From the NCBI GenBank assembly GCA_964354495.1, contig CAYHAA010000004.1, positions 30,001 through 62,000 of the forward strand: a stretch of 32,000 bases of DNA, given 5' to 3'. This DNA comes from an uncultured archaeon. GTDB taxonomy: Archaea > Asgardarchaeota > Thorarchaeia > Thorarchaeales > Thorarchaeaceae. Below, piece by piece: positions 1-32,000 of the stretch. Each line of letters opens with the position of its first letter. Positions within the stretch are counted from its first letter, which is position 1. The notes below the pieces were generated by a model. That model did no database searches, was not told the origin of the DNA, and worked only from the letters and a program-made list of their open reading frames with translations. The position numbers and the translations under genes were made by a program.

Positions 1-1426
1 ACTGCTGCTCCTCATCAACAACATACTCATTCACACCCACAACAATCCTGTCCTTCTTGTCCACTGTAGTCTGGAAGTCATAGGCGCTGTTGTGAATCTC
101 ACGCTGCATGTATCCATTCTCAATTGCCGCGGGCGCGCCGCCCATTCTTTCGATTTTCTCGATGTACTCCAACGCCTTCTTCTCAATATCGTTGGTCAAT
201 GACTCGATAAAGTATGATCCCGCAACAGGATCAATAGTATCCGCCACTGCGGTCTCATGCGCGATTATCTGCTGGGTCCTGAGAGCTATTTGAACTGACT
301 TCTCTGTAGGCAGAGAGAGAGCTTCGTCTCTGGAGTTGGTATGAAGAGACTGCGTTCCGCCGAGTACAGCTTGTAGTGCCTGAAGGGTCACACGAACAAT
401 GTTGTTGTCAGGTTGCTGCGCAGTCAGTGTATAACCAGCTGTCTGAGTATGAAACCGCATTGTACAGGACCTGTCATCTTTGGCCTTGAACTGCTCTCGC
501 ATGATTCGAGCCCAGAGACGCCGTGCGGCTCTAAACTTGGCAATCTCTTCAAAGAACTCGCTTGCAGATCCGAAGAAGAAGGACAGGCGGGAGGCAAAAG
601 AGTCGACATCGAGGCCCGCATCCATGGCAGCCTTCACATAGGCGATTCCATTGGCAATCGTGAATGCGACCTCCTGTACTGCTGTGGATCCAGCCTCTCG
701 TATATGATAGCCACTGATAGAGATGGTATTGAAGAGAGGCATCCTCTCGGAACAGAACTTGAAGATGTCCGTAATCAGACGCATAGAAGGTGCAGGCGGA
801 AAGATGTATGTTCCTCGAGCTGCGTATTCCTTTAGGATATCATTTTGAATAGTACCACGGAGTTTCTCCATCGGCACTCCCTGTTTCTCACCGACAGCAA
901 TGTACATGGCTAGCAGAACCGCCGCGGGTGAGTTTATCGTCATTGATGTACTCACCCTGTCCAAGGGTATTCCATTGAACAGCATTTCCATATCTTCTAA
1001 TGTGTCAATGGCCACGCCGACCTTTCCAACCTCTCCGCTGGCCAATTCATGGTCCGAGTCATACCCTATCTGCGTTGGTAGGTCAAATGCAACAGAGAGG
1101 CCGGTCTGCCCCTGTTCCAGAAGAAACCGAAACCGCTTGTTTGTTTCTGCAGCGGTCGCAAATCCACTGTATTGCCTCATAGTCCAGAGACGTCCCCGGT
1201 ATCCAGTGGTCTGTACACCTCGGGTGAAGGGATACTCACCGGGAAAACCAAGGTCTCTTTGATAGTCCAGCTCCTCCACATCAAGTGGCGTGTATAGTCG
1301 CTTCACAGGCAGACCTGATACGGTCTTGAAGCTCTCATGTCTCTCAGGGGACTTATCCACAGTCTTCTTGACTTCAGTGTCTTCCCACCGTTCCACCGCA
1401 TCTGAGAGCTTTTTCTTGTCTTGCAT
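1..1426 (-). CDS. mcmA: Methylmalonyl-CoA mutase, large (substrate-binding) subunit; runs off the left edge
   Basis: Not in the ORF track (no stop in window). Read manually from ATG 1426 after an AGGTGA RBS: [15 protein letters not shown]...[13 protein letters not shown]...[10 protein letters not shown]...[17 protein letters not shown]...[19 protein letters not shown]. Tyr in RQY and Arg in EYAAR are the MCM specificity residues. Confidence 0.93.
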
Positions 1427-1432
1427 CCCAGT

Positions 1433-2410
1433 TCACCTGCTCTCACTGAACAAGAATTCTGCAATGAGCTGCTCTGCAACCGTGTACGGATCCTTCTTGC
1501 GCTGTGCTATCATTCGGATTGCCTTCTCATATGCGGGCTTTCCTTGCAGCTTACTCGAGAGTTCCTGTGTTAGTTTGTATTTCATGATGCTCTGTAGCTC
1601 TTCCCTGCTGTGCTGGAGACCCTTCTGTTCAAGCAGGCTGGAGTCTTTGAGATACTTGAAATGCTCCAGTAGCTTGTCAGCAAGTTCTGTAACACCATCT
1701 CCGGTCCGAGAATTCGTAAGCAGGACTGGAGGCCTCCACGGACGCTCACGTGGATCAGTATCCAACATCGTGTTAATCTCAGCGACTTTCTTATCAGCTC
1801 CAGGGTAGTCACTCTTATTCACGACAAAGATGTCTGCAATCTCCATGATGCCTGCCTTTATCGCTTGGATGTCATCACCGCTTCCTGGCACATCGATTAC
1901 TATCACAGTATGCGCAATCTCTATGACCTCGACCTCTGACTGACCCGTGCCCACAGTCTCTACAAAGATGATATCCTTGCCAGATGCATCGACTGCCCTG
2001 ACAGCGTCGGAGGTTGCACGAGATAGACCACCGAGATGACCCCGTGTACCCATACTTCGCACGTAGACATCATCATCGAGACTATGCTCTTGCATTCGGA
2101 TACGGTCTCCAAGTAATGCACCCCCCGTGAAGGGACTAGATGGGTCTACACAGATTATTCCAATAGTCTTTGCCCGTTTCCTGAACTCCGCGGTCAGTTT
2201 GGTCACCAATGAGCTCTTTCCTGAACCCGGTGGACCGGTGACTCCAATTATATGTGCCTTGCCAGTATGTCTATAGAGCTGGACGAGTGCTTCCTGTGCT
2301 TGATTGTCTTCATTCTCGATGAGGGTAATGAGACGTGCCAGATATCGGCGTTTCCCGCTCAACACACCATCCACAAGCTCACTGACTGACACTACAGGTT
2401 CCTCACTCAA
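1433..2410 (-). CDS. meaB: MeaB/ArgK GTPase chaperone of B12 acyl-CoA mutases
   Basis: GVTGPPGSGKS, VDPSSPFTGGALLGDRIRM, VETVGTGQSE, GDDIQAIKAGIMEIADIFVVNKSD; lies between the two mutase subunits; TTG start. Confidence 0.95.
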   Translation of the reverse strand: MSEEPVVSVSELVDGVLSGKRRYLARLITLIENEDNQAQEALVQLYRHTGKAHIIGVTGPPGSGKSSLVTKLTAEFRKRAKTIGIICVDPSSPFTGGALLGDRIRMQEHSLDDDVYVRSMGTRGHLGGLSRATSDAVRAVDASGKDIIFVETVGTGQSEVEVIEIAHTVIVIDVPGSGDDIQAIKAGIMEIADIFVVNKSDYPGADKKVAEINTMLDTDPRERPWRPPVLLTNSRTGDGVTELADKLLEHFKYLKDSSLLEQKGLQHSREELQSIMKYKLTQELSSKLQGKPAYEKAIRMIAQRKKDPYTVAEQLIAEFLFSESR

Positions 2411-2415
2411 AAGAG

Positions 2416-2817
2416 CTATAGCTTGACATGGGTCTTGATGTACTCGACAATTTCCTGCAAGGGCGTCCCGGGTCCGAATATCTCAGCAATTCCGGTCTTT
2501 TTCAGGCCAGCAATATCATCCTCTGGAATGATGCCGCCCCCTACAACAAGGATATCATTAGCACCTTCAGCCTTGAGGAGCTCCATAATCTTCGGAAAAA
2601 GTGCATTATGAGCTCCGCTTAGGATGCTCAAGCCGATACAATGAACGCCTTCGTCCAGAGCGGCACGGACTACCATCTCAGGAGTCTGCCTCAGACCAGT
2701 ATAGATGACCTCCATACCCGCATCACGAAGGGCACGAGCAACTACCTTGGCCCCACGATCGTGCCCGTCAAGGCCAGGCTTTGCAACAAGTACACGTATC
2801 TTCTTCGATGAACTCAC
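2416..2817 (-). CDS. Cobalamin-binding small subunit of acyl-CoA mutase
   Basis: [35 protein letters not shown] (DxHxxG B12 motif), [15 protein letters not shown]. Confidence 0.95.
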
Positions 2818-2898
2818 GAACCCACCTCAGGTTGATGACTCATGTCGAGTGACCTTGGCGACGATATAAAGGCTTTCGATTCTGAAAAAGGGAGGAAC

Positions 2899-3888
2899 TC
2901 ACTCCTCCATTATATGCACCATGTTCTCTCTACCTTCGCGAAACCGTCGTACCAGCCCTCGCTCCTCAAGATTGTTCAAGATAAGGCTGACTTTTGCCTG
3001 GGACATCTCAAATTCAGTATAGAGGTCCTTCTGCGGGCATGAACCACCCTTTCTCCGAATTACTTCTAGGACTTCCTCTTCCTCGGAGGTGACACCGATG
3101 AAGCGAGTCCTGCCTATCCTCTTAATTCGGTAGACAATCTTTGGACCAACAACTGCGATGCCGATTCCAGCAACTACGCCAAGAAGGCCGATGGCGACTG
3201 ACTCCAAGAAGAAAGAGCCAACCGAGCCCGCCTCATAATTAGGTGTCTGGTATATTATGATGAAGACACGCTCCTGCCCGGGAAGCAGTGACGGAGTGAA
3301 CCAAACAAACGATAGTGATGATCCATCTGTATAGTTCTCATCCGTGTCAGGATACAATGGTCCAATCGACTGCTGGGAGAGCATTGCTCCATCAGGGAGT
3401 ACCGCAGTGAAGGTCATGTTAGCAAATCCGGTCAGTGGGCGAGTGTAAAAGATGAAGTCACCTACTAGCATCGTGGAATCAGTTTTTACAACCGGCTCTG
3501 ACTGAAAGTCAGAGGCGAGAAAACCTAATTCAATCCAGACAGAGTCGTTCGGAGAGAGTGTCAGCCCCAGATCAATCACAACCTCAGTATACCGATCGTG
3601 CTCGACTAGCGCAGCGCTTGATGATGTTCCATTCACGCGGGCAAGAGTCAATGCTGCAGCGAGAGAGTCGATTCTGAAGCTCATTTCCGAAACCGAGCTG
3701 CTTCCCAGATTTACCATGCGGGCTCGAACAGATACAGTTGTCAGGCCATCATTATCCATGACAGCTTCGATTTCAACTGGGTCAAGTAGAATATCACTTG
3801 TCTGTGCAATCTCCGATGCACCCTCTACGGGGGGCAGCAGCATCGAGAGGACAATCAGTGTCAACAGAAGGATACTCGTTGATTTCAC
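2899..3888 (-). CDS. Membrane-anchored protein: signal peptide, extracellular beta-domain, TM helix, C-terminal winged-HTH
   Basis: Hydrophobic N-terminus; TM near SVAIGLLGVVAGIGIAVV; C-terminal EEEEVLEVIRRKGGSCPQKDLYTEFEMSQAKVSLILNNLEERGLVRRFREGRENMV is a MarR-like wHTH. Confidence 0.8.
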   Translation of the reverse strand: MKSTSILLLTLIVLSMLLPPVEGASEIAQTSDILLDPVEIEAVMDNDGLTTVSVRARMVNLGSSSVSEMSFRIDSLAAALTLARVNGTSSSAALVEHDRYTEVVIDLGLTLSPNDSVWIELGFLASDFQSEPVVKTDSTMLVGDFIFYTRPLTGFANMTFTAVLPDGAMLSQQSIGPLYPDTDENYTDGSSLSFVWFTPSLLPGQERVFIIIYQTPNYEAGSVGSFFLESVAIGLLGVVAGIGIAVVGPKIVYRIKRIGRTRFIGVTSEEEEVLEVIRRKGGSCPQKDLYTEFEMSQAKVSLILNNLEERGLVRRFREGRENMVHIMEE

Positions 3889-3971
3889 AGTCCAGCACCA
3901 TACCGATTCTATGTGTGTATCGATTACGAAAGTGTTGTATCAAGATAAGAGACGTTTCCAAATAAAATGGT

Positions 3972-3998
3972 AGGGCGGCGTCGAGTGATTACCGCCCT
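3972..3998 (-). terminator. Hairpin, probable terminator of 4013..5179
   Basis: AGGGCGG...CCGCCCT 7-bp stem followed on the minus strand by CCATTTTATTT. Confidence 0.45.
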
Positions 3999-4012
3999 GT
4001 TATGCAGTATGG

Positions 4013-5179
4013 CTACCTCTTTCGTACTATGACGATGAGTACTGCCAAGAGAGCAACTGCACCAATTCCGGCTACGAGGACAATGTCAATCGGAGATGCG
4101 ATACTAGGAACACCATCCGGATAGAGTCCGATTGAAGGGTCATGGAGAATGCTTCCATTGTCGAAGTAAGGATATGCAAGATATACAGCCAGGCCTGCCC
4201 CAGTAGGAACATAGGATACGTTCACGGGAACAGCCTCCGTGATGCCACCGGGCCAGGTGATAACAGCCGTATCAAGCCAGCTGAAGAATCCTTGAGCTAT
4301 ACCAGTATCGTAGTCAATGAAATCCATTCTCTCAATTCTGGTGGTGTTCATCGACTCAAAGCGGGTCTCGTTGCCGCTAGTCGTAGTCCAGTTCATCATA
4401 GAGTCAATAGTCGTGTTGTGAAAGCGTTCACGTGTCTCAATTCTATGGCGGTGCATCTGAGGATTCTGGTCCCCTGTGATGACAAGTTCTCTCTGGAGGG
4501 TCTGAAGAGCCACCATTGAATCTTCGCTGCTGAACGGGAAGTTGCCAATCTCGATATCGACCTTTAACTCCGACCCGCCAGCGACAGTGTAGTTGCAGTG
4601 ATGTCCATGGTCATCCGTGACCTCCCCTGTATAGTCCTCAAGATAGATGTGACCCCAAATCTGAATTGTCGTGTCTTCGAACCTCATATAATCGCCAGTC
4701 CCATTAAACGCAGCAAGTGCTGCATCGGGCATCATGGTGGTTCTGAGACCAGACTTTGTGTACTTTAGCCACACTTCAGTGGTGATACCGCCGTCCTGTA
4801 TTATGCCAGTAGTCAGTGTCCACTCGAACACTGCCAAAGGAGCGAAGAAGAGCTGTTCACCTCTTTGAAAAGCGCCATCCTCATTCAGGTCCTCGAACTC
4901 AGCTATCATCACGAAGGAGGTCATGAATTTAGCATTCATTCCATTCTCATCGACGGTATACCAAAAATGGAACTGAGGAATCTCACCATTTGCCATTATC
5001 GTAATGATGTCGGTGTTGATCCAAACTGTTCCGTCTGGGTCGCGCGTATTATGGGGCGGTCCGCCCGGTCCACCCATCTGTGAAGTGGTATTCTGTGCAC
5101 TAGCCTCCACTGCTATTGTTCCGACGAGAGCAAACAGCAGTAGCGTGCCCATGAGTAGTCTCTGTATGTTTCTCAGCAC
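4013..5179 (-). CDS. Secreted/surface protein with C-terminal TM anchor, unknown function
   Basis: GTG start after AGGTGA; signal peptide; DLNEDG Ca-binding-like loop; many NxT/S sequons; C-terminal IDIVLVAGIGAVALLAVLIVIVRKR. Confidence 0.8.
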   Translation of the reverse strand: MLRNIQRLLMGTLLLFALVGTIAVEASAQNTTSQMGGPGGPPHNTRDPDGTVWINTDIITIMANGEIPQFHFWYTVDENGMNAKFMTSFVMIAEFEDLNEDGAFQRGEQLFFAPLAVFEWTLTTGIIQDGGITTEVWLKYTKSGLRTTMMPDAALAAFNGTGDYMRFEDTTIQIWGHIYLEDYTGEVTDDHGHHCNYTVAGGSELKVDIEIGNFPFSSEDSMVALQTLQRELVITGDQNPQMHRHRIETRERFHNTTIDSMMNWTTTSGNETRFESMNTTRIERMDFIDYDTGIAQGFFSWLDTAVITWPGGITEAVPVNVSYVPTGAGLAVYLAYPYFDNGSILHDPSIGLYPDGVPSIASPIDIVLVAGIGAVALLAVLIVIVRKR

Positions 5180-5414
5180 TTGTCACCTATGGGAGTCCTC
5201 GGAGCCAGTATATATAACCACTATTTCGCGTTTAGCATGTGGAGGGCCGAATTCGATATTATGATGTCCCTTTTTTGCCAAAGAAGCTTTATGGATACTT
5301 GTAATCCTAGAAAAAGTCTTAGTAGACAACTACTAGAGCAGCAGATAGTCGTTACCACCTCACAGTTATTAGGGCTCATGAGTATGACGACATAAAGGAA
5401 AGGAAGCAATGTGA

Positions 5415-5681
5415 ATGTCAGCTAATCCAGAACATATGACGCAGTACGACTGGTTCTCACAGGCAAGGATTCATGAAACTATGGGCAATGACGAGAAAGC
5501 CCTAGCGGCATATGAAGAGTCAGTCAAGATTGATCCGCAATATGCCAAAGCTTGGTTCTACAAAGCAAAACTTCACTATAGGCAGGGGCAGATGACACTC
5601 GCGAGGGAGTGCGCCAAGAACGTCCTCAAGCTGAAGCCTGAATGGGAGAGTCATATAAAGAAGTATCTGCCAAAACTCTGA
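5415..5681 (+). CDS. Small TPR-repeat protein
   Basis: ALAAYEESVKIDPQYAKAWFYKAKLHYRQGQMTLARECAKNVLKLKP matches the TPR consensus. Confidence 0.85.
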   Translation: MSANPEHMTQYDWFSQARIHETMGNDEKALAAYEESVKIDPQYAKAWFYKAKLHYRQGQMTLARECAKNVLKLKPEWESHIKKYLPKL

Positions 5682-5688
5682 TGCTATG

Positions 5689-6159
5689 TTACAAGATTGC
5701 TGACGACGCATCAGGGTATAGAAGAACGTAGACAGCTTGATTGAGGGTCAGTATTTTTCTGTCGACCCACGCCATGACCATGTCTACATTTTCCTTGGAG
5801 GAAACCTTGACGAGCGCCTTTAGAGTTGATTCTCTGCAGCACTCAAGTTCCAGAAGTTCTTCGAGCGTCTGAACAAGAATCATCTGCCGTACATCAGGCG
5901 TGGTTTGAGTCAACCAATAGAGAACGTTCTTTCGGGTCTTTGCATTGACATTAGATTTCGCTGCAACTTCAGTAATGGCATCAGAGAGCTCTGAGATGAT
6001 GTCACTATCTTTGAGGTTCTTGAGTTCTGCTTGAATGAGCTTCACGATAGCTTTCGTATTCTTGGGAGTCTGACTTAGAATTTCAACTAGATCCGAGCGC
6101 GCCCGAATGGGGCCAAGTTCGTCGTTTTTCGTCAAATCACTCAGTACTCCGTCTTGCAT
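5689..6159 (-). CDS. Hypothetical all-alpha protein
   Basis: 156-aa ORF with protein-like helical composition filling the gap; no family recognised. Confidence 0.7.
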   Translation of the reverse strand: MQDGVLSDLTKNDELGPIRARSDLVEILSQTPKNTKAIVKLIQAELKNLKDSDIISELSDAITEVAAKSNVNAKTRKNVLYWLTQTTPDVRQMILVQTLEELLELECCRESTLKALVKVSSKENVDMVMAWVDRKILTLNQAVYVLLYPDASSAIL

Positions 6160-6253
6160 CGTATGGCATAACAGGAACCAACACTTTCAAGTCGCTAATA
6201 TGTTTGTTGCGTGGGTACTCATCGATGGTACCGCAGCCAAAAGAAGTCTGACT

Positions 6254-7006
6254 TCACAGCAGGTCAGCGAATTCTGTAATGGACCGAGTTACATAATCAG
6301 GAGCAGAGTCAGGACCATATTTCGTAATCATATCTTGTATTGATTGATTTCTACTATTGATCCAGACAGTCTTGAGATGGACTCTCTTTGCGCCGACCAT
6401 GTCTGCGTAGTATTCATCACCAATGAAGAGGATTTTCGAAGGACTGACGCCAAGGTCGTCAATAACCCTCTCAAAGATCAGGCTCATGGGTTTGTACGCT
6501 TTGACAGTACTACAGTCGACTACATCTTGGAAGTATTGCTGTAGATTCAGTTTTTCCAGGAGTTTTGTTGCATGTCCCTCAAAGCTGTTCGAGAGCACAC
6601 CCATCTTGATACCCCGTGAATGTAGATTGGAAAGCATCTCCATCACGCCAGGATATGGTTCTGAGAGCTCGATGTGAAGTGCTTTGAAACGTTGAGTGGC
6701 CTCGTCCACGAATGACAGGTCCGCATTACTATCGATGTCGCGAAGGCTGTTGCCCATGGCGGTCTTTACAATATCGAAAGGGGTTCTAAAGGGATCCCCG
6801 TCAGTAATGTCCTGAATCGCCTTGAAGTATCTCATAACCAGATTCCTGAGAAACGCGGTCTTGTGTTCTTCAGAAACAATGTTGGACTTGCGCAGCAGCC
6901 AATCGCTCGCTACCAGAGGATAGCGGTGTGTGTCCAATAGAGTTGAGTCTAGGTCAAAGACAAAGGCCTCGAACTGCTCATCATCAAACATGATCAAGAA
7001 TGCCAA
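6254..7006 (-). CDS. HAD-superfamily hydrolase (subfamily IA)
   Basis: Motif I FDLDSTLLDT, motif II LSNS, KP, motif IV IGDEYYADMVGAKRV; alternative ATG at 6991. Confidence 0.9.
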   Translation of the reverse strand: MAFLIMFDDEQFEAFVFDLDSTLLDTHRYPLVASDWLLRKSNIVSEEHKTAFLRNLVMRYFKAIQDITDGDPFRTPFDIVKTAMGNSLRDIDSNADLSFVDEATQRFKALHIELSEPYPGVMEMLSNLHSRGIKMGVLSNSFEGHATKLLEKLNLQQYFQDVVDCSTVKAYKPMSLIFERVIDDLGVSPSKILFIGDEYYADMVGAKRVHLKTVWINSRNQSIQDMITKYGPDSAPDYVTRSITEFADLL

Positions 7007-7018
7007 GTCTCCAACGGG

Positions 7019-7789
7019 TTACTCGCCCTTGGCAAGGTAGATGCCATTCGGATCAAGCTTGTGCATGATATCGATCTGTTCTTGTGTGGGCTCACGAGTT
7101 GTAGGCACATCATCAGGAACTATCAAGTCAAACATCACATTGTCCAAGATGTTCTGAACAGTGTATCCTGGATGGACTGACATCAAACGTATCTTCTTCG
7201 TCTTTGGATGAAAGTCCATCTGACACATATCAGTGATTACGACCTCGGGTCCATTCCCTACCATGGACCATTTCTTGCGCGACCCTGGACCCTCAAGATG
7301 GCCAGGTGATGTCATGTAGTCCAGTTTCTTCAAGAATTTCCGCTTATCGTGAGACATCATGATGATGAGACGTTTTGCAGATGATGCGATATCGTTTCCT
7401 CCGCCACTTCCTGGCAGTTTCACTTTGGGAGCATCATAGGGACCAATGTAGCTCGTATTCAGATTCCCATACTCATCTATCTGGGCAGCACCTAGGAATC
7501 CAACATCGATTCGACCAGCCTGAAGGAGGAATCCAAGGGTCTCTATCAGTCCGATTGAGGCTGAACAACCATAGTAGTATCTTGTGTCAGCCACAGAGAG
7601 AGGGACTTCGTGGGGGCGAGCGTCGATAAAGCCCGCCTCAGATATCAGGATTGAGCTTGGTGCGTGGGTCTCCTTCGCCAATAGAGCGGCCAAGAGTGGC
7701 ATTCCAGTTCCACCGAAAACATTCTCACCATCTCTGACATGACTAGATGCACAGGCAATCAGGAACTCTGTCTTTGTATACTGTACCAT
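7019..7789 (-). CDS. gctB: Glutaconate CoA-transferase-like, subunit B (family I CoA-transferase)
   Basis: GTGMPLLA, catalytic-position Glu in SEAG, GFLGAAQIDEYGNLN, LPGSGGGND, VVITD. Start set to ATG 7789, 2 nt after the subunit A stop, rather than 7840. Confidence 0.88.
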   Translation of the reverse strand: MVQYTKTEFLIACASSHVRDGENVFGGTGMPLLAALLAKETHAPSSILISEAGFIDARPHEVPLSVADTRYYYGCSASIGLIETLGFLLQAGRIDVGFLGAAQIDEYGNLNTSYIGPYDAPKVKLPGSGGGNDIASSAKRLIIMMSHDKRKFLKKLDYMTSPGHLEGPGSRKKWSMVGNGPEVVITDMCQMDFHPKTKKIRLMSVHPGYTVQNILDNVMFDLIVPDDVPTTREPTQEQIDIMHKLDPNGIYLAKGE

Positions 7790-7791
7790 TC

Positions 7792-8706
7792 TCAGTACCC
7801 CCATGGCCGTGTTGCATGCAGTTTCTGCAGGTGTTCCCAACCGACGAGGTCGAGATAGCCAAAGTGGTCCTCAACACCGTTGATGTAGTTGTTGAGATAC
7901 TCTTGCCAACCTTCCTCAGTCTTTGTGAGTTTGTGAAACATCATGAGATGCTCCAAGTCATAGTCATAGTAATCATGACACATCATAGGGTGAGCAACAT
8001 AGGGAAGAATCACCACATGACTTACGTACATCGCAGGGATCTTGGTCTGATCGGGGCGTGTGCGTATCTCGGCCTTGTCAATCAGTTCTTCTGCCAAGAT
8101 TATCAGTTTCTTCCCGCAGCGAGACCCTTCAAGATCTTCGCCGACAATGCCATCGATCTGTGCATTGCCTGACTTGTCTACTCGTTGTACGTGCACGATA
8201 CTGAATTCGGGTTGAAGAGATGGCACAAGACAGATCTTCTCCCCTGTGAAAGGGCAGTCAATCACTTTCAGTTTCTTGTCCCCTCGATATCGGGCAAGGC
8301 GGACCATATCAGTTCCCATCATACTTCGTACAGGCATGAAGGGGACATTCAGAGCTCCCCCGAGAAAACGCATCGCCATAGCCAAGTTGCTATAGTCCTC
8401 GACTTGGAGAGCACCCTCAGACACCCTGCGACGGATGTTGTTAGAGAGACCTAGTGCCTCAATAGCTGAGAATGCAATCTCAAACCGTGATGCCACTCCA
8501 GCTCCTGCCATAATCTCGAGGTCGACTTCTGAGCCACACGTATAGATGGTCAGATTCCTCTTTTTCTGTCTAACCAGTTCGTGAGCAAATGCAATTGGGG
8601 GCCTCTGGTAGCCAAAGCCACCCCAGAAGAGACCGTCACCATCTGATACCAGCTTCACAGCTTCTTGGAGTGTAAGCCGTTTATCCTCAACCTCTGCTTC
8701 AGTCAA
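7792..8706 (-). CDS. gctA: Glutaconate CoA-transferase-like, subunit A
   Basis: GGFGYQRPP, RFLGGALNVPFMPVRSMMGTD, CPFTGEK, IVHVQRVDKSGNAQI, AHPMMCHDYYDYD. Confidence 0.9.
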   Translation of the reverse strand: MTEAEVEDKRLTLQEAVKLVSDGDGLFWGGFGYQRPPIAFAHELVRQKKRNLTIYTCGSEVDLEIMAGAGVASRFEIAFSAIEALGLSNNIRRRVSEGALQVEDYSNLAMAMRFLGGALNVPFMPVRSMMGTDMVRLARYRGDKKLKVIDCPFTGEKICLVPSLQPEFSIVHVQRVDKSGNAQIDGIVGEDLEGSRCGKKLIILAEELIDKAEIRTRPDQTKIPAMYVSHVVILPYVAHPMMCHDYYDYDLEHLMMFHKLTKTEEGWQEYLNNYINGVEDHFGYLDLVGWEHLQKLHATRPWGY

Positions 8707-8796
8707 AGCACGTCACCTTGAACGAAACACTGTCTGTTTGGTCCGCCGCGTGAAAAGCACTGTTGCCTTTTATCTTTCTCCGTTTCGTTCCTACCA

Positions 8797-9141
8797 TCAT
8801 CCACTGAACACCAGCATGATCCCCACAGCCACGATGACTATGCTCAAGACGCAGATACAGGTCCAAGCGAATGACCTTGAGGGAGCACCACTCTCTCCAG
8901 AGAAGGAGTCTACTGGCTCACCAATTGACACTCTGGAACTAAAGCGACCTGTCGATATGTGAATGCCTAGGTCATCTTCTATTGGAAAGGAACCAGTCCC
9001 AGGGGTAAATGCGTAGACAGAATCACACCGAGGGCATCGAACGTGAATCGACCCCTCGACAGCCCTGGGTATTGATTCTGCAAGTAACGCTCCGCAATAC
9101 GGGCATGCAGGCAGTTCAGTAATACCAAGACATCCTCCCAA
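8797..9141 (-). CDS. Zinc-ribbon protein with C-terminal TM helix (paralogue 2)
   Basis: CPYCG...RCPRC...PGTGSF, then AWTCICVLSIVIVAVGIMLV. Start uncertain: TTG 9141 avoids the overlap implied by 9204. Confidence 0.7.
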   Translation of the reverse strand: MGGCLGITELPACPYCGALLAESIPRAVEGSIHVRCPRCDSVYAFTPGTGSFPIEDDLGIHISTGRFSSRVSIGEPVDSFSGESGAPSRSFAWTCICVLSIVIVAVGIMLVFSG

Positions 9142-9166
9142 TAGTTGCCGAGGCCGATTTCTCTTG

Positions 9167-9535
9167 CTAGCCAAATAGCCAGTAGAAGAAGTCAAAGAAA
9201 CCAAACAACATCATCATGGGCAAAAACATCAGAATCCCAATCAAGCAACAAATGATAGCGCAGCATGTTCCGCCTGAAGATTGCTGTTGTGGCTGCTCAA
9301 CTGTCCATGGCACTTCGCTCTCATAGATCTCACCAGGGGACGACCCATCGTGTGACACTGATGATTCGCGAGGCCCTTGCTCTGGTAAGGAGAATGCTCC
9401 AAAACCGGGGAGGTATTCAAAGAGCCCTCCACAGTTGCGACATCGCATCTGCACCTTCTCGTCATATTCCTGTTGTCTGCTATCTGCTGGTACGGTTGAC
9501 CCGCAATATGGGCAAGTAATATTCTCGGACATCAT
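9167..9535 (-). CDS. Zinc-ribbon protein with Cys-rich C-terminal TM helix (paralogue 1)
   Basis: CPYCG...RCRNC...PGFGAF, Q/P-rich linker, then TCCAIICCLIGILMFLPMMMLFGFF. Confidence 0.8.
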   Translation of the reverse strand: MMSENITCPYCGSTVPADSRQQEYDEKVQMRCRNCGGLFEYLPGFGAFSLPEQGPRESSVSHDGSSPGEIYESEVPWTVEQPQQQSSGGTCCAIICCLIGILMFLPMMMLFGFFDFFYWLFG

Positions 9536-9640
9536 GACCCGCTCGCTTGTTATACTATGTGCATCTCTGTCTGGAGAGGTTTTAAGTCTGATGAGGAGAG
9601 ACCCAGCAGTCTTATACGTAGGCAGACATCAACGATAGTT

Positions 9641-10297
9641 ATGTCACTCAGCCAAAAGATATCCAAAATGAGTAGACCAATGATGATTGGACTCTTTGGG
9701 CCCTTCATTGCGCTTGTGTGCATCATAGTCGCGATTCTCCTATCGCCAGGCTTCGACTGGTATGTGAATGCACTCAGTGATCTAGGACACTATACACGAA
9801 CTGATCTTGGCCCATACAAGCTCGTTGGAGCCATCGTTTTCAATAGTGGGCTCATTGTCACGGGTCTGCTCATGCTCTACTACGCCCTATGGTTTGTAAG
9901 GAGAACAACCGATACAGCGACCAAGATTGGCTTTCTTCCACTTGTCATCTCACTCTTCTTCCTCGTTAGTATAGGCATTTTCTCTGAGAACTTCGGGGAG
10001 TTGCATTATTGGGTATCGGTCGGATTCTTCCTCACGTTTCCATTCTCAATGTGGCTCATCGGTCTAGTTTGGTTGAGATTCGCTCGCTTACGATGGTTCT
10101 GCGTGTTGTCATTGATCATTCCATTCCTCTCTGTCTTCATGTGGGCAGATTACCTGAATGGCACCTCAATATGGCAACAGGCAATTCCGGAAATCATTAC
10201 GGCCTTCTCTGCGATTAGCTGGCTCTGGATTATCAACTTACTCCACTATCAGGGCAAACTTGAGGGAGTCATCCCGCCCGCGAAACCAATTGGGTAA
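9641..10297 (+). CDS. DUF998-like integral membrane protein
   Basis: PGFDWYVNALSDLG, FNSGLIVTG, GIFSE..G.LHYWVSVGFF, PE near the last helix; about 6 TM helices; start set to ATG 9641. Confidence 0.8.
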   Translation: MSLSQKISKMSRPMMIGLFGPFIALVCIIVAILLSPGFDWYVNALSDLGHYTRTDLGPYKLVGAIVFNSGLIVTGLLMLYYALWFVRRTTDTATKIGFLPLVISLFFLVSIGIFSENFGELHYWVSVGFFLTFPFSMWLIGLVWLRFARLRWFCVLSLIIPFLSVFMWADYLNGTSIWQQAIPEIITAFSAISWLWIINLLHYQGKLEGVIPPAKPIG

Positions 10298-10317
10298 GTG
10301 AGTTACACTCTGGCTCT

Positions 10318-10734
10318 CTAGTACAGACATTCGCTACAACTTGACATTCCTTTGCCAAGGCAGTCCGCAGCTTTTGGTCCGCCATGCCTAATTCCCCATT
10401 CCTGCATCTTGCCCAATATTGGTGCGAACTCCTGGCCCTTCTTGGTAAGGATATAGTGGACTCGTGCGGGCAATATGCTGGCATCAACCGAGCGTCCAAC
10501 AATGCCCTCTTTCTCAAGTTCGCGAAGTCGTTGAGTCAAGACCTTGGGGCTCACCCAGCTAATTGCTCTATGCAACTCGCTAAACTGGGCGCCCTGCACA
10601 TTCTGCGAGGCAAGGAGTTCCTGAAGCACTAGAATCGCCCATCTCTTGCCTAGGATTCGAGTGACAAGAAAGATGGGGCAGTTCTCTGCAGACTCCCGTG
10701 TGCGGGCAATATGAGAAAGCACGTGAATCACCAC
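10318..10734 (-). CDS. HxlR/HypR-family winged-helix transcriptional regulator
   Basis: CPI...ILGKRWAILVLQEL...FSELHRAISWVSPKVLTQRLRELEKEGIVGR...VHYILTKKG. Likely start is GTG 10724 after GGTGA. Confidence 0.92.
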   Translation of the reverse strand: MVIHVLSHIARTRESAENCPIFLVTRILGKRWAILVLQELLASQNVQGAQFSELHRAISWVSPKVLTQRLRELEKEGIVGRSVDASILPARVHYILTKKGQEFAPILGKMQEWGIRHGGPKAADCLGKGMSSCSECLY

Positions 10735-10741
10735 CAGTTAC

Positions 10742-10794
10742 ACTTACTTTTTGGTAACTACTATACTTATTATAGTATATGGCAGGTATAAATA
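10742..10794. promoter_or_regulatory. Two tandem inverted-repeat operators plus TATA box in the divergent promoter
   Basis: ACTTAC-N6-GTAACT (10742-10759, imperfect), TATACT-N6-AGTATA (10762-10779, perfect), TATAAATA (10787-10794). Confidence 0.65.
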
Positions 10795-10832
10795 ACAATA
10801 GACAATTCTGCTACGGATCGGAGTGATTGAAA

Positions 10833-12047
10833 ATGAGCAAGAGTCCTAAGGATACAAGAGAACGAAAAGAAAAACTGAAACGTGCAGTGAAGAAGCTCCA
10901 TGAAGGCGCGTCGGTTTCAGATGTGAAAGAGGAGTTCAAGGAAATCCTCAAGGATGCATCTCCCTTAGAAATCTCAAAAATAGAACAGGAGATGATAGAG
11001 GAAGGCATCCCAAGAGAGAGAATTCAAAGCCTCTGCGATGTTCACCTCGATCTATTCAAGGATTCGCTTCAGGAACCGAATCCGGATCTTCCTGAGACTC
11101 ATCCCATCTACATTCTGATGCAAGAGCACAAGATCATCTTGAGTACGGCTATTAGACTGGCTGAGCTGGCACAGGTCTGTGGAGGCACCTCGGGACAAGT
11201 TCCTCCTCGCGAGGTCATCTCCGGGATAACGCAGTCCATAGAGGTCTTGAGGGAGTCTGCAAATCACTACCAGAGAGAGGAGAATGTTCTCTTTCCAATC
11301 CTGGAAGCCCACGGGATCACGCAGCCGCCCGCCATCATGTGGTCTGAGCATGATACAATCAGGGGCATCGAGAATACGCTCTTTGGTCTCTTTGAGAAGG
11401 GGCCGAGGCTTGATTCGAAGGCAATGGAAACACTCAGATCATCTGCTCTTTCGCTTTCAGAAACTCTCTCGAGTCACTTCTTCAAGGAGAATACTATCCT
11501 ATTTCAGACATCGCTCAAGCTGTTCTCCGACAGAGAGTGGAAGAAAGCCAGAGCTGACTTCGACGAGATTGGCTATGGAGTATTCAAGCCCAAGGCAGTA
11601 AGAGGCGAGAAGAGAGGGAAGCCACAGACTGGCAGCAGTGATATGAACGGCATGATCAAGTTTGAAACCGGCACTATGACGAGAGAGTTGCTGGAAGCAC
11701 TACTTAACACACTTCCAGTTGATATCACCTTCGTAGATGAAAAAGACAAGGTCCGATATTTCAGTCAGTCTCCTGAGAGAGTCTTCGTTAGATCGAAGTC
11801 AGTGATTGGCAGAGAAGTGCGGAACTGCCACCCTCAGAAGAGTGTAGACAAGGTGGAGCAGATTCTGAACGACTTTCGAGCAGGCACACGTGAGAAGGCA
11901 GAATTCTGGATTAGGATGGGTGAAGCGCTCATATACATCAGGTATTTTCCGGTCAGAGATTCAGAGGGCAAGTATCTGGGATGTTTGGAAGTGACTCAGA
12001 ATATCGCGGAGATACAGAAGATAGAAGGAGAAAAACGGCTTCTTTGA
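10833..12047 (+). CDS. DUF438 + hemerythrin-like + PAS domain protein
   Basis: DUF438 N-terminus (EISKIEQEMIEEG...LCDVH); HPI...EH, HYQREENVLFP, MWSEHD, HFFKENTILF; PAS LPVDITFVDEKDKVRYFS...IGREVRNCHP. Confidence 0.92.
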   Translation: MSKSPKDTRERKEKLKRAVKKLHEGASVSDVKEEFKEILKDASPLEISKIEQEMIEEGIPRERIQSLCDVHLDLFKDSLQEPNPDLPETHPIYILMQEHKIILSTAIRLAELAQVCGGTSGQVPPREVISGITQSIEVLRESANHYQREENVLFPILEAHGITQPPAIMWSEHDTIRGIENTLFGLFEKGPRLDSKAMETLRSSALSLSETLSSHFFKENTILFQTSLKLFSDREWKKARADFDEIGYGVFKPKAVRGEKRGKPQTGSSDMNGMIKFETGTMTRELLEALLNTLPVDITFVDEKDKVRYFSQSPERVFVRSKSVIGREVRNCHPQKSVDKVEQILNDFRAGTREKAEFWIRMGEALIYIRYFPVRDSEGKYLGCLEVTQNIAEIQKIEGEKRLL

Positions 12048-12083
12048 ACGGCAGACGAGTGGTAAATCGATCTTGAAAAGGAA

Positions 12084-12107
12084 AGAGCCTCTATCCCCAG
12101 AGGCTCT
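12084..12107 (+). terminator. Hairpin downstream of the DUF438 gene
   Basis: AGAGCCTCT-atcccc-AGAGGCTCT, perfect 9-bp stem. Confidence 0.55.
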
Positions 12108-12173
12108 ATTCTGCTTTGAACCAGGATGAGGAAGACTTGATATTCCTTCGCATCAGAGAATACACGAGGAATC

Positions 12174-12932
12174 ATGGGAGTAGCAATCGATAGTTTTGTG
12201 AGGGGAGTTCAAATAGCAGGATCGATAGCAATACTTGCGCTCATCTGGAGCCTCTTCACAAGACTACGAGCCGAACCAAGAAAACGTGTAGTGTTCGCGC
12301 GACTGCCTGTTCTTCTGCCTGCGGTTACATTCGTGATATCACTCATCATTGTGGGACAACTAGGGATACTCCCAATGGCCGAATACAAGGGTGAGAACTA
12401 TGTTAGCGAAGCAGCTACTTCTGGCGAGAGATTCAGTTTCAACGTATACGAATCAAATGTAGTGTATACTGAGAATGTCGAGTTGACGATGGAGAAGTAC
12501 CTCATACCTGGTGAGTCCATCACTAACACGGTTGATTTCTATCTCCTTGGCAGTCTTGTTGAAACAGTCTATATCAATCTTGCATCCATGGGAGTAGAAG
12601 ACTTGGTTACGGAACAGAGATTGCTTGATTTGGACCCGGGGCAATATGAGGTGAGAGTTCACAACACCTTCTATGAAAATGGAATCCCTGATGATATGGT
12701 AGACCATTGGGTCGATTTCACACTGTTGCAGTCTGTGAAATCATCATTCATACCTGAGTTGGTGACTTGGAGTAGCATTCAGTTCGGTGTAAATACTGGA
12801 TGCTTCTTCTTCGTACTTGTTGGAATATGTATCGGCGATGATAGTAGGCAGCGTCACGTTGATGAGAGAATATCTGAAGAACCCCAGATGGAGTATGGGG
12901 ATGGAAGCCCGGAATACGGGAAGGGCTGCTAG
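12174..12932 (+). CDS. Hypothetical membrane protein (2 N-terminal TMs, beta-rich loop, C-terminal TM)
   Basis: 252-aa ORF with hydrophobic segments; no family recognised. Confidence 0.75.
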   Translation: MGVAIDSFVRGVQIAGSIAILALIWSLFTRLRAEPRKRVVFARLPVLLPAVTFVISLIIVGQLGILPMAEYKGENYVSEAATSGERFSFNVYESNVVYTENVELTMEKYLIPGESITNTVDFYLLGSLVETVYINLASMGVEDLVTEQRLLDLDPGQYEVRVHNTFYENGIPDDMVDHWVDFTLLQSVKSSFIPELVTWSSIQFGVNTGCFFFVLVGICIGDDSRQRHVDERISEEPQMEYGDGSPEYGKGC

Positions 12933-12988
12933 TCGTCACAGCGAGCAAGTTCACTCTTGTTAATCAGCACACTGTCTGGACTCCAGAA

Positions 12989-13873
12989 TCATAATCGGTT
13001 GGTGTGCAAACCCGCCTTCTGCAGTAATACGTACTCGGAACCCACTCGCTGAAAGGAGTGGTCGTAAAGGTACTCCAGAATCTCTTGATGACTATCCTGT
13101 ACCCAGAAGGTAAGATTTCCTGTGGCAGCGTGATTTGATGCAGACTGAATCACATCAAGGCCGTTCCCGTCCAAATAGCAGAAGCTAACAACTGTGCTGT
13201 CTTCGAATTCAAAATCGGTCTCGAATCTCAAAAACCCAACAATGTCCTTCTTCTTTCTCATCCTTACAGTGTATGCTTCAGATGCGTGTATCACTCTTCT
13301 CCAGTCAGCCTCATCCCTGTGACTCCACCAGCCATCGGGTCTTAGTTCGACCAGTTGCGGTACATGGCTCTCTTTTGCAGGTTCGAGCCTGCATTCTCCA
13401 GATTCGCAGAAGTGTGAAGGCCCTTTTAGGTCGATGACCAATGCGCGAACACTATACCCCAGTCGCTCGTAGAATGGCAATGCACGTAGATTGTGAGTCT
13501 TCACACCGAGAGCGAAGTGTGAAATCCTTGGGTTTCTCGTGAACATGATCTTTTGAGACTCTTGAACGAGAGCCTGCCCAACACCCTTGCTTCTCCAATC
13601 AGGCGCTACAGCCAGCTCCCAGATGACACCCCAGTGAAGACGTTCTGAGGGGAAGTTGATGGCCACTCCCACGATTTTGTTATTCACTGCTGCTACTCGC
13701 CACATAGAACCCAAGGCGCTATTCTCCTCACTGCGAGCCCACCATTTCAGGAACACCTCGTACGAGATTCGGTCTACATTGGGCAGACCTGTCTGATAGA
13801 CTTGGAATACCTGCTCCCTCTCAGTCTCACGAGGTGCGCGAATCTCAATCTTATCAACCACACTTATGACCAT
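12989..13873 (-). CDS. GNAT N-acetyltransferase (tandem paralogue 2)
   Basis: WELAVAPDWRSKGVGQAL acetyl-CoA motif, NLRALPFYERLGY; start set to ATG 13873. Confidence 0.88.
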   Translation of the reverse strand: MVISVVDKIEIRAPRETEREQVFQVYQTGLPNVDRISYEVFLKWWARSEENSALGSMWRVAAVNNKIVGVAINFPSERLHWGVIWELAVAPDWRSKGVGQALVQESQKIMFTRNPRISHFALGVKTHNLRALPFYERLGYSVRALVIDLKGPSHFCESGECRLEPAKESHVPQLVELRPDGWWSHRDEADWRRVIHASEAYTVRMRKKKDIVGFLRFETDFEFEDSTVVSFCYLDGNGLDVIQSASNHAATGNLTFWVQDSHQEILEYLYDHSFQRVGSEYVLLQKAGLHTNRL

Positions 13874-13999
13874 CCATGCCAGACTGTCGGGTGAAACAGA
13901 TCTGGACAACCTGGCGGAAGCGCAGAAGAGCCTCATAAGACTGATTGTTCGCTCGACAATTGATTAGCTAATCATGAATCAGAATTCCAAGCGACGAGG

Positions 14000-14893
14000 C
14001 TAATCAGAGAGTATTTCAGAAAGTCCTTTGACCCTTTTTCTGGCAAGGAACTCTGCCGCAGCTCGAAGGAACCCTTTTGCATAGAGATGGTCTAGTATCT
14101 CCTCATGTTTGGATTGAACCCAGAGTATGGCCTTCTTAGTCTTGACCTGATTGAGAGCTGCATCTACCACGTCTTTTCCGTAGCCCTGTCGATAGCTGAA
14201 CGAAATCACCGTCGAATCTGGGTAATCATGATCATACTCATATCGGACAAAGCCAACAATCAGGTTGCTTGTAGGTTCTGCTATGAGGTGGCAATTTCCA
14301 CCACGCAGTGAGAACTCAATCATGCGGTAGTCGCGGAGTCCCCAATAGGTATCAGGAGTGAGATGCATTATTAGAGGTATATCCTCCAACCTCGGAATCT
14401 TCACTTCAAGCGTTCTGATGAATGTCTGTTTATCAACAGATCCGTCAAGGCGCAGAACAAGAGCTTGTATGCCATAACCAAGTCGTTCAGCAAACGGAAT
14501 CGCAACAGGATTCTGAAGCTTCACAGCCATCGCGAAGTGGGTCAGGGCGGGATTGCGTTCCAGAAGAGCGTGTTCCGACTCTTGCGCAAGACGAGTTCCA
14601 ATGCCCTTGCGCCTCCATTCTGGACCTACTACAAGCTCCCAAATAGCGCCCCAGCCATAACTGTCTAGAACCATACTGATAGATACACCCACCAACTCAT
14701 CTTCAACAGCTGCGACCCTCCAGAGAGCCAAGAGGCCACCAAGTATCTTGCTCCTATTCCACCACCTTGAGAATCCATCGTATGTCAAAGAGTCTACATT
14801 GGGTACCCCTGTCTGATATACGCGATAGAACGAGGACATTTCCTCCAATGTTGGGGGACGAACTACTGTTTCAATCAAATCAGATGACCTCAC
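14000..14893 (-). CDS. GNAT N-acetyltransferase (tandem paralogue 1)
   Basis: WELVVGPEWRRKGIGTRL, NPVAIPFAERLGY; collinear with 12989..13873. Confidence 0.88.
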   Translation of the reverse strand: MRSSDLIETVVRPPTLEEMSSFYRVYQTGVPNVDSLTYDGFSRWWNRSKILGGLLALWRVAAVEDELVGVSISMVLDSYGWGAIWELVVGPEWRRKGIGTRLAQESEHALLERNPALTHFAMAVKLQNPVAIPFAERLGYGIQALVLRLDGSVDKQTFIRTLEVKIPRLEDIPLIMHLTPDTYWGLRDYRMIEFSLRGGNCHLIAEPTSNLIVGFVRYEYDHDYPDSTVISFSYRQGYGKDVVDAALNQVKTKKAILWVQSKHEEILDHLYAKGFLRAAAEFLARKRVKGLSEILSD

Positions 14894-15155
14894 AACGAGT
14901 GATATGATTCATTTATCCTATTCTCATTATGGCAATGAAAGAATCCAGACTGGCATTTATATGCTATCAAACTCCGATAAGTCTGACTTCTGTTCGAATT
15001 CCTTCTGACTGTCAGTTGTGCTGCCTCTGAGAACTGGAGGAAGCAAGAAACTGTGTTTCGCAAAGCTCTGTTATCCGGTCTGACACCTGCTCCTCTCTCT
15101 AGACCATTCGAAATCAGGACCATAACAGGGGTCAAAAAGGAAGAAAGAGAGGGAA

Positions 15156-15175
15156 TGACCCCAGTCCTGGGGTCA
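15156..15175 (-). terminator. Terminator of the FAD/Fe-S operon
   Basis: TGACCCCAG-tc-CTGGGGTCA, followed on the minus strand by a long pyrimidine tract (TTCCCTCTCTTTCTTCCTTTTTG). Confidence 0.6.
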
Positions 15176-15181
15176 CTCTGA

Positions 15182-16498
15182 CTATAGCAGGTCATCGAGA
15201 ACCTCAAGAAGTTCCACAACTTTGAGCTTTGATCCGACGCTGGACAGGTTCTTGCCGGTTTCTTCCTCTTCCTTCTTGAGGGCCTTGATGCCGTCATTGA
15301 AATTGGTTATGCAGAATGGACATGACGTCATCAGGATGTCTGCACCGGTCGAGGCAGCCTCTTTCAGGCGCGCCTTCGCGGTGGATAGAGCCATGTCTGG
15401 GAACTGAGCCTTGACACCGCCTCCAGCACCACAGCAGAATGAATCACCCTTGACTCGATACATCTCTCTCAACTCAAGTCCGGGAATTGCGCTAAGGACG
15501 ACACGTGGAATCTCGTAGTGTGCTTCCTTTGCCTTTTCGGCAGCCCTGCTATCAGTAAGCCAGTTCTTCGAGTTCTGGAGAATGTCCTTCTCAATGGCGA
15601 TACCGACATGTCGAATGCTGTGACAGGGATCGTGCCAGGTGACCTTCTTGTTGTAGGGGTTCTTGATCTTGAGTTTGCCCTGTTGGAGAAGGTCATAGAC
15701 GTACTCAACGGTGTGCCGTGTCTTGAAGGGGAGCGGCTTGCCACTGATCCGTGGGTAGTCATTCCTGATGGTCTTGTAGCAGCCAGCGCACGAGAAGAGC
15801 AGGAGGTCGAACTCCTTGAACGTCTCTAGGTTCTTCTCCATCACCTCCTTGAAGGTGGCCTTTTGACCAGTCCTCAGGATGGGTGAACCACAACAGACCT
15901 CGTCTGAGAGGATGGTGAAGTCGACACCGAGCTTCTTCAAGATAGACGCTGTATGGTCAGCAACATGCTGCTGACGGTAGGCGCCTGTGCAACCCACAAA
16001 GTATCCAACCTTCACATTCTTGTCGATGTGATCTGCATGCTTCTCCAGAGCCCACTTGGTGCGATCACTCCTTGCCTCATTGTAAGGATTCCGCATGTCA
16101 TCGTTGCCGACCATCTCCCGGAACTTTGCATGCTTGGGCAGAGGATCTACACCAGACTCAATGATAGCAGCCCTCAGCTCTTCCGTCACATGAACCGTGT
16201 CAATGTAGTTGGGACACTGAGTTTCACACATGCCACAGGTGGTACATGCCTCAGCAATCTCAAGGAATTCCGGACTAGCAGCAAGCTCTCCATTCAGAAA
16301 GGCGCGAGCCATCCACTGCTTTCCGGAGTTGAAATACCCCTCCCAGCCGTAGTAAATACCAGCTGGGCACCCCTGAAGCATGCCGGTGTACTCCTCGTTC
16401 TTTCCTTCCCTGTCAGGTTCTCCAGAGTAAGCGTACTGACATGCACGACAGTGAATACAGCGTGCATTGATTCTGCGAAGATCTTCTAGACTAGTCAT
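15182..16498 (-). CDS. HdrD/GlcF-like (Fe-S)-binding protein with two ferredoxin motifs and CCG domains
   Basis: CIHCRAC...CP, CTTCGMCETQCP, GC, CCG, CAGC, HDPCH, CCGAGGG, CPFC. Confidence 0.92.
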   Translation of the reverse strand: MTSLEDLRRINARCIHCRACQYAYSGEPDREGKNEEYTGMLQGCPAGIYYGWEGYFNSGKQWMARAFLNGELAASPEFLEIAEACTTCGMCETQCPNYIDTVHVTEELRAAIIESGVDPLPKHAKFREMVGNDDMRNPYNEARSDRTKWALEKHADHIDKNVKVGYFVGCTGAYRQQHVADHTASILKKLGVDFTILSDEVCCGSPILRTGQKATFKEVMEKNLETFKEFDLLLFSCAGCYKTIRNDYPRISGKPLPFKTRHTVEYVYDLLQQGKLKIKNPYNKKVTWHDPCHSIRHVGIAIEKDILQNSKNWLTDSRAAEKAKEAHYEIPRVVLSAIPGLELREMYRVKGDSFCCGAGGGVKAQFPDMALSTAKARLKEAASTGADILMTSCPFCITNFNDGIKALKKEEEETGKNLSSVGSKLKVVELLEVLDDLL

Positions 16499-16563
16499 CT
16501 CAATCTCTCCTCCGTGTTCTACCTAGCATTAAAGATGTTACGATTTGTAACTTTTTCAGCCCC

Positions 16564-18087
16564 CTAGTTTCGTTTCTTGCATGGATTGGGCAGGTCCGTT
16601 ACGCTCTCCCATGGGATTGCAAGACGACCTGGGTGTAGTATTAGATTTGGATCTAGGACCTTGCGGAACTTGACCAGCATCTTGTAGTATTCCTTGGCTT
16701 TGGAGAAAGTCTGCGGAGCATGCACGAATGGATCTGGTCGATAGTTGAGCCAACCCTTCTTCAGGAAACTCTTTGTGGTTTCCAGATTGAACTCGCGTAT
16801 CTTCTCATAGATACCAGCCTTTGTACTGTCAAAACAAAGGATAGGCATTACGATTGCCTGTCGTGCATGGTCGATGGACGCGACCCACATTGTCGGTGGA
16901 AATCCATGGTTCTCCATGGCTGCGCAATACTCCTCCATCATTTTGCTGGACTCGAGCCATGGACAATACCATGTGATGAACAGGAATCCAGCCTCCCAGA
17001 GGGAGTAGGGAACAGCAATCTTGTTGGGCTTCTTGAGCCGCGAGGCAATCTGTTTGGGATGAAGCTGTTGTTGGGGCGTAACACGTTTCTCACGGACTTC
17101 GTAGTCCTTGTAGATCTTGTCAATGCCCTTCAGGGTGAAGTCGAGCTCCTCTTGGGACCAGGCCCAGACCTCATAGTTCATCCACTTTCTGTCAACGCCA
17201 ATCTTCTTGTAGAATTCATAGTCAAGTGGCACATTGGTCTTTGGCCAGCGTGTCTGGACGAGCTGGAAATTGCCGCCTTGGACCATCACAGTCCGCTCGC
17301 TGATGCCCATTTCATGCCTTGATATCTCCCATGCGGGCTTAACGACGTCATCCCATGATTCCCCGCCATACGCGACGACGGTCTTGTAGTGGGGATGGGG
17401 AACCATCTTGATGGCACACTTAGTGATGATGCCCATGGAGCCCTGAGAACCGAGGAAGAGACCATCAGGGTTCGGACCGATACCCCAGCGATAGAATGGC
17501 TTTGCACCAGGAAGAGCCCAGGAACCAGTATGGAACATCTCTCCAGTGGGTAGGACTACCTCCAGACCCATGATCATGTCTGCCTGTGGACCATATACCC
17601 CAGTCACTAGACTGAAACCACGCTCGATAGCATCTCCCAAGACAGTGGCCGCGGGGGGTGCACCGTCGGGGATTGGTGGAGCCCAGTCCGGGTACTGTGT
17701 CTTGAATATTCTCCAAGCATCGCCAGATCTCACACCAGGTTCTACCACCATGACCCGATTCTCTGTATCCACCGTCATTTTGTCCATGCGGGTCATGTCC
17801 ATGTAGATGCCGCCAGGCTGAATCGCTGGGAGGGCAAAGCCGCCGCTCAGACCTCCAGCTGCGGGCGTGACAGGGCAAAGGTTCTCGTTTGCGACCACCA
17901 GGATCTTGGAAACTTGTTCTGCATTCTCTGGTCTCACAATGACCTCGGGCAGTTCAGCTTCAAGACCCATGATGCCTCGTGCCATGTAGCTGTGACGAAG
18001 AGGTTCGCTGGTTGTGACGTACTTATCGCCACAAATAGCCACCAGTTTCTTGACCACTTTGTCGGTGACCTTGTTGTAGTTGCTCAC
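16564..18087 (-). CDS. FAD-binding oxidoreductase (VAO/PCMH-type FAD fold)
   Basis: PEVIVRPENAEQV, MDMTRMDK, VEPGV, IMGLEVVLPTGE, GPNPDGLFLGSQGSMGIITK, C-terminal K..DP..ILHPG; GTG start after GGAGG. Confidence 0.92.
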   Translation of the reverse strand: MSNYNKVTDKVVKKLVAICGDKYVTTSEPLRHSYMARGIMGLEAELPEVIVRPENAEQVSKILVVANENLCPVTPAAGGLSGGFALPAIQPGGIYMDMTRMDKMTVDTENRVMVVEPGVRSGDAWRIFKTQYPDWAPPIPDGAPPAATVLGDAIERGFSLVTGVYGPQADMIMGLEVVLPTGEMFHTGSWALPGAKPFYRWGIGPNPDGLFLGSQGSMGIITKCAIKMVPHPHYKTVVAYGGESWDDVVKPAWEISRHEMGISERTVMVQGGNFQLVQTRWPKTNVPLDYEFYKKIGVDRKWMNYEVWAWSQEELDFTLKGIDKIYKDYEVREKRVTPQQQLHPKQIASRLKKPNKIAVPYSLWEAGFLFITWYCPWLESSKMMEEYCAAMENHGFPPTMWVASIDHARQAIVMPILCFDSTKAGIYEKIREFNLETTKSFLKKGWLNYRPDPFVHAPQTFSKAKEYYKMLVKFRKVLDPNLILHPGRLAIPWESVTDLPNPCKKRN

Positions 18088-18124
18088 CTATAATCCTCCG
18101 TTGTCAGCCGCCAGGGCTGAATCG

Positions 18125-18177
18125 TGAATCGTCGATATTAGATTCTCGCCAGAAAACACCCTCATAAATATGCATCG
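18125..18177. repeat. 53-bp direct repeat, copy 1 (contains the minus-strand TATA of the FAD gene)
   Basis: 46/53 identical to 19353-19405 by manual alignment; TATTTATG on the minus strand at 18163-18170. Confidence 0.85.
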
Positions 18178-18298
18178 ACTGAGAAACCCACGTCAAATTG
18201 GTCAGTTAGAAGGAATACTGAATAGGTTTCAATTGCTAATTCGATATGGGATTGACTTAATGGTGGATTATGGCCAATAAAAACAAGAGACCAAGGGA

Positions 18299-19204
18299 TT
18301 GGTCAGTCTAGAAATAGAAGGGGCCAGACTTGCTGAGTTTGACTTCAATGATATCTCAAATCTTCAGAACATGCAGAGAATCAACCTTGGTGCGAATAAT
18401 CTGAAATCGATTGATCTCTCGCCTCTTTCTGGAAACACACATCTTGTAGAGCTGATTCTGTATTTCAACAATCTAGAGGACATTGGTCTATCTCCTCTTA
18501 GCTCATGTGTGAATTTGGAATACCTGGACTTAGCAGAGAACAATATTAGAGAGATAGACCTTAGACCATTATCGTCATGCACGAAATTGAAAGCCATCAA
18601 TCTGGGCGGTAACCATACACGGGTCATTGACCTAAAACCGCTCTCAAGTCTGCCAGACTTGAAGATTCTGACAATTGATAATATGCACCTCACAGAGATT
18701 GATCTATCTCCACTGAAGAACTGTACGAAACTGGAATTCTTGAAGGCCAATGACAATCAGATAAAATCAATTGATATCACGCCACTCTCTGATTGCATGT
18801 CCTTGACCGATTTTGAGGTTGATAGGATTGATTTAGTGACGACATTGGAGCTTGAGATCAATGATTGGCCTGAGGGAATTCGAAAACATAGAAAGAGAAT
18901 TCGGTTAGTCGATTCACGTATTCTTCTCCAAACCGAAACCCGGGGAATACTAGAACCAGATTATACCCGGGGAACACTAGAAACAGATCATCGCCAAAAG
19001 CCCAGACTGAAATCGGTACATAGTATACGAGAGATAGTTCTCATCATCGGCATTCCATTGATAGTAGGGTGTACTATTGAGATACTATTCGGCGCAACAT
19101 TGACTCCTGGTCAGACTGGACTCCTTCTAGGATTCATTGCTCTAATTGAATTCGTCTTATACGTTGTTGTAAGCTGGGAACGCGATGGAGAGCAAAGCAC
19201 TTGA
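18299..19204 (+). CDS. Leucine-rich-repeat protein with two C-terminal TM helices
   Basis: About 6.5 repeats of 24 aa (IDLxPLSxxxxLxxLxLxxNxLxx); TTG start just after an in-frame TAA at 18278, so possibly 5'-truncated. Confidence 0.85.
   Translation: MVSLEIEGARLAEFDFNDISNLQNMQRINLGANNLKSIDLSPLSGNTHLVELILYFNNLEDIGLSPLSSCVNLEYLDLAENNIREIDLRPLSSCTKLKAINLGGNHTRVIDLKPLSSLPDLKILTIDNMHLTEIDLSPLKNCTKLEFLKANDNQIKSIDITPLSDCMSLTDFEVDRIDLVTTLELEINDWPEGIRKHRKRIRLVDSRILLQTETRGILEPDYTRGTLETDHRQKPRLKSVHSIREIVLIIGIPLIVGCTIEILFGATLTPGQTGLLLGFIALIEFVLYVVVSWERDGEQST
18938..18991 (+). repeat. 27-bp tandem duplication inside the LRR gene
   Basis: ACCCGGGGAATACTAGAACCAGATTAT / ACCCGGGGAACACTAGAAACAGATCAT (24/27), encoding TRGILEPDY / TRGTLETDH. 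Confidence 0.85.
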
Positions 19205-19352
19205 GAAGATGAAGGCGAAAAGGGTACTGTCATCTAGAGGTGTGATTGGCCGCTTTGGAGCATACCTACAACATCCTCAGACGCCTGCCACCACTTTTCA
19301 GAGGATTGGACAACTTGGATCCGTGATTGAGCTGAATTACAGAGTCAGGTCA

Positions 19353-19405
19353 TGAATTGTCGATACTAGCTCCTCGCCAGAGAACATCCTCATGAATATG
19401 CATCG
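19353..19405. repeat. 53-bp direct repeat, copy 2
   Basis: Degenerate copy of 18125-18177; the TATA position reads TATTCATG on the minus strand. Confidence 0.85.
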
Positions 19406-19480
19406 GCAACTATTGTTACGCAGAAGTAACAAGTTATTACTATCAGGAAGTCAGTCGTCATCATCAAGATAGTGGTTGCC

Positions 19481-19561
19481 ATGAAGATTGGAATTCACAT
19501 TGAACCTCAAATGGGATACACCTATGACGACATCGTAGAAAAGTTGTTGAAAAGTTGTTGA
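19481..19561 (+). pseudogene. N-terminal remnant of an LLM-class (F420-dependent-like) oxidoreductase
   Basis: MKIGIHIEPQMGYTYDDIVE resembles the xEPQQGxTYDD start of Rv1855c-type LLM enzymes; stops after 26 codons at an 11-bp duplication (GAAAAGTTGTT x2, 19538-19559). Confidence 0.5.
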
Positions 19562-19824
19562 AATACAAAGCTGAAGTAGATGTAGTGAATATCGGTCTCC
19601 CGATTATTGGAGACCTGCGCGGAAATGGGCTGGATACAATTAGGATTCTGAAATAATATATAACCAAAAGACTCTGATGTTGCCGACATTCCAACGACAT
19701 TATGATACTCGGAAATTGGATTTTGAATATTCATAAATGGTATATCTTAGTTTTAAGGCGTATGATGCCTTTTTAGTGTCAGGATTATCGATTATTCAAA
19801 ATGGACATTATATAGCTACAATGA

Positions 19825-20136
19825 GTGAGAATGGATCAGGTGAGTTATTTGAACGCACGCACAACAGCAACAAATGAAAACCGAATTGATATCGTCAGCA
19901 CAGTCCCTCCTGAAGTTGAAGAAACAATACTGACATCTTTTGGAAATGCGATAGTGGAATTTGAAGAAGCACTCTACGTGAAGTTCCTCAGTCTGACAAG
20001 AGGTATTGTCTTGACCAAGAGGGAGTTCATCGAGCATCTAGAGAATATGGAAGAACGAGGCATAGTCGCGTCAGGCATATTCCTTAGGAAGAGATGTTGG
20101 GCAATGGGATCAGACGGGTCAGCCATCTTTGACTAG
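19825..20136 (+). CDS. Hypothetical small protein, possibly winged-helix-like
   Basis: 103-aa ORF; REFIEHLENMEERGIVAS is wHTH-like; no opposing long ORF. Confidence 0.5.
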   Translation: MRMDQVSYLNARTTATNENRIDIVSTVPPEVEETILTSFGNAIVEFEEALYVKFLSLTRGIVLTKREFIEHLENMEERGIVASGIFLRKRCWAMGSDGSAIFD

Positions 20137-20313
20137 CAGTAGGACTATGTGGAATGAAATCAACCGAGAACGCTGGATCCTATCCAAGTTCTACCAGGTA
20201 CGAAACGTCAGTTCCGCAGGATGAACCACTCCCGGAGATTCTTGCGCCAAACGTCATTCATATTCTACTCTGAATGGATATTCAGTCATTAGAATTTGAC
20301 AATTGGTGGTTGA

Positions 20314-21315
20314 ATGATGGGAGCTCGGCTAGTCGCCTTGGTATTTGTATCTGTCTTCCTAGTGTCGGGGGTTGTATCGGTAGCAGGAAACTCAGCATTT
20401 TCGACATCCACAGACACCTATGTCATGCAAAGAAGTGACACCGGAGCAGATCTCAGCGGAAGAACTGTAGGAATCTATGAGAGTTACTTCAGCTATGACG
20501 ATCCGCGAGTAAACGAGAGCCGGACCGCTTTGACTAATATGTTCACATGGATGAATGCCAGCATTATTCAGTTTAATACGACAGACCTTTTGAATGGAGT
20601 ACTCTGGGCCTGTGAGTTACTTGCTATTCCTGAGGGACTTGGACCGACAATTGAAAACAGGCTGACTGATACTGGTATAGGAAAAATACGTGAGTGGGTT
20701 GCACTTGGAGGCTCCTATATCGGGGTCAGAGGAAGTGCTGCAATAGCCGTGAGAGATTCGTATTTCGAACTTTCAAATACAACATTTGATCTTGCCCTCA
20801 TCAACGGTACCTCAATCGAGGTCACGGACCTTCCAGATGAAGTTGTCACAAACGTATCTATCAATAGGAATTGCATCGGCCCAGACCTATCTCAGATGCC
20901 TGAGAACCTGGCAGTTCTCTTTGAGACTGGAAGATACTTTGTCCCCCACGAGGGGCAGGACATAACTATCATAGCAAACTACACGCATCGAAACGTCCCA
21001 GCAATGATAGCAGCAGAGTATGGCGAGGGAAATCTGTTCATCTCGAGTCCTCACTTCGAGTACGAAGAAAACGATGACAGGGACGGAACAGACCATATGG
21101 ATGAATATGACGACCCTGATTCTGAGTGGCCTTTATTGTTGACTATTGCGCGCTGGCTTGTCGATTCATCTCCTACTGTGGCGAATGTCACTGAGTGGCC
21201 ATCCACGAATACAACAGGCACTGGATTTCAGTTGCCTCTTGAGTTCATTGCAATTGGCGGAGGACTAGGAGTGGTCATAATCCTGGCCGCAGTGATAATC
21301 ATCAAGCGACGTTAA
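20314..21315 (+). CDS. Surface-anchored BPL_N / class I glutamine amidotransferase-like protein
   Basis: Signal peptide; LLAIPEG...KIREWVALGGSYIGVRGSA; SSPHFE; C-terminal TM plus KRR. Confidence 0.75.
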   Translation: MMGARLVALVFVSVFLVSGVVSVAGNSAFSTSTDTYVMQRSDTGADLSGRTVGIYESYFSYDDPRVNESRTALTNMFTWMNASIIQFNTTDLLNGVLWACELLAIPEGLGPTIENRLTDTGIGKIREWVALGGSYIGVRGSAAIAVRDSYFELSNTTFDLALINGTSIEVTDLPDEVVTNVSINRNCIGPDLSQMPENLAVLFETGRYFVPHEGQDITIIANYTHRNVPAMIAAEYGEGNLFISSPHFEYEENDDRDGTDHMDEYDDPDSEWPLLLTIARWLVDSSPTVANVTEWPSTNTTGTGFQLPLEFIAIGGGLGVVIILAAVIIIKRR

Positions 21316-21349
21316 TCAAGAAACCGAAACCGCCATTCCAAGAGAGTGT

Positions 21350-21856
21350 TCAACTAGTCTTGTTCACTATTCTCTTGGAAATCACAGTGAATGTATCATC
21401 AACACCATCATTCAACTTCACGGAGGTTTCCAGATAGTCGGCAAGGAACCGTTTTGCAAACTTCTTCCCGTCCTCAGAACTGACTTGACGTTCTGACTTG
21501 AGATCAGTCTTGTTACCGACGACAAGGTTGACAGCACCCTTGAGGTACTTGTCAGCCTCCTTCTTCCAGCTCCACAGTTCCTCCATGGTCTCCGGACGTA
21601 TCACATCGAATATATAGATGACACCGCGAGCACCCTGATAGTATCCTGACCGGACTGCCTCCAGAAAGCTCTGAGAACCAAGATCCCAAATCTGCAGTTT
21701 GACCCTGCTCTGGTCGAATTGCATGCTCTTGATGGAGAAGTCTGCGCCAAGAGTGGGAGTGTAGTACTCTCTGAACTTGCCTGTAGTATATCTCAGAATG
21801 AGACTGGTCTTCCCCACAGCTGAGGGACCAACAGTGACTATCTTGTACAGGAATTG
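21350..21856 (-). CDS. Rab/Ras-like small GTPase domain (eukaryotic-signature protein) without a credible in-frame start
   Basis: G1 GPSAVGKT, G2 YTPTLG, G3 WDLGSQ, G4 NKTD, G5 TSVK; RabF-like YYQGARGVIYIFDV; no C-terminal Cys motif. The track's 22030 start gives a non-protein-like leader. Confidence 0.9.
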   Translation of the reverse strand, partial: QFLYKIVTVGPSAVGKTSLILRYTTGKFREYYTPTLGADFSIKSMQFDQSRVKLQIWDLGSQSFLEAVRSGYYQGARGVIYIFDVIRPETMEELWSWKKEADKYLKGAVNLVVGNKTDLKSERQVSSEDGKKFAKRFLADYLETSVKLNDGVDDTFTVISKRIVNKTS

Positions 21857-21996
21857 GAGAAGCTCTGAATCGCTGTGAAGAATCCTGAGACAAGCATGGG
21901 GTCCAAGTCCTGTGCCTTGGGGTCCAACTTCATGAAGAACAGAGGCATTCCTCCGCGCTCCTTGATGAGAAGGGCTTGAATATTGTGACCAGCCAA
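21838..21996 (-). pseudogene. Longin-domain N-terminal fragment (52 aa), out of frame with the GTPase
   Basis: TATA-like ATAAATTA near 22040, RBS AGGAGTG, TTG 21996: MAGHNIQALLIKERGGMPLFFMKLDPKAQDLDPMLVSGFFTAIQSFS-NSCTR*. The GxPLF and DxxLxSGFxxAIxSF pattern is longin-like beta1-beta2-alpha1. Confidence 0.72.
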
Positions 21997-22094
21997 GTGT
22001 ATCCACTCCTGAGTACACGTGAGTGGCCATGCTGTATTAATTTATGCGATACAATGCTCGCAACGCCGACAGTGATTCTGGCCTTACCAAACTA

Positions 22095-23777
22095 TCAGAA
22101 GATCTTTGGCTCTTCCCACTCACCCCACAGCTCGCGCCAGACGTCAAAGATTTCACCAACAGAGGCATACTCCTTGACGCAGTTCACGATGTGAGGCATA
22201 ACATTCTCAGTGCCCTCAGAGGCCTTCCGAAGACCGTCCAATGCCTTCTGGACCTTCCTGTTATCCCGCTCACGCTTGGTCTTGTGCAGACGAGCAACCT
22301 GTTTTCGTTCCACTTCAGGGTCTATTTTGAGCACAGGAATAGTCAGGTCTTCGCCCTCAAGAATATACTCGTTGACGCCGACGATTATGCGGTCTCCGCT
22401 CTCAACTTCCTTTTGGTAGCGATATGACGCCTCCGCAATTTCCCTCTGGAAGAATCCTTTCTCAATGGCATCTACGACGCCTCCTAGTGCTTCAACTCTT
22501 TCAAAGTAGTGATAGGCCTCCTCTTCCATCGTGTTGGTCAGAGACTCTACATAGTATGAGCCTGCCAAGGGGTCTATCGTATTGGCAGCACCACTCTCAT
22601 GGGCTAGGACTTGCTGTGTCCTGAGGGCGACACGCACCGCATCCTCTGTGGGGAGACAGAGCGCCTCATCCATGCTGTTTGTGTGGAGCGACTGTGTACC
22701 GCCAAGAACTGCCGCTAGAGCCTGATAGGCAGTCCTCACAACATTGAGCATTGGCTGCTGAGCAGTGAGTGAGCATCCAGCAGTCTGAGTGTGAAACCTC
22801 ATCCACAGCGAGCGCTCATTCTTCGCTCCGAAGGTCTCCTTCATCTCACGAGCCCAGATTCTACGTGCAGCACGATACTTCGCGACTTCTTCAAAGATGT
22901 CATTGTGAGCATTGAAGAAGAAGGATAGACGGGGCGCAAATGCATCGACATCCAAGCCGTGCTTCATGCCAACCTTCACATACTCCATCCCGTTGAGAAG
23001 TGTGAATGCTAGCTCTTGGGCTGCTGTAGATCCTGCTTCTCGGATGTGGTACCCTGAGATTGAGATGGTGTTCCAGCGCGGAATGTGCTTTATTGAGTAC
23101 TCCATGATGTCGCCAATGATTCGCAGTGACGGTGTTGGAGCAAGAATCCAAGACTTCTGAGCCATGTATTCCTTAAGGATATCGTTCTGAATCGTGCCAC
23201 CAATCTTGTCAGAGGAAATACCCTGCTTTCCCGCTGCAACCATGTACATTGCCAGCAATATCGATGCTGGAGCATTGATCGTCATAGATGTCGTGACCTT
23301 GTCAACGAGAATTCCCGAAAAGAGAATCTCCATGTCTTTTAGCGTGTCAACAGCGACGCCGAGTTTTCCCACTTCTCCAAGAGCGTAGGGGTGATCTGAC
23401 TCGCGAGCGAAAATAGTGGGAAGGTGAAAGGCGACGCTGAGACCAGTCTGCCCATTTGCCAATAGGAATTTGAACCGCTCATTCGATTCCTCGGCGGAGC
23501 CCATGCCAGCAAACTGTCGCATGGTCCAGAGCTGGCCACGATACATGGTCGGCTGAATACCTCGCGTGAAGGGATACTCACTCGGGAATCCCAAGTCCTT
23601 CATGTAGTCGAACTTGGGCACATCAAGGGGCGAGTAGAGCACCCTAACAGGTCTGCTGGAGGTTGTGACGAACTCCTTTCGACGATCGGCATACTTCTGC
23701 TGATGCGGACGTAGGGTCTCCTTCTCCCACCTGTCATAGGCCTTCTGAATATCATCCAATTTCCTATCCGTACCCAT
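22095..23777 (-). CDS. icmA: B12 acyl-CoA mutase large subunit with isobutyryl-CoA mutase signature
   Basis: [11 protein letters not shown] (Phe) and [13 protein letters not shown] (Gln) replace the Tyr/Arg of MCM; [34 protein letters not shown] present. Confidence 0.85.
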
Positions 23778-23858
23778 GGCGTTTTCCTCTGTAGTGAAGC
23801 ACGCCCCCGAACGTGGTATCTAATATTAACTGTTCGATTTGGGGGCATACCGGCTTGA

Positions 23859-24419
23859 TCAGAATTCAAAGCCCTTTCGTGCTTTCGTCTTCTGGGTGGC
23901 GAAATAGTGTTTTATCTCTCGCATTTCTGTCACAAGATCTGCTGCATCGAGCACCTCTTGTTTCGCATATCTCCCCGTCATTATCAATTCAACATCAGGC
24001 GGTTTGAGAGTGATAAGATTCAGCTGCTCCTCAAGTGAGATGAGGTTCCATTCAACAGCGACGTTGATCTCATCGAGGATGAGCACATCACACTTGTGTT
24101 CCCTTAGTGCCACTTCAGCCATCTTTAGAGCGTCCTGAGCCATCGAGATATCGATCGGGTCAGGATTTTCTCTATCCACAAAGGTGTTCCTTCCCATCGG
24201 GATTATTGTGAAGTTCGGAATCAGATCCACTGCACGAAACTCACCGTAGTTGATATCGGTTCCGTCGCCTCTCTGAGCAACCTTTGCCTTCATGAACGAG
24301 ATGACCAGCACCTCGAGACCGTGTCCGGCAGCTCTGAGGCCAGCTCCGAGCGCACAAGTGGTCTTTCCTTTGCCATTTCCAGTATAGACCTGAACAAGGC
24401 CTTTAGTTCTGTTCTTCAT
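23859..24419 (-). CDS. cobO: Cob(I)yrinic acid a,c-diamide adenosyltransferase (CobO/BtuR)
   Basis: GLVQVYTGNGKGKTTCALG..LRAAGHG, ILDEINVA, ELIMTGR, ADLVTEMREIKHYF...ARKGFEF. Confidence 0.95.
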   Translation of the reverse strand: MKNRTKGLVQVYTGNGKGKTTCALGAGLRAAGHGLEVLVISFMKAKVAQRGDGTDINYGEFRAVDLIPNFTIIPMGRNTFVDRENPDPIDISMAQDALKMAEVALREHKCDVLILDEINVAVEWNLISLEEQLNLITLKPPDVELIMTGRYAKQEVLDAADLVTEMREIKHYFATQKTKARKGFEF

Positions 24420-24570
24420 ACACTTCCCTCAGCCGACTTGATTCGCCTTGCGGCTTCAAAGACATTCGAGAGGGCGGACTTCCTCGACTTCATGTACTTG
24501 GGGAATCCATACGGACCAGCTACGAGCATCAGGTTACCTCTTTTGGGACATGATGTAGACCCTCGACAAG

Positions 24571-25332
24571 CTACTTTTGTCTTTCGTCATACCCGCTCAA
24601 CAGCAGTTCATTAAGAGAATGAGCCAGCTCTCCAACAACTGATACAGCGTGCATGGTGCTCTCTGAGGGGTCTGCTGCAACAGCAACAGTAAGCGACTTG
24701 ACTCGAAGCAGCTGCACATTGTGATCACCTGAGATGACGCTTGTCGGAACAATATCCATGACCGGTTTGATTGTGCCTTGAGAGATATCCACCTCAAGCC
24801 TGAAGAGGTGGCATTCAGGGACATTTCCCCGCAACATCTTTCCTCTTGAGTCAAAAACACCGACAAAGGAGATCTCATGAAGTTCCATTTTTGAGTCAAT
24901 AAGCCGGTCGATGGAGTTCAGGAGGTGTTCAGAGGGGGATGTCAGATTCAGTGAGGTGTACTCATCAATGATACTGTCGAGATTGATCACCTCGGACGTA
25001 CTACCGCTCCACGACCGAATCATGTCACCGTAGTGATTCATCAAGGTACGACCTAGCGCGATCATCATGTCTTTCATCGGTGCAACAGGCTGTCCGTACT
25101 GTGTACGAGCCACCAATGTAAAAGACCGAAAGAATGCATAGGCCCACACGCTCTCCTCGTGTTCCAAGATGTAGACACGGTCTGAAGAGGTACTCGGACT
25201 CGAACGAAACAGAACAACGCTGTTTTTGATGAACACAGGTAGTGTCTTCAGATCGACAGGGCTGCTTTCCTCAAATGACCTGGCATAGAGAGGGTCGCCA
25301 TCGCCCGTGACGATATACAGACAGCGTATCAT
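24571..25332 (-). CDS. Putative longin-like + roadblock-like two-domain protein
   Basis: ATG 25332 after GGAGG. N-terminal MIRCLYIVTGDGDPLYARSF (longin-like hairpin); C-terminal helix-ISFVGVFDSRGKML-helix-three strands-helix (roadblock topology). Confidence 0.6.
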   Translation of the reverse strand: MIRCLYIVTGDGDPLYARSFEESSPVDLKTLPVFIKNSVVLFRSSPSTSSDRVYILEHEESVWAYAFFRSFTLVARTQYGQPVAPMKDMMIALGRTLMNHYGDMIRSWSGSTSEVINLDSIIDEYTSLNLTSPSEHLLNSIDRLIDSKMELHEISFVGVFDSRGKMLRGNVPECHLFRLEVDISQGTIKPVMDIVPTSVISGDHNVQLLRVKSLTVAVAADPSESTMHAVSVVGELAHSLNELLLSGYDERQK

Positions 25333-25466
25333 TGTAGACCTAGCCTCCTGTACCACAGTCCTGCGCATGTCATAAGAGTTGCTGGTGGATAATGATACGC
25401 TCGCCATGTCGCAAGTCAGTAGACTTTAATCCGGATGAAGTCACTACGGCTAGTGGTCGGTATCAG

Positions 25467-25805
25467 ATGTCAGATGATGACTTCCCCTTCAAAGAGCCAA
25501 CGAAACGAAGCAAGAAGGACCTCCAGAAACGAACACGATATGATATCTACGCAGAGCTACTTCGTGTCGTCTACATTTGGGGATACTGCCCGCTCACAAG
25601 GGCTGCAAGGTCCACAAACATGCCTGTCGACAGAGCGAAGGAGTCAATCAGCGAACTCTGTGGGCGAGGATTGCTTGAGGAGGACGATGATGAAGGAAAG
25701 AGAGTCTACAAGGTGACAGTAAGAGGGCACCAGTATCTTGAGCTCTATAAGAGACTCGCTGGGCTTGTTGGCATTCCTATTCCAGAGCCCATAATCGGGA
25801 TGTGA
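25467..25805 (+). CDS. Archaeal winged-HTH transcriptional regulator (HTH_45-like)
   Basis: RTRYDIYAELL...TRAARSTNM...ELCGRGLLEE...VYKVTVRGHQYL; start set to ATG 25467. Confidence 0.85.
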   Translation: MSDDDFPFKEPTKRSKKDLQKRTRYDIYAELLRVVYIWGYCPLTRAARSTNMPVDRAKESISELCGRGLLEEDDDEGKRVYKVTVRGHQYLELYKRLAGLVGIPIPEPIIGM

Positions 25806-25830
25806 TTAGAATCTGTACGCGAAAAGAGCT

Positions 25831-25874
25831 AGTCACAACTTGTGACTTCATTTTGTGACTTTGGCTTATATATA
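25831..25874 (+). promoter_or_regulatory. Palindromic operator, extra half-site and TATA box of the bactofilin-like gene
   Basis: AGTCACAA-c-TTGTGACT (25831-25847), second TTGTGACT (25853-25860), TTATATATA (25866-25874), AGGTGA RBS before ATG 25921. Confidence 0.75.
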
Positions 25875-25920
25875 CAATTTGAGAGTGTTTGATTAGATTA
25901 TTTCATTAGGTGAAGGCCCG

Positions 25921-27162
25921 ATGAGCAACAACTTGGAATATCATAACGAAGATGCAGTCGAACTAGACTCAGCTGAGGGCGATGTCGTGATTCGAAACTG
26001 CAGAACACTGAGGCCAAAGAAGGGCAAGGAAATCACAATTGGCGGAGCGCTCATTGTCTATGAGGAATTGTCTGTCGAAGGAGACCTTCGATGTGATCGA
26101 CTCGAGTTGAAGACGAGAGACCGTGTGGTCGTCAATGGGAGTCTCTATGTCGCCAAATCCATTGATGCAAGAAAGGGCTCTATCGAGGTGGAAGACAACC
26201 TCGAGGCTCGAGATATCGATGCGGGTGCCACATTGAGAGTTGGTGGCAACCTAAAATGCATCGCTGCAAAAGCAGGTGCTTCTGTTGCAGTTCAAGGAGA
26301 TGCTGAGGCCCAGAGATTGACTGGAGGCGGCTCAGTCAAAGTCGGAGGTCTCTGCAAGGTCGAGAGAGTTTCTGGCGGAGGTTCTGTGTCAGTTGAAGGC
26401 AGGATTGAAACAGACGAGCTAGATGCTGGCGGCTCAGGGAAAGCCGTGGATGGCACCATCAAGAAAGTATCAGTAGGTGGTAGTTTCAAGGCAGAAGGAG
26501 CCATTGTGATAGATGATCTTGATGTCGGAGGCTCTGCAAGCGTTGGTCCTGGCTCCAAGGTAAGGAATGTCGATATCGGTGGAACTTTCAGAGCAGAGGG
26601 AGACCTCGAGTTCGGTGCTATCGATGTAGGCGGCACAGTGAAAATAGAAGGCAACGCGCACGGCGACTCAATAGATGTTGGAGGCACTGTGAAAGCAGAG
26701 GGAGACCTCACACTGGCCCAGGGACTCGATGTTGGAGGGACCGTCGCGGTTGATGGAAACCTGAAATGCGACGACAAGATTAAGGTCGGTGGAACAGTCA
26801 AAGTCGAAGGCAGAATAGACACCTTCCGAATAATAGTCGGAGGAGAGATCTCTGCTTCCTACATCAAGGCAACAGATGGATTCAGAATTGGCAAGCGTGC
26901 AGAGGTCAGCGGATTTGTCGAGTCAAGGGAGATTCTCATACGGGAACGTGCGAGAACCGACTCACTATACGGTGATGACATCAGAATTGAAGAACGTGCC
27001 CGAGTAGGCAGTATCTATGGACACAAGATCTACATCGAACGAGATGTCATTGTAGAAGGCAAAACCCTCTACACGGAGAGTATTGAGTCAGAAAGTGGTG
27101 TTCAATTCAAGGAAGAGCCCAGAAAAGTGGATGCACTCCCGCCTCCGGAGCAGCTCAAGTAG
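25921..27162 (+). CDS. Long polymer-forming cytoskeletal (bactofilin-like) beta-helix repeat protein
   Basis: Many 17-18 aa repeats of the type xxxDxIDVGGTVKxEG across about 400 aa; no signal peptide. Confidence 0.8.
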   Translation: MSNNLEYHNEDAVELDSAEGDVVIRNCRTLRPKKGKEITIGGALIVYEELSVEGDLRCDRLELKTRDRVVVNGSLYVAKSIDARKGSIEVEDNLEARDIDAGATLRVGGNLKCIAAKAGASVAVQGDAEAQRLTGGGSVKVGGLCKVERVSGGGSVSVEGRIETDELDAGGSGKAVDGTIKKVSVGGSFKAEGAIVIDDLDVGGSASVGPGSKVRNVDIGGTFRAEGDLEFGAIDVGGTVKIEGNAHGDSIDVGGTVKAEGDLTLAQGLDVGGTVAVDGNLKCDDKIKVGGTVKVEGRIDTFRIIVGGEISASYIKATDGFRIGKRAEVSGFVESREILIRERARTDSLYGDDIRIEERARVGSIYGHKIYIERDVIVEGKTLYTESIESESGVQFKEEPRKVDALPPPEQLK

Positions 27163-27167
27163 TCGAC

Positions 27168-27183
27168 AGTGAAGGCCTTCACT
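27168..27183. terminator. Perfect 16-bp palindrome between convergent genes
   Basis: AGTGAAGG|CCTTCACT followed by TCTTCCT. Confidence 0.55.
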
Positions 27184-27221
27184 TCTTCCTAGTTGTGGGC
27201 GGAATGACTCAGTCCTTGGCA

Positions 27222-28190
27222 CTACTTTCGTCTTTTCTTTTTTAGAAGTAGTATTCGTCTACTGCTGTCTATATCGTATGGCGAACTATCAAACTCGCCC
27301 GATTCTGAAATGACCTCGAACCCAGACTTTCGTACAAGCAAATCAGCCTCCACATCGGAGATAAGGGCTGCTCCAGACGTGGCTTTGACAGTCTCGACTA
27401 TTGAACCATCGGCACTCCTGACGATGTACTGGAGATCCACCCGCAGTATTCTGTGATCGCTATCTGAAGAGATCTTGCCATGTCGCTCGACCGTTCTACT
27501 GTTCGCGATGCTTACAGGCAGATCTTCGAATCTCGCATGCGCATACTGCACTTCCCTGTTGTACAAATCAAGGATAAACAGCCCGTTCTCGCTCATATGT
27601 TGTCGAACACAACGGAGACATGCAAGTTGCGCCTCTGTCGTCATAGCGTGACCAAACGAGTTGGGGATGATGATGAGTGAGAATCTCTGCTTCATCTTGA
27701 ATTGCTCCATGTTTGCCTGGACGAGTGTAATACGTCTAGAAACGGGGAGTGGTGCTTGCTGCAATTTGCGCCTAAAAGCAGCAAGCATAGAGGGTGAGCA
27801 ATCCAATGCAACTACTTCAAACCCCTCACGAGCTAAGGCAAGACTGACCGTTCATTGTTAGTTGGACAAACTTGGACATCAGAGTGCTGTCCGCCCAGGA
27901 AACGGCACTGGGCTCGACTCCGTGAGGACAGAGTTCATGTCAGGTCATCCTCACAGGATTGGTCTGTACTGGACTATATAAGCACCTGTCCAACTTTGTC
28001 CAAGTCTCTTGCAGCTGTTGTCAACCCTTCCGGTGCCTGCTGCAACATCAAGGATGGGCGAGCCCATCTTTTCCGCGTGCCATATGTAGAAGGGAATGTC
28101 AGAATCGTCTGTGAATAGGTCGTAGAACTCTCCGACACCATCATAGCCAGGACTCAGACCCGAGAAGAGGTCCTCTTTTTCTTCAGGCAC
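27222..28190 (-). pseudogene. Class I SAM-dependent methyltransferase interrupted by a 174-bp insertion
   Basis: Joining 28190-28027 to 27849-27222 gives a 263-aa ORF with intact ILDVAAGTGRVSLALAREGFEVVALDCS; the insert adds five in-frame stops. Confidence 0.9.
27850..28023. mobile_element. Non-autonomous 174-bp insertion element (MITE-like), flanked by ACC on both sides
   Basis: Empty site reconstructs exactly; ACC at 27847-27849 and 28024-28026; subterminal inverted repeats TTGGACAAA(C/G)TTGGACA at 27862-27878 and 27987-28003 (16/17 identical). Confidence 0.85.
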
Positions 28191-28557
28191 TGGGAAACGC
28201 TCCTAGATACACTCAGCGTCAAGCATGCTGGTGAATCGCTCGCGAATCAGAGAAGCTCAAATCGGGTTAAGAAGTCTTGGAGTGAAATGAATGAAATGAG
28301 AAAGAATTGAAGGGATGCGGACATCCAATCCAATCCGTTTCCGACATTTCGCTTCAATCGCAACGTCAGAGATTCCACATCCCTACTGCTTTTCCGCACA
28401 ACTTGAATATTACCATCATTGTGTATGTGAGCACACATAATTCCCCATACATCTGCCAAAATCAGGAAACGGCATTATGCCAATTCGAAGGCTTTATCAC
28501 TCAGATTCGAGGAGGCCGGCACTCAGCGCTTGGTCATCATTAGGTTGTGAGCAGACG

Positions 28558-29532
28558 ATGGCGATTGACAAGAAGACACTCAAGGAGCTGTACACGAGGA
28601 CTTTGAAAATCAGACTCTTTGAGGAAAAAGTTTGGAACCTCTTTGGAGAGAATATTGTGCCTGGCACACTTCATCTGTATCTTGGAGAAGAGGGTGTTGC
28701 GGCTGGAGTGACTACTGCATTGAAAGATACAGACTGGATTCAGAGCTCGCACAGAGGACATGGACATGTCGTCGGAAAAGGCGCGGACATGAACTTGGCC
28801 CTCGCAGAGCTACTCGGAAAGAAGACAGGCTCGTGCAAGGGCAAGGGAGGTTCCATGCACATTACACAGTTCAACGTTGGCGTACTTGGCGCGACAGGTG
28901 TGGTTGCATCAGGTCTGCCAATTGCAGTGGGTGCAGCTCTCTCCTGTCAGATCAGAAAGACAGACGATGTCGTTGTATGTTTCTTTGGTGACGGTGCCTC
29001 AAACAACGGTACATTCGGCGAGTCGCTGAATATGTCAGCAATCTGGAAGCTTCCCCTTGTCTGGATTGTGGAGAATAATTTCTATGCAATGGGCACACCA
29101 ATCAAGATGACATGCCCGAGTGCAACCATAGCTCAGAGAGCAGAGGGGTACTGCATTCCAAGTGGCGTAGTAGATGGAAACAATGCGCTAGAGGTCTATG
29201 AAGCCACCCAAGTAGCTGTGAAGAGAGCACGGGAGGGTGGTGGACCCACCCTGATTGAGTGTCAGACATATAGAATGAAAGGACACTCAAGGTTCGATCC
29301 AGCTAAGTACCGACCTCAGGAGGAGGTGGATCGCTGGCTCAGCCCTGAGAGAGATGCTGTTCAAATCATCAAGAAGCTTGCCATCGAACAGGGTGCTATC
29401 ACTGAGAAGGAAGCCGAAAGGATTCGTGCTTCTCTTCAGAAGGAAGTTGACAAGGCGGCAGAATTCGCCAAGAACTCGGAATATCCGAGTCCTGAAGAGG
29501 CCCTAGATGATGTCTATGCGGAGGTGCACTGA
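28558..29532 (+). CDS. pdhA: TPP-dependent 2-oxoacid/acetoin dehydrogenase E1 alpha
   Basis: PGTLHLYLGEEG, SHRGHGH, GKGGSMH, TPP motif GDGASNNGTFGESLN...ENN, TYRMKGHS; AcoA-like, substrate not certain; start ATG 28558. Confidence 0.92.
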   Translation: MAIDKKTLKELYTRTLKIRLFEEKVWNLFGENIVPGTLHLYLGEEGVAAGVTTALKDTDWIQSSHRGHGHVVGKGADMNLALAELLGKKTGSCKGKGGSMHITQFNVGVLGATGVVASGLPIAVGAALSCQIRKTDDVVVCFFGDGASNNGTFGESLNMSAIWKLPLVWIVENNFYAMGTPIKMTCPSATIAQRAEGYCIPSGVVDGNNALEVYEATQVAVKRAREGGGPTLIECQTYRMKGHSRFDPAKYRPQEEVDRWLSPERDAVQIIKKLAIEQGAITEKEAERIRASLQKEVDKAAEFAKNSEYPSPEEALDDVYAEVH

Positions 29533-30507
29533 ATGACAGAGATGACCTATAGGGATGCTCTCAGGGCGGGAATCAGAGAGGAGATGCTTCGCGACGAACG
29601 TGTATTCCTCCTTGGGGAAGATATCGCTCTAAACTGGGGCGGAGCCTTCAAGGTGACGAACGGACTTGCAGAGGAGTTCGGTGAGGTGAGAGTACGAGAC
29701 ACCCCAATCTCAGAGAACACAATCGTAGGTGCAGCTGTTGGTGCTGCCATCACCGGGATGATTCCCATTGCAGAAATCATGTTTGGGGACCTGATTGCCC
29801 TCGCCATGGATCAAGTATGTAACCAAGCTGCAAAGATGCGCTATATGTTTGGGGGGCAGACTTCAGTCCCACTGGTTCTAAGGACACCCTTTGGCGGAGG
29901 CAAAAACATTGCTTCCCATCACTCTCAGAGCCTAGAGGCATGGTTCATGCACACACCAGGACTCAAGGTAGCAGTGCCAGCCTTTGCCTCAGATGTGAAG
30001 GGGCTCATCAAGACCGCGATACGAGACCCCAATCCTGTGCTCTTTGCTGAACACAAACTGGTGTATGACAAGAAAGAAGAAGTGCCTGATGAGGAATACC
30101 TCATTCCATTCGGGCAGGCGAAAATCAGAAGAGAGGGGACAGACGTCACGCTCTGGGGTACCTTCTTCATGCTTCACAAGGCACTGGAAGTCGCTGACGA
30201 ATTGGCGAAGGAAGGAATAAGCGTTGAAGTGATTGACCCCCGCACACTGGTTCCCCTTGATACCAAGACACTCATCGAGTCTGTAAAGAAGACTGGCAGA
30301 TTAGTGCTTGTCACAGAAGAAACAAAGACGGGAGCGACCACAGCCGAAGTTGCAGCCATCGTTCAGGAGGAGGCTTTTGACTGGCTCGATGCACCCGTAA
30401 AAAGAGTCAATGCACCAGATACACCAGTTCCATTCAGTCCGCCTCTTGAAAACTACTTCATTCCTGACAACAAGAGAATTGCAGAGGCCATTAGGAACAT
30501 CATGTAG
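29533..30507 (+). CDS. pdhB: 2-oxoacid/acetoin dehydrogenase E1 beta
   Basis: LLGEDI, RVRDTPISE, EIMFGD, HHSQSLEAWF, EHKLVY, EVIDPRTLVPLD. Confidence 0.93.
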   Translation: MTEMTYRDALRAGIREEMLRDERVFLLGEDIALNWGGAFKVTNGLAEEFGEVRVRDTPISENTIVGAAVGAAITGMIPIAEIMFGDLIALAMDQVCNQAAKMRYMFGGQTSVPLVLRTPFGGGKNIASHHSQSLEAWFMHTPGLKVAVPAFASDVKGLIKTAIRDPNPVLFAEHKLVYDKKEEVPDEEYLIPFGQAKIRREGTDVTLWGTFFMLHKALEVADELAKEGISVEVIDPRTLVPLDTKTLIESVKKTGRLVLVTEETKTGATTAEVAAIVQEEAFDWLDAPVKRVNAPDTPVPFSPPLENYFIPDNKRIAEAIRNIM

Positions 30508-30516
30508 GTGAAGACG

Positions 30517-31758
30517 ATGACCACAACTATGATCATGCAGCGAATGAGTGTTGCTATGGAATATGGCGTGATACTCAAGTGGCTAAAGAAGGAAGGTGAC
30601 GAGGTCAGGAAAGGCGACCCAGTTGTTGAGATTTTCGGAGAGAAGAACGAGTTTGAACTAGAAGCACCGGACGATGGAGTCCTCCTCAAGATACTCTGCG
30701 ATGTGAATGACGAAATCCCAATCAGCGAGCCAATAGCATTCATCGGTAGACAGGGAGAAGCAATCCCCGATGTCAGACCAAAGAAGCTGAATGCTTCAGT
30801 AACGGCTGTTGCCGCTCCGGCAAAGATGCAGGTGACAAGCAGCGTAGCCGCACAAATAGCTACAACCACTCAGACTAAGTCGCAGCATGCTCTCTCCCGT
30901 CTTCCGGGCGGGAGAATCAGGGCGTCACCGAGAGCCAAGAAGAGGGCTGAGGAACTTGGTATTGACCTATCAGTTGTGACGGGCACAGGTCCTGACGGAA
31001 GAATCGTGGAGAAGGACCTGACTACAAGAAAGGGTGCGACCCCTCAGGTCACAGTGTCAGATGAACGGAAGATTCGCATGGTTGAAACACTCACTCCTCT
31101 TCGAAGGACCATCGCTAGAAGAATGACACAGAGTTCTCAGAACCCGCATATCACAATGATCACTGAGATTGATATGACTGAAGCTGTAGCTCTTAGGGAA
31201 GACCTCAATAGGAGAATCGAGAAGAGCCATGGAATTAAGGTCTCTTTCAACGATATCATCGTCAAGGCTGTCGCGGACACCCTGGAGAAATTCCCTAGAT
31301 TCAATGCCACTCTCTCTGGCAATGACGTCATCATATTCGATGATATCAATATTGGCGTGGCTATGGCAACCGACCAGGGCCTCATCGTGGTCACGGTCAG
31401 ACAGGCGAATAAGAAGTCAATCACTGAGATAGCCCTTGAAACAAAGGAAAAGGGGAAGAAGGCGAAGAGCAACGAACTCACTCCAGAGGAACTTTCTGGC
31501 AGCACCTTCACAGTGTCAAACCTAGGACCATTTCAGGTGGACTTGTTTATTCCAGTCATTAATCCACCAGAGACCGCCATTCTTGCTCTCGGACAGATCA
31601 AGAAACAGCCAGTTGTGGTTGACGACACGATAGCAATCAGGTTCATGATGATGGCTAGCTGCGCTGTTGATCACAGGGTACTAGACGGAGCACCAGCAGG
31701 TCAGTTCTTGTCAGCTCTGAAGGAAACGCTTGAGAATCCCTTCATGATGAAAATGTGA
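30517..31758 (+). CDS. pdhC: Dihydrolipoamide acyltransferase E2
   Basis: One lipoyl domain (KWLKKEGDEV...GEKNE), E3-binding ASPRAKKRA...GTGPDGRI, STFTVSNLG, catalytic DHRVLDG; start GTG 30508 or ATG 30517. Confidence 0.93.
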   Translation: MTTTMIMQRMSVAMEYGVILKWLKKEGDEVRKGDPVVEIFGEKNEFELEAPDDGVLLKILCDVNDEIPISEPIAFIGRQGEAIPDVRPKKLNASVTAVAAPAKMQVTSSVAAQIATTTQTKSQHALSRLPGGRIRASPRAKKRAEELGIDLSVVTGTGPDGRIVEKDLTTRKGATPQVTVSDERKIRMVETLTPLRRTIARRMTQSSQNPHITMITEIDMTEAVALREDLNRRIEKSHGIKVSFNDIIVKAVADTLEKFPRFNATLSGNDVIIFDDINIGVAMATDQGLIVVTVRQANKKSITEIALETKEKGKKAKSNELTPEELSGSTFTVSNLGPFQVDLFIPVINPPETAILALGQIKKQPVVVDDTIAIRFMMMASCAVDHRVLDGAPAGQFLSALKETLENPFMMKM

Positions 31759-32000
31759 TGAGGGAATATCACTCTAAGATTCAATGACAAGGCAATCTCA
31801 TTGAACTCAGTGGACCTTAAATCATGAAATCGACACATCATCCTGCACGAATCACTCGTGTCAACCCTCGAAATACGACATCTGCTCAGCCTCACCTGTT
31901 GCTCTGAGGCGCTCGGCCGATGGCGAGCAACTCTCTTTAGCTATCGGCTCAATCTCCTGCTTGTTCAGCCATCATTTCTCAACAGATTAATGAGAGATAA

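What the first reader, a model, noticed from the sequence alone, without database searches (positions are those of the whole stretch)
27847..28026. 174-bp mobile element inserted precisely into methyltransferase motif I; IS607-like end architecture
Seen: removing 177 bp restores GGA AGG GTC AGT (G-R-V-S) in frame. Both junctions carry GGT on the minus strand. There are no terminal inverted repeats, but each end has two STTGGACA units at 10-bp spacing, inverted between ends, 12 and 20 bp from the termini. No transposase is encoded. Known: IS607-family serine transposases recombine at a GG core and bind arrays of short direct repeats inside the ends; IS110/IS1111 also use a short core with subterminal repeats. 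Inference: a recent non-autonomous element mobilised in trans, possibly a new MITE family.
Basis: partly seen in the sequence, partly recalled or inferred. Interest (0 to 1): 0.82.

Follow-up and report, generated by a model that had tools for sequence, protein, structure and literature searches.

The report
IS607-type mini-transposon carrying a guide-RNA scaffold
A 177-base jumping element with no gene of its own has split a methyltransferase gene in an Asgard (Thorarchaeota) archaeon. It is a cut-down copy of an IS607-family transposon and keeps the two ends the transposase needs, plus what looks like the guide-RNA scaffold of the transposon's TnpB nuclease.

Summary
Window 27847-28026 holds a 177-bp insert in motif I of a class I SAM methyltransferase. 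The closest relative's ortholog is intact and reads GGAAGGGTCAGT at that spot, exactly as predicted.

- **Copies:** about 20 copies of 176-212 bp lie in this 3.3-Mb Thorarchaeota genome, plus longer deletion derivatives.
- **Parent:** a 3.2-kb relative on contig C24 shares the ends. It encodes an IS607-family serine transposase (MerR-type HTH plus resolvase domain) and a TnpB nuclease.
- **Junctions:** four empty sites and 25 junction pairs show no terminal inverted repeats. They share a GG (usually GGT) core and a target of about (A)GGG(T). In one case only GG is shared, which fits serine-recombinase crossover rather than a 3-bp duplication.
- **New here:** the right-end 110 nt derive from the 3' end of tnpB. 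They form a four-helix pseudoknotted RNA with strong covariation across 57 copies from 13 genomes. A conserved TATA-like box precedes it. This is probably a stand-alone omega-RNA gene.
- **Distribution:** the module occurs in 16 of 26 genomes of the same family and in 0 of 124 genomes of other families of the phylum.

This scan had already found the same element family on other DNA of this genome. Verdict: a new member of a known kind.

The parts
27847..28026 (-). Whole non-autonomous IS607-type element, including the GGT at both junctions. It is 177 bp if one GGT is counted. The minus strand reads left end (LE) to right end (RE), the same sense as tnpA and tnpB in the parent and as the interrupted methyltransferase.
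   Evidence: Empty site in G012. Boundaries seen as loose ends of other copies.
28025..28026 (-). LE-side copy of the GG crossover core. It is preceded in the flank by AG, giving 5'-AGGG, and followed by T (28024), the first base of the LE.
   Evidence: Of 25 junction pairs, all have G at -1 and 17 have A at -2. Empty sites.
27983..28024 (-). Left end. A 20-bp terminal stretch is followed by two TTGGACA motifs (minus strand; plus-strand TGTCCAA at 27987-27993 and 27997-28003) at 10-bp spacing. These are the presumed TnpA-binding sites.
   Evidence: The same layout is conserved in all copies and in 12 autonomous tnpA-bearing copies. IS1535 has the same layout, with LE motifs starting 20 bp from the end (PMC6188088).
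27975..27982 (-). Conserved TATA-like box CTTATATA (minus strand), about 22 nt upstream of helix P1. It lies where autonomous copies carry TTTATCAG/TTTATTAG 23-24 nt before the tnpA ATG.
   Evidence: Alignment of 28 full-length copies: the box and its distance to P1 are conserved while the spacer sequence varies. Autonomous LEs. Promoter function is inferred.
27923..27953 (-). Helix P1 of the RE-half RNA (UGAGGAUG / UGUCCUCA). Its loop GACAUGAA is homologous to the tnpB codons for the RuvC-III motif (GCACGGAAC).
27880..27922 (-). Helix P2 (CGGAGU at 27917-27922 with ACUCUG at 27880-27885). It encloses helix P3 (GCCCAG at 27908-27913 with CUGGGC at 27893-27898) and the 5' strand of pseudoknot P4 (GGACA, 27888-27892).
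   Evidence: Compensatory changes in P2 (A-U to G-C in 12 copies, also C-G) and in P3 (C-G to U-A, G-C to U-A).
27850..27878 (-). Right end. It holds two TGTCCAA motifs (minus strand; plus-strand TTGGACA at 27862-27868 and 27872-27878) and a 12-bp terminal stretch ..CTAACAATGAAC. The RE-proximal motif (27864-27868) is also the 3' strand of pseudoknot P4.
   Evidence: P4 covaries G-C 31 / U-A 13 / C-G 9.
27848..27849 (-). RE-side copy of the GG core; the RE ends ..AACGG. The T at 27847 comes from the target.
   Evidence: The RE ends ACGG in 54 of 61 copies. The next base is T in 57 of 61 and C in 4 of 61.
28027..28190 (-). 5' fragment of the interrupted class I SAM-dependent methyltransferase gene, up to ..ILDVAAGTGR(V) of motif I.
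27222..27846 (-). 3' fragment of the same methyltransferase gene (SLALAREGFEVVALD.. to the stop). It is otherwise undamaged.
   Evidence: Pfam Methyltransf_25/11/12. 89% identity to the intact G012 ortholog.

Best explanation
The insert is a non-autonomous deletion derivative of an IS607-family transposon of Thorarchaeota, a 'mini-IS' or MITE in the loose sense. It keeps about 55-60 bp of the left end and about 115 bp of the right end.

**Mobility (inferred from the family).** The serine-recombinase TnpA encoded by autonomous copies elsewhere in the genome binds the helically phased TTGGACA motifs in both ends and pairs the ends. It excises the element as a double-stranded circle and integrates it by a 2-bp staggered crossover at a GG core, in a target of about 5'-(A)GGG(T). 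This makes no target duplication and needs no terminal inverted repeats. One such event put this copy into motif I of a methyltransferase gene and inactivated it. That happened after the split from the nearest sequenced relative.

**RNA module.** The right-end half is the former 3' end of tnpB. It encodes a structured RNA with helices P1-P3 and pseudoknot P4 that ends ..AACGG at the transposon boundary. I take this to be the omega-RNA scaffold of the element's TnpB nuclease. In the mini-element the TATA-like box that drives tnpA in full copies sits about 22 nt upstream of P1. Each copy would then be a small self-contained guide-RNA gene whose guide is the host sequence next to its right end. 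TnpB made in trans would use it to cut the vacated site (TAM-like AGGG plus flank) and so favour retention of the copy, as shown for bacterial IS605 and IS607.

**Shown here:**
- the insertion and its empty site;
- the copy family;
- the shared ends with tnpA/tnpB-bearing elements;
- the GG/GGT junction rule;
- RNA covariation and its strand bias.

**Inferred:**
- trans-mobilisation by TnpA;
- promoter activity;
- loading of the RNA into TnpB;
- homing.
For: **Copy family.** The genome holds 14 copies of 176-189 bp and 5-6 of 190-212 bp, plus 381-bp and 488-bp derivatives, all with unrelated flanks.

**Parent.** G000:C24:10671-13864 has the same ends. Its LE reads GGGT..TTTGACAAAGTTGGACA. Its RE reads TGTCCAAGTTTGTACAACTTACAATGAACGG directly after the tnpB stop.
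- TnpA: Pfam Resolvase 2e-21 with an N-terminal MerR/HTH_17 domain; NCBIfam IS607 family transposase 160.5 bits (cutoff 110); best PDB matches 3ILX, 6DGC, 3LHK and 6DGB, with the catalytic serine aligned.
- TnpB: Cas12f1-like TNB domain; guided_TnpB at 7.8e-21.
- A second intact tnpA lies on C22.

**Empty sites (4).**
- Methyltransferase in G012.
- G000:C1:35963 and G000:C17:51800, which are empty where G012 has copies.
- G012:C37, which is empty where G000:C1:289799 has a copy.
- At C17 the target is CACAG-GG-CGCG, and the junctions share only GG.

**Junction statistics.** The LE flank has G at -1 in 25 of 25 and A at -2 in 17 of 25. The RE ends ACGG in 54 of 61. Position +1 is T in 57 of 61, and +2 to +5 are variable.

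**Match to experiments on the family.**
- CboIS607 needs a GG core, has target and TAM TGGG, and its omega-RNA ends UCGG. About 40 bp of LE and 60 bp of RE suffice, and 6-7-bp inverted motifs are required (10.1101/2023.11.20.567912).
- IS1535 LE motifs start 20 bp from the end, and its two RE motifs lie at bp 10-28 (PMC6188088).

**RNA.** The alignment has 57 copies from 13 genomes.
- 94% of cells are paired.
- 10 pairs show changes on both sides.
- 83 cells are compensatory.
- 0 of 500 shuffles reach any measure, and slid controls give 34-46% paired.
- RNAalifold independently finds P1-P3.
- G-U pairs number 135 on the tnpB-sense strand, against 26 A-C.
- The covariance model also hits the 3' ends of tnpB genes at C24, C1:7862-7970 and C3:77035-77147.

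**TATA-like box.** Its conservation and spacing are shown.
Against: - No transposition, circle junction or RNA was observed directly.
- The nearest autonomous copy in this assembly is not the direct parent. Its ends are only 78% (LE, 32 nt) and 87% (RE, 67 nt) identical to this copy, and the middle of the element has no BLAST match to it.
- Helices P1 and P2 are well formed in the mini-elements but weak or differently registered in tnpB-linked copies, where the sequence also codes for protein. So the mini-element RNA might not be interchangeable with the native omega-RNA.
- No Rfam family matches.
- The only RNA-library evidence is one 256-nt, low-depth contig from a related strain. It runs from inside the LE through the RE into the methyltransferase gene. 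It shows neither a start at P1 nor an end after a guide, and it could be DNA carry-over.
- The crossover dinucleotide could be GT instead of GG, if the 4 of 61 GGC junctions are mismatch products.
Confidence: 0.9

Rival explanations
1. A DDE-transposase MITE that duplicates a 3-bp target, always GGT.
For: GGT is present at both junctions of this copy and of most copies. Three of the four empty sites share all three bases.
Against: - There are no terminal inverted repeats, and the ends are asymmetric.
- Elements with the same ends carry a serine recombinase and no DDE transposase.
- One empty site shares only GG, and 4 of 61 right junctions read GGC.
- Two more bases outside the 'duplication' are conserved only on the left side (AG), which a duplication does not explain.
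Confidence: 0.02
2. The element family is moved by the large Cas1-like protein ('aCas1') that accompanies TnpB in long Asgard elements, as proposed in the literature for aCas1-TnpB loci, and not by the serine TnpA.
For: - Altae-Tran et al. 2023 (PMC10691335) suggest that aCas1 is the transposase of aCas1-TnpB loci. They describe a variable region after a conserved T downstream of tnpB, which resembles the T at +1 seen here.
- Earlier notes of this scan place these elements in that group.
- A giant ORF lies next to tnpA in a relative.
Against: - The junctions follow the IS607 rule in detail: GG core, no duplication, phased subterminal motifs, and AGGG against ACGG.
- From my own knowledge, Cas1-type integrases make long target duplications. 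None is seen here.
- tnpA sits at the LE of every long copy examined.
- I did not confirm a Cas1 domain in the giant ORF; Pfam found nothing.
Confidence: 0.04
3. The element is an IS607-type mini-transposon, but the conserved right-half structure is not a TnpB guide-RNA scaffold. It could be another RNA, for example a regulatory or antisense RNA, or a structure that helps transposition.
For: - P1 and P2 are much better formed in the mini-elements than in tnpB-linked copies.
- No expression data, TnpB-binding data or Rfam match exist.
- The P4 3' strand overlaps a TnpA-binding motif, so some of the constraint is at the DNA level.
Against: - The RNA occupies the position of known omega-RNAs: the 3' end of tnpB through the RE, ending at the boundary with ..CGG.
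- It has a pseudoknot, as solved TnpB omega-RNAs do (my own knowledge).
- Covariation and G-U bias point to an RNA on the tnpB-sense strand.
- IS607 transposition uses double-stranded DNA and needs no hairpins.
Confidence: 0.25
4. The segment is a native part of the gene or an intron that is removed from the RNA.
For: The insert length is a multiple of three, and the rest of the gene is undamaged.
Against: - The closest ortholog lacks the segment precisely.
- It carries an in-frame stop.
- It is one of about 20 dispersed copies, in genes and between them.
- It is too small for a group I or II intron, and no intron family matched.
Confidence: 0.01

Closest known systems
IS607-family insertion sequences (IS607, IS1535, ISC1926/ISC1904, the Clostridium botulinum IS607-type IStron)
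   Same: - The parent has a serine-recombinase TnpA with an N-terminal MerR-type HTH, plus TnpB.
- There are no terminal inverted repeats and no target duplication.
- There is a GG core at both junctions.
- Short phased subterminal motifs start about 20 bp inside the LE and about 12 bp inside the RE.
- The target 5'-AGGG contrasts with the RE end ..ACGG, mirroring TGGG against TCGG in the C. botulinum element.
   Different: - This copy has lost both genes and is 177 bp long.
- The host is an Asgard archaeon.
- The target motif has A instead of T at -4 and a strong T at +1 (57 of 61).
- Long relatives carry a giant extra gene between tnpA and tnpB.
PATE-like non-autonomous IS200/IS605 elements that encode omega-RNAs (Meers et al. 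2023, PMC10055086), and the laboratory 'mini-IS' of CboIS607
   Same: - They are protein-less elements made of an LE and an RE.
- They are mobilisable in trans.
- The RE part carries the guide-RNA scaffold, which a TnpB encoded elsewhere would use.
   Different: - Those natural cases are tyrosine-transposase (IS605) elements with hairpin ends. This one is a natural IS607-type (serine) case.
- In two full-text searches and the papers opened, I found no paper describing natural IS607-derived mini-elements.
- Here a TATA-like box from the tnpA side appears to be joined to the scaffold.
Asgard aCas1-TnpB loci (Cas1H-Asgard groups of Altae-Tran et al. 2023, PMC10691335)
   Same: - The host group is the same.
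- TnpB has a conserved T followed by a variable stretch downstream.
- The loci are flanked by repeats.
- Earlier notes of this scan assign the long relatives of this element to that group.
   Different: - That paper proposes aCas1 as the transposase. The junction rule found here points to the IS607 TnpA instead.
- I did not verify the Cas1 assignment myself.
Classical archaeal and bacterial MITEs (DDE-transposon derivatives)
   Same: They are small, non-coding and multi-copy, share ends with an autonomous element, and can fold into a long hairpin.
   Different: - This element has no terminal inverted repeats and no target duplication.
- The inverted repeats here are subterminal protein-binding motifs.
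- The interior is a conserved structured RNA rather than filler.

Membership tests
IS607 family (tested on the element family and its autonomous copies) | Transposase is a small serine recombinase with inverted domain order: an N-terminal MerR-like HTH and a C-terminal catalytic domain. | tested here: met
   L031:1146-1748 has HTH_17/MerR at residues 1-50 and Resolvase at residues 65-196. NCBIfam NF033518 scores 160.5 bits against a cutoff of 110. The best PDB hits are IS607-family TnpA domains, with the Ser of YGRFSG aligned to YARVSS.
IS607 family | No terminal inverted repeats; asymmetric ends. | tested here: met
   the termini TTGACAACAG.. and ..CTAACAATGAAC do not match. Only the subterminal motifs are inverted.
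IS607 family | No target-site duplication; the same core dinucleotide (GG) at the target and at both junctions. | tested here: met
   Four empty sites and 25 junction pairs plus 61 right ends were examined. One site shares GG only. A GT core is not strictly excluded.
IS607 family | Several short, roughly helically phased subterminal motifs that bind TnpA. | tested here: inconclusive
   The motif pairs are present and conserved in mini-elements and autonomous copies, with the layout of IS1535. Binding itself was not tested.
IS607 family | Excision as a double-stranded circle and re-integration catalysed by TnpA. | not testable with these tools
   This needs PCR for the RE-GG-LE circle junction, or an in vivo assay.
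Non-autonomous derivative (MITE / mini-IS) | Short, without a transposase gene, multi-copy, with ends shared with an autonomous element in the same genome. | tested here: met
MITE in the strict sense | Terminal inverted repeats and a target-site duplication. | tested here: not met
   The name MITE therefore applies only loosely.
TnpB omega-RNA (reRNA) | Encoded at the 3' end of tnpB through the RE, on the tnpB-sense strand. The scaffold ends at the transposon boundary and is followed by a variable flank. | tested here: met
   The model R1 hits the 3' ends of tnpB at C24, C1 and C3. The P1 loop is homologous to the RuvC-III codons. ACGG is followed by variable sequence. The G-U bias favours the sense strand.
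TnpB omega-RNA (reRNA) | Conserved secondary structure supported by covariation. | tested here: met
TnpB omega-RNA (reRNA) | Expressed, bound by TnpB, and able to direct TAM-dependent cleavage. | not testable with these tools
   The only trace is one ambiguous metatranscriptome contig. No Rfam family covers it.

The most novel reading that the evidence does not exclude
Each mini-element is a mobile, self-contained guide-RNA gene. A deletion fused the tnpA promoter (TATA box) of an Asgard IS607-type transposon to the TnpB omega-RNA scaffold. One stretch of DNA then serves both as a TnpA-binding site and as the 3' strand of an RNA pseudoknot. Dozens of such copies per genome, across at least 11 Thorarchaeial genera, would load a trans-encoded TnpB with guides against their own vacated sites (TAM AGGG). 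The mini-elements would thus borrow both the mobility and the retention machinery of the parent. It would also mean that the serine TnpA, not the proposed aCas1, moves the Asgard aCas1-TnpB element group.
Probability: 0.45. Interest if true: 0.65.

Novelty: new member of a known kind. Interest (0 to 1): 0.5.

Why it matters
**Target rule.** The element gives a clean natural set of IS607-type junctions and empty sites in Asgard archaea. This fixes the target rule, (A)GGG(T) with a GG core, and the exact right-end boundary for a TnpB group whose guide and transposase were left open in the literature (PMC10691335).

**Guide-RNA genes.** It shows that IS607-type elements, like IS605 ones, spawn protein-less derivatives. 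These keep a covarying guide-RNA scaffold, here seemingly with its own promoter. That yields a compact candidate scaffold of about 107 nt and a predicted TAM for an archaeal TnpB, both directly testable.

**Annotation.** It explains a split methyltransferase gene and many small repeats in Thorarchaeota genomes, some of which break assemblies.

Tried and rejected
- **Rfam:** scans of the window region and of the parent gave nothing above noise, only snoRNA-like hits at E above 2.
- **Public reads:** I looked for an empty-site allele of the methyltransferase in other samples. No joint across the element was seen. Junction-spanning contigs are present in three DNA studies, so the insertion looks fixed there. 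One low-depth RNA-library contig (27745-28000) bridges the right junction but shows no ends, and I draw no conclusion on expression from it.
- **More empty sites:** an empty-site search for the copy at G000:C8:16899 found no orthologous flank in G012. The G012 copy L057 lies in a 359-bp composite indel and could not be used. One flank of the G012 copy L053 had no match in G000.
- **Middle of the element:** BLAST of positions 55-112 against autonomous copies found nothing. The homology to the tnpB 3' end became visible only in the multiple alignment.
- **Giant ORF:** Pfam found no family in the giant ORF next to tnpA in a relative. The 320-aa ORF of the C24 copy matches that ORF's tail only weakly (E 0.001, 21% identity).
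- **Whole-element hairpin:** the fold of the whole element as one long hairpin (z = -3.5 and -2.6 on the two strands) only reflects the inverted binding motifs, so I did not use it as evidence.
- **Readings rejected:** IS110/IS1111-type, DDE-type and intron explanations (see rival explanations).
Full report
**Observation.** The minus strand of window 27222-28190 encodes a class I SAM-dependent methyltransferase (Pfam Methyltransf_25/11/12). Its motif I is interrupted..ILDVAAGTGRV is followed by 177 foreign bases and then SLALAREGFEVVALD... The junctions read GGAAGG GT|TGACAAC.. and ..AATGAACGGT|CAGTCTT. The insert has no terminal inverted repeat. It carries TTGGACA twice at 10-bp spacing near each end, inverted between the ends, 12 and 20 bp inside the GGT.

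**Is it an insertion?** Yes. The closest relative genome among those searched (G012, same genus) has an intact 267-codon ortholog, 89% identical in the part compared. It reads ..GGCACTGGAAGGGTCAGTCTTGCC.. at that point, exactly the predicted empty site.

**Is it a repeat family?** Yes. BLAST, an nhmmer profile and a covariance model find about 20 full copies of 176-212 bp in this 3.3-Mb, 51-contig genome.
- They are 70-98% identical to this one and have unrelated flanks.
- Derivatives of 381 and 488 bp also exist, and several copies are cut by contig ends.
- The copy at G000:C1:289799 is 98% identical to this one and is also empty in G012.
- Two other copies (C6:71215, C3:18835) are shared with G012 at orthologous sites, so the family has been active over a long time.
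- Record titles of the transposase's relatives identify the host group as Thorarchaeota, Asgard archaea.

**Parent.** One long member, G000:C24:10671-13864 (3.2 kb), has the same ends and three ORFs.
- The first ORF (200 aa) has a MerR/HTH_17 domain followed by a Resolvase domain. It meets NCBIfam's IS607 family transposase model at 160.5 bits against a cutoff of 110. Its nearest solved structures are the IS607-family TnpA catalytic domains 3ILX, 6DGC, 3LHK and 6DGB, with the catalytic serine aligned.
- The last ORF (504 aa) is a TnpB (Cas12f1-like TNB domain; guided_TnpB at 7.8e-21). By my reading of its sequence, all three RuvC motifs are visible.
- The RE (..TGTCCAAGTTTGTACAACTTACAATGAACGG) begins right after the tnpB stop.
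- The LE (GGGT..TTTGACAAAGTTGGACA, then TTTATCAG) lies 23 nt before the tnpA ATG.
- Twelve tnpA-bearing copies from this and other Thorarchaeota show the same LE plan.
- A second intact tnpA lies on C22.
- The middle ORF of the C24 copy has no Pfam match. It weakly resembles the tail of a giant ORF next to tnpA in a relative. This agrees with earlier notes of this scan that the C24 copy is itself a deletion derivative of an about 8-kb element.

**Junction rule.**
- In 25 junction pairs the base before the left GG is always G, and the one before that is A in 17.
- The right end is ..ACGG in 54 of 61 copies. The next base is T in 57 and C in 4, and the bases after that vary.
- Four empty sites are available. 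In three, target and junctions share GGT.
- At G000:C17:51800 the target is CACAG-GG-CGCG and the junctions are CACAGGG|TATG.. and ..GAACGG|CACG, so only GG is shared.
- This fits a serine-recombinase crossover at a GG core in a target of about (A)GGG(T). It does not fit a 3-bp duplication.
- A GT core with occasional mismatch products cannot be strictly excluded.

**Comparison with experiments on the family.**
- The C. botulinum IS607-type element strictly needs GG and prefers 5'-TGGG. Its omega-RNA and RE end ..UCGG, with position -3 separating target from self. It needs only about 40 bp of LE and 60 bp of RE, and it depends on 6-7-bp inverted motifs (10.1101/2023.11.20.567912).
- Here the pair is AGGG against ACGG.
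- IS1535 TnpA binds phased motifs that start 20 bp from the LE end and two motifs at bp 10-28 of the RE (PMC6188088). That is the same spacing as here.

**The right half is a conserved RNA.** I aligned the last 110 nt of 57 copies from 13 genomes.
- The alignment shows three nested helices and a pseudoknot. P1 is UGAGGUUG/UGACCUCA. P2 is CAGAGU/ACUCUG. P3 is GCCCAG/CUGGGC. P4 pairs GGACA, which lies inside P2, with the RE-proximal UGUCC.
- The pair count gives 94% paired cells, 10 pairs with changes on both sides and 83 compensatory cells. None of 500 shuffles reaches any measure. Partners slid by 1-3 columns give only 34-46% paired.
- P4's central pair occurs as G-C (31), U-A (13) and C-G (9), while the LE motifs stay TTGGACA. 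This covariation therefore cannot be a change in protein-binding specificity.
- RNAalifold finds P1-P3 on its own.
- G-U pairs outnumber A-C by 135 to 26, or 53 to 24 without the two constitutive wobble columns. This places the RNA on the tnpB-sense strand, which is the window's minus strand.
- The P1 loop (GACACGAA) aligns with the tnpB codons of the RuvC-III motif (GCA CGG AAC). P3 lies in the last codons of tnpB in every tnpB-linked copy.
- The covariance model hits the 3' ends of the tnpB genes on C24, C1 and C3.

So the mini-element is LE plus the last 115 nt or so of the parent. That stretch is where TnpB omega-RNAs are encoded. I take it to be the omega-RNA scaffold, at about two in three odds.

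**A promoter-like box.** All 28 full-length copies aligned keep (C/T)TTA(T/A)ATA just inside the second LE motif. About 20-22 variable bases follow before P1. Autonomous copies carry TTTATCAG/TTTATTAG at the same place, 23-24 nt before the tnpA start codon. The deletion that made the mini-element therefore seems to have put the tnpA promoter in front of the scaffold. This is inference from sequence only.

**Distribution.** By DNA search, the element is in 13 of 24 other genomes of the genus and in none of 16 genomes outside it. It was in 0 of 124 genomes of other families of the phylum among those searched.

**Public reads.** Contigs spanning flank and element are present in three DNA studies, and no empty-site joint was seen. 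Contigs of other copies diverge from the window at 27847 and at 28028-30, which confirms the boundaries. One low-depth metatranscriptome contig bridges the right junction, and I draw nothing from it.

**Known or new?**
- IS607 biology, trans-mobilisable mini-IS constructs and omega-RNA-bearing PATE-like IS605 derivatives are published.
- In two full-text searches and the papers opened, I found no paper describing natural IS607-derived mini-elements.
- For the Asgard aCas1-TnpB group, the literature proposes aCas1 as transposase and leaves the guide boundary open.
- This scan had already reported the same family on other pieces of this genome (e1-5383731 and e1-5383732). My analysis reached the same filing independently. 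It adds the GG-only empty site, the covariation analysis with the pseudoknot, the TATA-like box and the family-wide distribution.

**Verdict.** Observation confirmed; interpretation supported; a new member of a known kind. Confidence is 0.9 for the IS607-type mini-element and about 0.65 for the omega-RNA reading. Interest is 0.5.

Noticed in passing
G000:C24:10671-13864 (locus L031:1072-4265), outside the window: The 3.2-kb tnpA/tnpB element carries a 320-aa ORF on the opposite strand between the two genes. It has no Pfam match. It weakly resembles residues 1010-1209 of a giant ORF (at least 1327 aa) next to tnpA in a relative (L068:4602-8585). This fits earlier scan notes that the copy is a deletion remnant of an about 8-kb element.
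   Followed up: partly
G000:C8:82271-87351, outside the window: Three full mini-elements and one solo right-end module (83829-83926, abutting the left end of a neighbouring copy) lie within 5 kb. This may be a local hotspot, or insertion of elements next to each other.
   Followed up: no
L057:712-1070 (G012:C16): A copy of the mini-element sits inside a 359-bp insertion relative to G000:C3:186042, with about 90 bp of unrelated sequence on each side. This may be a composite or nested insertion.
   Followed up: no
G000 contig ends: C42:1-94, C6:152723-152816, C35:10552-10606, C25:77-110, C36:14-47, C8:122130-122163: Six contig ends stop inside copies of this element family, so the repeat breaks the assembly. 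A second long copy seems split between C22 (tnpA and middle ORF) and another contig.
   Followed up: partly
window 25921-27162 (+): A 413-aa ORF just downstream of the methyltransferase gene, on the opposite (plus) strand, is made of many short G-rich repeats (..VGGSVK.., ..DVGGTVK..). It looks like a bactofilin-like or beta-helical repeat protein.
   Followed up: no
window 27745-28000: A 256-nt contig (depth 3.2, 96% identical) from a sediment metatranscriptome library covers the right junction and most of the element. It may be read-through from the methyltransferase promoter or DNA carry-over.
   Followed up: partly
RE +1 position of 61 copies (for example window 27847): The first host base after the right-end GG is T in 57 of 61 copies. 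This may be the 'single conserved T' that Altae-Tran et al. 2023 saw upstream of the variable region downstream of Asgard aCas1-linked tnpB.
   Followed up: partly

What the first reader, a model, noticed from the sequence alone, without database searches (positions are those of the whole stretch)
27884..27982. Interior of the element looks like a promoter plus structured RNA (possible guide-RNA-only transposon)
Seen: CTTATATAG TATA-like box (27982-27974, minus strand). About 20 nt on lies a 10-bp hairpin with one bulge (TCC-GTGAGGA/TCCTCAC-A-GGA, 27919-27958). Then two interleaved stems, GTGCTGT/ACGGCAC (27884-90/27902-08) and GCCCAG/CTGGGC (27893-98/27908-13), form an H-type pseudoknot geometry. 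Known: TnpB omega-RNAs are pseudoknotted, overlap the element right end and take their guide from the flank; IS110 elements encode bridge RNAs. Inference: a minus-strand transcript would run through the end into TCAGTCTTGCC..., a guide matching the empty site, so the MITE could program a TnpB in trans. Caveats: one stem pairs better on the plus strand (G-U versus C-A). The hairpin loop TGACC-TGACA-TGAAC echoes target and both ends, but the 5-mers are too short to be significant.
Basis: partly seen in the sequence, partly recalled or inferred. Interest (0 to 1): 0.72.

Follow-up and report, generated by a model that had tools for sequence, protein, structure and literature searches.

The report
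Gene-less IS607 mini-transposon with guide RNA
The stretch is the inside of a 177-base, gene-less offshoot of an IS607-type jumping gene in a Thorarchaeota (Asgard) genome; it keeps a promoter-like box and the structured guide-RNA scaffold of the parent's TnpB nuclease, a kind of element already described, so it is a solved case and not a new RNA class.

Summary
The element (window 27847-28023, minus strand) splits motif I of a methyltransferase gene. Removing exactly 177 bp restores a 267-codon frame.

It belongs to a family of about 25 copies in this genome and about 146 model hits in 15 of 28 genomes of the genus. Both ends match those of an IS607-family transposon (serine-recombinase TnpA plus a large TnpB). 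Its right end and interior line up with the last ~105 nt of tnpB elements, where omega (guide) RNAs are encoded, on the same strand.

Across 50 distinct copies three nested helices covary (95.6% of cells paired, 9 pairs changed on both sides). A TATA block sits at a fixed distance upstream in 45 of 48 copies.

A different loop-to-tail pseudoknot has modest support.

Transcription and use by TnpB in trans are inferred, not shown.

The concept is published (PATE-like elements encoding omega RNAs; IS607 TnpB with TGGG TAM and UCGG scaffold end). Earlier notes of this scan report the same family in this genome and similar elements in other archaea. This is a new member of a known kind.

The parts
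27847..28023 (-). The whole 177-bp non-autonomous IS607-type element (MITE). In tnpB orientation the LE is at 28023 and the RE at 27847.
   Evidence: Alignment of 16 copies shows the flanks diverge exactly here. Contigs of other copies in three public runs break at 27847 and at 28028-28030. Removing 177 bp restores a 267-aa ORF.
28024..28027 (-). GGGT kept once at the LE junction: target / TAM-like motif holding the GG exchange dinucleotide. GGT is shared with the RE end, so the crossover point is ambiguous by 3 nt.
   Evidence: rGGGT in 33-36 of 38 copies. The reading frame is restored only if GGGT is kept. Compare the IS607 GG core (PMC6188088) and the TGGG TAM of CboTnpB (10.1101/2023.11.20.567912).
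28004..28023 (-). LE terminal segment with the conserved AACAGCTGC motif (28011-28019).
   Evidence: Conserved in MITE copies and in the LE of tnpA-bearing copies on C24, C22, C46 and C17.
27987..28003 (-). LE subterminal direct repeats TTGGACA-N3-TTGGACA (10-bp phase). Inferred TnpA binding sites.
   Evidence: Inverted match to 27862-27878. The same motif lies upstream of tnpA in C24 and C22. IS607-family TnpA binds helically phased subterminal repeats (PMC6188088).
27975..27987 (-). Promoter-like block AGGTGC-TTATATA (BRE-like plus TATA).
   Evidence: Information peak at -32 to -20 before H1. A TATA-like word is present in 45 of 48 copies from 15 genomes, although the sequence upstream differs between subfamilies.
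27923..27953 (-). Helix H1 (7 bp, 27947-53 with 27923-29) with a 17-nt loop carrying the conserved GACAY.
   Evidence: 96.8% of cells paired, 3 pairs changed on both sides. Colinear with the tnpB codons for D-V-N-A-A-R-N-I in full-length copies.
27880..27922 (-). Helix P2 (CGGAGU 27917-22 with ACUCUG 27880-85), enclosing P3.
   Evidence: 96.9% of cells paired, 3 pairs changed on both sides.
27893..27913 (-). Helix P3 (GCCCAG/CUGGGC) with the near-invariant loop UGCCGUUUC.
   Evidence: 94.7% of cells paired, 3 pairs changed on both sides. Shared with all tnpB-linked right ends.
27875..27879 (-). 3' strand (AUGUC) of a candidate pseudoknot with the H1 loop GACAU (27937-27941).
   Evidence: 92.7% of cells paired, 3 pairs changed on both sides, 0 of 500 shuffles reach the score. 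Caveat: it overlaps the RE TnpA repeat.
27862..27878 (-). RE subterminal direct repeats TGTCCAA-N3-TGTCCAA. These are also the 3' tail of the RNA scaffold.
27847..27861 (-). RE terminus ...CUAACAAUGAACGGU. The scaffold ends in ACGG(U).
   Evidence: TGAACGGT in 45-49 of 49 copies, with variable flank after it.
27827..27846 (-). Predicted guide (CAGUCUUGCC...), read from the flanking methyltransferase sequence.
   Evidence: Inference from omega-RNA architecture. The flank is variable among copies.
27222..28190 (-). Class I SAM-methyltransferase gene split by the element inside motif I (ILDVAAGTG|RVSLAL).
   Evidence: Pfam Methyltransf_25/11/12 on the 3' part. Intact 267-aa frame after removal of the element.

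Best explanation
Window 27847-28023 (minus strand) is a 177-bp, protein-less deletion derivative (MITE) of a Thorarchaeota IS607-family transposon. Full forms of the parent carry a serine-recombinase tnpA, a giant ORF and a ~700-aa tnpB.

What the element keeps (shown by comparison):
- both transposon ends, with GG at the junctions and phased TTGGACA repeats;
- a BRE/TATA-like block placed just inside the left end;
- the last ~105 nt of the parent, which is the tnpB 3' end plus the right end.

That last segment folds into H1, then P2 enclosing P3, then a tail that can pair back to the H1 loop.

Inferred mechanism:
- TnpA supplied in trans moves the element between (A)GGG(T) sites by exchange at GG, without a target duplication.
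- The internal promoter makes a ~105-nt scaffold RNA that reads on into the flank (CAGUCUUGCC...). This gives an omega RNA whose guide matches the element's own insertion site.
- A TnpB supplied in trans would use it to cut the empty allele (TAM AGGG(T)) but not the occupied one (ACGG(T)). This would restore or retain the copy by recombination, as shown for IS605 and IS607 TnpB.
For: Copy number and boundaries:
- 32 BLAST matches in the genome, with sharp boundaries.
- Boundaries confirmed by loose ends in three public runs.

Link to tnpB and tnpA:
- Partial matches abut the 3' zinc-ribbon end of tnpB on the same strand.
- The LE motif precedes an IS607 transposase (NF033518, 160 bits against a cut-off of 110; Resolvase plus MerR HTH) in C24 and C22.
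- No Y1 transposase and no IS110 transposase was found in the genome.

Junctions:
- rGGGT at the LE and AACGGT at the RE, with no duplication. This parallels the published TGGG TAM and UCGG scaffold end of an IS607 TnpB and the GG rule with phased repeats.

Structure:
- 95.6% of cells paired, 9 pairs changed on both sides, 0 of 500 shuffles as good, over 50 distinct copies in 15 genomes.
- G-U pairs outnumber A-C pairs 81 to 25, favouring the tnpB strand.
- Loop sequences are near-invariant although nothing is coded.
- The covariance model aligns the tnpB-linked right ends colinearly.

Promoter:
- The TATA block is conserved in 45 of 48 copies.

Possible partners:
- TnpB copies with unbroken frames, in which the RuvC-like and zinc-finger motifs can be read by eye, are present at C1:5777-7963 and C3:77075-79213. 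More occur across the genus.
Against: - There is no direct evidence of a transcript start or of the RNA. The one metatranscriptome contig (256 nt, depth 3.2) also covers the TATA box and the flank, and may be DNA or read-through.
- The tnpB copies whose right ends are closest to the MITE (C24, C17, C46) are truncated. The unbroken C1 and C3 copies score only 55 and 43 bits with the MITE model, against 75-129 bits for MITEs.
- H1 is 7 bp in MITEs but only ~4 bp in the tnpB-linked copies, so recognition by TnpB is not guaranteed.
- Four MITE-bearing genomes (74-92% complete MAGs) show no TnpB or TnpA with these queries.
- No Rfam family matches.
- The single-sequence fold is not better than shuffles.
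Confidence: 0.72

Rival explanations
1. Inert fossil. The element is a non-autonomous IS607 derivative, but its RNA-like interior and TATA box are only leftovers of the parent (the tnpA promoter and the tnpB 3' end). It makes no functional guide RNA. The copies persist only because TnpA moves them.
For: The interior is colinear with tnpB 3' coding sequence. The TATA box lies where the parent has its tnpA promoter-like TTTATC. Four genomes have MITEs but no detectable TnpB. No transcript has been shown.
Against: Copies as little as ~70-80% alike, spread over 15 species, keep three helices through compensatory changes. They also keep the loops and the TATA block while neighbouring columns drift. 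H1 is stronger in MITEs than in coding copies, which points to selection on the fold once coding constraint was lost.
Confidence: 0.15
2. DNA-level feature. The conserved inverted and direct repeats and stems serve transposase binding or synapsis (or single-strand DNA hairpins as in IS200/IS605 PATEs), not an RNA.
For: The TTGGACA repeats at both ends are very probably TnpA sites. The pseudoknot tail overlaps one of them.
Against: IS607 transposition works on double-stranded DNA through a serine recombinase, and no Y1 transposase is present. The covarying helices H1, P2 and P3 lie outside the TTGGACA repeats. G-U pairs are three times as frequent as A-C pairs, which is a strand-specific signal expected of RNA.
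Confidence: 0.06
3. Mobile promoter or regulatory small RNA. The element matters to the host as an outward-reading promoter, or as an sRNA acting on neighbouring genes, independent of TnpB.
For: A conserved promoter-like block reads out through the RE into host DNA. PATE-derived RNAs in Halobacterium affect growth when overexpressed (PMC4615843).
Against: The insertion here destroys a gene instead of regulating one. The flanks are unrelated among copies. The scaffold is homologous to the tnpB right end, which has a known role.
Confidence: 0.05
4. IS110/IS1111-type bridge-RNA element, the alternative named by the first reader.
For: It is a structured non-coding RNA in a small mobile element.
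Against: No DEDD/IS110 transposase was found in the genome (97.7% complete). The ends and interior are homologous to IS607 tnpA/tnpB elements. No Rfam match.
Confidence: 0.01

Closest known systems
IS607-family tnpA(serine)-tnpB-omega RNA elements, e.g. the Clostridium botulinum IStron (10.1101/2023.11.20.567912) and H. pylori IS607 / M. tuberculosis IS1535 (PMC6188088)
   Same: Serine-recombinase TnpA with an N-terminal MerR-like HTH. GG at both termini and in the target, with no inverted tips and no target duplication. Phased subterminal direct repeats. The omega RNA lies at the tnpB 3' end / RE. The target motif and RE end differ only at position -3 (TGGG vs UCGG there; AGGG vs ACGG here).
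   Different: This copy has no genes at all and carries its own TATA-type promoter. The host is an Asgard archaeon. The parent also carries a 1,800-1,900-aa ORF, and its TnpB is ~700 aa and scores below the NCBIfam TnpB cut-off (71 vs 100 bits). There is no group I intron.
PATE-like minimal IS200/IS605 elements that encode omega RNAs (Geobacillus stearothermophilus; Meers et al. 2023, PMC10055086). PATEs were first defined in Haloquadratum (PMC3119063).
   Same: A protein-less fusion of LE and RE, derived by internal deletion. It keeps the guide-RNA module and needs both the transposase and TnpB in trans.
   Different: Those elements belong to the Y1-transposase, single-strand 'peel and paste' family with subterminal hairpins. 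This element is IS607-type (double-strand, serine recombinase), and no Y1 gene is in the genome.
VNG_R0052, a PATE-derived intergenic RNA of Halobacterium salinarum, and the sotRNAs of IS1341-type tnpB genes (PMC4615843)
   Same: An archaeal case in which a gene-less LE-RE fusion is transcribed as a structured RNA homologous to the 3' overlapping RNA of tnpB.
   Different: Different family and structure (UUCA tetraloop motif). There expression was shown; here it is only predicted.
Asgard 'aCas1'-associated TnpB loci (groups Cas1H-Asgard-1/-2; Altae-Tran et al. 2023, PMC10691335)
   Same: A large Asgard TnpB next to a giant divergent gene. Downstream of tnpB, a conserved T is followed by a hypervariable, guide-like region.
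   Different: I could not confirm a Cas1 domain: no Pfam family on the 1,807-aa ORF and no PF01867 match in the genome. Here the linked transposase is an ordinary IS607 TnpA. That paper does not describe the miniature derivatives.

Membership tests
IS607-family transposon, non-autonomous derivative | Ends homologous to those of an element encoding an IS607 serine-recombinase TnpA (N-terminal HTH plus resolvase domain) | tested here: met
   The LE (GGGT-N-AACAGCTRC-...-GACAAAGTTGGACA) precedes tnpA in C24 and C22. That TnpA hits NF033518 at 160.5 bits (cut-off 110) and Pfam Resolvase plus MerR/HTH_17. The RE is shared with the tnpB 3' flank of the same element.
IS607-family transposon, non-autonomous derivative | GG at both termini and at the target; no terminal inverted repeat at the tips; no target-site duplication | tested here: met
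   rGGGT at the LE junction (38 copies) and AACGGT at the RE junction (49 copies). The empty-site frame is restored by removing 177 bp with GGGT kept once.
IS607-family transposon, non-autonomous derivative | Helically phased subterminal direct repeats that bind TnpA | tested here: met
   Two TTGGACA units 10 bp apart lie 15-31 bp from the RE tip and 20-37 bp from the LE tip. Binding itself was not tested.
IS607-family transposon, non-autonomous derivative | Mobilised in trans by TnpA | not testable with these tools
   Indirect only: copies 98% alike at different sites, and about 25 copies against 2 tnpA genes.
TnpB omega RNA (reRNA) | Encoded on the tnpB strand, overlapping the tnpB 3' end and ending at the RE boundary, with the guide read from the flank | tested here: met
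   The MITE interior plus RE aligns without large gaps to the last ~105 nt of tnpB elements in C17, C24, C46, C1 and C3. The flank is variable after AACGGT.
TnpB omega RNA (reRNA) | Conserved secondary structure supported by covariation | tested here: met
   The strand signal comes from the G-U excess.
TnpB omega RNA (reRNA) | Transcribed, yielding a defined RNA | tested here: inconclusive
   Only one low-depth metatranscriptome contig covers 27745-28000. The promoter-like block is conserved.
TnpB omega RNA (reRNA) | Binds TnpB and directs TAM-dependent DNA cleavage | not testable with these tools
   Unbroken TnpB genes of the lineage exist.
TnpB omega RNA (reRNA) | Match to a curated RNA family | tested here: not met
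   No Rfam 15 family matched at E <= 10 apart from two chance-level hits. No curated model of this lineage appears to exist.
PATE (IS200/IS605-derived) | Subterminal hairpin ends of a Y1-transposase (IS200/IS605) element | tested here: not met
   No PF01797 match in a 97.7% complete genome. The ends belong to an IS607 element.
IS110/IS1111 bridge-RNA element | Associated DEDD (IS110) recombinase, with the RNA upstream of it | tested here: not met
   No PF01548 match in the genome.

The most novel reading that the evidence does not exclude
The miniature copies are not passive. Each would be a self-promoted, single-guide unit that parasitises both the TnpA and the TnpB of the rare full-length transposons. 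Dozens of dispersed guides per genome would then direct one nuclease to cut every MITE-free allele. That is a gene-drive-like retention system run by guide-only elements, which outnumber their nuclease about ten to one in Asgard archaea. It would also give a ready-made scaffold, TAM (AGGG(T)) and natural target list for an uncharacterised ~700-aa Asgard TnpB.
Probability: 0.35. Interest if true: 0.6.

Novelty: new member of a known kind. Interest (0 to 1): 0.33.

Why it matters
- It explains a gene disruption: the methyltransferase is broken in motif I.
- It adds a well-resolved IS607-type, archaeal example to the idea that gene-less transposon derivatives keep a guide-RNA module.
- The large, diverged family (about 146 model hits in 15 species) gives a covariation-supported scaffold model, a candidate TAM (AGGG(T) against the self sequence ACGG(T)) and defined ends for an unstudied large Asgard TnpB. 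All of these are directly testable.
- It does not reveal a new class of RNA or a new mechanism.

Tried and rejected
- **Rfam scan** of 27000-29000 at E <= 10: only two chance-level hits (SNORD26, REN-SRE).
- **Single-sequence folding:** z -0.6 on the minus strand and -1.0 on the plus strand. The minimum-energy fold of the single sequence differs from the family consensus, so thermodynamics alone supports nothing.
- **IS200/IS605 PATE:** this was my first reading and I dropped it. There is no Y1 transposase and the ends belong to an IS607 tnpA element.
- **IS110 bridge RNA:** no DEDD transposase.
no covariation.
- **Public reads:** no contig joins across the element, so no empty allele was seen. 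The one RNA-library contig over the element is too thin to count. Small word shares in the other runs were not used.
- **Cas1 identity of the giant ORF next to tnpB:** no Pfam family on the 1,807-aa ORF and no PF01867 match in the genome, so I leave that name unverified.
- **blastp of the C24 antisense ORF against the C3 giant ORF:** no hit. tblastn did link it to C22, C7 and weakly to the C-terminal end of the C1 giant ORF.
- **PDB sequence search with the C1 TnpB:** only weak Cas12f/TnpB matches (E ~0.02).

Full report
**1. What is in the sequence**

The stretch lies inside a short repeat. BLAST of 27840-28020 against the window's own genome gives 32 matches. The genome is 3.3 Mb in 51 contigs and 97.7% complete.

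An alignment of 16 copies with flanks shows sharp borders. In the orientation used from here on (window minus strand), similarity starts at (A)GGGT. GGGT is the reverse complement of window 28024-28027. Similarity ends at ...AATGAACGGT, at window 27847.

Public data agree. Contigs of other copies in three runs break away exactly at 27847 and at 28028-28030, and depth over the element is about 25 times that of the flanks.

The element splits a class I SAM-methyltransferase gene inside motif I. Deleting exactly 177 bp and keeping GGGT once restores a 267-codon frame reading ...ILDVAAGTGRVSLALAREGFEVVALD... Deleting 178 bp breaks the frame. GGT is present at both junctions, so the exchange point is ambiguous by 3 nt. 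There is no target duplication.

**2. What it derives from**

About half of the matches cover only the window-left ~70 nt. These sit directly beside the zinc-ribbon (PF07282) 3' end of tnpB genes, on the tnpB strand. They are on C17, C24, C46, C3 and C7. The window-left end is therefore the right end (RE) of tnpB elements.

I first read this as an IS200/IS605 'PATE'. That failed: the genome has no Y1 transposase.
- Two serine-recombinase genes exist.
- The one at C24:10742-11344 is an IS607 transposase (NF033518, 160.5 bits against a cut-off of 110; Resolvase plus MerR-type HTH).
- It is preceded by the same left-end architecture as the MITE (GGGT-N4-AACAGCTRC-N-GACAAAGTTGGACA).
- About 2.5 kb further on lies a tnpB remnant whose RE ends at C24:13864 and matches the MITE RE.

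Both ends carry two TTGGACA units 10 bp apart, in inverted orientation between the ends. These features are the published hallmarks of the IS607 family (PMC6188088): GG at the termini and in the target, a (G)GG target preference, no inverted tips, no duplication, and helically phased subterminal repeats bound by TnpA.

No IS110 transposase is present.

The neighbouring window gene is 83-94% identical to genes of Candidatus Thorarchaeota MAGs. The host is therefore an Asgard archaeon.

**3. The RNA-like interior**

Nineteen copies from this genome (A1 and A2) give a nested consensus:
- H1: 7 bp, window 27947-53 with 27923-29.
- P2: CGGAGU/ACUCYG, 27917-22 with 27880-85.
- P3: GCCCAG/CUGGGC, 27908-13 with 27893-98, enclosed by P2.

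I built a covariance model from these copies (R1). It finds about 146 matches in 15 of 28 genomes of the genus. A separate BLAST survey found none in 16 genomes of other genera of the phylum.

On 50 distinct copies (A3), 95.6% of cells pair and 9 of 23 pairs change on both sides. None of 500 shuffles does as well, and neither do versions with the partner slid by 1-3 columns. A3 was fitted to the model, which favours the structure. The MAFFT alignment A1 was not fitted to it, although the same 19 copies were used to build the model. A1 gives the same picture.

G-U pairs outnumber A-C pairs 81 to 25. This is what an RNA read from the tnpB strand would show.

It has one position that never pairs and no compensatory change, and 500 of 500 shuffles do as well. 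It is not supported.

Another tertiary pair is plausible. The conserved H1 loop GACAC is complementary to GUGUC in the tail. This window has GACAU/AUGUC (27937-41 with 27875-79), and other copies have GGCAC/GUGCC and AACAC/GUGUU. Overall 92.7% of cells pair and three pairs change on both sides. The events are few, and the tail overlaps a TnpA repeat, so I rate this as modest support.

Folding the single sequence is no better than shuffles. No Rfam family matches.

**4. Relation to tnpB coding sequence**

The model aligns the tnpB-linked right ends colinearly, at 31-71 bits against 75-129 bits for MITE copies. H1 corresponds to the codons for the RuvC-III motif (D-V-N-A-A-R-N-I). P3 corresponds to E-P-S-A-V-S-G, just before the stop.

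But this is exactly where omega RNAs are encoded. In the gene-less copies the helices are kept or strengthened by compensatory changes (H1 is 7 bp against ~4 bp). The loops also stay nearly invariant although nothing is coded. This points to selection on the RNA and not to mere decay.

**5. Promoter**

The block AGGTSY-TTAWATA lies at -32 to -20 before H1 in 45 of 48 copies from 15 species. The three subfamilies have unrelated sequence between the LE repeats and this block. In the parent, a TTTATC box sits at the equivalent place in front of tnpA. A start within a few nt of the 5' base of H1 is expected from archaeal promoter geometry. That is inference. The only RNA-library evidence is one thin contig covering 27745-28000, which proves nothing.

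**6. Mechanism proposed**

- *Shown:* family membership of the ends, the homology to the tnpB right end, the conserved fold and TATA block, and the exact empty site.
- *Inferred:* TnpA in trans moves the element by GG exchange between (A)GGG(T) sites. The internal promoter makes a ~105-nt scaffold that continues into the flank (CAGUCUUGCC...). TnpB in trans uses it to cut the empty allele but not the occupied one.

For a bacterial IS607 element the TAM is TGGG and the scaffold ends in UCGG, with self and non-self told apart at position -3 (10.1101/2023.11.20.567912). Here the corresponding pair is AGGG(T) and ACGG(T), from 38 and 49 junctions.

Candidate partners are the unbroken ~700-aa TnpB genes at C1:5777-7963 and C3:77075-79213. 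Reading their sequences, I can see motifs resembling the RuvC catalytic motifs and the CxxC zinc fingers. Many more copies occur in the genus.

Weak points:
- The tnpB copies with the most similar RE are truncated.
- C1 and C3 have more diverged right ends.
- Four MITE-bearing MAGs show no TnpB or TnpA with my queries.

**7. Comparison and novelty**

Gene-less LE-RE fusions were defined as PATEs in Haloquadratum (PMC3119063). One is transcribed in Halobacterium (PMC4615843). Meers et al. state that PATE elements 'often encode omega RNAs' that must be used in trans by TnpB (PMC10055086).

This is the same idea in the IS607 family and in an Asgard host. The parent also carries a giant ORF beside tnpB: 1,807 aa on C3, and an open frame of 1,907 aa on C1 that reaches the contig start. 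That pairing resembles the published 'aCas1-TnpB' loci (PMC10691335). I could not confirm a Cas1 domain.

Earlier notes of this scan report the same family elsewhere in this genome and similar IS607 mini-elements in other archaea. I used them as leads and re-tested what I rely on.

Verdict: a real, well-supported feature; a new member of a known kind; moderate to low interest.

Noticed in passing
G000 C1:3-5723 (-) with C1:5777-7963 (+); C3:79379-84799 (+) with C3:77075-79213 (-) (L096): Each unbroken ~700-aa TnpB gene is paired head-to-head with a giant ORF: 1,807 aa on C3, and an open frame of 1,907 aa on C1 that runs to the contig start. The C3 ORF, the one tested, matches no Pfam family, and no Cas1 Pfam match exists in the genome. 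Earlier scan notes call this the Asgard aCas1-TnpB element.
   Followed up: partly
G000 C24:10650-13864 (L097): A decayed parent copy: LE, an intact IS607 tnpA, a 329-codon antisense ORF homologous to ORFs on C22 and C7 and weakly to the C-terminal end of the C1 giant ORF, then a tnpB lacking its first ~200 codons, then the RE. It looks like an internal deletion.
   Followed up: partly
G000 C8:82269-87328 (L016, L021, L024): A cluster of at least four copies within 5 kb. Two of them lie back to back, and a degenerate RE-like copy abuts the LE of its neighbour.
   Followed up: no
G000 C46:2558-3017 and C17:19845-20194: Intermediate deletion derivatives of ~350-460 bp. The LE is joined to the last ~100-140 codons of tnpB plus the RE. 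This documents the path from full element to MITE.
   Followed up: partly
A3 / (loci from 15 genomes): At least three MITE subfamilies differ in the segment between the LE repeats and the TATA block: none, a ~32-nt insert TCYCTTAGATGA..., or TTTCGCTGTACGAG. All keep the TATA block at the same distance from H1.
   Followed up: partly
Genus survey: Genomes G012, G002, G022 and G009 carry 3-13 MITE copies, but no TnpB or IS607 TnpA of this lineage was found with my queries. G012 holds the closest relatives of the window copy (90% identity). These are either orphan copies or unassembled repeats in MAGs.
   Followed up: partly
window 27745-28000: A 256-nt contig from a sediment metatranscriptome (10 differences) carries the same insertion junction. 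The methyltransferase gene is therefore interrupted at the same site in a related population from another study.
   Followed up: no
G000: C31:6342-6545, C6:13956-14105, C15:65989-66144, C27:7606-7782, C17:679-831, C24:23902-24048, C4:100647-100823: Further TnpB zinc-ribbon (PF07282) hits lie in open frames that mostly span 550-590 aa. tblastn with the C1 and C3 TnpB at E 1e-5 does not find them, so a second TnpB lineage is present in this genome, one copy ~39 kb past this window's end on the same contig.
   Followed up: no
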